In this document: in pieces, positions 1 through 64,000 of the stretch
Layout: the number at the start of each line of letters is the position of its first letter
Numbering within the stretch: the first letter of the stretch is position 1
Source of the DNA: Selaginella moellendorffii
Taxonomy: Eukaryota > Plantae > Lycopodiophyta
Assembly: GCF_000143415.4 (NCBI RefSeq)
Contig: NW_003314319.1
Span: forward strand, 586,365-650,364
Direction of reading: 5' to 3'
Length of the DNA: 64,000 nucleotides
Program-made: the position numbers and the translations under genes
The notes under the pieces: generated by a model
Told to the model about the DNA's origin: nothing
What the model saw: only the letters and a program-made list of their open reading frames with translations
Databases searched by the model: none

Positions 1-1201
1 CGTTGCTAGTTGCGGGCTGATTATACGACAAAACTTGGTCACCTTGCCCGCGGCCGCGATGCGCACTTCCGCCTCATTGTCACGCAAAAGTCTCACGTAA
101 GCTGGAACGAGTTCGGTCCTTTGAAAGAAAACGTCGTCAGGCCCTCAATGCTCTCAGAATAATGTGATGCAACTACCTCGTAGCCTCCGCACCTACTGCT
201 TCGCAAAGCTCGTAGAGCTGATTAGCAACCATAAAGCGTACACGCCAGGACTTATCCTGATAATAAAAGGCAGCACGTCAGTTCTCAGGTTACGAGTTGA
301 AGAGCTTTTAGATTCACCTGAGAAAAACTAACAATAACTGGAAGAATATTGGCTATGCAATCTTGAGGCTCAAGTAGCTTGCCCAACGCAGCACAGCCTT
401 CTACCGCCGAAAGTCTCAGTGAATCTTGATCTACAAAACAAAGTCCCACAGCGCTTCAAACCAGTTTACAGCCAGTCACTCGTACACACTTACCATCTTG
501 TGTGAGGTCTTTGAAAAACGACATTATATCAGATTTCAGATGAGCCGGCTCCACGGTGGCTGCAAACTTTGCCAGATTCGAAGCCGCCGACCGCCTCACC
601 ATGGGCAGATCATCGTGGCAGAGATGATTGTAAACAGATCTCAACTCCGACCGCGTTGCTTCTGGAGCACTCGGGTACGCTACATGGAACAAGCAGCAAG
701 CTGAGATGCGAGAGGTAAACCACTCGTCCGCCCCGAGTCTCTGCAAGAATCACAAACCAGAGAATTGAGACAAAGGTAGAAGAACTCTCGAGCAGGGCTT
801 ACCTTGACGAGAGGGATAAACCAATCCACCAAGTCCTTTTCTTTCATCTGAGACCCAATCCGGCAAAGCGACTCCACAGCCTTCTCGCGAACAATGGTCT
901 CGTCCACAGTGCACAGCGTCTCGAGCGGCGGGAGGAGCACATAGGCGTAGTCGACGCCACCAACATATGGGATAAACGCCCCGAGCTCCTCCGCCATAGC
1001 CAGGAGCACCTCGTCGTCGTCGTCGTTGTTCTCACTGAGAAAGGGAATGAGCTCTTTCCGGGTGCGCTCCTCGCCCAGAGCCCTGGCAATGGTGGAGAGG
1101 CGGCGGATGGAGTTGAGGCGGAGATGGATGTCCTCGTTCTTGAGCTCATCGATGAGAATGGCGATCGGATAGAGCGGCTCGTCTACCATAGCTGCAGCCA
1201 T
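1..1201 (-). CDS. PP2AA: PP2A 65 kDa scaffold/regulatory subunit A (5' part; runs off the left edge)
   Basis: [74 protein letters not shown]; later exons [11 protein letters not shown] and DKSWRV; GT-AG introns, e.g. 741-802. Confidence 0.97.
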
Positions 1202-1379
1202 GCGGCGGCGAGGGAGAATGCCGCCCCCTGCTGGGCTAAGCCTATCTAGCGATTTACCTCCACGCCGTGATCTCGATCTCCCCCCTCCCCGATCGCGTCC
1301 CACAAACCCTAGCGCCTTGGGGGATCTACAGGCAACGAAGAAATATACATTTGCCCAAAGCAAATGAGATCAGTAGCAT

Positions 1380-1410
1380 AAACCCTAAAATGCGTAAATT
1401 TAAACCCTAA
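1380..1410. promoter_or_regulatory. Two telo-boxes (AAACCCTAA) in the 232-bp divergent promoter of PP2A-A and the helicase
   Basis: AAACCCTAA at 1380-1388 and 1402-1410; telo-boxes are typical of plant ribosome-biogenesis and translation gene promoters. Confidence 0.6.
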
Positions 1411-1433
1411 AAGTGGGTTTCCAGGGTTTGCGG

Positions 1434-4108
1434 ATGGGAGGAGGCCGGGCGTGGCGGGCGGAGAAGCTCAAGCAAAATCGCGAGAGGAAGAAGGATGCCA
1501 AGAAGAATGCGAGGCCGCCGAAGAAGAATTCCAGCAAGGCCTCCAGGTCCGTGCAAGAGATTGCGGAGCTTGATGCTAGAATAGAGGCCGGAGCGCCGCG
1601 ATCGGGCTCCAATCCTCTCGGGGAGAAGCTCGATGAGAGTCCAGGGGCTGGAGGGTTCAAGCCCTACGCCGGCGCCACGCTGTTCCAGCAGCTGCCTCTC
1701 TCGCGGCTCACATTGGATGGTCTCAAGGACGCCAAGTATGTGACTATGACCGACATCCAAAGGGCAGCTCTTCCACACGCACTGTGTGGGAGGGACATTC
1801 TCGGGGCAGCCAAGACGGGGTCGGGAAAAACGCTAGCGTTTCTCATTCCAGTTAAGCTGATCGTTTCTTCTTTCTCTTCTTTTCTTTCCTTCAAGCCGTT
1901 CACTCCATTCTCTTTTCCATTGATCGTGATCGTCGGGCTTGCAATGCAGGTGATTGAGAAGCTCTACCGTCTACGATGGACCTCCATGGATGGCGTTGGT
2001 GCGCTTATCATATCTCCCACTCGCGAGCTCGCGATGCAAATCTTTGACGAGCTTCGCAAAGTTGGCAAATTCCACGACCTTAGCGGGGGCCTGTTGATAG
2101 GAGGAAGAAAGGACGTGAGCATTGAGAAGCAGAGTGTCAATGGCCTCAACATTCTCGTCTGCACGCCCGGGCGCTTGCTTCAACACATGCACGAGACTGT
2201 GAATTTCGATTGCTCCCCGCTCAAGGTATGCGATCCATTCCTTTTCCATTGAAAAATTCAATCTTTAATCCTTATCTTCTTAAGCTGCTGGTGTTGGATG
2301 AAGCTGACCGCATCTTGGATATGGGATTTGCCGGGACTCTCAACCAGATCATTGCTCAGATTCCAAAGGAGCGTCAAACTTTTTTGTTCTCGGCTACACA
2401 GACACGGTCAGTCCAGGATCTTGCGAGGCTTAGCTTGCAGTCCCCCGAGTACTTGGCCGTGCATGCCGAGTCTGCTGTAGCAACACCTGCGCGACTCCAA
2501 CAAACTGTCATGGTTGTTCCCTTGGATCAAAAGATCGATACGCTTTGGAGTTTCATCAAATCTCACCTTCGAGCAAAAGTTCTTGTGTTTCTTTCCAGTT
2601 GCAAGCAGGTATCTTCTTACTTTTTTTTTTCTTGAATTCTTACAAACCGCGAGTGTTATTACCAGGTGAAGTTCGTATATGAGGCATTCAAGCATCTCCG
2701 GCCTGGAGTTCCTCTCACCTGCTTACATGGACGCTTGAAGCAGGGTGGCAGATTAGATGCCTTTTACAAGTTTGTGGAAGCAGAGTACGCGGTTATGTTT
2801 GCAACCGATATCGCTGCGAGAGGACTGGATTTTCCGACAGTTGATTGGGTTGTTCAGGTAAAAGCTGCTATTTGTTTTTCCCTCGACAGGTGCCAATCAC
2901 TTTGACTTTAGGCCGACTGTCCCGAAGACGTTGCGACGTATATCCATCGTGTTGGTAGAACTGCCCGCTACAAAGCTTCAGGCCGCTCCCTACTTCTATT
3001 GTCTCCGTCAGAAACAAAAATGGTGGCCTTACTCGAGGAAGCGAAGATCCCGATTAAAGTTTTGAAGGTAATCTGGTGTTTAACAATGTTGTCCTGATCG
3101 AATATGTTGATTTGTTGCAGCCGAATGAAAAGAAGATCCAGTCCGTGTCACAACTGATTTCGGGACTTCTTTCAAAGAATGCTGATCTCAAGTACATGGC
3201 TCAACGTGCTTTCACGACATATCTACGATCGGTTTATTTACAAGGCAATAAAGAGGTCTTTGACGTCCACAAGCTTCCCATACCTGAATATGCGGCATCA
3301 TTGGGCTTGCCATCAGTCCCTCGAGTTCGGTTTCTTGGGAAAGGGCAGAGTAGCGCCGGGAAAAATGTGTGCTATGCTCTCAAAATGCCTGAGGCAGAAC
3401 ACAAGACTGACCAAGACGACAACCGTCCCGTGAAGGACGACGATGAGCCCTTCTTCCAAAAGAAGCGACCAAGAGAGGAACGGAACAACGATGAGCCCAA
3501 GAAGCGACCAAGAGACGAACTTGAGGCAGGCGATACTGCTATGAGGTAAAATTTTGATTCTCTCTTTTCCATACATGGAGTTTTTGTTTTTGTTTAGGCC
3601 AAAACCGCAGAAGTCGAAAAAGATGAAGCTTAAGATTGATTTGAAGACAACCGGATCTCACCGCCTGGTTTTTGATGACGATGGAAATGCTGGGCCTCCG
3701 CTGTCCACACTAGCCAAGGAGCAAGTAACAGGTACAGTTCTTCCTCTTTTATTTTAACTTGTCTGACATTCCTCTTTACGTGAAGGTGTAGAGGAAGATA
3801 TTGTTGCTGTTACCCAAGCGCGGTATAAGAGATTGGAGCAAGAGATGAAGAAAAGAGACAAGGAGGACAGGCTGCTAGATCGACAGAGACTGCGTGACAA
3901 AAGGCACAAGCAGAAGGCGAAGTTACAGAAAGCTATGGATGATACAGATCAAGAGCAAGCTCCGCGTTTGGCAGTTTCTAACAGTGACTACTCGGACGAA
4001 GACAACGTCAACGGTGATATGAAGGAATCCTCGCAAATGGAGCTTGACTCCATGTCACTGGCAGATCAAGAGGCTTTGGCACTTCAGTTCCTACGCTCCC
4101 AGCGCTGA
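1434..4108 (+). CDS. DEAD-box RNA helicase, DBP4/DDX10 (RH32-like), multi-exon
   Basis: [51 protein letters not shown]; acidic C-terminus ending [12 protein letters not shown]. Confidence 0.93.
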
Positions 4109-5114
4109 CCTTACAAAACCTTTTCAGGCTCGAAGTAGACAACCAGCCGCGAACATAAACAAAAGCCAGCTATGAACCTCCCCCAACTTTGATGTTCTCT
4201 GACTTCTTACAAGCAATAGATCGCAAGCACCATATGAAGCATAGTCGATACTAGACGCTGGCAAGGACGCTCTCATACCTCCACGAAGGTACTTACATAA
4301 TGTCTAGACCCATTCTCCGATGCGTTAAAGTGGGCAATGTCAGATCATAAGTTGCTACACCTGTGAAAGAAGGAAAGTGTGAAGTTACATATAACTTGCC
4401 TGTATATAATGCTGTAACCAGAATATGTAGCCAAGCTGCACATATTTCGATGTTAAGTTCAGTTACTGTAACTATAAGTTAATTATTTTAAATACAAATA
4501 TATCTACAACAACGTTTTAAATGGAGGAATAAATTTAAAATGTTGTTTTTAACTTACACTCTTTAAAGTACTTAATAAACATTCTAAATTATCAACTGCT
4601 TATTTATTCATAAGAAAAAATTAATAAAGATTTTTAAAAATGAAGTAAATAACAATGCAGTTGATTATAAAATTTGGTGCTTTGCTTTCTTTATATAAAT
4701 AATTTTTAAAGAAAATTGTAATAACCATTAAGTAATTTTACTTTTTAAATTTATTATACATAAAATATTTTTTCCATTTTTTTGCTATAAAAAGCCTGTA
4801 ATTGTAATGAATATACCCTAAATTTTGTTTTGGCTTAACCAAATCTATAAGGGACTAAGTAGATATATTTAAAATATACTTAAATATTCTAGGATATCCT
4901 ATTATTTAATGGTTAAACATTTTTTGAACACTTTCTAGTATGTTTTATTTATTCTAATGGTTATATACAATAAAATTAATCTTGTATTTATAAAAATATA
5001 AATATTTTTATAATTATAAACTTATATTTCATCAATTAGATTAATAAATAAAAGAAAAACTACTGCATGTAACACACAAAAAATTATTCTCTAATCTTCT
5101 GGTAATAAAGATTT

Positions 5115-5138
5115 TATATATATATATATATATATATT
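5115..5138. repeat. (TA)n microsatellite in a very AT-rich intergenic region (~4480-6010)
   Basis: tatatatata run. Confidence 0.8.
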
Positions 5139-6591
5139 ATCACTAATATAGGCTGTGTTTGTTAAATAAATTTCAAAGTGTATTTGGATGTGGTTTATTA
5201 ATATAATGCATTTAATCATATTATGAAATTTAAATATATTATCACTATGGATTTTTAAAACCTTCTTGTTCTCCCCAACCATAACATGATAGTGGTGGAT
5301 GAGTATAGCAAATCCTACATCATAAACACCATCTTTTAGCTGTGTACAGCTTATGGAATGGTTGTGACTCGACAACACTAAATGAAATATAAAAAGTTTT
5401 AAGGGGAACACAAACTTTAGGGATAAAATAATTATAATTTTTTTTTAATACACAATAAAGAGAAAAAAAATAAAGTGCATTATATTTGGTATCAAAGAAA
5501 GGTTTAATTTTTACTGATTAGTGCCTATTTAACATAGAATATATCTTTAACTAAAATATATTTCTACCCTTAAAAATTGAAATCATACATATTAAATATC
5601 CATGAATATATTCTTTGTTTTTTCTTCACCTTAAATTAGTAGATTCAGTAAATTATATATATATATATTAATATATTGGAAAAATAATAATTAGTGAAAT
5701 TGTTCTATATAACTTCTGATAGCATGTAACTTGAGAGCATATTGTGGAGTTAGAATCTCACATTAGGTTAATTTATCAAACTATTCTAAACTAAAAATAT
5801 TATTGATGCTCTTCATTTATTTTAGAATTAATTTAGAGTGTATATATAGGTTTTTTCAATTGTTTTAAAATTTTATATTTAAAAAATTTCTTCATTAAAA
5901 AGCATTGATATTCTTTTTTTGTTTATAGTATTGCTAGTGGTGAAAAAAATACTAATACTATAATGCTACCACTTATTATTATTAATATTTTACAATATTT
6001 ATTTTTTCTAAAACTCTCTCAAGCCTGCTTTTGTCATGCTTGTATTCCTTGCCATGCTCGGCTTTAGGTCAGGTTTAATTCCTTTAAATAGGCATCACGC
6101 ATAAGCGATGATGACAGCCTCCCTGATGGTACGTTGAGCTTCAGAGGCATGATGCTCTTTGTTTTGTATGCTGGTGATGATGTGAAAGACGATGAGATTG
6201 GGATCTGTCCAAGGCGACCGTGGAGATATGACTATGCCAAAGGGTGCTTATTGACCAGGCAATCCTGGCATTTGATCAACTTGAGCTCAACGAGCGAGAA
6301 TACGTTGCCTTGTATACTTGGCTCCATCTGAAATCACTAACTAAAACTAGATTCAGTGGAATGGTCTGGGAAAAATGAATAAACCTTGGGAATTTTGCTT
6401 TATTGGTTTTCTGTACTGTGTTTTCACCTTGGACACTGCTCAATGGTAAAGTGTTCATAGTTCAGAGAGAAACAGGTAATTCATGCAAGTGTTCCATATT
6501 TTAACTAAGCTACTCCTAATTTTTTTTGTATTTTCTTTAATTTGTATCAGTACATTAAACTATATAGCTATGCATGCACGGACGACAAAGA

Positions 6592-7904
6592 CTACCTCCG
6601 CATGCTGAAACGGGGACGGCCGGGCTCAGGCTCGCCTTTAAGCCGGACCAGCGTGTAAGCAGCGGCTCCAGCTAAAGCACCAAATATTGGACCGACAATG
6701 TAGAGCCAGATGCCTTTGTAATTGTTGGCAGCAATCGCGGGTCCAAGAGTACGAACCGGATTCATGGAAGCACCCGAGGTGGATCTGCGTGAGATATGGA
6801 ACCATTTAGTGAGTGTCGTTCTAGAATCACTTGAGTTACTCTGGACTTTTACCCTGCAATGAGGATGTTGAGCATGACAGTTGCTCCTACGGCGATCCCC
6901 GCAAGCTCCCCCACCTTTGAGATATTAATGGATTGATAATCAGCAGAAAGACATCGAGCAATAATAACGGGGAAAAAGATCAGTGCTACTTACGGCCCGT
7001 GAGTCTGTGGCCACGGCAGTGACGACGAACATGAGGTTGAAGGAGATGATAAACTCGAGAACAAAAGACTCCCAGTAGCTTCCAGACGGGATCGTGACGC
7101 CGCCATGCATGAAAGGATTAAAGATGCCCTTGAGCGCAAACGCGGCACAGATGGACGCCGCGACCTGGGCACCGATGTAGAGAGGAACCTGTCCCGCGCG
7201 ATCGACAAAAGCTCGAGAAAGAGACCAAAAAGAATGAGAAAGAATGTACCTCAACCCAAGGGAAGTGGCGGAGTGCTGCGAAGGAGAGCGTGAGCGAGGG
7301 ATTGAGATGAGCTCCCGAGATATGGCCGGTGGCAAGGATGACGATCATGACCGCGAGGCCCGAGGTGGCGGCCAGTCCCACAGTGGTGATGCTCCCGGAA
7401 GTCTTCTCGTTGACAATGGCGGTGGCTGTCCCGGCGAAGATGAGCATGAAGGTGCCAATGAACTCTGCTCCAATCTACAAGAACAACAAAACCTTGTCCA
7501 GATCTCTAGATCTCCAAAAATCACGATGCAACGAAAAATCAGCTCTTCTATGCAATGTAGCAGCGAGAGAGGATGGATGGAACAGTCGCCAAGCAGCAAA
7601 AGATGGCAAGAAATGGTACCTTTTTGCGGCGCGAAATTGAGGAAGGGGCGATGGCGGCCTGGAATTCGCTGAAGAGTCCGTCCTCCATGACGCAGCTGTC
7701 GACCGGGAAGCATTTGTTGATCCGCCCCGAGCGTCCAAAGCTGGTGGAAACGTTGGAAATGCGATCCGGCGCCATTATGTACACGGGGCCGACGCCATTG
7801 CTGTTGCTGCCAGGGACAATCTGCGCAGTAACCGGAGCATTCGCATTCCCAGTCCCAGTCGCAGCGCTATTGACGAGATTTCCTTGTTGTTCTTCGTCCG
7901 CCAT
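6592..7904 (-). CDS. NIP-II aquaporin (NIP5/NIP6-type boric acid channel)
   Basis: IGAEFIGTFMLIF, GHISGAHLNPSLT (NPS), SGASMNPVRTLGPA (NPV); ar/R filter read as A-I-A-R; long N-terminus; ends RPRFSMRR*. Confidence 0.92.
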
Positions 7905-8070
7905 AGCTAGCAAAAAAAAAAAATCTTTTTTTTCCTGTTTTTTTTTTTTTCTTTGTTGTTGCTCGATGAGCTAGTGGTGATTCAAGAGAACCCCATCATC
8001 CGAGCAGGATTTTCTTCTTTTTTTTGGAAAAGATTTTGGAAAGGTCGGGAGAAGTGGAAAGAGGAGAGCT

Positions 8071-8076
8071 TTACAT
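8071..8076 (-). promoter_or_regulatory. Minimal uORF AUG-UAA in the NIP 5' leader
   Basis: Minus strand ...gtcaatcATGTAAagctctc..., ~167 nt upstream of the NIP ATG in a pyrimidine-rich leader. Confidence 0.65.
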
Positions 8077-9721
8077 GATTGACAGACTTTTTTAGAGATG
8101 GGATCAAGGAAGCAGGAGAATGGCTGTCGCGGAATCCAGAGCTAGCGTCGAATCAGAGCTTGGTCGTCGTCGTCGCTAGTGGCATCAATCGATGGAAAAC
8201 ACCTGCGCGAGAAGCACCATTGAATCAAATCCAAAAGACTCAAAGCAAGAATGAAATAGAGGAATACCGCTGAGAGAGCTCGATGGATCAAAGTGCCGCA
8301 CAACCGCTCAAAGCCAAGCCCTAATGCCGAGAAGACAATGACGAGAGCTTTAAGAAAGAGCTGCGTGGCTGTGTGATTGATTCCAGGTGAAAAGTAAACG
8401 CGCTAGTTGGCTGTCTGAGAGCACAAAATTTTACTTCAAAACACTTAACTTCGCGGTGATCGTGCGCGAAGCCATCTCGCGTCAACTGTAGGAAGGAAAT
8501 GTAAGTTTATTGCAGGCTCTAGAATACTCGTTTTTCCTCTTTTTTACCATGCACGTCTCAATGGGTCAACTTGATGATGTTAATATTGTAATTATCATGA
8601 TTATTAAGCTCAATGAAATGCTTGTTTTTCCGTGCAGCTGTGAATCTTCCAGCCTAAAGCAGAGCGCCATGCAGCAGAGCTAGCTAGGACGCTAATGTAT
8701 ATATATATTTGGGTGTCAGCAAGAACAGCGCGTATAGCTAGACAAAATTCTTTCAAACTGCTCATCTCTAATTGATAGGATTTTAATTTCTTCTAAATTC
8801 TCAAATTCTTGTGACAAAATCGGGGCATATTCCGTGGGGTTTGAAAATGGTGGCTTTTGTCGGTTGGCTGTTTGTCCAATCATTTGTCCTTTTCTGCCCA
8901 CGCATTCAATGCATCGATCGAGTTTTCTCATCCTTTTCGTATTGATTGCTTCTTTGGAGCCTGCAAAAACGAAACACCACATGGAGTCTACAACCACAAA
9001 GGCGAGCTAGCAGCGGCAGTATGGTGGGCTTTTCTCGCGTAGCTGGGCAGTCGCGAATATGTTTAGTCGGGCCTCAGGAATAAGAAATGGACAAACGAGC
9101 GAAAGGGAAACGAAGAATCCCATGTTTGGTGAACCAAAACGTTTTGGTTGATGCTGGTGCTGCTTCCACTCAATCAAGAGCACAAAAGAAAACGTTTGTG
9201 TTATTGGCGGTACAAGCACACGCGGCCACCGCAGGAAATTTCCGCTGGAGACCTGGTGAATGAATCGACAGCAACGGGTTTAGCTTTTCCTGTAAGTAAA
9301 AGGGACGTACTTGAAAGCGAGCGAAGAAACGAAAGCAAAGCAGTCCAAGATCTTGACAGACCAAAGATCATATCACAGAGAATCCGCATTAGTCTAGGGC
9401 TCCAAGACTTCAAAAAGACGCAAAGCAAATCAATCCAACAAAGACAACGATTGACACAAAAATCCCAGCGATGCACGAAAGCACAAAGAAAGTGACGAAA
9501 TCATTCGAGCAGACACAGAAGATGGCGTTTGTCGAGAACAATAAACAAACTTTTCAAGAGAAACGACCCAAAACAAAAGTCCAGTACTTCGCAACGAAAC
9601 AAGCACTGGAAAAAAAGCAAACGAGCACAAAATCTACATTTATTTGCCACGAAGAAATCACGTCCAAAACTAGTATGAGAAAATGTGGATGAGCATTTTT
9701 TTTTGAAAATTTCTAACCTGT

Positions 9722-10030
9722 TTATGCTGGCTTTGGAACTTGCCCTCCACTTTGCTGCCGCTGCAATTCCTTTTGATTCCTCTCATACTCCTCCACGGCC
9801 TTTTGCAGCTCATCCGACGATCCTACCGCATGGATCGTGTAGGCGTAGACGCCCGCCACGAAGCACAAGAGCCCTCCAGCCATGGCCCAATTCTTTACCC
9901 GCAAATTCTTGCCATAATGCTTGTAGTGCTCTGTGGGATTCGCATTCAGCCATGGCTCCTCCGCCTCCTTGGCCACGGACGACGCCGCGGCCGCGGCCTC
10001 TTTCTTCACGGCGCTCGCGCCTCCCGCCAT
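9722..10030 (-). CDS. Small single-TM protein, COA3/coiled-coil-56-like cytochrome c oxidase assembly factor
   Basis: KNWAMAGGLLCFVAGVYAYTIHAVGSSDELQKAVEEYE resembles the plant COA3-like motif KNxxxAGGLxxFVxGVYxYTxxAVGxxDEL. Confidence 0.75.
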   Translation of the reverse strand: MAGGASAVKKEAAAAASSVAKEAEEPWLNANPTEHYKHYGKNLRVKNWAMAGGLLCFVAGVYAYTIHAVGSSDELQKAVEEYERNQKELQRQQSGGQVPKPA

Positions 10031-10124
10031 GAGCAAAAACCCTATCCTTGCTTAAACCCTAAAACACGTCAGCTCCACATGTCACTATATCTTTTGCCAA
10101 ACTGGCGAAAAGAAAGGATACACG

Positions 10125-11455
10125 TCAGACAGATGCCAGCCGTTGGATGTTTATGGGACGAGCGTACGATTGGCTGCCGTTGAAAAACTTGGCGCCAAGG
10201 AGGACGTTTACCGCCTCGGTTGGGTGAAAAGCGTCCCAGAATACGTAGCTGCTACGAGTTTTGCATACGGTCGATATGAGCGGATAGCACGGCAACTGGG
10301 CGTTGAATTTCCCAGCTCCACAGCAACCACTGTTGACGTTCTCAAAGCCTGGACAACGAGAAAATATGATCCTTGAAAAAAAAAACCAGTAGAAGAACTT
10401 AGAAGTCTTACCGAATGACGATGGAGCATGGATGATCTCGAGGAGAGCTCGGTAAGCATCGGTATAGATGAGCTTCGCTCCTCTCAGCTTTGAATTCATC
10501 CTTTTGATGCTTTTCCTGAGAGCCAAGTTATACCTGGTTACCATATGATTGACAGACTCCACGCATTCTCCAGTAGAGTTTCTCCTGTTTAGCTCGGACG
10601 GGATGCAACCCAGCGGGCCTAGTCCCGACACGACGAACTTTCTTGCTCCCATGGAATAGAGGGTCTGTTTCATCCAAGTTTTGGTTAAGAGAGAAGCAAA
10701 AGTACGCTTACCATAAAATTGTTCTCCAGTGAAGAGATGAGTACTTCTCGATATTCTCTGGTTGTGTAACGCGAGCGAGTGGTGCTGTTGATGTAGTAAT
10801 TGTTGATGTAATCGTTGCTGCCGATTACAATCGCAAACATCGAGTCGGAGACGTGCTTGGTGGCGTTGGCGACGCCGAGCTGTTTGCGGATCGCGTCGAG
10901 AGTGACGTTAAAGTGCTGGAGCTGCTTTAGCAATGGCATGTTGTCGATCTGGAAATCGCAGAGAAAAAGAAAGTCTCTTAGAAAACAACCACGCAGAAAA
11001 ACGTCTACGAGCTTACGTAGTTTCTACCGCTGGATGCGAGTATGCCACCGGCAGCCGACGCGTAGTTTACTCCCGTTAAGATGATTGGTCCCGTCGTCGT
11101 CGGAGCGAGAGACGGAGGCGGATATGGAAGAGCAACGAAGTCGCCTGTAAGAAAGAAGAAAAAAAGTCTCGAAGAAGAAAAGAAAGAGAAAGAAAATCTC
11201 GAACTTACACAAAACGTCAATGATCGTCTTCCCGTTGCAGAACCTCCCAGTCGGGCCAGTCGGGAAGTCGATGCCATTGGGAGGCATATCAGCTCGAGCG
11301 AGAGTCAAGAAGAAGTTATTGTTCCCATTGTCAGCGAGTGAATCCCCGAAAACGAAGATAGCTGGGAACAATCTCTTCTTCTCAACCCCTTGCGCTGCCT
11401 GAGCCGAAAGTAGCACGATGGCTGCGGCAAGAAGACGATGGAGAGGAGCAGCCAT
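10125..11455 (-). CDS. GDSL esterase/lipase, secreted
   Basis: Signal peptide; [48 protein letters not shown]. Confidence 0.95.
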
Positions 11456-11584
11456 TGCTGGTTGAGAAATGTGACGATCCCCATTACCCGAGCTTTTATA
11501 TGGAACATCCACCGCCTAAGTTGCGGTTGACAGGACGCGAACGTATGTAACGTTTGATGATATTTTCACTTTCGTTGGACAGGA

Positions 11585-13472
11585 CTATGCTAGTTCCTTT
11601 GAACAGCGCAAGTCCTGCCTTTCTCTTGTTGCTCCGACGAAGATTGTTGGCGCCAGTTCCTGGGCCATACTCAAACTCGTCGTTGTCGCTTCCTGAGAAC
11701 CTGAGCTATCAGCTTTGGCCATCTTTTGCTGGATGTATTCCCTCAAAAGATTGGACCTCAATTTGCCATGCCGATCCTGCCATTCGAAAAGTTGTAGCTC
11801 ATTGTAACTTTAGATGAATTACCTTCTTACGAAGAGCAGCATGCCAATGGTTTTTTATTGAGTTGTCAGTTCTTCCAGGTAGCATCTGGAATTTATAGAC
11901 AAAACATCAGTATAAGTTGAACAAGTCTGTAGAAAGCTTTTGCTTACCTTCGCTATGGCGGACCACTTATTTCCAAAGTAAGAGTGCGCTTGAACTAGCA
12001 GCTCTTCCTCTTCCTTTGTCCACCCTTCCTTTCTAATATCCGGTTGGAGATGATTCACCCATCGCTCTCTGCATTGTTTTCCAGAGCGATCTGTGAAACA
12101 AGCCCCCCAAGTTCACTTCAGTCCCACGTAGTGTTCATCCCCAGCCCCAGCTTTCTTATGTTTTACCTCACTTCTTCATAAATCCAAAGAGGCATTGCTA
12201 ACAGTGAAACTCACTCGCCATGAACGTCGAGATGAGCGACCAGCGTCGCGTGCCATACTGCTTGACGAGCTTCACGAGTGACTTATCCTCGGCTAAGCTC
12301 CACTGCCCCTTGACACGGTTCCTCTGGCCTCCCATCTCTTGTAAAGGACCGCAGAGCTGAGATATAGTACTCTGCGGCGAAGCGACGTCGCCTTGAGTAG
12401 CAACAGTAGCAGACTGCTCGCCAAAGAGCCGGGAGGAATTCGAGGCCGAGGTATTTTCTGCCACCCCTTGACACGGAGGTGGTGGGACGCCCGACCATTT
12501 CAAAGTTCCATCGTTTCGTTGCTTCGTCCACTGCTGGCTCGTCATCGTCGTTGGATTGAACTGAGGCTTGGCTTGGAGCATGGGTATTCCCAACGCCGGA
12601 AGAAGGTGCTGCCGAGCGGACAGATTCATAGGAATGTCTGCTTGTGGCGCTCTTGACTGGCACAACAAGCAGCTATCCATTCCAGGAAACTTTGCGACGA
12701 GCGGTTCTTCTCCAGCTCCAGAACACCTCGGCTGCTGCTGCTGGTGATGGTGGTGGAGGTGCTGCTGCTGCTGCTGCGGCTCACAACTTCCAGGAATCGA
12801 GAGCTTCTGTGGGATCAGCTTCGCTGATGGATTACAAGCCGCAGGAACCTGGAAGCTGGGAAATCTCGCCACGGAGCAAGGTGGTGGTGGTGGTGGTGGC
12901 AGGAGGTGGTGGAAAAAAGGATTGTCGCAAGACGATGGTGGATGCCCCATGACGTGATGAGCTGGAGTTTGATGGTTGACACTGGCATCCGCGGAGGGGG
13001 TCTCTTTGCAGTAGAAGTTGCCACCTCCGGTTACCTGGGGATGTCCGTGAAAGCTCTCATCGCACAGGAAGTTCCCGAGTAAGTTGCTGTGAAACAATGT
13101 CGACAGAAACTGGAGCTGGGAGAGCTTAGAGTAGAACCAAACTGGCTGTTGCTGCTGCTGGTGCTGCTGCTTCACGGGAGAATTCTCAAGAACACAGTGA
13201 GCTGGAGTTTGCGGCGGAGGATGGAGAGGAGGTGGAGCGGCGGGCAACAGACAGTGTGGAATTGCCAGGCAGCAAGTCTTTCCATCGAACGCCGCACCAT
13301 TCGGAAAGAACGGGAAGAAATTCCCCGCCGCATTCCAGCTTCCATGCTGATCGGCCGGTGGGAACTGGAACCTCGGCAGCGATTGGCACTGCTCCCCTGC
13401 CGGATGGGGATTTGGGCACCCAGCAGCCCCGGAATCCTCCGTCGCAGCACTATGCTTCTCGCGGCAACTCAT
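11585..13472 (-). CDS. R2R3-MYB with long Q/P/H-rich N-terminus and C-terminal DNA-binding domain (MYB98/MYB118/119-like)
   Basis: [79 protein letters not shown], then LLREYI; last exon 11776-11585 after a 46-nt intron. Confidence 0.85.
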
Positions 13473-13764
13473 GGCAGCAGTAGCGATCGATTTCGCGGAA
13501 TCTGGATCATTCCTAGCTCGCTACGCATCCCGCATTGCCGCCGCAAGCTCTGCAGCTTCATCCTCGCCCTGCACCACATTCTCGCCCCCCCCCCCGGATC
13601 AATCCGATGGAATGCGGCCCCTACCTAGTCCACGAAAACCCTAACAGCCGGCGACTGTGAAGCGTTTTCCCGGTGACGGAGATAACGACCAACTTGCATA
13701 CCAGAGCACTTTCCACGCGGCAAGACACGTGTCATAGATATTCCAGGGACTGTAGAGTCCAACT

Positions 13765-15128
13765 ATGGCGATGGGTGTGGAATGCGTGGGTTGGGCAGCT
13801 CGGGATCAATCTGGAGTTCTCTCGCGCCACGAGTTCTCTAGGAGGTATAGTGACAGAGATATTTTTCTGCCTTGATTCTGCTCCAGAGCGATAGGAGACG
13901 ATGACATTTGTTTCAAAATCACCCATTGCGGGATCTGTTACGCCGAAGCCGTGTGCATTTTCAACAAGCTTGGCGACACCAAATATCCCATCGTTCCTGG
14001 GTAAGCCCCCAATTCGTTCTTCAATTATCTAGTTTCCTGACCTTTTCAATTTTATTCCTCGTGGCTTTGATTCCATCCATAGACACGAGATTGTGGGCGT
14101 GGTGACAGAGGTGGGCTCCAATGTGACACGCTTCAAGGTTGGCGACCGCGCTGCCGTTGGAGCTTACTGCCGCTCCTGTGGCTCTTGCGACGACTGCGAT
14201 AATGGAATGGAGAACTACTGCCACAAATTGCTCCTCACGTACAACTACGAAGACATCGATGGAACCATCACCAAAGGAGGCTTCTCCAACAAAATGGTTG
14301 TCCACTCAAGGTAAGAAACTTCAAAGTTTTTTCGAGTTTTTGATCGAACCTTCTGTTGTCTCGCAGGTATGCTTTCCAAATTCCGGACAAGCTCTCGTCC
14401 AGCGATGCCGCTCCACTATTGTGTGCTGGGATCACGGTCTATAGCCCAATGAAACGCTATGGTATGATCTCCCAGACAGGAAAACACCTGGGAGTGATCG
14501 GGCTGGGTGGTTTGGGTCATATGGCCGTTAAGTTTGGCAAAGCTTTCGGCCACAAGGTGACGGTGCTCAGCACATCGCCGGGCAAGAAAGAGGACGCTCT
14601 CACTCTCCTTGGGGCTGACGAGTTTCTCGTCACAAAAGATCCACAAGCGTTGCATGTAAGTTCACGTTTAAGATACTTTTCCTCTGGCTCGAGACGTCAT
14701 TCTTTGTTTGTTCACCATGACAGGCCGCAGGAAAATCCATAGATTGGATCATCGATACAGCGGCAGGGAAACACGATCTGAACTTGTATCTCCCACTTCT
14801 AAAGACGGGAGGGCACTTAGTCATGGTGGGTGTTCCACCGAGTATTGAATTTGCTACACACTTGATGTTGCGTAAGTTTTTCTTTCATACTTTTTTCTTG
14901 TTTGGCTCATTCTATATATTGTGTTTCTTAGCCAGGAGATCGATCTCCGGGAGCGTAACCGGCGGATGCAAAGAGATCGAAGAGATGCTCCAATTTTGTG
15001 CCGATAAGCAAATCCTCCCCAACATCGAGATAGTTCCCATCGACTACGCAAACACTGCCATACAAAGGATGATCAGAAGCGACGTTAAGTTTCGTTTCGT
15101 CATAGACATCGCAAGCTCTTTAAAGTAA
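13765..15128 (+). CDS. Cinnamyl alcohol dehydrogenase-like (CAD1-type), copy 1
   Basis: [31 protein letters not shown], structural Zn motif [42 protein letters not shown]. Confidence 0.93.
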
Positions 15129-15189
15129 GCGTTTTAAACAAAAGATAAAGGTGATTAATAAGTTAAACCAATAAATCGCCTCTAGGGCT

Positions 15190-15721
15190 TTCAATCCGGT
15201 TAAAAAGCTGGACAGCAGAGATTCACATGAAGCAAGGCATCGCACACAGCCAATCCAAGAACAATATCTCCGAGTCGGCGATTTCCTACACCAAAGCAGC
15301 CGAGTGTTTTCGGCGAGACGGCTCTACGGACAAAGCGGTTGCGGCGTAGGTTGCGTGGAAAAAACTGGGACCTTCTTGCCATCTCCTGGTAGCGATCTGC
15401 TCAAAGAACATTGGAGAGCTGGAGAGCAACGAGAGAGCGCTTGAGGCGTTCAAGACGCCCTCCAAGGTGAATGTGAGATTGTCGCTGTTCAAGGCGGCCG
15501 TTTGCCGCGTTCTAGATGCGCGGTACGGGGATCTCGATAGAGTGGTGAAGCACGAGTACGAGGAGATAGATCCCGGGTTTGGATCCAGCACAGAGTTTAG
15601 AATTGTCCAAGGTCTTTACCTCTCGATAGACATGGAGGATGAGCGTGGGTTTTGTGATTCCGTGGATGCTTGCGCCAAGATGTGTGGTGCCAAAGAAACA
15701 TTAGAATTAGCTGCCTTTTAA
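15190..15721 (+). pseudogene. Deleted copy of the alpha-SNAP-like gene
   Basis: Near-identical to 18470-19211 but lacks the ATG, has several internal deletions and a premature TAG (~15347). Confidence 0.85.
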
Positions 15722-15892
15722 TAAGGTGAATCTGGACAATCACAGCCTCTCAATTAAATGCAAGTGCAAGAACGAGTGTAAACTTATCAACAAAAGAATG
15801 CTATGGAACCCTCCATGAAATTCAAAGAATTTATGGCATTTCAATGCTATGTGTGCATGTTAGCCAAAAGCTTGTAGGCAGCAGTGTTGTGC
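15722..15892 (-). pseudogene. Duplicated intergenic DNA plus the 3' tip of the minus-strand PPR gene
   Basis: Matches 19212-19396. Confidence 0.8.
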
Positions 15893-16895
15893 AGCGGTGG
15901 GAGAAATTCGGCCACAGTCCACGATGAGATTGAGGAGCTTGTGCACGCTGGGAAGGCAAGACAAGTGTCCGTTGGGAAGGCAAGATGGGTGTGTCGTGTG
16001 TGCTCTGCCTTGACTCAGGAGATGAAAATTCCGGTGTGGGGGACTGGGAATTCGTTGGTGTCTCCTGAACTGCAGCAGCGTTGATAGAACAGATGAGATT
16101 CAAGGGCACTTATACTATGACTAACTTGCATGCCTACAACTCGCAAACCGTAGAAAGTGTGAGGGATTGAGATCCCTAAGAAGAAATATATATGGATAAT
16201 TAATACCACGTGGTAACACATGATCGGCCATTTGGTGAAGGATTTCAGCCATCTGGTGAGTCGTAATGAAGCCATTTGGTGAAAGCATTCATGGATAAGT
16301 ATATGTATATAAGCTATCTGCTTGGCTAGAGACCAGCGTGGCCTTGGCTCAAAGCAACCTCACCTCCTATGTCGATCTTAGCTGGGAGCAGCCTGATCAT
16401 AGCGAGTCAGTTTCAGCTCATAGTGAGTCAGCTGCTTGGAGCAGTGAGTTGATCACAGCTTAAGGTAGCCTAGTTACAGCGATCAAACTTAACTTGGAGT
16501 AGCAGTTGGAATGGCTGTCAAGCTGTAATGGAAGCAAGTTTACATTTTTCAAGCCTCTAGAAAAGAGTGTAGGTCCACGTTGCATCCTTCATGGGGAGCT
16601 AGTGAAAGAAAACTGTTCTTAAGCCTCTAGATGGTCAGCCATCCTTCTCTGCGTTACACCCATAAATACTTGAAGCTTGAATAAAGTCCTTCAGTCTTCC
16701 TGGTTCAATCAAGCCCTGAGAAGCCTAAATGAATTGATACCTTTGCTGGAAATTTCTTGTTATAACTAGTGTAAAAAAATCCACTCTCAAGAGCAAGAAT
16801 TCTTCACTAAACCCCATAAAACCTCATTTCATTCCTTGCAGCCCTAGACTCCCTAGATTTAAGACTGGGATTCGAACTAAGCACCACTTTTTCTA
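15893..16895. mobile_element. ~1 kb filler between the duplicated units; LTR-like or TE-derived
   Basis: No match elsewhere in the window; short internal repeats (gccatttggtga x3 at 16227-16282; agtgagtcag-like), TATA-like and AATAAA motifs; no coding domain or TSD recognised. Confidence 0.3.
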
Positions 16896-16907
16896 TAGAG
16901 TCCAACT

Positions 16908-18371
16908 ATGGCGATGGGTGTGGAATGCGTGGGTTGGGCAGCTCGGGATCAATCTGGAGTTCTCTCGCGCCACGAGTTCTCTAGGAGGTATAGTGACAAA
17001 GATATTTTTCTGCCTTGATTCTGCTCCAGAGCGATAGGAGACGATGACATTTGTTTCAAAATCACCCACTGCGGGATCTGTTACGCTGAAGCCGTGTGGC
17101 TTTTCAACAAGCTTGGCGACACCAAATATCCCATCGTTCCTGGGTAAGCGAGAGAGAACTCCCCAATTCGTTCTTCAATTATCTGGTTTCCTGGATCCCC
17201 TTTCTTTTCTTTTGAACCCAGCATGATCTCTCCCTCAGTTTTTCTTCTGTTCTTATTTTTGTTCTTGGTTTCTCTCCTAGTTGACTTTTTCAGTTTTTTC
17301 CTCACGGCTTTGATTCCATCCATAGACACGAGATTGTAGGCGTGGTGGCAGAGGTGGGCTCCAATGTGACACGCTTCAAGGTTGGCGACCGCGCTGGCGT
17401 TGGAGCTTACTGCCGCTCCTGTGGCTCTTGCGACGACTGCGATAATGGAATGGAGAACTATTGCCACAAATCGCTCCTCACGTACAACTACGAAGACATC
17501 GATGGAACCATCACCAAAGGAGGCTTCTCCAACAAAATGGTTGTCCACTCAAGGTAAGAAACTTCAAAGTTTTTTTCGAGTTTTTGATCGAACCTTCTGT
17601 TGTCTCGCAGGTATGCTTTCCAAATTCCGGACAAGCTCTCGTCCAGCGATGCCGCTCCACTATTGTGTGCTGGGATCACGGTCTATAGCCCAATGAAACG
17701 CTATGGTATGATCTCCCAGACAGGGAAACACCTGGGAGTGATCGGGCTGGGTGGTTTGGGTCATATGGCCGTCAAGTTTGGCAAAGCTTTCGGCCACAAG
17801 GTGACGGTGCTCAGCACATCGCCGGGCAAGAAAGAGGACGCTCTCACTCTCCTTGGGGCTGACGAGTTTCTCGTCACAAAAGATCCACAGGCGTTGCATG
17901 TAAGTTCGTGTTTAAGATACTTTTCCTCTGGCTCGAGACGTCATTCTTTGTTTGTTCATCATGACAGGCCGCAGAAAAATCCATAGATTGGATCATCGAC
18001 ACAGCGGCAGGGAAACACGATCTAAACTTGTATCTCCCGCTTCTAAAGACGGGAGGGCACTTAGTCATGGTGGGCGTTCCACCGAGTCATGAATTTGCTC
18101 CACACTTGATGTTGCGTAAGTTTTCTTTCGTGCTTTTTTCTTGTTTGGCTCATTCTATAGATTGTGTTTCATAGCCATGAGATCGATCTCCGGGAGCTCA
18201 ACCGGCGGATGCAAAGAGATCGAAGAGATGCTCCAATTTTGTGCCGATAAGCAAATCCTCCCCAACATCGAGATAGTTCCCATCGACTACGCAAACACTG
18301 CCATACAAAGGATGATCAAAAGCGACGTTAAGTTTCGTTTCGTCATAGACATCGCAAGCTCTTTAAAGTAA
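16908..18371 (+). CDS. Cinnamyl alcohol dehydrogenase-like (CAD1-type), copy 2
   Basis: Same exon structure and motifs as copy 1; intron 2 is ~100 bp longer; about 11 amino-acid differences. Confidence 0.92.
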
Positions 18372-18464
18372 GCGTTTAATCAATAATGATTAATGATTAA
18401 TAAGTTAAACCAATACATCGCCTTTTTGCATCACTATAAGTATGAAGTCTTCTCTAGGGTTTTC

Positions 18465-19211
18465 ATGGCGTTCTTGTGGAGCAATCCGGTTAAAAAGCTA
18501 GAAGAGGAGAAGCGATGGTCCGAGGCAGCAGAGATTCACATGAAGCAAGGCATTGACAGCCAATCCAAGACCAATATCTCCGAGTCGGCGATTTCCTACA
18601 CGAAAGCAGCTGAGTGTTTTCGGCGAGACGGCTCCACGGACAAAGCGGTCGCGGCGTGGCACCTCGCGAAGGTTGCGTGGAAAAAACTGGGACCTTCTTG
18701 CCATCTCCTGGCAGCGATCTGCTCAAAGAACATTGGAGAGCTGGAGAGCAACGAGCGGGCGCTTGAGGCGTTCAAGGAGGCCTCCGTCCTTTTCGGGAAT
18801 ACCAATCTCAAGGAGTCACTGCGGTGCCAGATCCGGGCCGCCAACCTGGCCGTGGTCATTGCGAAGTTTGGCGAGGCGACCCAGATGTTTGAAGCTATTG
18901 CGCGTAGCACCCCAACGCCCTCCAAGGTGAATGTGAGATCGTCGCTGTTCAAGGCTGCCGTTTGCCGCGTTCTAGATGCGCGGTACGGGGATCTCGATAG
19001 AGTGGTGAAGCACGAGTACGAGAAGCTAGATCCCGGGTTTGGATCCAGCGCAGAGTTTAGAATTGTCCAAGGTCTTTACCTCTCGATAGACATGGAGGAT
19101 GAGCATGGGTTTTGTGATTCCGTGGATGCTTGCGCCAAGATGTTTGGTGCCAAAGAAACATTAGTGAAAGAACTCTTGTACAAATGTTATACTGAGTTAG
19201 CAGCCTTTTAA
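18465..19211 (+). CDS. Intronless, divergent alpha-SNAP-like (TPR-like) protein
   Basis: YTKAAECFRR, ALEAFKEASVLF, ATQMFEAIAR, LFKAAVC, YEKLDPGFGSSAEFRIVQGL, IDMEDEHGFCDSV parallel alpha-SNAP segments; no acidic DL tail. Confidence 0.7.
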   Translation: MAFLWSNPVKKLEEEKRWSEAAEIHMKQGIDSQSKTNISESAISYTKAAECFRRDGSTDKAVAAWHLAKVAWKKLGPSCHLLAAICSKNIGELESNERALEAFKEASVLFGNTNLKESLRCQIRAANLAVVIAKFGEATQMFEAIARSTPTPSKVNVRSSLFKAAVCRVLDARYGDLDRVVKHEYEKLDPGFGSSAEFRIVQGLYLSIDMEDEHGFCDSVDACAKMFGAKETLVKELLYKCYTELAAF

Positions 19212-19350
19212 TAAGGTGAATCTGGACAATCACAGCCTCTCAATTGAATGCAAGTGCAAGAACGAGTGTAAACTTATCAACAAAAGAATGCTATGGAGTA
19301 ACCTCAGTCTGTACAACACCCTCCTCCATGAAATTCATGGCATTTCAATG

Positions 19351-21237
19351 CTATTTGTGCATGTTAGCCAAGAGTTTGTAGGCAGCAGTGTTGTGCGGAT
19401 TGAGCTCCACCACCTTTTGCGAAGCTCGGGCAGCCCTGAAAGCGTCGCCATGGAGTTTACAAGCGCCCAAGAGTGTACCCCATGCAATTGCTTCAGCCTC
19501 GAAGGGCATGGAATCCACGAGCTCCTCGGCAGCATCCAGCTGGCCAGCCCGGCCTAGCGCATCCACAATGCAGCAATAGTGCTGGAGCGTTGGGATGATC
19601 CCACGGTCGATCTTAATGGATGCAAAGCAACTTCTACTGCTCGCCACCTTGCCCTTGTGAGCGAACGAGTGGAGGATTCTCATGTAGCTCGTGTCATCCA
19701 CAACAGCGCCCTGGAGATCCGAAAATCTAAACAAGGAGAGCGCGTCGTTTGCGTACCCAAACCCCGAGTACGTGGAAATCATAGCGTTGAATGAGGATGA
19801 GTCACGGCAGGGCATAATCTCAAACAAGAAACTCGCAGCATCAAGATTTCCGCACTGAGCATATGCGGTAAACATGGTGGCCCAGGACGAAGAATCCTTT
19901 GCTGGCATTTTCTTAAACATTCGTATTGCATCGTTGGTATGGCCATTCTCAACGAGAGCTGCGATTATAGCATTCCATGCAATCGTGTCACGGCTGAGGA
20001 TATCCTCAAACATTTCTAAAGCCAAAGAGAGATACCCGGCTTGAGAATATGCCTGCATCAATGTAGTTTTTGCAACAATGTCTGGCTCCCGAATCTGGTC
20101 GAATGTCCATTTTGCTTCCTCGATCTTGCCCTTGAGAGCGTAGGCTCTCACCATAGCTGTGCAAGACACAACATTAAGATCTGGAATCTTGAGAAAGAGG
20201 GCCATTGCTTCCTCTAGAAATCCTTCATTAGCATATACCGTCAAAAGAGTGGTCCACGAAACGATGCTTGGGTTGGGCATCTCATCGAAAGCTCTCTTGC
20301 ATTCTTCTACGTAGCCATGTTGGCAGTAGGCTCCAAGCATAATATTCCATGACACTACATCTGGTTGAGGCATATTCTGCAGAACATCTCTCGCTTGCTG
20401 TAAGCTGCCTTCATCCGCAAATGCCTGAAGCATGAGATTCCAAGACGTGGTATCTCTTTCTGGCATCGAATCAAACAGATCCTTGGAATCATCTAGATGC
20501 CCGTTTTGGGCAAACGCTTGTAGCATGGTGTTCCAAGTGATAATGTTTCGAAACGGCATAGAGAAAAAAAGAGTCTTTGAGTGTAAAAGACAACCATTCG
20601 CGGAGTACGCTCCGATCATGACCGTCCACGTTACAACATCGCGCACGTCCATTCGATCAAACATGGACTTTGCTTCGGCAAAATGCCCTGATCTGGCAAA
20701 CGCTGCAATCATCGTGTTCCAGGAAACCACGTCAAAGCCCAAAATGAGGTCAAAGTATTTCTTTGCGGCCCCAAGATTCCCGGACTGGGCATATGCTTGG
20801 AACATTACGTTGAAAGAGACGGCATTCTTGCAAGGAATGGCATCAAACACGCGCTGGGCTTCCACAAGATGCCCACTCTCGGTATATGCCACAAGGAGAA
20901 TGTTCCAGGAATATACGTTGGGCTCACCAATGGAGTGGAACGTCTTGAGCGCGTCCTCGCAACTATGGCATTGCCCATACATTTTCACGAGGAGATTCTT
21001 GAGGTATCGGTTCTCTCGATAGGAGCTGGATTGGATCGCCGCATCGATTCGCCGGGCTCGCTGCAAATCGCGCAAATCTCCACACTCGCGGATGAGTTGC
21101 TCGTAGTAGTCTTGGCCCCGGAGAACCTTGTGAGGGAAATCCGGGTTTCTTGATCTCTTGGCACTGCTACTCACGATTTCTTTTGCCAGATCTTGCCAGC
21201 GGCTGGGACTATCCAATGCCGCTGGAGATGGGATCAT
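19351..21237 (-). CDS. PLS-class PPR protein with E-type C-terminus, no DYW
   Basis: Tandem ~31-aa motifs (DVVSWN..AxxG...A..LFD.MP); HYCCIVDALGRAGQL..MPFEAEAIAWGTLLGACKLHGD. Confidence 0.92.
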   Translation of the reverse strand: MIPSPAALDSPSRWQDLAKEIVSSSAKRSRNPDFPHKVLRGQDYYEQLIRECGDLRDLQRARRIDAAIQSSSYRENRYLKNLLVKMYGQCHSCEDALKTFHSIGEPNVYSWNILLVAYTESGHLVEAQRVFDAIPCKNAVSFNVMFQAYAQSGNLGAAKKYFDLILGFDVVSWNTMIAAFARSGHFAEAKSMFDRMDVRDVVTWTVMIGAYSANGCLLHSKTLFFSMPFRNIITWNTMLQAFAQNGHLDDSKDLFDSMPERDTTSWNLMLQAFADEGSLQQARDVLQNMPQPDVVSWNIMLGAYCQHGYVEECKRAFDEMPNPSIVSWTTLLTVYANEGFLEEAMALFLKIPDLNVVSCTAMVRAYALKGKIEEAKWTFDQIREPDIVAKTTLMQAYSQAGYLSLALEMFEDILSRDTIAWNAIIAALVENGHTNDAIRMFKKMPAKDSSSWATMFTAYAQCGNLDAASFLFEIMPCRDSSSFNAMISTYSGFGYANDALSLFRFSDLQGAVVDDTSYMRILHSFAHKGKVASSRSCFASIKIDRGIIPTLQHYCCIVDALGRAGQLDAAEELVDSMPFEAEAIAWGTLLGACKLHGDAFRAARASQKVVELNPHNTAAYKLLANMHK

Positions 21238-21309
21238 AGATCACGCAAACGAGAGGAAGATCTCGATCATAGAACAAGAAGAAGAAAGAAATGGGAGGAT
21301 CTAGGGTTT

Positions 21310-23457
21310 ATGCGCTTGAGCTTGCGGAAGAAATGGCGGCTCTCTCCACAGAGGATGATGATCGCCGAGGCAGAGGCGCAAGATCATCATCAATCTCCAG
21401 CTCCTCCTCCTCCGGCGGCGACGCCTCTGGCCGATGCCTCCGTCTACGCATCGCTGCTGCGGCGATGCGGCGACGCCGGCGCCATCGCCGAGGGCCGCCG
21501 CGTCCACGCCCACATCGTCAAGCACGGCTTCGATCGCGATATCCTCGTCGCGAATTCGATCATCCAGATGTATGGGAGCTGCGGCTGCGTCGACGATGCC
21601 CGCGCGGTCTTCAAGAGCATCGATGCCGCCGCCGTCAGGAACGTCTACACCGACACGATCATGCTGGTGGCGCTCGCGCAGAACGGCCACCTCCAGGAAT
21701 CGCGGGCTCTCTTCGATTCCATGGTGGACAGGAGCTCCGTGTCGTGGAACGCGATGATCTCGGCCTACGCCCAGAGCGCCCAGTTCGAGGCGGCGCTCCA
21801 TCTCTTCCGGCTCATGAATCACGACGGATGCCTCCCCGATCGGAGCACATTCGTGAATGCGCTGGGCGCTTGCTGCGAGCTGACCGCGCTCCAGTTTGGC
21901 CGGATGATCCACGCCCAGATCGCCGAGAGTGGGCTGGAGCGCGAGTGCATGGTCGCCACCGCGCTCATCAATCTCCACGGAAAGTGTGGCAATCTGGAAG
22001 GTGCTAGAGCCGTGTTTGATCTCATGGAGGAGAGAACCATCATCTCCTGGACCGCGATGATCACGGCATACTCCCAGAACGGGCAAATCGTCTTGGCGCG
22101 CCAGTTCTTCGATCGGATGCCTCACTGGTGCGTGATCTCGGGAAACACTCTCATCTCCGCGTACTCCCGCGGGAGAAATCTCCGCGAGGTCCAGTCGGCG
22201 TTCGATCAGATGCCAGTCCACGACACCACATCGTGGAACCTGATGATCGCAGCATTTGCCGAGGCCGGGCATTCGCAGCACGCGTTCGATCTCTTCTTCG
22301 CGATGCCCGGCGGGCGCTGCGTCGTGTCGTGGACGACGATCCTCTCGTCGTGCTCGCAGAGCCGGCGCCTGGACGACGCGAGGGCGATCTTCGCCAGGAT
22401 GCCGCAGCACGACCCAATCTCCTGGAACGCGATGATCTCTGCGCTGGGACACAACGGCCGGATCCGCGAGGCCGAGGAGCTCTTCGCCTCGCTGGCCGTG
22501 AAGAGCGTCTCGTCGTGCAACGCGATGATCGTCGCGTATGCAGAGAGTGGGAATCTTGAAGATGCGAGGCGGATCTTTAACGGGATGATGGACAGGAGCC
22601 CGGCGACGTGGGGGAGCATGGTTCTAGCATATGCCCAGAGCGGGCATGTCCGCGAGGCACAGCGGCTCTTCCACAGTATGCCCGTAAAGGACATGGTGGC
22701 ATGGAACTCCCTCATGACGGCCTTCTCCCGGAGCGAGGACGAGGACGAGCGACGCGAGGCTTTGCGCGTCTTCGGTGCGATGGAGTCGCCGAGCTCCGGG
22801 CTGGTCCCCAACGAGCACAGCTACATGGCGGTGCTGGAGTCCTGCGGGAAGCTTGGAGCTCTCGCGGAGGGGCGCGAGATCCACGCCAGGATCGCCAAGC
22901 GCGGCTTTGATGCCTGCGATCTCGTAGCGGCGAGTTTGATCGAGATGTATGGGCGGTGCGGCAGCGTGGACGAGGCGGTCGCGGTGCTGGATCAGACGCG
23001 ATCGCTGGGGCGCTCGGTGTGGAGCGCGGCGATCTGCGCGCTGGGACAGAACGGGATCGGGGGTGCGGCGCTGGGGCTGCTCCAGAGGATGCAGCTCCAG
23101 GGGATCGAGGTGGACGCCAGTAGCACTTTCGTGAGCTTGCTGGCAGCGTGCAGCCATGGAGGGATGCTGCGCGAGGGAGTGGAGCTGTTTCGATCCATGG
23201 TGGGCGATTTTGGAGTGGAGCCCGTGTTGGAGCATTTCTTGTGCCTGGTGGATCTGCTGGGGCGGGCGGGGCAATTGGATCGAGCGCTGGAGCTGGTGAC
23301 GAGCATGCCATACCAGGCGGATGCTGTGGCTTGGGTCAGCTTGCTCAGTGCTTGCAGTGTCCATGCTGATAAGGCGAGAGGGGCGCTTGCTACTTCGAGC
23401 TTGCTGGAGATCGACAGAAGCGATGCCGCTAGTTACTGTCAGTTCGTTTTCTTGTAA
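21310..23457 (+). CDS. PLS-class PPR protein with E-type C-terminus, no DYW (start could be 21355)
   Basis: YASLLRRCG..EGRRVHAHI, repeated SWNAMI motifs, HFLCLVDLLGRAGQL..MPYQADAVAWVSLLSAC. Confidence 0.92.
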   Translation: MRLSLRKKWRLSPQRMMIAEAEAQDHHQSPAPPPPAATPLADASVYASLLRRCGDAGAIAEGRRVHAHIVKHGFDRDILVANSIIQMYGSCGCVDDARAVFKSIDAAAVRNVYTDTIMLVALAQNGHLQESRALFDSMVDRSSVSWNAMISAYAQSAQFEAALHLFRLMNHDGCLPDRSTFVNALGACCELTALQFGRMIHAQIAESGLERECMVATALINLHGKCGNLEGARAVFDLMEERTIISWTAMITAYSQNGQIVLARQFFDRMPHWCVISGNTLISAYSRGRNLREVQSAFDQMPVHDTTSWNLMIAAFAEAGHSQHAFDLFFAMPGGRCVVSWTTILSSCSQSRRLDDARAIFARMPQHDPISWNAMISALGHNGRIREAEELFASLAVKSVSSCNAMIVAYAESGNLEDARRIFNGMMDRSPATWGSMVLAYAQSGHVREAQRLFHSMPVKDMVAWNSLMTAFSRSEDEDERREALRVFGAMESPSSGLVPNEHSYMAVLESCGKLGALAEGREIHARIAKRGFDACDLVAASLIEMYGRCGSVDEAVAVLDQTRSLGRSVWSAAICALGQNGIGGAALGLLQRMQLQGIEVDASSTFVSLLAACSHGGMLREGVELFRSMVGDFGVEPVLEHFLCLVDLLGRAGQLDRALELVTSMPYQADAVAWVSLLSACSVHADKARGALATSSLLEIDRSDAASYCQFVFL

Positions 23458-23559
23458 CTTCCCATTCTTCATTAGTATATAAACATATCCAGCATTTGTT
23501 ATATATATACATATAAAAACAAACTATCGTATAGTAAAAATAATAATATTATACTGAAA

Positions 23560-26500
23560 AAATTATTAGTATGGCAATGGAGATGAAAAAGGTGGTAGGG
23601 TCGAAGTTGTTAATGAAAAAAGTGCTGGGAAAGTGGAGGCCATGGGGAAGGGTGGTGTATTTGAGAAGGTTAATGAAACAGGAGCCGACATGGATAAAGT
23701 ATCAGGTGTTGTAGCAAAAAGTAGAGGGCTAGTGTGAGAGAAACGAAGGTGGCATATATGAAATTGAGGGCAGTGTGAGAGAATGTAAAGCAGAAGTGTT
23801 TGTAGGCATGAAAACTGTTGTCAATGGAGGAGTAGGTGTATGAGTTGTGACCACAGAGGTACATGCAAGCGTAGACATGGTAAGGGTGAGTTTGTTGTAG
23901 CCACAGCCATAGGGGATGTAGAAGCTATCACGGGTGGCACAACGGATCACGTAGGCTGCGTAGTTTCTATTGGGGCAGTTGCCGGAGGCAGAGTGGACCG
24001 CTTATCTGTGACTGTTGCTACAGTGGACCATGTACCCGTTGACAATGGTGCCTAGACAGGTCGTGAAGCCAAGTGTTGTTCCTCTGTAAGTGCCAGAATT
24101 CAGGAGAAGCTGGTGGAGACTGGGTCATGAGTGCATATACTGGCTGGTAGAGTGCGTGGTAATGGTGTTGGAGCTGGTGCAGAGCAGGACGTTGGTGAGA
24201 GTGCAAATCCTTCATAGGGGCTGATCCATGAATGGAATTGTGTGGTGGGGGATTTGGTGATTGACAAGATGATGAAGCGATGTGAGAAAGTGATGGAGGA
24301 GCATTTGTCATAAGAGGAAGAGAACACTTGTCATGCATTATACCAGAAGTTGCGGCCATGTCTTCAATCTTAATCGTTCCTGGACAGATGAAGTATGAGT
24401 AAATGTCCCAAGTCTTTAATTCGGTTTTGGAGTCGGTCTTAGCTCAATCTTGGCCTCGATCTCATCCAATAAATTTTTTATCATTCTTATTGTGGTTGTA
24501 GGGATTTTTTAGCCTACAACACCTCAAGAAATGCTTTATATATTTTCTGGCTTTTGATAAAAACAATGGCAATGATTAGTATGATGGTATATATATTCAC
24601 AACACATTGCTATATCACGCATCCAAAAGATTACCATGAAATATTTTTTGAGATGGTAAAGACAGAAATAGAGATACACGAGTATTATGGGCAATATTGT
24701 GAAAAGAACACTCACAAAGTACATAAAATAAAAAGTGAAATAAAAAAAAGTTTTTTATTAATTATATAAAGTATAATAAGTTTATATTATTGATTGAGAA
24801 TAAACATCAATAGTCTTAAAAAATCTAGTTAACTCCAAAAGTCTTTTGCAACTCAACAATAGTAAAGCTTGTTTGGTGTATTTGAATATCTACTTTAAGA
24901 TTATGATGCAAAATGTTAATGAAGATATAATATATATATTTGCAAGGAGCATATGCCTTCCTATATTCCTTGCGCTTCATAAAGTCTGAATATGTGCAAA
25001 AAGGAAGGTTTTGAATAATGATTGTATATTCTTCACCTTATGTTTTAACCATATACTCCTTTATAAGTGTAGTGATATACTTTGTGAAGAGAATCTCATA
25101 CTCAAGCATTTGAGCCAAGTTTATTTTACTTTATTTATTTAGAAATGTTATCAATAAATTTAAATATCTTACTTTTTCTTATTAGCTTCTTATGCATGTC
25201 TGTGGGAACAATCCCAATTTTGTCACTCATATCTTTAACTCTCATCTCACTATTGAAACTAAATTTCTCAAGGTTTTCAATCTTATTTGAGGTGAGCGGG
25301 GCCTTATTAACAATTGGCCATTCTTTAGGTACTGCATTAAGTTTAATCACTATAGTGTTTTCAAGCTAATTTATATGGTTGGCATCAGTGTTGCTGCAAT
25401 ATAGCCAACAACATCTTGAAAATCCTATTTGTTTTAGTTTTTCAAAAATATAGGACTAGAATAGAAGCAAATTTATCACTATAGATCCAAGTTTAACGTT
25501 TGCCCTTTGGAAGCATCCTCACACACTTTACATTAGATTTGTTGGCATGCGGCGGATTGCCCATTACTTTAGTTCCACACTATATTAAGTGATTGCAATT
25601 TATTATGATACACTTTTTTCATCAACCACTTGAATTGGCTCAATTCAAAGGTAGTGTCTTTGGAGTATAATAATACTCAACATTAGGTTTGTGAGAGTTT
25701 TCGCTCTAACATCCATGCCAACATCGTCACCAGCAAAGGAGAAAAGATGCTTTGAGTAGACAGTCTTCATGTCACCAATAGAAGTCCAAAGAATGTACTC
25801 CATAGATGTGCTACAGATAACTTTCTCCACTACAGTTGCTACTATTCGTGCTAGTGGAGTTATTTTTTTTTCATCCTATGTGTAACATCTCAACTAAAGG
25901 TTTTATTCCTATATATTTTTCTTCCTTAAATGCCAAGACTTTTGAAAACTACTTTATAGCGCGTATTAAATTTGATAGACATGCTTTATATAAACTCATC
26001 TTTCCCTTCCTTGCCTTAGAGGAATGTTAGCTTCAATGCTTATTCTTTAAGAGATTCACAAATGGGGTGTATACAAGATCCTTAAGTGGTTAGTCATAAT
26101 GGAAAAAGATGATAATAAAAGGCAAAAAATAGAGAAGAAAAAAGAAAAATTAACTTGAAGAGAGTAATATCGCCATTGGAATATTCTAACTTCCCACCAC
26201 CTCAACCATGCCTCATGTTGTGGTAAACAACTTATGTCCATATGGCCATCTTCACACCACTATATTTGGATTTTATTTATTTTTTCCTTATGCTCTTTTT
26301 TAGAATATGCAACTTCCCATTATTTACACTCTTTGCCATTATTAACTCTTTAAATGCTAATGGAAAATTTAATTTGATAAGGTGATAGTACTGGTTTAGG
26401 CTTTGAGCCTAATGGAATTCACAAGTCCTTTCACAACTTTCTAGGGGTTGATTATTCCCAAAAATTGCTTGAATGTCATTTCAATTAGCTTTAGCCCCAT

Positions 26501-29500
26501 TTGCTATGAAACCATGAGAGTTGGCATGTTTACCAATTTACTTCAATACAATGTTAGAGAAGTACTTCCAAAATATTTCTTAGACTATCTAGTCTTGTAC
26601 TTTAAACTCTACTACTGCAATTGTCAAGTTAGAATGTAGCCTATGAAAAGGGTAATGCTTAAAACCATTTTAAGATAGTGAGAGAAAATAATTACCTCGG
26701 ATCATACATATGCACTCCTATAGTTCAACTTAATACCTGCTCTATATAGTCAAAATGTACGCATGCATTAATAATGTCACTTGATGCAAACACATCCATT
26801 TAGGAGATAAAATCTACACCATAGGTGGGGCCTATGGTAGATATTTTAAAGATGAAAGGGCACTTCTACTCACTAACGACTTGATCTAGAAATAAACTCT
26901 TATGGATAAACTTGTAAAGACAAGTCCATTTTAATTCAAGGATAGAGTCGATTTTTTACTGTAGTTTCCCCTCTTGAGATTCATACATCTAAGATTTTAT
27001 CCTAAATAAAACAAAATGTAAAAGAGATAATATTGAAAGTATGTATTATTATTTTCTTACCTTTTGAGGCTAGTTGTAAGTTACACACATTGTAGTAGCT
27101 CCCACAAGCTAACCTTATCTAGTTGAGTCTTTTTGCAGCCCGGATTGAGTAAAGTGCTTGTAATAAAATCCTTTAGCATTGTCTTTTGACTATGCTTTGG
27201 AATTGTAAATGAATTTCTTATAATTTCTTTTTGCACTATATCTCTTAAACGTTAATTAAACTTCTTTCTATCCTTTCCTACATTATATATATGTGTGTGC
27301 CAATATGTATTATAGTTCTACCAACCTCTCCATCTCATGAAAAAAAGTAATATATTTTGGCCCTGTAAATGGCATGACACAATGGAGTATTCTTGTAAAA
27401 TTGGCACTTGAATCCAACACTAATGAAATGATTGATTGTATATCCTTAAAAAAATATGGAATTTTTACCATACTCTTGATTGCATGCTTCATTCACACAA
27501 TCTAAATTCCCACTATAATGAACCATAGATATTATGCTTTTGAAATGTTGGAAGTTTGCAATCTTAATCTTGCATTAGTTGTGCATGTTTTATTTGGTCT
27601 CTATCCCCTTTTGTTTTGAGCTAACAAGAGGTGGTAATTCAAAAAAGATATTGCTATTTGTATGTGGATAGGAGTTTGCTCATTGGCCTATGCAAAAACG
27701 AGTGCATGTCAATAAAGAGGCAGAAAAATTAAAAAGTATTGTAAATAACTTTGAATATCGGTGAAGTCGGAGTTGGTAATTTTTTGGCTAGCATTAAACT
27801 GGCATCTCTATTGAAAATAGAAGAAGAGGAAATAATGATGACTGACTTTTATTTCACATTTGCTTTATCATGATTATAGTTTTGTATTTTGATTGGAGAT
27901 CCAAAACTCAAATTTCCTTAAACTTAGAATTTTACAAATCCCAATGTTGTCCACCTTTACCCACACTTGACAGAAGAAACTTGAATCATTCAACTACACT
28001 AATGTTGTTGTGAATCAGAGCCTCCAATGAAATAGAACCGAGAGAAAAATTAAAATGTTAGCAAAGAAAACTTTCTAAAACAAAACTTTGGGAGAAAGCT
28101 CTTGGTAATGCAAAAGAAAGCTCTCTATTTTATTCCCTTTAGGTTTTTGGAGTTTGAACTTTTATGATAAGGTCTATTAGAAGTATAAAAAGACTATCTT
28201 CATTAAAAAATTATATTATCTTCCAATCTTTACACTAGATTCAAAAACATGCTCAAAGTTATCATGCAAAGTATTTAGAGTTAGAACAAAAAGGAAAGTC
28301 ACCTCAAACATATACTTTTACTAATATGTCATTATGTGAAAAGTAAAGGTGATTTTATTCTAGGATCTACCATTGATTAACATTATTATAATAATGTCTA
28401 TATGAAGTATAGAGGACTATTGTGTACAATATTAAAAGTCTGTATACATCAAATTCATGTTTTAACATCTATAATCTTTATAAATTGAACAACCTTAGGA
28501 CAAACATAGATATATTCCTTGTTTCGATCTTCAAGCCAAAAATGCCCTCTTAGTTTCATTGGAAATTGAGAGAGTTTGGGATGATATTTGGAAAATGGAA
28601 TTTAATAACATGCTTATGAGCTATTTTTGAAACTCAATAATTTGTAACAAAAATTTCTACATTGTTAATGGGAATCATCATTGGTGTGCATGGATGAAGT
28701 GCATCAATCACTTCTGAGACGAAGTGCTTTCAAGATGATCCTGATATCACATCCACTAGATTCTAGGGAATATCCTTCAAAAATCTAGTAGGAATATTCT
28801 ATTTCATGCACAGAATATGTGTTTTCACCCGAATATATGTTTTCATGCAGAGAATACCCAATTTTACATGTAGAATATTTTACCAGGACTAATAAGGTAA
28901 TGCCATATGCAGTATCTTTTTCATGGAGCATCAGTTTACAAATAGTACCCCATAACTTGCCCATTTTAGGCAGTGATGGAGGCCTTTAACCTATTCTCTA
29001 ACGGCTTGACTGTTAAGTTGATTCAATCGTTGGGGAGCTATGGGATTGAGGTTTATTATTTGCTAGAATATTATTCCAGTCACTATCATCTTATGTGGCC
29101 TGTAAATATGTTCTACTACCCACCCAGCAGTTGGTAGTTATGTTCTCAAGAACATGTACTACTTATCAAAACTTTATACATTTAGCATATTTAATTTGAC
29201 TGACTTAAATCTGGGTGCCATGTGTATTGCTCAAGAGGCTTGCCACATGCCCATTAAGGCACAGGCACGGGCACGGGCTCGTACATTCCCGCTGGAACGC
29301 ACTCGGTGGGCTAATGGGCGGGAATGGGCTCGCCCTACCTGTGAACCAATCTTCAAGTTTGATGGAGCATTGTGCTGACCTTGTTGATGTAGGAGCTGCA
29401 TGATTTCATAAGCAGATTGTCAAGAACAAGGACAATTAACTCAAGATAGTTGTAAGCATTGCTATTTCGATATGGTGGAACGCAAAGCTGCAACTGCGCC

Positions 29501-29660
29501 AAAGGCCACAGACTGCTTAGGGTTATTTCAGAGGCAAGTGGACAAATTCAAAAAGGTATTAGTCCTTGGGTTCTTCTTGATAGGAATCTGCATGGAGAAA
29601 CTGGGAAGCTGCTGAACAGAAGGTTGCATCAATGAGTGTGTATACAAATGAGTGTGTATG
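23560..29660. mobile_element. AT-rich island of degenerate TE relics (gag-like remnant on the minus strand ~25800-26250)
   Basis: Stop-riddled ORF remnants; 25800-26140 is homologous (inverted) to 51800-52140; nearby EAWLRWWE is gag-like. Confidence 0.45.
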
Positions 29661-29669
29661 CAAACGAGG

Positions 29670-29955
29670 GTGCTCCAGAGGATGAAGCTCCAGCGGATCG
29701 GGGTGTGGAAGGTTTGGAGGGATGTTGTGCAAGGTTTCGATCCATGGTGTGCGATTTTGGAATGGAGCCCTTGCTGGTGCATTTCTTGTGCCTGGTGGAT
29801 CTGCTGAGGCGGGCGGGGCAATTGGATCGAGCGCAGGAGCTGGTGACGAGCATGCCATAGGCCGTGGCGTTGGTCAGCTTGCTCAGTGCTTGCAGTGTGC
29901 ATGCTGAGGGCGCTAGGCTACCTTGAGCTTGCTGGAGAACGACAGCAGCGATGCT
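29670..29955 (+). pseudogene. Degenerate copy of the 3' end of the PPR gene at 21310-23457
   Basis: FRSMVCDFGMEPLLVHFLCLVDLLRRAGQLDRAQELVTSMP* matches ~23080-23430 with deletions. Confidence 0.9.
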
Positions 29956-30962
29956 GTTTGTGTTATGATTTGGTTAACCCTGTTACTCATTTCTTAACCA
30001 AATAATTATGAAAACTTGTAAGAATTGAAAACTTGTATGCAAGTTTACTCAAAATATTGAATTATATAAGTGAAAGGACGCCGTCGTTGGGTTCTCGTGC
30101 TTCTGCAAAATGATTATATTTAAAAATATGTAAGACAGGATATTTAAAAAAAGTTAAAAGCTCATTGATAATTATTTTCATCCATTCATTGAAAATTTGA
30201 ATCATATCAGGTGGTTCATAAGTGAAAGGATGTCTCCCAAGTCACAGTTTTTCGTGAACATGATTGATCTACAAACGAATGCTCAAATTTTCTTTCGTCC
30301 GGCCCGCCCGGCCCAGCTTTGTTTGCGCGTGACGTTTTAGATAAATTCGAACAACCTTCTGAATTCAACAATTCAGAGTGGGGTGAAAAAAAAGAGGTGG
30401 CGGGCGGACGAGATTATGATACGTGTGTAACGTATTCTTGTGAATCATAGCGTGGAAAGTAAAAGGATTGAATTATCAGGGCCCCATTGTTATGCCTAAC
30501 ACTTGGCCAATGTTCAATCGATCTGGGCAGTCGTGTGAGTTTGCCCAACCTCCTCCACAACACGTAAGTTTCCTTCGAGTCTATCCAAATCCTTGAAAAG
30601 GTGACGCAAGTATGCATTGAAAACTCTTGGGTGGGGCTGTCGATTGGCCCCCGAGAACTTGGGCGATTGATCGAAGAGAAGAGGAGAGTTTCTCGTCTCT
30701 CTTTTCTGGCAATCACAAGTTGACAACACCTTCCGGATTTTTCGATTCCATTCGCAAAGCAAACAAAACAAGATATACATGGATTGCAAGAGAAAAAGTT
30801 CATACGGAAAGATCAGGGCACAAATTGGGACCGCTTTCATGTTTATGGCGCACACGTACGTTCCGTGACCAAAATTTTGACCGTTTGGGCCATACAGGAA
30901 AACGCCAAGCGATCTTAAAACACCACCCCCCTCCACAGCGGAGGAGACCCCACTCACACCCC

Positions 30963-31130
30963 GCCACGTGTCGGGTGAGATCTCTGTTGCTAGGGCCTCC
31001 GCCAAAGTTCTCATCCGGAATGGGGACCGCGCGGAGCGGCCACGTGTGCCGCGCGGGGCCGGACGATTGGGATTTGAAACTTCGAGCTGGCCACCGACAC
31101 GATTCCGGGCCGGAATGCTCGCCACGTCAC
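30963..31130. promoter_or_regulatory. Cluster of ABRE/G-box elements plus a DRE core
   Basis: GCCACGTGTC 30963-30972, GCCACGTGTG 31039-31048, ACCGAC 31093-31098, GCCACGTCAC 31121-31130. Confidence 0.5.
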
Positions 31131-31552
31131 TAGAAATTCGGGGGGAAAGCCCGTTGGTGTTTCCTCTCCCCTCTTGTGTGTGCGTGTGTATTTTTTTTTA
31201 TGGTCCAATTTCTTGGCTTGGATCTTGTCATTCCGTCCCGAGCTTGGCGGGCACCAATTGCGCCATCTGTCGGTGATTGCTACGCGCAGAGCTAGCGATC
31301 GATCGATGGGTTCCTTTTATTAGATAGGTAGCGTCTCTTCCCTTGCGCTCAAGGAAGATTCTATCTTTCGCTTTGGATTTTGGATTCTCGGTCGGCGCCA
31401 AGAAGTTTGTGGCATTTTCTCCACGGGATCGTCGATCGCAGCTATCTTTCCGCGGTTAGATTCTTGTTCCTCGGCTTTTCTCGCCCAGGATCTCGGCGAA
31501 TTGGCAAGGGCACCGCCAGGGTTTCTTTCTCTCTTCCTCTCTGTTCTTCCCG

Positions 31553-32881
31553 ATGGCCAGCGGATTGAAAGCGGCAGCGACGAATCCAGGTGGTGGCGGC
31601 GGCGGCGGTGGCGATTTCGCGTCGAGCTTCTCGCGCAGCAAATGCCTCCGCGAGCGCGGCAACACTCTCTACCACGAGGCGATGGCGCAGACATCGCTGC
31701 CCGGGATTCGCAGCTCTAGGCTCCAGGACGCCATCCAATTGTACTGCCAGGCCCTCTCTCTCAGCCCGAGCGACAGCGATCGCGCGATGTGTTGCAAGAA
31801 CCTAGGGCAGGCCTTTTGGGCGCGATCCAAGCACAGATTGGCGATGGTGGAGGAGAAGAATCCCCGGCAGCAGCAGCAGCAAGAGGCTTTCTTGGAATCC
31901 CTGTGCTTCGATCTTCTCAGCAGCGTCAGCTACTTCCTCGAGGCCTTGAATTTCAGCCGCCCTCCAGCCCAGCCCAAGGAATGGGTCCAGGGGATCCACT
32001 GGACGCTGGTGGATGTGGCGTGGACAGTGGATGATATCCGCGAGAGCTCGCCCATGGGCGGGCGATACAAGGGGCGATTCCTCGCGGAGCTCTGCGCGGT
32101 GTTCCAGCAAAAGGTCCCGACCAACGTCAAGCTCCAGGCCAGCGCCATCGTCCATAAGTCCTGCGCCCAGCACGGCCTCAAGAACGCCATGGCCCTCGAC
32201 GCGCGATTCGCCCGCGTGCCGGTGCTGCGCGACTGCCTCTTCCACCTCTCGATCGCGCAGGCACACACGGATCCCTCTGCCGCGGCGTTTCTCGCCGAGA
32301 TCGCCGCCCTCCGCGCCTCGATCGTCAAGCAAATCGATGCCTGCGAGGAGCTCCGGAGGAATTCACCGAGCTCGTCGCCCAAAACCGGCGAATTCCGGCA
32401 CGAGGGCGCCGCCGCGAGCCGGCCCAATCCGGCGGAGCTGCGAAGGAATCAGAGCTACTCCGAGGAGCGATCGCAGTCGGCGCAGAGCAGGATTGGTGGG
32501 AATTTGAATCCGCCACGCGGGTGTAGTAGCTTCCGGAGCTCGCCCCCCAAGAACAGAGGCGGTGGACGCCAGCCGTCGGATCTTGCGGCGCGATCAGGGC
32601 CGTCGGATGTGGAGCGCCTGTTTAACAGCCTCCCGCCTCTCGACTTCCTGCGCTGCCTGTACGACAGGTACCCGCCCAGCCGGAGGAGGGGGGAATCTCT
32701 CTCGAATCTCGGGGATATTCGCGACGTTGGTGAGCTCAAGAGCGCGTATAGGCGGGCAATCTCGCATTACCACCCGGACCACTGTGGCTCTTGCCCTAAC
32801 ACCGCCAAGCACGCGGACGAGATCACCAAGTACCTCATCATAAACTTCAATGCGCTCAAGGATCTCTACTACGTGGGCTAG
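31553..32881 (+). CDS. Intronless protein with N-terminal TPR-like repeats and C-terminal J-domain-like region (HPD)
   Basis: RERGNTLYHEA..AIQLYCQAL..RAMCCKNLGQAFW; ELKSAYRRAISHYHPDHC..DEITKYL; 442-aa ORF with GC-rich codon usage. Confidence 0.8.
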   Translation: MASGLKAAATNPGGGGGGGGDFASSFSRSKCLRERGNTLYHEAMAQTSLPGIRSSRLQDAIQLYCQALSLSPSDSDRAMCCKNLGQAFWARSKHRLAMVEEKNPRQQQQQEAFLESLCFDLLSSVSYFLEALNFSRPPAQPKEWVQGIHWTLVDVAWTVDDIRESSPMGGRYKGRFLAELCAVFQQKVPTNVKLQASAIVHKSCAQHGLKNAMALDARFARVPVLRDCLFHLSIAQAHTDPSAAAFLAEIAALRASIVKQIDACEELRRNSPSSSPKTGEFRHEGAAASRPNPAELRRNQSYSEERSQSAQSRIGGNLNPPRGCSSFRSSPPKNRGGGRQPSDLAARSGPSDVERLFNSLPPLDFLRCLYDRYPPSRRRGESLSNLGDIRDVGELKSAYRRAISHYHPDHCGSCPNTAKHADEITKYLIINFNALKDLYYVG

Positions 32882-33360
32882 CAACACAAGGTATCGGAAG
32901 GTATCGGTTTTGGGAATCTTTTGTGAGATAGAAGGCGGGAAACAAAGAACACGCACAGTTTCTCCAAATTAATCTATACTTAATTATGAGGAGTGGGGGC
33001 ATTAACCGTTTCTAATGGAGCGATCATGCTTTCCAACTGAATTGGACCGTTCGTGTCTCTAGCACACAGTAACCATATGAAAATCGAATCCACTATTCCT
33101 GGCGGGGGTAAGAAACTTGCGCGGGTAGATTGATTTTGTAAATGAAATGATCAAAGATCCAAATTGTAAATAGATCCAACACTGTTTGAAAGAAAAGGGA
33201 TCAAAGGGCTGTCTATAAAATACAAACTAGAACGATGTCAAAAAAGAAATCTTTTTGCAATGCTCACATTGGCTATGTAGAAGATGTAGGCGTTGATGGC
33301 CTACACCGCTAAGATCTCTCCCAATGCTTGTGGTTCTTTCTCTCCTCGTCTCTCGATGGC

Positions 33361-34131
33361 TCAGTACCTTCGCCTTGCAGGACTTCGGGACCTGTGGCTT
33401 CGAGGAGAAGACCTGAGACGAGAATTCAGTAAGAAGAAAAGAGGAGTTGTACGCCCAAGAGTACCTTTTCCTGGAGCGATTGCTTCGAGAGGACTGATGC
33501 GAGGAAGGCCCGGATTTGAAAGCCCAGTCGACGCTAATGGTTTGTGTCAGCAGCTCGGCTCCGTTGAAGTTGCTAATGGCTGCCTGGGCCTCTTCCTTGT
33601 GCTCATACTCGATGAGAGCATAGCCCTGGAACAAGGAGCTCAGAACCTGGAACTCTGGAAGAAAAAAATCGTACCTTGACAAAACCAGTCCTTCGATCCA
33701 AGTTAAGGTTGAGATTCTTGATCACTCCAGCGTCGGCGAACATCTCGTGCACATCGTCTTCCTGGGCTTCTTCGTGGACGCCAGTCACCAGAATGATCCA
33801 GCCCTCGATAGCTGCGTTTCAATCCAAGTAAACGATGGGAAAGAAAGGATGAAAAAGAAAGATGAAGCGAGAGCTAGGGCTTACACTTCTGGGCGCCGTC
33901 CTTGTCGTCCGAGACAATGGTATCGAAATCCCGGGCAAACCTGTTGGAGCGATCACTGCTACCTTCGTCGCGAAACCCCCGCCCCTTGGTGTGCTTGGGC
34001 GCGCCCCCAATAATCGTAGATCTCACCCTGGGCTGCGGCGCTGGCTCCACGTCTTCCATCGCCACATCCTCGTCGAGGAGATCGTCCTCCTCCGGCTCGA
34101 AATCCACAGCATCCATGTCCGCCGTCGCCAT
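33361..34131 (-). CDS. Y14: Exon junction complex subunit Y14/RBM8
   Basis: [57 protein letters not shown]-rich tail ending RRRY*. Confidence 0.96.
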
Positions 34132-34225
34132 TACCTCTTCTTTGCCCTCTCAAAACCCTAACATTTGCTTGCTAACTTATAGCCGGATATTCGTTTAGGG
34201 AAAGGGGACAGTTGGGACGAGAGCG

Positions 34226-37200
34226 ATGGCCAAGAAACGGGCCAAGGGATCCTCGGCCGCCATCGCAGCTGCGCAATGGAAGATCGGCGACCTTGTTCTT
34301 GCCAAAGTGAAGGGATTCCCGGCGTGGCCGGCTCAGGTACGAGCGAAAATCCGTGCCGCATTTGCTCTTGCTCCACCGTGCTGTGAAAATCCTTGATTCG
34401 TGAGGAACTGATGGACGCACAGGTCAGCAGGGCAGAGGATTTCGGGCGGCAGCGCAATCCCGCCAAGGTTTTCGTGGTCTTCTTTGGAACGAAGCAAATG
34501 TAAGAGACAACGCAATGTTCTTGTGATGCTTTTCTTTTGTGAGAGGAGTAACGATTGTAGAACTTTTTTCTTTCCTTTTTTTTCCCAGCTCTTGCGAGTG
34601 ATCCAACTTTCGTTCCTCATCGGTTTCTTCATTACAGACGCTTCTGCCAGCATTCGGAGATCTCAGCCTTTACTGTGGAGGCCAGAGCCGCGCTTCATGC
34701 CAGGACGCTATCGAAATGCGTCCCCTCGGATCTCAAACGAGCAGTGAAGGAGATATGCGAGGTGGCTGACGAAAGTGGAGAGCTAACAGTGACGAGGGAG
34801 CTCGATCAACCCGGGAGTGACAAAGACAATGACGTGCAGAGCTCCAGTAACGTGGACAACATCCAGGCAGCTGGTACCTTGGCTCAGTCACTGGAATCCA
34901 GGAAAGGGAATGGAGCGAACGTCCATCTTTCTAGGCCTGACAGTGGACGAGGGAAGAGAAAGAGGAGCACAGTCCAGATTGAAGAGCGAACCGATGGAAG
35001 AGACAGCCATCTTAACCAGAGAGACTGGGAGTCTTCGTGTACGAACTCGTGCAACAGCATGCTCGAAGGGGGGAACCAGGGTGTGCCGCTTGTGGACAAA
35101 GTGCTTACAAACTTCGCTTTTCACGAAGAGCTGGATTCCTTCAACAATGGTGTTCTTGAGGAGGATGAGAGGGAGAAAAGCGATCTGCAGGAATCGCAGC
35201 AACATCCTCCTAAATTCAGCTGGCTGAGACACAGCTCTAGATCGTCGACCAAGTTTCGGAGGAGAACGCTGAACTTCTCATCAATCAAAATCTGTCAAAA
35301 GAGGAAGAGGCAGATTGCGACAAAAAGATTACAGGCAAAAGTTGTAAGTGTGGCATTGCATTTGAAGAGTCTTGATCTGTTTGTTTTCTTCCAGGTTAGC
35401 TCTAGCAGTGATAGCGATGAAGACGATGATGATCCTGATTATGCGGAGGGATTTGGTGACTCTCTGGAGAGAAAACCAGGCGAGCTGAAAACAGCAGCAG
35501 TAAAGAAACAACGAACAGGCTGGTCTGAACAAAGGAAAAGACCCGAACCGGTGGTGGAGGAGATCTCAGACAAACATCTTCCTTTGGTAAAGAGGGCCAG
35601 TGCTCGCATTATTCACGAAGGATGCTGTGACAGAAAACCCTGGCACGAACCGAGGCAAAAACGATTTCCAAAGAAGCAGTGTCTCGAAGGCAGTGATTTG
35701 CAAGATTTGAAGACGTCAAACATGGGCGACAAGAGGCAATTCCCGTTGAAAGCTGAAAAGTATCGCCTACGAAGCAGTTTGACAGACAGTGAGGCACCTC
35801 TTCCTCCGTGTAAACGTCGCCAGCGAGTCTTAGAAGTGATGACAGGTGGTACTGAAGGCTCGGAGGATGAAGAAGCTGCCAAGCCAAAAGCAGGAACAAC
35901 TTCGAGATCCAGTCGACTCCTGAAAAACGGAAAAGGAAGTAGCAGAGCAGACGTGCCTGTAAAAAGTTTACAGGGTCCCAAGACTTTGCGACCTGATACA
36001 ACGCTAAAAAAGCTGAAGAATCAAAAGGCTCAGCTCGGATGTGAAACATCAAGGGAGGAACATTTGCCGAGGCGCACTTTGTTCAAGAGGAGGCTGGTAC
36101 GGAACAATCTCGCAGTAGAAGATCACGAGCTGAGCGTGGACTACCTGAACGTAACGCACTCAGCTTCTCGGTTTTATTGCGAAGACGTCAACAGGGTCAG
36201 AGAAGCGTAAGTCATTTGCATCAGGCACACTCCTCGGTGTTGCTAATCTATCTCCTGGTTTTTGCAGATATGAAGCTGCCAAAGAGAAGAAGCAAAAGCT
36301 TGCTTCCAAGAATACCTCCGCTCCTTCAACCTCCATGAAATACTATCTTGCCGTTTCTCATTCCAAGCAGAACTTTTCGGTTCCCTCGATGCTGTATTCC
36401 AGAAAGTCTGACCCGCACCGGGAAGCTGCTCTGAGGTTGAACATGTTTTCGTTGGAGAATTCACTAACACTTATAATCTTCACGGTAAATAATCGTCCTC
36501 TTTTATTTCGCTCGGACATAATGTCAAGTGATAAACATGCAGTGCGGAGGCAGATTCGGCACAAGATGCACTTGAAGGCTTGCTGGACAATCTCTCAAGA
36601 GCCAAAGATAGTATCGGCCGTGTTACTCGTCAAGCGGTTGATTGTGCAAGGCTTGGAACCAGCGAACAGGTATTATTCTTTCTTTTCGTTCCTATCATTG
36701 ATCTCTGAAGCTTTCTCATTGTCAAGTAGGCGATTGATATTATAGCCAGAAGGCTGGAAACGGAAAAAAGCTTTCACAGGCGCATTGACTTGTTCCTGGC
36801 AATCGACTCTATAGCGCAATGGTCACATAACCAGAAAGGTGTGAGAATGATAAAAGCTTTTTTCTTGTTTGTGTTCTTTGAAACCCGTAAACAATTTCAG
36901 GAACGGCCGCTGGAGCGTACAGTTCCTTGATACAAAATACCTTGCCCCGCCTGCTAAGTGCTGCAGCTCCTCCTGGCAACTTTGCGAGAGAGAATCGAAG
37001 GCAGTGTTTAAAGGTAACGAATCTCTATCAGGATGCCGATGTTCTGACACGAATCGTTTCCAGGTTCTCCAGCAGTGGCTGGAACGCAACGTCTTCCCAG
37101 AGTCCGTTGTCCGGCACTTCATGCGCGAGATCGAGTTTCACGACGCCGACAAGCCAGCCAACTTGAACGCCGGCCAGCGTCCGTGTAGAACCGAGCGCCC

Positions 37201-37657
37201 GCTCAACGATCCAATCCGGGAGATGGAAGGCATGCAAGTCGACGAATATGGCAGGTGATAGAGAGAGTATTTTTGAGAAAACGCGCTCACGCAGTCTTTG
37301 TCTTGTAATTGCAGCAACGCCAGCTTTCCGTTGCCGGGCCTGGCAATGCAGCGAGGCCCGGAAGACGACGAGTATAGCGGTGGAAAGATTGGAGGAGAGG
37401 ACGAAGAGCTAGCTCCCGACCCGGCAGGACAATCCAGGTACCCCCACGTCTTGGAGCAAGTCGATGGCGAGCTCGAGATGGAAGACGTCTCGCCGGTGGT
37501 GGAGATAAACTGGGCCAGGCACTACGACGGGCACTTGTTCTACCTCCAAGCTCCGCCTTTGCCTTCGTCTCCGCCGCCGTGCACTCCTCCTCCTCCGCCG
37601 CTGCCTCCTCCGGACAGATTCGATCAACGCTACTACAGATTTGGCTACACTACGTGA
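34226..37657 (+). CDS. HUA2/HULK-like PWWP + CID-domain protein
   Basis: WKIGDLVLAKVKGFPAWPA, VFFGTKQI; LDNLSRAKDSIGRVTR, RRIDLFLAIDSI, RPCRTERPLNDPIREMEGMQVDEYG, DGELEMEDVSP, polyproline tail. Confidence 0.9.
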
Positions 37658-37755
37658 GAGGTAAGTTCTATCTCTTCTTTTTGTTTTTTCACATTATTTT
37701 ATTGTGCTTTGGTTGAATAACAGCAAACTATCATAGTCCCCTTTGTGTGGATCAT

Positions 37756-38520
37756 CTAGTCATCCATAGGATCATCTGGCGTGTCCTGTGGCTTTCTCTT
37801 GATCACTAGCACGGGGCACGTTGCATGGGTGGTACAATAGAGGCTCACGGTACCAACAAACATCCTGCACGAGAAAAGCTTGCGTGATCCCCGGAAGAAC
37901 TTGGGAGTTGAGTGAGAAGAGGACTCTACCTTTGCATCGTTTTGAGACCTCTGCTGCCAAGCACTAGCATGTCCGGCTGGAGCTTGGCAGCCTCTTTGCA
38001 GATGAGCTCCTTGGGATCGCCTGCTTTGATCCAAGCTTTACAGGGAATCTTCCCAAGAAGAAGAAAAAAAATTGGAGTTCATCAAAGGTTCTTTGTGAGA
38101 TCTACCTTTGCATCGTCGCAAATCCGAACGAAATGCTCCAGCAAATGCAACCCCCGCGTGAGCTCCCGCTCCTTCATGCTGTGGAAGTCACTGGCGGATT
38201 CATACACACTGTCGAGATCGTCGTCCGGCCCTGGAGAGAAGAAACGCTAAAGATCAAACAGCGATCGAGCGAGAGAGATCTCACCGACCATCTTCGTCGG
38301 GGACCTGGATGTGGAGGATGCTAAGCTCGAAATCCTCGCGGCGATGGCCAATGGAGGAGGAGGTGGGCTTGACGAGCTTGTCGAGCACCCAGTGGAAAGC
38401 GGTGTCGCTGCTGATCGATGCGTGGGGATAGCCCTTGATCGATGAGTGACTCACAGCGATTAAGATCCTTGTCTTGGATGTGGATTGCTCCTTCTTCTCC
38501 TCTTCGTTACCGCTCGCCAT
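37756..38520 (-). CDS. Universal stress protein A-like
   Basis: RILIAVSHSSIKGYPHASISS, GDPKELICKEA, LVLGSRG, FVGTVSLYC..CPVLVIKRK..PDDPMDD*. Confidence 0.92.
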
Positions 38521-38705
38521 GACCAAAAGACATGTGTCTACTTACCCTACAAACGTTCTTACTAATGTAAAATCGTTTTCCACCCGAAATCTTACCAAGA
38601 TACATGCCCAAACTGGGCAAATGCTGTAAGCTGTAAAACTCAAAGAACAAAGTTGGGATTTACTATATAGGTAACTTTTTATGAGATGCTGCCACGTAAG
38701 GAGAG

Positions 38706-40435
38706 ATGAGAGCTCTTCTCGTTCTCAAGCCTTTGCTTCTCTCCAGCTGCCAGGTTTCTAGGTTTTGCGCCCGCGTGCCCCATTCCAGGCGATCGGCCAT
38801 GGCGTCTGGGAGCTGTGCCGGATTGGCAGCCAATTCCGCGGCGGCGACGTCGGCGATCGCGCTATCCCAAAGCGCTCGCGCGATCCCAGATCATCAGGCG
38901 GCATTGTCGCCCCTGCAAGATTTCGACTCCTCTGCGAATGCAATCGTAAGTGGATCATCTGTCTCGGCTTACCGGATGGAAATTTGTGCTCGTTTCTTAC
39001 CTCTAGATCCTCGAGCCAGTCCGGGAGGGAGGTCAGGATGTGGCTATCGTGTTCGCTTCTGGCGCATTGACGCCCGCGAGCGATTACATCCCGCTTTGCC
39101 AGGAGATCCAGCGCTCTTGCGAGCTCCGGATGTGGATTGCGATTGTCAATCCTCCAAATAACGTGATTTCCCAGGAGATCATCGAGCAAAGCCTGGATGG
39201 AATTCTCGAGAGGATGAAAGACCGTGGGTTTCGTCCAGGACAGCTTGCAATGGATAACATCTTCATCGCAGGCCACAGGTACGCGATTCACATTGTTTTT
39301 TTTCTTATCTTTGTGATGATCTAAACGAGCTAGCCTCAGCTGGGGAGCCTGGACTGGAAGAGCAGTAGCAGTGGGTCGTGCTCAAGGATTCATCCAGATT
39401 GGAAGCTGCTTCCACACGAATCCAGATAATCTGAGCCAGTATCCAAAGCCGGTTCTCACTTTGAGCGGGGAGCTGGATGGACAGATCACTTTGGGAGCGA
39501 TTGCCAAGCATGCAGGAGAGATCTTCGACGTCGAGGAAGAGATGGGAAGCTTCAATACTTATGGAAGGAAGCCCGTGGTGGTCATCCCCGGCATGAACCA
39601 TGCACAGGTCTCACACGGAGTTCCAAACAAAGCTAGAGGAGACCTCGACGCCGAGATACCAATCGAGCAAGCTCGAACTGATGTTGGGAGATTGATCGCT
39701 GCCTTCGTCACGGTACATGCTGCTCCCGAGAGCGCGAGTGCGTTGCTTGAGCTGGAAAAAGCTGTGAAGAACACACACGAGACGTGTAGGAGTTACTGGG
39801 AGGCGATAAAAGAGCAGGGATCATCCGGCGTGAAGAACTATCAGCTCGATCTCGCAAAGGTATCGCCTCAAGTTTTGAGCGAGGGCCAGGTTTCTGTGAT
39901 CCAGCACGACTACGAAGACAACTTTGTCTACTCCAAGCCGTGGATCGAGCACAAGCCAGCACGCAAGGTGTTTGTCAACACGTACTTGAAGAGCCAAGAC
40001 AACTTTCAGGTGGTGCGGAGCTTGTGGATCAAAATGAAGAGCAGGGAAGCGATCACCACAGCTTTTAAAGCAGCTGACGATCAAAAGGACGACGCTGCAT
40101 CATCACCATCGTCCAGGATCGCTGCCGGTTTCAACGAGAGAACGTTTCAAGAGGCCTTGAAGCTGGTCCCGGAGAGAGCCCGGGCAAAGTTCCTGGACCG
40201 TGGGAGGAAGCCGAGATTTGTGGACGATCTGGTGATCTCGGACTCGGCCCCCAAGTGGATCAAGAGCGACGTAACTTTGGTCGCTGCCGAGGATGGATTT
40301 GCCGACGTTCAATCGCCAGTTCTAATCAGTCCGATGGAGATGCCGCCCAGATTCGCTGGAATGCACTACATGAAACTTCTCACCATTGCTGGAGCCATGA
40401 AGTGGATCTTCACGGACTGCTATCGTACTACGTGA
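38706..40435 (+). CDS. Alpha/beta-hydrolase-fold protein with probable transit peptide
   Basis: Nucleophile motif GHSWG (formed across the intron 39279-39339), PVLTLSGELDG (Asp), GMNHAQ (His); start could be 38799. Confidence 0.75.
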
Positions 40436-40747
40436 TAAACGTTCGTGACAAAATGAAAACCATATGATATGTGAGCTGTATCTCAGCCGCTTGTTTGAAG
40501 GGCTCATGTTCGTCCACGTGTCGAGTATTGGTCTTGACTTTCTCATCTCGTTTAAACAAATCAAAGAGAATTGGATGTGTAAGAGTGGAGAGACTGTGAC
40601 CTATCCGGCCTCTCGGAGCTCAGGGATGCGATTGCTGTGAAGGTACGGTCTCTCTTTCTCGCGATCTTCGATTTTCTTGTGGCCGCATTGTGGATCTGGA
40701 TCGGATTCTAGGGAATCTGCGCAAGAGTCACCGATCCTCGGCTAGAC

Positions 40748-43020
40748 ATGGCAAGAAACCGGCATTTGTTCTTGGCGCTCCTCCTCGCGGCACTGCTGGC
40801 ATGCGCGAGCTTCATCCAGGTACATTCCGAGGATGCCGACGATCTGGAAGATCTGGACGCCGAGGACGAGCCGCAGCACAAGGCCGCTGCTCACGATCTT
40901 GCCGAGGAGGGGCCCGAGGAGGAGGATTATGGATCCTGGGAGGACGAGCAGTATCCAGCCGTGGACGATAAGGACGTGGTGGTGCTCGGCAGCGGCAACT
41001 TCAGCGATTTCATCAAGAAGAACAAGTTCGTGATGGTGGAGTTTTATGCTCCGTGGTGTGGCCACTGCCAGCAGCTAGCTCCAGAGTACGCCGACGCCGC
41101 CACCAAGCTCAAAGGTGAAGTGGCTCTTGCCAAAGTAGACGCTACCGTGGAGCACGACTTGTCCCAGGAGCATGAGGTACAAGGATTTCCAACCATCTTC
41201 TTCTTCGTGGATGGTGTGAAGCGCTCATACTCGGGGCACCGGACTGGGTAAGCGAGATCTCTGCGTGAAAACCTTTATATTCTCGTATTCTTTTTCTTCA
41301 GGGATGAGATCATTAAGTGGATAAAGAAGAGGACCGGGCCTGCTGTTACAAATGTGGATTCTGTTTCTGATGCCGAGACGATTCTAGCAGCTGGAAGCCC
41401 AATCGCTGTCGCTTTCTTGAGCAGCTTGGAGGTATTTTATAGTTGATCTGATGGTATCTCACTGTTTTAGTTCCCAGGGTGCTGAAGCCGAGGAGTTCGC
41501 TGCTGCTGCACGTCAAGACGATAATGTGTTGTTCTATCAAACTACGAAGGCAGAAGTTGCGGAACGATTTGAACTGAAAAGGAAGAAGAGCCCAGCGGTG
41601 GTTCTTCTGAAAAAGGAGCACGAGACAACTTCTCACTTTGGTATTTGTATTTTATGTACAAGGCGATCTAACTTCTGACCTTGATTATCACAGATGGCAA
41701 GTTCGAGAAAGATGCAATCTCACAGTTCGTCTCAACAAATAAATTGCCTTTGGTTATTGTTTTTAGTGGGGAGAATTCTAGTTTGATATTTGACAACCCG
41801 ATAAAGAAACAGGTATGGTGTTCAAATTGTGGGATATTTAAACTTGGTACTTTTTTATTCCAGCTTCTCCTTTTTGCTGGTGGCGAAGATTTCAAATCGT
41901 TGTATCCTTCGTATCAATCTGCGGCAAAAGCATTACAAGGAAAGGTTAGTGCTTTTCATTATGTCTCTGCTCGTTCATAAAGCATCTGGTGGGACAGCTT
42001 ATTTTTGTTCATGTTGACACTGCGGGAGAGGATGCGGCACAGATCACTGAGTATTTTGGTATCACCGCTGAGAAGCCGAAGGTAGAAGCTACGCTAGAAA
42101 TATCTTGATTTTACCAAATAATCTTTCAGGTGATGGGATTTTCTCCGGACGAGCAACGAAAGTTTATGTTGGATAAGGATATCACCACAGATAACCTCAA
42201 GGTGGTTTTCTTTTGTCACGTCCACTTTCTGTGTACTGAAGTTTCTTTTTTTCTGGCAGGCTTTTGGTGAGGACTTTCTGGCAGATAAGCTTCAGCAATT
42301 CTATAAATCTGAACCAGTACCAGAGAAGGTAATCCTATATGATTTCAGACAGTGGGCTCATCAGACAGTGCTTGTAGAATGATGGAGATGTAAAAATCGT
42401 CGTGGGTAGCAACTTCGACGAGATTGTTCTGGACGAGTCCAAGGATGTCTTGCTGGAGGTACACTGCTATATCTTAGCTTGTATATTCTACATTCTTCCT
42501 CTCGCCACGAATCCCCCTCGCAGATTTATGCTCCGTGGTGCGGGCATTGTCAAGCACTGGAGCCCATCTACAACAAGCTCGCAGCTCGGCTCCGAGAAGT
42601 CAAATCTCTGGTGATTGCCAAGATGGACGGAACAGCAAACGAACACCATCGGGCAAAGGTTCGTGTGATGTGGTCCTCTGTTCATTTCACTTCATCTCTT
42701 TTTTTTTTATCTTACGTACACGGTTGTCGTGTTGGTGCAGTCGGATGGTTTTCCCACGCTCTTGTTTTTTCCCGCTAACAAGAAGAGCTTTGACCCGGTA
42801 AGCACGCAATTCTTTTCGTCATGAGATCTCTCTGAGAAAAACTCTGGCTGCGTCGCAGATCACGGTGGACGCGGACAGGAGCGTCAAAGCCTTCTACCAG
42901 TTCTTGAAGAAGAACGCCGCGATCCCATTCACGCTACCAAAATCCGAGAAGACGAAATCTCAAGCTCCAGAGGAGGCAGCCGCCCCTCCCAAGAAGGAGG
43001 AGCTCAAGGACGAGCTCTAA
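40748..43020 (+). CDS. Protein disulfide isomerase (acidic N-terminal PDIL1-3/1-4 type)
   Basis: Signal peptide, acidic region, two YAPWCGHC motifs, C-terminal KDEL*. Confidence 0.96.
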
Positions 43021-44138
43021 GAAAATGAGAGAAGAGACGAGATCTCACTGGAGAACGTTTTTTAAGCAAACACGAGGAGAGAAGAAAAAAAAATTGGACT
43101 GCTGTTCCCAGGATTCGTACCGGCGCCCATCGCTATCCGGGCAGGCAGGCCCATGGCCATGCCGCATTACTCCGCTGCCCGTATGACGTGGCGCGCGGCA
43201 GGCGCCGGGCAGGCAGGGCGGGCAGGCATGGGGGCCATGCATGGGCATGCGGGGATATGGAGGCCGGTGGATGAACGGCGGCGATAAGGGGAAGTAAGGG
43301 GAGCAACCAACGCGCTCGATCTTGGAGGCGGAGGAGGGGCGCTATTTCACCAAGTGGCAGCATCGCAACGAAGAAGAAGACGCACACTGCCCATCAGAGA
43401 CCACACACGTAAGGGAAAGGGGCTTTGTTTTTCTTGCTTGTGGCGTGCCGCGTGCTTGTGTGATTTCTACCCTAGCGCCGAGGCGCGGGCGAGCGAGCGA
43501 GCTCTCGGCGCTCCCTGTGGCGGGCGCTGAGATTGCCGATGCCTGTCTCTGTGTCTCCCCCCGGATTGATTGATTGGGTTTTAGCTGAGGATGATCCTCG
43601 GCAATGCGGGAAGGGATTCTTCTTCTTGTGATTCTCGTTTCTGGATAGAAGGGAGGAGGAGGAGGAGAAGGCGCTGGTGTTCCAGGGGCTGCTACTCGGT
43701 GGAGCCGGATTGAGCTTCTCCTCTCGGTGTGTGGGAAATTGCTTTCTTTTTTTTCCTTGTTATGGTTTCTTGGTCGCGCTAGGAAGTTCTGTGTAGAGGG
43801 TGTGTGCGTTCCCAGTGGGAGGTTTTTTTCTTGGTTTTTGTCGCAGTGCCGCTCAAAGATGTTTTTTTTTTCGCTCTCGCTCATTGTTTTTGATTGTTGT
43901 GGCACTGCTGCTTATGGCGTTGTTACGTCGGCAGCCCAGCCAGCCGAAGGGGCGAGAAAGCTTTGTTGTTCTTTCGGGAGAGAAGGGGGCCGAGTTTTTC
44001 TTGTTCTTTCTTTTTTGTTGTTTTTTTCGTCAGGCACAGCATTTGACTTCTCTCGGCTTGGAAAACTGGCCACGCGCGTTTTTCTAACCTTTTTTTTCCT
44101 CCTCTCTTCTCTCTCTTGTACTTTGCAGGAAAAAAAGG

Positions 44139-44968
44139 ATGGCGGACGTGGGAAGTCCCAGGAGCCAGGATAGCCCACACTCGGACGACGCTGGTGGCCA
44201 TGGTGGCGAACGCGACAACTCCAACGTAAGGGAGCAAGACAGGTTCCTTCCCATCGCCAACATCAGTCGGATAATGAAGAAGGCGCTGCCGGCGAATGCA
44301 AAGATCGCCAAGGATGCCAAGGAGACGGTGCAAGAATGCGTCTCGGAGTTCATCAGCTTCATCACTAGCGAGTAAGTATTGCTTCGATCCTTTGTGGTGA
44401 TGTTAACTATCTTCTTCTACTTTGTAGAGCCAGTGACAAGTGCCAAAGAGAGAAGAGGAAGACGATCAATGGCGATGACTTGCTATGGGCAATGAGCACG
44501 CTGGGCTTCGAGGAGTACTTGGAACCTTTGAAGATCTACTTGCAAAAGTACAGAGAGGTAACGGAGCTCTAGCTTTTCTTTCTTCTCGAGGCTAACAGGG
44601 TTTCATGTTTGTCACTCCAATGGCTCTTGTGGAATCAGACGGAGGTGAGAATCACTTGTTTTGTTTTGGATCTTCGAGGATGAGTTCTAAAACCTCTAAA
44701 AAAATCGCAGGGAGACAAAGGATCGGGAGTCAAGGGAGAAGGCAAGAAGGACCAGAGCATGGCTGTTCCATCTCCTGTCCAGGTGTGTTCTTGCGTAAGT
44801 TTAGCTTGTTCATCGTCACTGACGATGCGTTGTTTCGATTTTTCCAGTCGAGTATGTACACCAGCATGAGTTACTTGCCACAGCAGGTAACAACACAATT
44901 TCCATCGCATTTGTCACGGCACTAAAGTTCTTCCATTGCAATTCTTTTCGTGAGTGCAGGCACTCTAG
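44139..44968 (+). CDS. NF-YB / HAP3 subunit, non-LEC1 type
   Basis: [70 protein letters not shown]; K rather than the LEC1-diagnostic D. Confidence 0.95.
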
Positions 44969-45239
44969 AGTGAGTGGACAAAGCTCTCGTAAAATTTGTA
45001 TGATGGTGATACTCTCCTTGTGAGTTATAGCTAGCTTCTCAAATCAAAACAACGTCCTTTAATTCCATCTCTAATTGTTCCAAGCACGAACTCTAATATC
45101 ATACATGGTTTCGCTGGAAATCTTTTGAGAGGTCTAGAATCAAAGAGAGCTAGGGTTCTTTAGTATTGTCTACTTTGTGGAATGGATATTTAACGCGTTG
45201 GGAGCTCCGGCGTCGAAGCCTCTCCAGATTGGATCGCCC

Positions 45240-48105
45240 ATGGCTGGTGAGTGAGCGTTCTCCATTCACAAATGCGCTCTCCTGGGATGAGCTTGCATGG
45301 ATTTGGATTTCTCTTTAGCGAGTCCAGGGCCCTTTGATCCAGTCGAATTTTGTGTTGCAGCTCTTTCTTCTTCTTCTTCGCTGCTAGGAACCAAACTGAG
45401 TGATGCTGCCGTGCATGATTTGCGGTGCCCTCGCTTTGCGCAGCTCAAATTCGAGAGAATAAGTGTAACGGGGCGGAGTTCTCGTCGGATCAAGCGTTCC
45501 GCGCAAGTGATCATAAGTTGTGCTGGTAGCGAATTGGCTTTGATGCTTCTTTTCTTTTCTTCTTTTTCTTTTTGCTGCTTGGATTCTCGATTGGAAGGAG
45601 AGGAAGAAGCTGATAGATCTTTTTGGAATGTTTGCAGGGACATACAACGCATCCACTGTTGTGGAGAAGATTGACTTTAGGAAGCTTCAAAATGGAAGGT
45701 AGTCGCTTGCTTCGTTCTGGCACGTCACAAACACCACTTTTTTCTTTTCTTCTTGCAATTTCTTCGCAGTGACATCCGTGGAGTCGCTGTTGCTGGTGGA
45801 GAAGAGGCTGTTAATCTGACAGTGGACGTCGCCAAAGCGATTGGTGCTGCATTTGCGCAATGGCTGGCTGATAAGAAAAAAGAATCCACGTCCAGTGCTT
45901 TACGGGTCTCAATCGGCCACGATTCAAGAATATCTGCGAGCTCCCTCGAGGTCTGATGCCTATGTTAGTGATTCTTTCCTTTGACGACTTCTTCTTCTTG
46001 CTTTTTTTTTTTTATCAAAATACGCAGCAAGCAATTGCCCAAGGCATCGTTGATACTGGCTTGGACGTTGTTTTGTACGGGTATGTGTGATTTATTTCTT
46101 AAACTCGTTGATTATCTGGCGTGTTTCTTGCAGGCTCGCATCGACCCCGGCAATGTTTAACAGCACAGTGACGGAAAGGGGGGATCTCTTATGCCCAGCT
46201 GATGGTGCTATCATGATCACAGGTAAGTAAGAGAATTTCCGAGACGTGGAATACGATTTCACGTTTCTCTCCTATTGCAGCCAGCCACCTTCCTTACAAC
46301 AGGAATGGTTTCAAGTTTTTCACCAACACCGGTGGTCTTGGGAAGGCTGATATAAGCGACATCCTAAGCCGTGCTGCTCAGATACACAGCGGAAGCTCCT
46401 GGCAAGGAGACGTGACATCCAAGGACATGAAGAGAGTGAATTACATGGACCACTACGCGAGCGATCTTGTGAAAATTGTTCAAGCTGCCGGTGGAAAAGG
46501 TGGGCTTACAATTTGTGGTGTTGTGATTTTTTTTAAAAACATTTCCTTGCATGCAGAACGTCCGCTCGAAGGATTTCACATTCTTGTAGATGCAGGAAAC
46601 GGTGCTGGTGGTTTCTTTGCGGTACTGATATATTTTTCACCATGCAGCTCTTGTGTCCTGACTCAAACTTTTCCAGGAGAAAGTGTTGAAGCCTCTTGGA
46701 GCAGATACGACCGGAAGTCAGTTTTTGGAGCCGGATGGTACGAAACTCTGTTTGAGAAATGAAGTTTTTACCTTCTGGACTTTGGCAGGCATGTTTCCGA
46801 ATCATATTCCCAATCCTGAGGACAAGAAAGCAATGGAAGCCGTGACAAGTGCTGTTCTCAAGCACAAGGCGGACTTGGGGATCATATTTGACACGGATGT
46901 TGACAGGTTTCTTTATTTTCGTTTCCATCCTTGTTCTTTTGGAAGTAACTTTTGCGTATAGATCTGCTGCAGTGGACTCCAGCGGCAGAGAACTTAATCG
47001 TAATCGCTTAATTGCACTTATTTCTGCCATTGTTTTGGCCGAGGTGTGTGCAAATTGCCTTCTCACAGTTTTGGTAACAGCTTGAAAGTTTTCAAACGAC
47101 AGCATCCCGGGACAACAATTGTGACCGACAGCATCACTTCAGATGGCCTCACAGAATTCATCGAGAAGAAACTGGGTATGTTTTGATCAAATATGCAACG
47201 GTGTGATTGAATCTTTCCTGTTCCTTTTACAGGGGGAAAGCATCACCGGTTCAAGAGAGGATACAAAAATGTGATTGATGAAGGCATACGCTTGGTAATG
47301 ACACAGTCATGTCACACAAACTTTCAGCTCAACTAACGCAAAATGGTTGTAGAACTCGGTGGGTGAAGAGTCCCATCTAGCCATTGAGACGAGCGGGCAC
47401 GGAGCATTGAAAGAAAATCGCTGGCTGGATGATGGTGCTTATTTGATGGTAAATTTGTATTCTCTCTTGGAGAAGCATTGTATGATTTCTTTTCATGTAC
47501 CAGGTAAAGCTTCTTATCAAGCTTGCCGCTGGAAAAGCAGCAGGGGAGGGCGAGGGCAGTGAAGTGCTGACGAGACTGATCGAAAGTCTTGAGGAGGCAG
47601 GATTTGCAACGGAGTTCCGGCTAAAAATCAACGAGAGCCATCAAGACGTTGGCTCCAAGTGAGTCTTTTGATTTCCACTTTTTTGTGATTGTTCCTCTCT
47701 CTTTATGTGCAGAACATTTCGAGAGTATGGAGAGGAAGTTCTGCGTCGCCTGGAGGAGTCATTGTCTTCCGATAGTAATCTCACCAAGGCCCCAAAGAAC
47801 TACGAAGGGGTGGGTGTTTCTCTTCCTCGTTCTGTTTCTCTTCCAAATCTCATTCACTGCTGGATGATCCAGGTGAGAGTTTCGGGACATGGAGGATGGT
47901 TTTTACTGAGGCTGTCTTTGCACGACCCTGTGCTGCCACTGAACATCGAGGTGAGTGAAAGAAATTTTAAAACAGGCACTGAAAGTTTGGATGAGTCCAG
48001 GCTCCCACGAAAGATGCTGCGCAAAAGCTGGGATCGTTTGTCATGGAAGTGGTCTCTGGATTCAAGGCATTGGACGTGTCAAGCTTGCAAAAATTTCTTA
48101 CATAG
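45240..48105 (+). CDS. Plastid-targeted phosphoglucomutase/phosphomannomutase (phosphoglucosamine mutase family)
   Basis: KLQNGSDIRGVA, IMITASHLPYNRNGFKFF, FDTDVDR, AIETSGHGA; S/R-rich transit peptide; many short exons. Confidence 0.9.
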
Positions 48106-48219
48106 AAGAGATGTATAAGTATCAAACGAACTAGCATTTGCTATCAAACCTAGGGGTTTTGCAAAGGGTTTTGCGCTATAGAATCGTTCTCTCATCGGGG
48201 AATGTGAATGCGCAGCGAA

Positions 48220-49260
48220 ATGGCAGCGGCGGATGATCTCTGGCTGGTCAGCTGCTTGAATGCGACGCTGGATCCCAATCTGGGAGCTAGGAATCAAGCG
48301 GAAGGCGCTCTTACGGAGGCATCAAGAAAGACAGGTTTTTCTCCCCTCTCACATGGTCATTGGAGTAAATTTGGATTCTCCTGGCAGGATATGGCATTGC
48401 TCTCGCCAGAATCACACTGAACAACGATTTCTCGCTGGGAGTGCGTCAGATATCCTTGGAAAGTTTAGTTTCTTCTCTTTTCCTCGCAGCGCTTCCTTTA
48501 ACGGATTTCACCTAACGTGAAGAAGCATTACTTCACCTCTTTCCTCAAGACAAGGTAAGGTCTATTACCATTCTTCACAAAAAACCGCAAAAACCGCAAC
48601 AAAGCTCGTGTTTTTCGTGTTTTTCCTAGGATACTGCTTTTTCTATTATTGTGTCTACAGGCTACAAGACAAGGTCGAGATCCAAATTGCAGCCAGACCA
48701 GTTTACGAGAGTTTCCGCACTTCAAAAGGTTTGATCGATTATGAATGGCTTTAACGCTGACAAACCTTACTTCAGATTTTCTCCCTCCCGGCTCGTGGTC
48801 TAGTCGAAGGACAAGAGGCAGCCAGTGGATGAGGTAAATCTAAATGTTCGAATTCCAAAGTATTCAGCTTCTCTCAGGATATGTAGTGCTAGCCAATCGC
48901 TGCGGTCTGTTTTCGAGCCTGCTGATTCGTTTCGTAGACGTTTTGAATGGCGACGTGGTTAGAGCTAATCCCTGGAGAAAAAGCTGTGGCATTGATATTC
49001 GTTTCGTTTTCCAGGGTGGTGACGAACCAAGCGCTGAAGTCGATCCAATCAATTAGGTAAGCGTTACGATAATTACGTGATATGCAAGCGTGTATCTGGC
49101 GACACCGACATTGCAGGTCAATCTGGTGGACTTCTTGAAGAGATTCTCAGAAGAAGCTCCGCTTGCGTTCTTCAAGGTGAGACATGTGTAAATCAAGGTG
49201 TTGTTACCAATCTGCTCTTCTCCACAGGAGCTGTCTGATCGGGAAAACCGTGCGGTGTAA
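48220..49260 (+). pseudogene. Importin-9 pseudogene (5' and 3' ends joined by a ~3.5 kb deletion)
   Basis: 48220-48630 matches 58128-58555; 48631-49296 matches 62064-62856; frameshifting deletions. Confidence 0.9.
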
Positions 49261-49391
49261 TGAGAAGTTGCCGATAAATTTTGTAGGAAAGAGACTATGT
49301 GGAACGTGGAACCAAATCCACTAAAAAATCGAAGACCCTTTCAATAAATATACTCAAGTCGGAGAAAAGGGTAGGGCAAACAGGTTTGAAG

Positions 49392-50639
49392 ATGGAGGAA
49401 TTGGTGTTGTCGCCGCGCTACCTTCCAGCAGTAGCTGATCTTGCTAGATGTAGAGCAGTTTGTAAATCATGGGATAGGGTTATTCGAGAAGTGGGCAGCT
49501 GCGCCCTAGCGCAATTGAAGCAGAAGCTGCAAACAGAAGGTGAAGAAGTTTGGGTCTTGTCCAGTATATCGGTACTTCAGAATAAGGAGCCTCCACCTAT
49601 ACCTCTGCCTTTGGACTTTGTCGAAAAGTTTGATGATGAATATGAGTTATGGTCGCCAGACGCTCGAATCAGGTTGCAGTTTGTTCCTTTCCCGTACTTT
49701 CGATTCAACTGTCATGCTTCCCATCAAGGTCTGGTATTTTGCAGTTCTGACAACGATAACAGCTTGTGGTTTGGAAATCCGATGACAAGAGTGTGGAAAC
49801 AGCTGCCTCTGCAAAAAAGACTAGAAAATTGTAATACTTGGATTTGCACGACATTGTTTGTAGATCCAAATTGCTGGAGTTACAAGATTTGCATCCTAAT
49901 GGTGAAAGACTTCAATAGGCGCAAATATGATCTGGAAAAGAGTCCAAAGCATGTCGCAGTGTTCGATTCTAAAACATGGAGATGGCAGATATGGGAAAAT
50001 GACAATGAGTGGCATGTTAAGCTGCATCAAGTTGAATTCAAGCATAAAGAACAAGTATTTGCAGATATTCACCATTCAGGTGGAGTTCAATTCTACAACT
50101 TGAGCAAGATTGGTAACGATGCCAGGTGGTGGAGCTTTATAGTGGATGTAAAGCTCCCAATGTATGTTAGCAAGTACAGTAGTCGTGCAGTTTTCTACTA
50201 CAAAGGATGCTGGTTTCTAGCTGCATATCTTAATAATTATGCATATGTGATCTTCAAGCTCCAACAAAAATCTAGAAGGAACAAGCTTTATTGGAGGCGG
50301 TTAAGCGTGATTACTTTCATGAGCTTGTATGGTGAAGAGTGGATGAAATTTGTTCGACGTCAGTCAGAGGAACCAGAATTCAAGTTTTGGCTGCACGGAA
50401 ATAAACTGGTGATATGTAATCTTGACCACGTGATACCACCTGCTCTTTTGGATATCGAGGCCTTGACTTGGAAATGGCACATCCCTAAGTCGAATGCCAA
50501 ACAGCTTCTTGATGAGCTTCATTGGGATGCAACTTGCGCATTCGTCCCCAATTGGGATGCCAATCCAGAAGGTTGTGGAAAAGGCGGCTCTTCGGCTGTA
50601 CTATTTCGATCTAGATCTAGCCGAAAAGTGCGTCCTTGA
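49392..50639 (+). CDS. Intronless F-box protein with divergent propeller-like C-terminus
   Basis: YLPAVADLARCRAVCKSWDRVI (F-box); ASHQGLVFC..LWFGNPMTRVWKQLP; VAVFDSKTWRW. Confidence 0.8.
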   Translation: MEELVLSPRYLPAVADLARCRAVCKSWDRVIREVGSCALAQLKQKLQTEGEEVWVLSSISVLQNKEPPPIPLPLDFVEKFDDEYELWSPDARIRLQFVPFPYFRFNCHASHQGLVFCSSDNDNSLWFGNPMTRVWKQLPLQKRLENCNTWICTTLFVDPNCWSYKICILMVKDFNRRKYDLEKSPKHVAVFDSKTWRWQIWENDNEWHVKLHQVEFKHKEQVFADIHHSGGVQFYNLSKIGNDARWWSFIVDVKLPMYVSKYSSRAVFYYKGCWFLAAYLNNYAYVIFKLQQKSRRNKLYWRRLSVITFMSLYGEEWMKFVRRQSEEPEFKFWLHGNKLVICNLDHVIPPALLDIEALTWKWHIPKSNAKQLLDELHWDATCAFVPNWDANPEGCGKGGSSAVLFRSRSSRKVRP

Positions 50640-50659
50640 GGCCCATACGTTTGCAAGGC

Positions 50660-51012
50660 AGCGATCGAGATGCGCGGGAAATCGATGCTTGCTGCGATGA
50701 GATTTAGCATGACCTTGGACCACCGTGGTCGAATCTTACCGCCGCATAATGGTTGTAGGAATCGCTGTTAATGAGCCGGGGAGGTTCAGATGCAGCAGAA
50801 CAAGATGCATTCAGCAACGGGCTTGTAGACCATGCTAAAGGATTAGGGGGTCGCTTATGCCTGTGGGCAGCATCGAAGCGTGGCTTGGAAACACATGGCA
50901 ATGTACGGCCAGAACGGGGGATGCTGCGGCGGAATGCGGTCTCCTGGAATGTTTTGTCACAAGCTTACGGGCAGCAGAGGCAGATCAAGCAAGCTTTGAG
51001 GGGTGCCCAATG
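50660..51012 (+). pseudogene. Degenerate PPR gene fragment
   Basis: MLRRNAVSWNVLSQAYGQQRQIKQAL; AMYGQNG in another frame. Confidence 0.55.
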
Positions 51013-51099
51013 AGATACATAGCCACTGCTGCTTTTGAGATTGAAGCAACAAGTGGCTCCTCTCATACCAGATTCGTTTTACAATTTGCACTCCTTTGA

Positions 51100-54000
51100 A
51101 ATAGACCTTGATTGATTCTATATTTGTGCTTACTTCCTTGAAATGTATAAAATAGATTTGTTCTATAAGTTTATTTATGGAAGTTTATTTTCAAATCAAG
51201 TTAGTAGTGAGTAAAAGTGCCTTTTCATTTTCAAAATGTCTATTTAATTACTTAAAGCAGGCATTGGGTTGGACAACCATGTGTGTAATCCAAGGTAGTT
51301 ATTTTTCTCACTATTTTATGATGGTTTTAAGCATTGCCTTTTTCATAAGTTATGTTCTAATTCAACAATTGTGACAATAGAGTTTAAAGTACAACTAAAT
51401 GATTTATGAAGTCCCTCTTTAATATTGTGCTAAAGCAAATTGATAAACCTGCCAACTTTTACACACAGATGGGGTTAGGGTTAATTAGAATAATGTTTGG
51501 ACATTTTTTAGAAATGGTCAGTCTCTAGAAGGTTGTGAAAAGATTTGCAAGTTCTACTAAACTTAAAGCTTAGACTAACATTGCCACTTTATCAAGCTAG
51601 ATTTCTAGCTAACGTTTAAGGACTTATGCAAACAATGGTAAGTTGCACTTTTTGAAAAAGAGCACAAAGCAAAAACAAATGAGATTTAAATGTAATGGTA
51701 TAAAGATGGTTATACATATGTAAGTTGTTTACCACAACTTAAGTCGTGGTTAGGGTGGTTTAAACTTAAAATGTTTCAATGAGAATATCACTCTCTTTAT
51801 GTTGGTTTCTCTTCTTTCTTCTCTTTTTATTGTTTATTAATATTACCTTTTTCATTAAGATCAACCACTTGAGGACTTTTTGTACACCTCAACTATGAAT
51901 CTCTTCGAGAGAAAATACTAGAGCTAGCATTTCTCTGAGGCAAAGATAGGGAATTAAATTTGTATGATACATGTTTATAAAATCTGATATATGCTATAAA
52001 GCAATATTCAAAAGCTTTAACATTTAAAGAAGTAAGATACGTGGGAATAAAGCTTTCTTTTAAAATATTACACGATCGAATGAAAAAGAAAGTGATTCCA
52101 CATGCATGAATAATGGCAATTGCAATGGAGGAAGTGGTCCAAAATATTTTTATTTATATAAAATGCAAAAAGATGTTAAAAATATTATAAAGTTAGGTTC
52201 ATTGAGCTTAGCTCTTTAGCTCATGAACTCAAGAGTGGTCACACTCCAATCTAATTAGATTTGAATAACCATTTTGTCCATACTTATCCATATTCCTATA
52301 CATTATGCCTAGAGTGCTATGTTTCCATTAAATAAATATATAACTCAATAATATAAGTTTAATATTTAGGTTTTATAAAGGCAAGTTGGAAGAATAGTTG
52401 TTAATTGTTTTATGATTAGTGATTGCTTGTAGACTTTGTTGAGGACTATTGACACTTTATTTAACTTGATGATGATTTAGCAGTGATGGATTACTTACCA
52501 AATGGTACTACAGAAGATTGTGTTCTTGGGCTTTCATGATTTTTCCATGTTAATATATTAGTTCCACCTTTGTCAATATTGTTTAGTTGCATTTTATTTG
52601 TGGTATTAGATTGCATTAAGTTTTTGATGTGGTAACTCACTCTTGGATGATGTGCTATTTATATTTAAGTATTATTGAATACTAAATAAAGTATTTTTGA
52701 CTTTAGTTAGCTTCACTGGTAAAAGAGCTTTGAGTGGTGATTCACTTGATATGGAATTGAGGTTATAGTGAGATGAGACATTTTCTCCACGGCATAGTTG
52801 AAATTTTAGATTTTTCATTTGTGGTGATTTAGATGGTTGGTATTGGTTAAGGTCCTTTGGAGATAAACATTTTGTTTTGCTAATCTCCACAATAATAGTT
52901 TTGATATTTTAGCTATACTTTTATATTGTTAACATTCGTGCATTTGTTAGTTAACAACTATGTTGGCATTCAAATAGATTAAATGACAAGTTGAGTTAGC
53001 TGTGTTCTAAATAATATAGTTTTGTAGGGGTTTAGATTTAGCTTTTCCTTGAAAAATGATTTTATCATAGACTATACTAACTTTGCAAAAGAAAGAGTTA
53101 GTAATTAATTAACTTGAATGATATTGATCATTAATGATTTTTAATACACTTATTATGAAGTGAATTACATCTTTGCTATGAATAGATAGATTCATAGAGG
53201 ATTAGTCTTGAGATCACTTGTTGAGCATAGCTTTGTTGTACTTGACTTTAGTGACACTTAGCTATTAATTTTTTTGAGTTTTTGATTATTTGAGGTTTTA
53301 TATTTATTATTTCATTTGTTAAGAGTTGTTAGGGAAGGCATTTTAACTCATTAACTCTAATGATAAAGTTGTTATCTACATGTAGCAATCATTGATAATG
53401 ATTGACTGTCATTTAAGGATAATTGATTATTCTCGTTTTGGTTATTATTGAGGGTAGATGATTCATTATTCTTTGAAATGGTGGATTATTCTTTAATGAT
53501 AATTATGCATCTTTTTTGATGGAATGATTGACAGTCTTTTATGATAGCTAGTCATTATCTTTGATAACTTTTAGTTTTCTGTATTACTATATATTTTTTG
53601 TGGTTTACTTTGGATTAATCTTTTTTTAGTTTAAGATATCAGTAAGATTTTATTAGCACTTACTTGAGCAACTTTGGTTTTTTAGTATTGTTGATTAAGA
53701 TTTTTTTAGATTGGTTGAAATGATAGTTGGTATGAACAAATGTTTGTTGGCTTTTGTAATATTCATTTTGTTTTGGTAATTATTTCTAAGGTTACATTTA
53801 GATATTATATCCTTTATGTGATACATTCTTGAATATTCTATATGTCTAGTGAATAATACTTTGGGTTCTAAATTTATTTAGTTGATTTAGAGTTGTGTTT
53901 TGTAAGTTGCTTAGCATGCTAGCTACACTCTTTGGTAATTAAGTTTTATTATTATATTTTCTTAATGATAAATTTGCTATTGAATTTAGTTGAATGGTTA

Positions 54001-56850
54001 ATTCTATTACTTTAAACTGTAATGATTTTAGTGGTTTCTATACTATCTAGTTTATTAGCTGATAACTTAATTAGAATACTTTTATGTTCTAATATAAGAT
54101 TTATTCATTGATTTGATGTCTCTAAGATATATCTTTGACTATAACTTTGATATTATTTATCTATTAATCTTTGGGTTTGGGTGAATATAGATAAATTTGT
54201 TTTGGGAGTTCGTGTGCATAATGAAATCTTTAATCATGAGGTAGCTATTATAAACTAGTCACACAACCCACTTCTCTTTTAATGTTTCTATTTCTATTAA
54301 AAGGGTATGGCCATGTAAAAAAATTTAACTACCTATTTACAGTAGTTTATTTAAACTTATTGACAAATTTAGTTTGTTTGCTCAAAAGGGTTGGGGTCTT
54401 TGGCTTATTTCTAATATCATTTTTGTAAGTTGGGTGATATTAGGGGTGGTTAACTCCATTGGTGATGACCAAAATGTGTTTGAGTTGTAACATAGATGAA
54501 GGGTTGCCCCTAATGCATTTCTTATAAAGTATGAACACCATAAACTTTTTTTGGAATTATTTCTTTGGTAGCAATTTAGATTAGAATATGTGTCAACAAG
54601 AATACTAATCTTCCCTAAAGGGGGAAGAGTGTCATAAATGTGATTGTAGGTATTAAAAATTACTTTTCGGCAATTCATTTTATTACCCCAATAGCAAAAG
54701 ATTGATATCACTTAACCCTTTATTAGTCCCTTTTATTTAAGTGTTAGTAAACTTTAGTTAGCATCTGTACTTAGCTAGAAAGAATTCCTAAGTGTCTATT
54801 TAGCCAAGTATTTTGGCTTAGTTTGTTAATTCTGTTTTGTTTTATCTTCCACTAGCTTGTCAAGAACCTTTAGTTATTAAAATTAATCCCTCAATATTGC
54901 TATCTGATAATTTATTATATCCACCAAATATCTTCACTATCATGCTATATGTATTAGTTCTATGCAATCCTATTTGTTATTTATAAAAATGTCTAGATTA
55001 TGTAAAGATTATTTTGAACACACATGTCTAATATAGACCAACTTGAGGCATAATTTAGCTCTTCGCTTGCATGCTTATTTTTGTTTTGTGTCTAGTTTGA
55101 GTCTAAACCCAAGTTTCATTTCATGTTACCTAGGGGAATAATTATATCCTTACGTTCAACCACTGGTATATTAAAATTGCATTAAACTTTATTTAGCTCT
55201 ATTTTGCAATTTAATCTTAGCATTGATGCTTTAGGACTATTCCAATGTTGCTCTGTGCTCTTATTCTATAGTAAATCACCATAAGGTAAAAGGTGAAAAC
55301 CACATGCATCACATTTGTATAAGACATTTGGTAAAGAACTTGTAAAAGGAGTATAAGAGTTTGAATCTTGTTCATCTTCTATAGAAGGCTGTTTAAGCCA
55401 TTTCTTTAGTTTCTTTTAAAGAGGCAATGAGTGAAATGCATAGGAAAAAGGAAAATGCAACCTTATAGATGCAATCTATTATAGATAAAAGGCATTAAGC
55501 AGTTAAGGAAATGTTTTGGACACTTGATATTTAATATAGTGAAGTCTCTCAATACTTGATTACTTAAGGTGAGTTGCATGCTAAGTTGAAATTGATGATT
55601 TGGTTCTTTGAGTGTTGAATTAAAGGGCATAGAAATTAGGATGATATTAGTGATATGTTTATATAAGTTTAGTGGATACTAATTTAGATTCATGAAGCAT
55701 TTAGCCATGCTCACTACTAGCCCCACATTTAAGTTGTGAGACTTGCCAAAAGACTTGTTTTTATTCAAATTGGAAAAAGATTGGTATTTCATATGCTCAT
55801 GTAGTTATTATGTTCCAAAAGAATATATATATAGTTTACATGTATCCTTATTACTCACTTGAGATTTATTATGGGGTATAAATAAGTGTTATTTATCCTT
55901 TTGATCTAAAGAGCTTGTGCAAGAATAATACATAACTACTGAAAACATGTCATCCTCCTAATAATCCAAAGAAAAAATATGTATGAATGAAAGACATTAG
56001 TTAAAATAATAGGGTTTTTAGTAGTGGGTGCTACCATCAAATTGGACATAATTATGGATTTTCTAGCAGCAAATTTGATTAGTTTATTTTGGTTTTATTT
56101 TTCTTTTATTTTTTCTCTTGAATATATGTTATGAGTAGAATATTATTGTGAATGTGCATACAGGTATTTGTCAATTATTCATTTCAAATATTATTCTCTT
56201 AATGCCACCATAGTATGAGGTTAGTATTGCTGGTTTTTTATGTTAGTTTTTTTTGTTAGTATTTTTGTTCAAGTGTTAGTAAATTAGACTTAATATCTAC
56301 ACTTGGTTGGATGAGAACTTCTAAATGTCTATTTAACCAAATATACTTAGCCCAACTTATTAGTTCTTTTTATTATGTCTTGCATTAGCTTGACAAGTGT
56401 ATTCTAGGCATTATTATTAATTGGTCATATAATCCAGTTTTCTCTTATTATTTTTAGAAGAGTAACCTTTCAATACTTATTTATCATTTTTTATCTAGAC
56501 TTTACTAGTGGGTTTGGTTATAAAGGATGGGCCTTTGGCTCCTCTCCTTATATCACTTATGAGTGACAACTAAAGTAGCATTGGTGACTGACTTTGTTAA
56601 TCATTTCTTTGTTGGTAATGACTAAATGGTATCTGAGGGTGGTACCTTTAATCTTTATTCCATGCTTTCTCCACATCTATCATGATTCTCTTATCTAGGT
56701 GTAAATATTCTAAATTATTGTAGTTGAAGGGCGTTAAAGGTTGAGTAAGGATATTTTTATTCATAGAGGCAAAATTGTAATTTTAGAACTTTTAGGAGCA
56801 AATTTATAATTTTGCAAAGGTTGAAGTTATATTCAATTATATTGATCTCC
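51100..56850. mobile_element. AT-rich degenerate retroelement island
   Basis: gag-like relic 51800-52140 shared with the other island; diverged ~130-bp repeat at 54740-54870 and 56272-56400; no intact ORF. Confidence 0.45.
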
Positions 56851-56879
56851 TGGCATAGAGTTCTGATACACAGAGGCTA

Positions 56880-57270
56880 GAGATATTAGTGCAGATTCTT
56901 GAAAGCCGTTGATGCAAATTTAATAGAGAACTTGGGCAATCTAAGATCAATAACAACAAAGTTGTTTCTTAGCAGAGTAAAAAAACAGAAAATGGTCTCA
57001 CTTTTCACCTATGAGGCTGAGTACAATGCCATAACTAAGGCAACCAAGGAATTGTTATGAATGTAAAGATTTTTCTGGCAATCTACAATGACAACACAAG
57101 ATGCCTACAAATGATCTTGAACCTTGTTCATCATGGCCACAACAAACACTTTGAAATGTTCCACTATTTGTACATTGAGAGGGCAGAAATCCAATTGGTT
57201 CACATATCCACAATATAGTAAAAAGACTTACTGATGAAGACCTCAAGAGTTTATGAACTTGCAATGCTAA
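56880..57270 (+). mobile_element. Ty1/copia RNase H remnant
   Basis: VS*QSKKQKMVSLFTYEAEYNAITKATKELL* matches copia SWxSKKQxxVALSTxEAEYxA. Confidence 0.8.
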
Positions 57271-57502
57271 AGTAGGAATATATTATTCAGTGAAAATCTG
57301 CTTACTTGCTTGACATGCTTTTGTTGTTTCTATTGAGACAAAACTTATTTTCAAGCTGCTCCTTAAGCCAACTTCAGCTCGCACAAAACCTAGTCTATTT
57401 AAAGTATTGTACGTGGTGATGGGAAGGAACCTGTCTTGCCAAAGTAGGAGGTTGCCGGTTGTTTGAGTTCTCAATTCAAGAAAGCATTCTTTATGTCCAA
57501 AG

Positions 57503-58040
57503 GGGCAGGATTTGCAACGGAGATCCGGCTAAAAATCTACGAGAGCCATCATCCAAGTGAGTCTTTTGATTTCCACTTTTCTGTGATAGTTCCTCTCTCT
57601 TTCTGTGCAGAACATTTCGAGAGTATGGAGAGGAAGTTCTGTGTCACCTGGAGGAGTCATTGTCTTCGGATAGTAATCTCACCAAAGCCCCCAAGAACTA
57701 CGAAGGGGTGAGTTTTTCACTTTCTCGTTCTTTTCTCTTAGTCTCATTCACTGTTGGATGATCCAGGTGAGAGTTTTGAGCATTATGTTTGGTAGCAAGT
57801 TACACCTTGCATTTTATTGGATTTTATGAGAGTAGTGAGCTCTCACTGATCCTGTTCTTACTGAGGTGGAGGATGGTTCTTACTGAGGCACGACTGAACA
57901 TCGAGGTGAGTGAAATAAATCTTAAAAACATGGATGAATCCAGGCTCCCACGAAAGACGCTGCGCAAAAGCTGGGCTCGTTTGTCATGGAAATGGTCTCT
58001 CGATTCAAGGCATTGGATTGCAAAAGTTTCTTACATAGAA
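57503..58040 (+). pseudogene. Duplicated 3' fragment of the phosphohexomutase gene
   Basis: Matches 47596-48105 with indels and a short insertion. Confidence 0.88.
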
Positions 58041-58127
58041 GAGATATACTAATTTGCTAGGGTTTTTGCAAAGGGTTTTGGCCGGGCTCGATCATTCTCT
58101 CATTGGGGAATGTGAATGCGCAGCGAA

Positions 58128-61100
58128 ATGGCAGCGGCGGATGATCTCTGGCTGGTCAGCTGCTTGAATGCGACGCTGGATCCCAATCTGGGAGCTAGGA
58201 ATCAAGCGGAAGGCGCTCTTACGGAGGCATCAAGAAAGACAGGTTTTTCTCCCCTCTCACAGGGTCATTGGAGTAAATTTGGATTCTCCTGGCAGGATAT
58301 GGGATTGCTCTCGCCAGAATCACACTGAACAACGATTTCTCGCTGGGAGTGCGTCAGATATCCTTGGAAAGTTTAGTTTCTTCTCTTTTCCTCGCAGCGC
58401 TTCCTTTAACGGATTTCACCTAGCTGCGGTTCTTTTGAAGCATTACGTGAAGAAGCATTGGATTGGCGATGACTTCACCGTCTTTCCTCAAGACAAGGTA
58501 AGTTCTATTGCTTTGTCGCGGCTTTTTGTGAAGGATGGTTCGTGTTTTTCCCAGGAAATGATTCGAAAGCTGTTGCCTCTTGGTTTGGGTGATCCAGAGA
58601 AGAAGATACAAACCGCTGTGGGTATGGTAATTGCATGCATTGCCACTTCCGACTGGCCAGAGGAATGGCCGGAGCTTATGATGCTCATCCTTGCGTGCAT
58701 AAACGATCGCTCCGACGTTAACAAAGGTAACAGGTACTGAGACGATGGTTTTTCCTACTTCTGGATGATGCAGTGAACGGAGGAATGCGATGCCTCTACT
58801 TTTTTGCTGACGAGATGGACGATAGACAACTTCCACACCTGGTGCCTGTGCTTTTCCCGGCTTTGTATGACATTATCTCAACACCTTCCGTAAGTTTGTT
58901 TCGATAAACGTTTTTCGAAAGGAACCCTTTGTTATGAAATAATTCGGTTTCCCTGCAAGGTTTACGCTGCGTCGACTCGAAAGGAAGCACTGAATGTGTT
59001 GCATAGCTGCATCGCCACCCTGGGGGTTATGAGTGGTGCTTATCAAGTTACGTGTTTCTCATTTCTGGCTACTTTTGATGCTGATTATTTCTGCAGTCAG
59101 AAACGAAGGCGCTGATGAAACCTATGCTTAAGGGATGGTTGGAACAATTTGCGGCAGTACTTCTTCAAACAATCCGGCCGAAAGAGCCGGATAGTTGGCT
59201 GCTCAAAATGGAGGTATCAGTTCCTTTTTTTCATGTTGATTGAGACTGAAGATTTAATGAATCTTACAGGCTATCAAAGCTTTGCAACAAATTGTGATGA
59301 ACTTTTCGAAACTCGCATTCAACGACTTCACAAGTAAATAGAAGTGCTTCACAAATGCTGACGGTCTCATCTCCAATTCTCTTTAGTTGTTCTTTCCCCA
59401 CTCTGGCATACATTCGTCACAGACCTGCAAGTTTACGTGGAGGCTGCTGTCAACGGCGACGAAGTAGACTTGGCTGATCCCAAAAGCTCTGAAGAAAGTT
59501 TAGAGTCGTACGCAAATCAGGTAAGAGGCCGGGAACTGGAATTTATCTTCATTCTTTGCCTCTCTTGCAGTTGCTCGAGTTTCTACTATGTCTAGTTGGC
59601 CATTCACGATACTGTGAGGTAAATCCAAAGCTTACGTGTTGAGACAACCCCGTTATTGTTCATTGATGAAGGTTATCCGCAAGAGCATCAAAGATCTGGC
59701 GTACTTCACGATAGGGTACATGCAGATGACTGAAGAACAAGTTGTATCATGTTTTTTCGTGCTCCAAGTTTCTAACCGATGCCTTCCAGGTCCAGACTTG
59801 GTCTGGAGACGCGAGTGAGTTCCTGGCCGAGGAAGATACTTTATCCTGTAGCTGCAGAACGTCAGGTAAAAGAGCTAAACAGGTGTGTTTTGATTTTCGT
59901 GAGTTCATTTCAGGGGTCTTGCTTCTCCAGGAGTTTGTTGGTGTCTACGAGGACGAAGGCACACTAGCTATTCTGGAAGCTGTCAGTAGAAGAATGGAAG
60001 ATGCAGACAGAGCGAAATCTCAGGGTGAAACTGGCTGGTGGAAGGCAAGTATATCATGATTGGATGTTTCTAACAGTTTGTGCATCTGTATGCTGCAGGT
60101 GCGCGAGGCGGCATTATTAACTTTGGGATCTTGTGTAGAGGTATTTTCATTCATAATTCTAAATGTTATTACAATGCTTCTTTAGGCTGACGATGAGCTG
60201 CCCGGATTCAGCATTGACGTTCTTTTTAACCGCATTTTAGTTGACGACCTATCACAAGGTAAGGCCTACCAGTTTTTCTTCTGAACAAGTTATTTTTCAG
60301 GAATGAAATTGTGTCCCTTTTTATATGGCCGTGCTCTATGGGCCGTTGCAAAATTCTCTTCCTGCGTAAGTAGAACGTTTCATTCTTTGTTTCTTATAGT
60401 TTGATCAAGATCGCCTCTACAGATTAGCAAGGACAAACAAGAGAAGTTCTTTCTTACTGCAATAGAAGGACTGTCTGATACTTCGTAAGTCCTGTTTCGA
60501 TAGTCTATTCTGTAACCTTTTGTTTGTCGCAGGTATATTCCAATCATGGTGGCTTCATGCCAAGCAGTTTCCACCTTGTTGCCAAAAGTTGAGTCTCGAA
60601 GCTCACAGCCTTATATAAGATCACTCTATACAGCACTGGCGACACTCTTGCAGCAGGTTTGCTCTTATGCTATTCTTTTTCTTTATCATGCTAAAAACTA
60701 TTTCTCAGGGGTCTGAAGAAACTATGCATATTGTTTTGGATGCGTTGCAATCCGCAATAAAAGCTGGTAAGTGGCCTATTTACTGACTTCTTTCACATGA
60801 CTACCCTTGATCTTTCTCAGACAAGGATCACATGCCTGAAGCAGAGGCAATGTTATCTCCCATTTTACTGCACGTATGGGCGACATATATCAGGGATCCC
60901 TTAATCAGCATAGACGCACTAAGTGCTATAGAGGTAAATCTGATTAACATGAAAAAGACTGAGAGCTTATGCAGGCTGTTAAAAATGCCCCTGGCTGTAT
61001 GGAGCCTCTTGCAGCGCGGGTGCTTCCTGCTATTACTGGCGTTTTGTGTCAGGTATTTGAAGTGGTATTCTTGAGGCGGTCTACGTAACTGTTTGTTTTC

Positions 61101-62814
61101 AAAGTGTAGCCACGAAGTCAGCAGGAAGGACAAGTAGCGGGAGCTTTAGATCTTCTCACCATGCTTGTCAAGGTTCGTTCGTTCTCCTTGCGTTTTACTT
61201 GTTTCGTTTGTTTGTTCTTTAATATGATAATGCATTCAGAACGCGCCTCTCAGCATCTTGAAGCACGCGCATCATGCACTCTTTACCTCCATTATCGATA
61301 TAGTTTTGCAGACGAATGACGATAGCGAGCTACAGGTAGCTTTTCGTTAACAGACAGCGGTTTCCTGATGTCTTGCTTTCTCGACAGAATGCAACTGAGT
61401 GTCTAGCTGGCTTTGTCAAAAGCGCAGGAGAGAACTTGATTGCTTGGGCCACTGACGCTGATTCTACAATGAAGATGCTTCTGGCGGCTGCTGGGAGGTA
61501 ATAATACCCGACAAAACTTTTGTATACTAAAGAAATCTCTTACAGATTGTTGAACCCGCAAACAAATAGCTCCGGATCTCTTTATTCTGGCACTTTTATC
61601 GTACAGCTTATTGAAAAGTTTTCTTTGCGTATGGCTCCCCACCTCAGAGATCTCGTGACGGCATTAGTGGTACGTTTGGAAAGTGTGGCACTCAAAGGCT
61701 CCCTGATCTTTGTATTCGCCAAGCTGGTACGTTCTTGGTCAAGGTTATGTAGCAGCCTTTATATTCCCAAACAGGTACACATGAGCGCACCTAACTATGG
61801 GCAATTTATCGAGCTGTTGAGGAGTATTCCTTCGAAAGGTTATGGAGATTCTCTCACATGTGTAATGGCGGAATGGACCAAATGCCACGGTAAAGATTGT
61901 TCTGTTGTATCTGCATGCTAAAGTGAACTTTTAGACGAAGTTCAAGGTTCGTACCAGATCAAAGTGAGTACAACAGCTCTGGCAAGTCTTTTAGCCACTG
62001 GACACCCTCTACTTTCACAAGTTCAAGTCGAAGGACGCTTGCTGGAGGTATGTCACAGCATAAAATACTGCTTTTCTTATTATTGTGTTTACAGGCTACT
62101 GGTGGAATCAAGACAAGGTCGAAATCCAAATTGCAACCTGACCAGTTTACGAGAGTTTCCGCACTTCAAAAGGTTTGATCGGTTATGAATGGCTTTAACG
62201 GTGACAAACCTGACTTCAGATTTTCTCCCTCCTGGCTCGTGGTCTAGTCGAAGGACAAGAGGCAGCCAGCAATTTCGTGGATGAGGTAAATCTAAATGTT
62301 CGAATTCCAAAGTATTCAGCTTCTCTCAGGATGATGAGTGGGAAGAGCTTAGCAACCCGGACGGGAATGATGTGGAAGATGTAGTGCCAGCCAATAAATC
62401 GCTACGGTCTGTTTTCGAGCCTGCTGATCTGTACGAAGACGTGTTGAATGGCGACGTGGTAAGAGCTAATCCCTGGAGAAAAAGCTGTGGCATTGATATT
62501 CGTTTCGTTTTACAGAGTGATGGGGACGAACCAAGCGATGAAGTTGATCCAATCAATCAGGTAAGCGTTACGATAATTACGTGATATGCAAAACGTGTTT
62601 CTGGCGACGCCGGTCGGCCACATTGCAGATCAATCTCCAAGCTTACTTGGTGGACTTCATGAAGAGATTCTCACAAGAAGCTCCGCTTGCATTCAGTGAA
62701 TTCTTCAAGGTGAGACCTTTGTAAATCAACGTGTTGTTACAAATCTGCTTTTCTCCACAGGAGTTGTCTGATCGGGAAAAATGTGCGGTGCAAGATGCGG
62801 TGTCTAGCAAGTAA
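58128..62814 (+). CDS. IPO9: Importin-9 (importin-beta family), many exons
   Basis: WLVSCLNATLDPN..RNQAE..L, RQLAAVLLKHYVKKHW, DWPEEWPELM, GYMQMTEEQ, WWKVREAA, PFLYGRALW, EVQGSYQIKVSTTALA, DPINQINL. Confidence 0.92.
58358..58419 (+). other. U12-type AT-AC intron
   Basis: CAG|ATATCCTT...TTCCTTTAAC..AC|CTAGCT; restores RQ|LAAV; copy at 48450-48511. Confidence 0.92.
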
Positions 62815-63306
62815 GAAGTGGCCGAGAGGGAGAAAAAAGTTTTGTAGGAAAGAGACAGAGACGACGATTATGTGTGATTCTTGAGTAAACCGCTTTTAAA
62901 TCCGAAAGCTCGCAAGCTCAATACCAGTGTCTTGAACTAGATGTTTCGCGAAGGCTCTCATCGCACAGGAAACTCCCGGAGTAAGTTGCTGTGGAACACA
63001 ATCTCGTGTCTATAGAAATCGATGATCAAACCTGCGTTGGGATCTTTTGTGTTGAGGGGATGTAGCTTAGACGGTAGAGCACTCGCTTCGGCATCTCCAA
63101 ATCTTTAGTTGAGTGAGCATTCCACGCATTTTGACCGGTGTTGACTATTGTTGACCTCATGGAGCCTTTGATCAGATTCCGCAGAGGAACAATGTCTCTT
63201 CGTATCTCCTGATCACTGCATATGCCCAGAAAGGGCATGCGCCAAGCTGGAGAGCTTGCATGCAATCGATTCCAGCAACGTCTTGGTGGGCACAGCGATT
63301 CTTGAC

Positions 63307-64000
63307 ATGTGCGAGAGTCCGAGCCGAGATCGGGAGAGCGAGAATGGAGCTCGAAGTCCAAAGGTTAACAAATATAAAGGCATAATTGAAGGATGGAGAG
63401 TTTGGTGCCCTAAGGCTGTTGACATGGTGCGCTGGACAAGAGCTACGATGGAGGCTCGGAGTCGGGCGGAGCGGGATGTAGAGTGGGTAGGCATATTTGT
63501 GAGAAACGCTTGGATCTAAAATCTTTTGAACAGGTGCGCTTCACTATGTCCGCTGCCACCCTTCCGCTCGAGAGTGCCTTTGACGAAGAGTATCGGGATT
63601 TGTATCGTGAGTGGAAGCAGGAGTGGGCCGCGTGGGGGAAATATCCCTCCATGTCAGTTCCCAAGGGCGCCACAGACGAGTTGATCATGGAGTACAGCGA
63701 AACACTCATTGGCGCCTTGATGGTGCACAAGTTGTACGAGGACGAGAAGATAAGTGAGATCAATTGATATGTTTTGAGCTTTTCTTAGTTTGCTGCTGCA
63801 TGTAGAGCGGGTGGAAGAGGAGGATGCCAAGATAGAAGCTCTGCAGGAGGCCAAGGCAGCAGTTAAGGCAGCAGCTCTAAGGCGGCAAATCAAGGCAGCA
63901 GCTCTAAAAGCGAAGAGAGGTAAGATTAATTGATATGTCTTGAGCTTTCCTTAGTTTTGCTGCTGCATGTAGAGCGGGAGGAACAGGAGGAGGCTAGCGG
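63307..64000 (+). CDS. Unknown (orphan-like) spliced gene with coiled-coil exon repeats; runs off the right edge
   Basis: In-frame exons 63307-63486, 63534-63753, 63806-63919 joined by GT-AG introns; no recognisable domain. Confidence 0.55.

What the first reader, a model, noticed from the sequence alone, without database searches (positions are those of the whole stretch)
8060..8095. Candidate boron-sensing AUG-stop uORF upstream of a NIP-II boric acid channel
Seen: minus-strand AATC-ATG-TAA-A at 8076-8071, ~167 nt upstream of an NPS/NPV, A-I-A-R NIP, and apparently inside the leader (a plausible leader intron at 8203-8267 lies further 5'). Known: Arabidopsis NIP5;1 uses an AUG-UAA minimal ORF for boron-dependent ribosome stalling and mRNA decay; the context as I recall it is also AUC-AUG-UAA-A (to be verified). 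Inference: the ribosome-as-boron-sensor switch may go back to the lycophyte/euphyllophyte ancestor.
Basis: partly seen in the sequence, partly recalled or inferred. Interest (0 to 1): 0.85.

Follow-up and report, generated by a model that had tools for sequence, protein, structure and literature searches.

The report
Ancient boron-sensing AUG-stop leader, Selaginella NIP
The start-then-stop mini reading frame ahead of this spikemoss boric-acid-channel gene is real, is in the mature mRNA, and sits in a ~45-base cassette shared with the Arabidopsis NIP5;1 boron switch and with clubmoss, fern, conifer-like and moss genes, so the switch probably predates vascular plants; boron response in Selaginella itself is untested.

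Summary
Observation confirmed. The window is Selaginella moellendorffii. The minus-strand gene (CDS 7904-6592, five exons, 319 aa) is SELMODRAFT_173700, an NPS/NPV NIP-II channel. AATC-ATG-TAA-A lies at 8076-8071, 172 nt before the main AUG.

Spliced RNA contigs from four runs (four studies) cover the hexamer. They confirm the leader intron 8267-8203 and reach at least 8396, so the hexamer is in the mature 5'UTR.

It is not a chance hexamer. It sits in a cassette: pyrimidine box plus stop-type triplet at -35..-28, A-rich run at -18..-12, A at -3, then AUG-UAA. I found this cassette in 17 copies upstream of related NIP genes: two Diphasiastrum genes, an unplaced non-seed-plant transcript, Ceratopteris, Ceratodon, a second moss-like transcript, a conifer-like transcript, Carya NIP5-1, another angiosperm transcript, and AtNIP5;1 itself.

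A weight matrix built without Selaginella ranks 8076 first of 127,820 window positions (46 bits; next 11).

Boron-dependent stalling and decay in Selaginella remain inferred.

Verdict: new member of a known kind, with notable evolutionary depth. No accessible paper reports it outside seed plants, but Tanaka 2016 could not be read. The scan holds a similar first-reader note (s1-420847) on another piece of this genome.

The parts
8071..8076 (-). Minimal uORF AUG-UAA (ATG 8076-8074, TAA 8073-8071), with A at -3 (8079) and A after the stop (8070)
   Evidence: Read directly. Inside RNA contigs of four runs. ATGTAA and the -3 A are invariant in all 17 aligned cassettes.
8088..8094 (-). A-rich element TAAAAAA at -18..-12. 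It corresponds to the conserved region 12-19 nt upstream of the AtNIP5;1 AUGUAA (the -139 UAUA), which promotes mRNA decay at the 5' edge of the stalled ribosome
   Evidence: Columns -15..-12 are A in 11/11 ungapped modules, and three of them (-14..-12) stay invariant in all 17. The role in Selaginella is inferred.
8104..8111 (-). Upstream box TTCCTTGA: a pyrimidine run plus a stop-type triplet (TGA at 8106-8104, T at -30, in frame with the AUG). Function unknown
   Evidence: The T of this triplet is invariant. The triplet is TGA, TAG or TAA in 17/17 and lies 27 nt before the AUG in 15/17.
8069..8111 (-). Whole conserved AUG-stop cassette
   Evidence: A matrix built without Selaginella scores it 46.4 bits, rank 1 of 127,820 positions. 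A matrix without any lycophyte scores it 43.7 bits against 17.4 for the next hit.
8268..8396 (-). Leader exon 1. The 5' end is at or beyond 8396 and is not mapped exactly
   Evidence: The X2 contig reaches 8396. There is no coverage at 8397-8760 in any run.
8203..8267 (-). Leader (5'UTR) intron, 65 nt, GT..AG
   Evidence: Joints in X3 and X2. Splice sites read.
7905..8202 (-). 5'UTR part of exon 2. The spliced leader is at least 427 nt
8153..8185 (-). uORF of 10 codons (MPLATTTTKL) in a weak start context (T at -3)
   Evidence: No conservation was examined.
7982..7999 (-). Second small uORF ATGATGGGGTTCTCTTGA, following a C/A-rich tract. At the matching place Diphasiastrum, Ceratopteris and Ceratodon have a second minimal uORF ATGTAG
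   Evidence: The positional correspondence is judged by eye from the flanking A-rich tracts.
7909..7965 (-). Poly(A)/poly(T)-rich tract just before the main AUG
   Evidence: Assemblies break here and read laying skipped it as a repeat. AtNIP5;1 has comparable A tracts.
6592..7904 (-). NIP-II coding region, five exons, 319 aa (SELMODRAFT_173700). The true start is 7904; the public model starts at internal Met44
   Evidence: The N-terminus MADEEQ matches Diphasiastrum MAEEQ.

Best explanation
This is the Selaginella copy of the NIP5;1-type boron-responsive AUG-stop leader element.

Shown:
- The mature mRNA of a NIP5/6-clade channel gene carries AUG-UAA 172 nt before the main AUG.
- The hexamer sits inside a ~45-nt unstructured cassette that is homologous, position by position, to the two AUGUAA sites of AtNIP5;1 and to copies in clubmoss, fern, conifer-like, moss and other angiosperm genes.

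Inferred by homology with Arabidopsis:
- A scanning 40S subunit starts at this AUG, which has A at -3. The 80S ribosome then has UAA in its A site at once.
- When cytosolic boric acid is high, release and recycling are slowed and the ribosome stalls. Following subunits are blocked and fewer reinitiate at the channel ORF.
- The mRNA is cut about 13-14 nt upstream (about 8089-8090), within the A-rich run at the ribosome's 5' edge.
- When boron is low, termination is quick and 40S subunits resume scanning. They pass or reinitiate after the small uORF at 7999 and translate the channel.

The net effect is negative feedback of boron on its own uptake channel. The element was already present in the common ancestor of mosses and vascular plants.
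For: - Hexamer and context.
- Presence in spliced mRNA in four runs, with no joint that removes it.
- Host gene: 100% identical to SELMODRAFT_173700, NPS/NPV motifs and an S-I-A-R filter, and membership of the 100/98-supported clade that holds every cassette-bearing gene including AtNIP5;1.
- 17 cassettes aligned, with invariant ATGTAA, A at -3, AAA at -14..-12, A at -23 and the T of the upstream triplet.
- A matrix trained without Selaginella picks 8076 as the single top hit of 127,820 positions (46.4 against 11.1 bits). Its flank-only score is 35.5 bits, z = 6.3, and no other position reaches it. The result holds without any lycophyte in the training set.
- In the conifer-like, moss-like, P0225 and angiosperm cases the cassette is on intron-free transcript contigs upstream of the ORF.
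- Controls lack it: two S. moellendorffii NIP paralogues and Amborella NIP6-1.
- No RNA structure and no Rfam family, which fits an element read linearly by the ribosome.
- Literature: AUGUAA is required for boron-dependent stalling and decay in AtNIP5;1, the conserved region 12-19 nt upstream promotes decay, and cleavage is 13-14 nt upstream. 'AUGUAA and the around sequences' are conserved among species. Most translated Arabidopsis minimal uORFs gain ribosome occupancy.
Against: - There are no functional data for Selaginella: no boron-shift expression, ribosome profiling, toeprint or degradome.
- Contigs cannot show transcription starts, so a share of transcripts could begin downstream of 8076. 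The A-rich element resembles a TATA box in seed plants, though less so in Selaginella.
- The Selaginella A-rich run reads UAAAAAA rather than the Arabidopsis UAUAAAAA. Its spacing to the AUG is 2 nt longer than at the proximal Arabidopsis site.
- Selaginella has only one AUG-stop, where most relatives have two or three. What is a second minimal uORF (AUGUAG) in relatives is a 5-6 codon uORF here.
- Boric-acid transport by this channel is untested.
Confidence: 0.72

Rival explanations
1. The cassette is a conserved but constitutive start-stop brake. It lowers and buffers translation of the channel in all conditions, and boron-specific regulation is an angiosperm (or Arabidopsis) refinement that is absent in Selaginella.
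For: Start-stop elements are generally repressive in other eukaryotes irrespective of boron (titles and abstracts listed). No boron data exist for any non-seed plant.
Against: In the published account the boron effect acts on termination at AUG-stop itself, and most translated Arabidopsis minimal uORFs respond. The decay-promoting upstream element is also conserved here. Conservation is specific to the boron-channel gene lineage and is absent from the paralogues.
Confidence: 0.17
2. The conserved block acts at the DNA level, as a TATA-like internal promoter or transcription-factor site inside the transcribed leader, and the ATGTAA is conserved as part of that site rather than as a reading frame.
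For: In seed plants, the fern and other copies the A-rich element reads TTTATAAAAA, a textbook TATA box 12-18 nt before the hexamer. The 2025 NAR paper reports RNA polymerase II pausing over the two ATGTAA sites and nearby STOP1 motifs.
Against: The invariant positions are exactly those that matter for translation: A at -3, ATG and TAA, 17/17. The Selaginella version, CTCTAAAAAAG, is a poor TATA box. RNA contigs run through the site from a spliced upstream exon. In Arabidopsis the hexamer's effect works through translation.
Confidence: 0.06
3. The ATGTAA is a chance hexamer in an AT-rich leader with no function.
For: The hexamer occurs 34 times in the 64-kb window on both strands, which would predict about 0.11 per leader.
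Against: The flank-only matrix score is 35.5 bits. The next best of the 34 ATGTAA sites scores -13.3, and no other of 127,820 positions reaches the Selaginella score. The element is conserved in 17 cassettes across land plants.
Confidence: 0.01

Closest known systems
AtNIP5;1 5'UTR AUGUAA minimal uORFs (positions -122 and -312; Tanaka et al. 2016 Plant Cell, known to me through citing papers; locus L090)
   Same: - Same host-gene clade.
- Same hexamer with A at -3 and ...AAUC AUG UAA A at the proximal site.
- Same A/U-rich block upstream.
- Same pyrimidine/stop-triplet box about 30 nt upstream.
- A-rich tracts between the element and the main AUG.
- Similar distance to the main AUG (172 against about 122 nt).
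   Different: - One copy here against two in Arabidopsis.
- The A-rich block reads UAAAAAA rather than UAUAAAAA and sits 2 nt further from the AUG than at the proximal Arabidopsis site.
- The upstream triplet is 27 nt away and in frame here, against 26 and 28 nt in Arabidopsis.
- The leader has an intron upstream of the element.
- The protein lacks the TPG repeat of seed-plant and fern NIP5 proteins.
- Boron response is untested.
OsNIP3;1 (rice) and other angiosperm NIP5;1 orthologue leaders
   Same: They are reported to share a conserved 5'UTR with AtNIP5;1 and a boron-responsive leader. Carya NIP5-1 and an angiosperm metatranscript carry two or three cassettes of the same design.
   Different: I did not fetch the rice sequence. 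The angiosperm copies are multiplied, while Selaginella has a single copy.
Generic start-stop (AUG-stop) elements of eukaryotic 5'UTRs, including SKU5 and NGAL1 in Arabidopsis
   Same: A start codon directly followed by a stop, no elongation step, and repression of the downstream ORF.
   Different: Those are defined by the hexamer alone. Here a ~45-nt flanking cassette is conserved for roughly the age of land plants and is tied to one gene lineage.
Conserved-peptide uORFs that sense metabolites (for example sucrose or polyamine control uORFs)
   Same: A small molecule is sensed by the translating ribosome on a leader ORF, giving feedback on the main ORF.
   Different: No nascent peptide exists here. 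Conservation is at the nucleotide level and the sensing step is termination, not elongation. (The comparison is from general knowledge and was not tested.)

Membership tests
NIP5;1-type boron-responsive AUG-stop leader element | [quoted passage not shown] | tested here: met
   ATGTAA at 8076-8071. It lies inside spliced RNA contigs of four runs and downstream of the confirmed leader intron.
NIP5;1-type boron-responsive AUG-stop leader element | Host gene is a NIP-II channel of the NIP5;1 lineage | tested here: met
   The 100/98-supported clade contains AtNIP5;1 and all cassette-bearing genes. NPS/NPV motifs and an S-I-A-R filter against A-I-G-R in AtNIP5;1. The gene is co-orthologous to NIP5;1 and NIP6;1, because that split lies within seed plants.
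NIP5;1-type boron-responsive AUG-stop leader element | Conserved A/U-rich sequence 12-19 nt upstream of the AUG (the decay-promoting element, -139 UAUA in Arabidopsis) | tested here: met
   CTAAAAAA at -19..-12 (8095-8088). AAA at -14..-12 is invariant in 17/17.
NIP5;1-type boron-responsive AUG-stop leader element | Flanking sequence homologous to the AtNIP5;1 sites | tested here: met
   Alignment A2 includes both AtNIP5;1 sites. Matrices trained without Selaginella rank 8076 first in the window.
NIP5;1-type boron-responsive AUG-stop leader element | Boron-enhanced 80S stalling at the AUG-stop | not testable with these tools
   This needs toeprinting or Ribo-seq with and without boric acid.
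NIP5;1-type boron-responsive AUG-stop leader element | Boron-dependent mRNA decay with 5' ends 13-14 nt upstream of the AUG | not testable with these tools
   Only assembled contigs were available, and they cannot show RNA ends or levels. The predicted ends are about 8089-8090.
NIP5;1-type boron-responsive AUG-stop leader element | Boron-dependent repression of the main ORF that is lost when the AUG is mutated | not testable with these tools
   A reporter assay is needed.
NIP-II boric acid channels | NPS and NPV motifs and a small-residue/I/small-residue/R selectivity filter | tested here: met
   NPS153, NPV264, S133-I252-A261-R267. Pfam MIP is recorded for the identical public protein.
NIP-II boric acid channels | Boric acid permeability | not testable with these tools
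   An oocyte or yeast uptake assay is needed.

The most novel reading that the evidence does not exclude
The sensor may be more than the hexamer: an ancestral land-plant cassette about two ribosome footprints long.

Its upstream box always ends in a stop-type triplet (TGA, TAG or TAA in 17/17, never TGG). In 15/17 the triplet starts exactly 30 nt, in frame, before the AUG.

On this reading the box is functionally read. It could act as a ruler or docking point for the queued second ribosome or 40S, or as a second termination-factor contact. That would set the gain of the boron response and of the cleavage at the stalled ribosome's edge.
Probability: 0.18. Interest if true: 0.75.

Novelty: new member of a known kind. 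Interest (0 to 1): 0.55.

Why it matters
Ribosome-as-boron-sensor regulation has been worked out in Arabidopsis and is described as conserved 'among species'. The accessible literature gives no case outside seed plants.

Finding the same cassette, flanks included, in Selaginella, a clubmoss, a fern, a conifer-like transcript and mosses dates this feedback loop to at least the moss/vascular-plant ancestor. That is before lignified vasculature, and it includes lineages usually thought to need little boron.

This gives three things:
- A concrete, testable handle on when boron homeostasis evolved.
- A natural series of 17 variants for dissecting which flank positions tune stalling and decay.
- A previously unremarked conserved upstream box to test.

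It also corrects the public gene model, whose start is 43 codons too far downstream.

Tried and rejected
1. In-frame stop idea. The triplet at -30 looked like a conserved in-frame stop closing an upstream ORF.
   - Rejected as a general rule: 9 of 11 cassettes have no in-frame ATG upstream, and the two AtNIP5;1 sites have 26- and 28-nt spacing, which is out of frame.
   - The triplet's stop-type identity (17/17) stays unexplained.
2. RNA structure or known RNA family. RNAalifold gives zero pairs on the 17-cassette alignment and Rfam gives no hit.
3. blastn-short of the whole Selaginella leader against the other leaders was swamped by poly(A) matches and is uninformative. The position matrix was used instead.
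4. The Brassica cretica protein P0154 is a mis-modelled fusion lacking exon 1, and no cassette lies in its 3-kb flank. AtNIP5;1 was reached instead via a cluster look-up.
5. The metagenome scan returned mostly bacterial AqpN-like genes. Only L010 was a usable plant transcript. L017-L019 and L069 are plant genomic pieces whose first exon I could not place.
6. The key papers could not be read: Tanaka 2016, Tanaka 2011 and Pommerrenig 2020 are not in the library. What Tanaka 2016 aligned is known to me only through citing papers.
7. No close Selaginella-species orthologue turned up in the protein searches, so within-genus footprinting was not possible.
Exon 2 (window:7250-7474:-) and the public protein P0158 stood in for it.
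Full report
**What is there**

The minus strand at 8080-8070 reads AATC ATG TAA A, with the ATG at 8076-8074 and the TAA at 8073-8071.

Downstream lies a five-exon gene with exons 7904-7620, 7474-7250, 7188-6994, 6914-6853 and 6784-6592. All introns are GT..AG and short. The product is 319 aa, with NPS at 153 and NPV at 264.

Residues 44-319 are 100% identical to SELMODRAFT_173700 of Selaginella moellendorffii. This identifies the organism. It also shows that the public model starts at an internal Met. The upstream start at 7904 gives MADEEQ..., which matches MAEEQ... of the Diphasiastrum orthologues.

Aligned to AtNIP5;1 A117/I236/G245/R251, the selectivity filter is S133-I252-A261-R267.

**Is the hexamer in the mRNA?**

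Yes. I laid Logan contigs of four runs from four studies on 6200-9000.
- All four carry the four coding introns spliced out, so they derive from RNA.
- X2's 1481-nt contig is continuous from 7620 to 8203, then skips to 8274 and runs to 8396.
- X3 shows a 65-nt joint at 8203-8267 with CT..AC ends, which is GT..AG on the gene strand.
- X1 covers 7966-8203 and X16 covers 7966-8096.
- No joint removes the hexamer.
- The contig breaks at 7909-7965 are caused by a poly(A)/poly(T) tract.
- Nothing covers 8397-8760, so the transcript probably starts near 8396. Contigs cannot fix the start.
- Allelic differences occur at 8086 (position -10) and 8128. The hexamer itself is invariant.

The spliced leader is at least 427 nt. 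It holds three upstream ATG-initiated frames: a 10-codon uORF at 8185 in a weak context, the AUG-UAA at 8076 with A at -3, and ATGATGGGGTTCTCTTGA at 7999.

**Chance**

ATGTAA occurs in 1.9% of dinucleotide-shuffled leaders. At the window-wide rate it would be expected about 0.11 times per leader. The hexamer alone would therefore be weak evidence. The flanks decide the matter.

**Comparative evidence**

I could not submit the spliced protein, because it has no reference. I searched with exon 2 instead, then with the Diphasiastrum protein P0011 and the public Selaginella protein P0158. I fetched the DNA around selected relatives. The table gives distances from the A of each ATGTAA to the A of the main ATG.

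| Source | ATGTAA positions | Other minimal or short uORF |
|---|---|---|
| Diphasiastrum complanatum, two closest orthologues (78% and 75% identity) | -216 and -203 | ATGTAG at -133 / -119 |
| Ceratopteris richardii (fern) | -203 | ATGTAG at -117 |
| Ceratodon purpureus (moss) | -392 and -246 | ATGTAG at -164 |
| Moss-like JGI transcript (P0208) | -255 and -99 | none noted |
| Conifer-like transcript (P0210, 86% to Cryptomeria NIP5-1) | -167 | none noted |
| Unplaced non-seed-plant transcript (P0225) | -176 | none noted |
| Carya illinoinensis NIP5-1 | -479, -292, -101 | none noted |
| Angiosperm NIP5;1 metatranscript (L010) | -236 and -107 | none noted |
| AtNIP5;1 (P0414, locus L090) | -314 and -123 in that accession | none noted |

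The AtNIP5;1 positions correspond to the published -312 and -122.

The transcript contigs are intron-free across the ORF. In those taxa the cassette is therefore on the mRNA.

**The cassette**

In the 17-sequence alignment A2 (ungapped column counts) the invariant positions are:
- ATGTAA
- A at -3
- AAA at -14..-12
- A at -23
- the T of a triplet near -30

Nearly invariant are T at -20 and the A's at -17 and -15. Positions -4 and -1, the other bases of the CTTTA run and the pyrimidine run before the triplet (TTCCTT in Selaginella, 8111-8106) are conserved in most copies (about 8-10 of the 11). Selaginella matches every invariant position.

A position matrix built from the ten non-Selaginella cassettes then in hand scores 8076 at 46.4 bits. 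This is rank 1 of 127,820 positions on both strands, and the next hit scores 11.1. With the hexamer columns removed the score is still 35.5 bits (z = 6.3). No other position reaches it, and the next best of the window's 34 ATGTAA sites scores -13.3. A matrix from fern, moss and angiosperm copies only gives 43.7 against 17.4.

The element is therefore homologous to the Arabidopsis sites and is not a coincidence.

**Specificity**

No cassette lies upstream of the two other S. moellendorffii NIP genes at locus L007, nor upstream of Amborella NIP6-1.

An ML tree puts all cassette-bearing genes, plus seed-plant NIP6;1, in one clade (100/98). The cassette-less Selaginella paralogue falls in the sister clade.

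The Selaginella gene is thus co-orthologous to NIP5;1 and NIP6;1. The cassette was kept on the NIP5;1 side and is missing from the one NIP6;1 gene checked. The moss sequences nest inside the clade with only moderate support, so I read the tree for clade membership only. One outgroup (P0032) landed on a long branch inside the NIP5;1 group, and I ignore it.

**How it most likely works**

The literature I could read says the following about AtNIP5;1:
- AUGUAA is required for boron-dependent regulation.
- A conserved region 12-19 nt upstream (around the -139 UAUA) promotes decay but not stalling.
- Degradation intermediates begin 13-14 nt upstream, at the ribosome's 5' edge.
- 'AUGUAA and the around sequences' are conserved among species.
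- Many translated Arabidopsis minimal uORFs gain ribosome occupancy.

From memory, and not checked here: boric acid is reported to stabilise eRF1 on the AUG-stop ribosome.

I map this onto Selaginella by inference:
1. Initiation occurs at 8076, aided by the A at -3.
2. The ribosome meets UAA immediately and stalls when boron is high.
3. Scanning subunits are blocked and reinitiation falls.
4. The mRNA is cleaved near 8089-8090, inside the A run at 8093-8088.

When boron is low, termination is fast and 40S subunits resume scanning across 172 nt, past or through the small uORF at 7999, to 7904.

The element has no consensus secondary structure and no Rfam match. This fits a linear, ribosome-read signal.

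**Rivals**

- A constitutive start-stop brake without boron specificity is possible, because nobody has tested a non-seed plant. It is disfavoured by the conservation of the decay element and by the restriction of the cassette to the boron-channel lineage.
- A DNA-level role (a TATA-like block, and Pol II pausing reported over ATGTAA) is disfavoured. The invariant positions are the translational ones, the Selaginella A run is a poor TATA box, and RNA reads through the site.
- Chance is excluded.

**Unexplained**

The upstream box ends in a triplet that is TGA (6 copies), TAG (6) or TAA (5) in all 17 cassettes. It is never TGG. In 15 of 17 it starts exactly 30 nt before the AUG, in frame.

It does not close a canonical uORF. 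The two Arabidopsis copies break the spacing, at 26 and 28 nt. I therefore reject 'conserved in-frame stop' as a rule.

The copies are related by descent and duplication, so the 17/17 count is only suggestive. A ruler for a queued ribosome is one idea worth a mutational test.

Non-angiosperm leaders also share a C/A-rich tract followed by a second tiny uORF. It is ATGTAG in Diphasiastrum, fern and moss, and 3-5 codons in the conifer-like and P0225 transcripts. In Selaginella it is the uORF at 7999.

**Novelty and limits**

Full-text searches found no paper linking AUG-stop or AUGUAA to Selaginella, lycophytes, ferns or mosses. Two of those searches were loosely framed, with a minimum of two or three terms, and add little.

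Tanaka 2016, Tanaka 2011 and Pommerrenig 2020 are not held. Their alignments may already include non-seed plants.

The kind of element is well known. This is a new member with unusually deep conservation.

The scan holds one similar first-reader note on another piece of this genome (s1-420847). It is probably the second haplotype, and I did not examine it.

Noticed in passing
window 7775-7904 (-): The public model SELMODRAFT_173700 (276 aa) starts at internal Met44. RNA contigs and the conserved MA(D)EEQ N-terminus of the Diphasiastrum orthologues support the start at 7904 (319 aa).
   Followed up: partly
window 8104-8111 (-); alignment A2: A pyrimidine box ends in a stop-type triplet (TGA, TAG or TAA in 17/17 cassettes, never TGG). 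It lies 27 nt before the AUG in 15/17. It does not close a uORF and its function is unknown.
   Followed up: partly
window 7982-7999 (-); L001 3868, L002 3882, L008 2884, L009 2837: A second tiny uORF follows a C/A-rich tract. It is ATGTAG in Diphasiastrum, Ceratopteris and Ceratodon, a 5-6 codon uORF in Selaginella, and 3-4 codons in the conifer-like and P0225 transcripts. The leader architecture seems conserved beyond the first cassette.
   Followed up: partly
window 7909-7965 (-): A long poly(A)-then-poly(T) tract lies directly before the main AUG. It breaks the transcript assemblies of three of the four runs. AtNIP5;1 has similar A tracts between the AUG-stop and the main AUG.
   Followed up: no
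L005 about 2521 versus L004 2522 (Carya illinoinensis, two assemblies): The distal (-479/-480) cassette differs between the two Carya assemblies. In L005 the A-rich block is disrupted and the matrix score drops below threshold. The outermost copy may be decaying or polymorphic.
   Followed up: no
L007 2793-3849 and 5041-6194 (S. moellendorffii GL377595.1): Two tandem NIP genes of the sister clade (one is the 'NIP5-1'-named P0252) have no AUG-stop within 1.2 kb upstream. The public gene range for P0252 appears to span both genes.
   Followed up: partly
L099 (Amborella NIP6-1): No cassette lies within 1.5 kb upstream of the start. The only ATGTAA, at -527, lacks the flanks. This suggests loss on the NIP6;1 branch after the seed-plant duplication, but only one gene was checked.
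   Followed up: partly
window 8761-9000 and beyond: Separate RNA contigs in three runs mark another transcribed unit upstream of the NIP promoter region. It was not characterised.
   Followed up: no
run X16 (organism B): A run labelled with a different organism code holds this mRNA with few differences (none in the piece over the cassette, 7966-8096). It may be a labelling difference or a very close relative.
   Followed up: no
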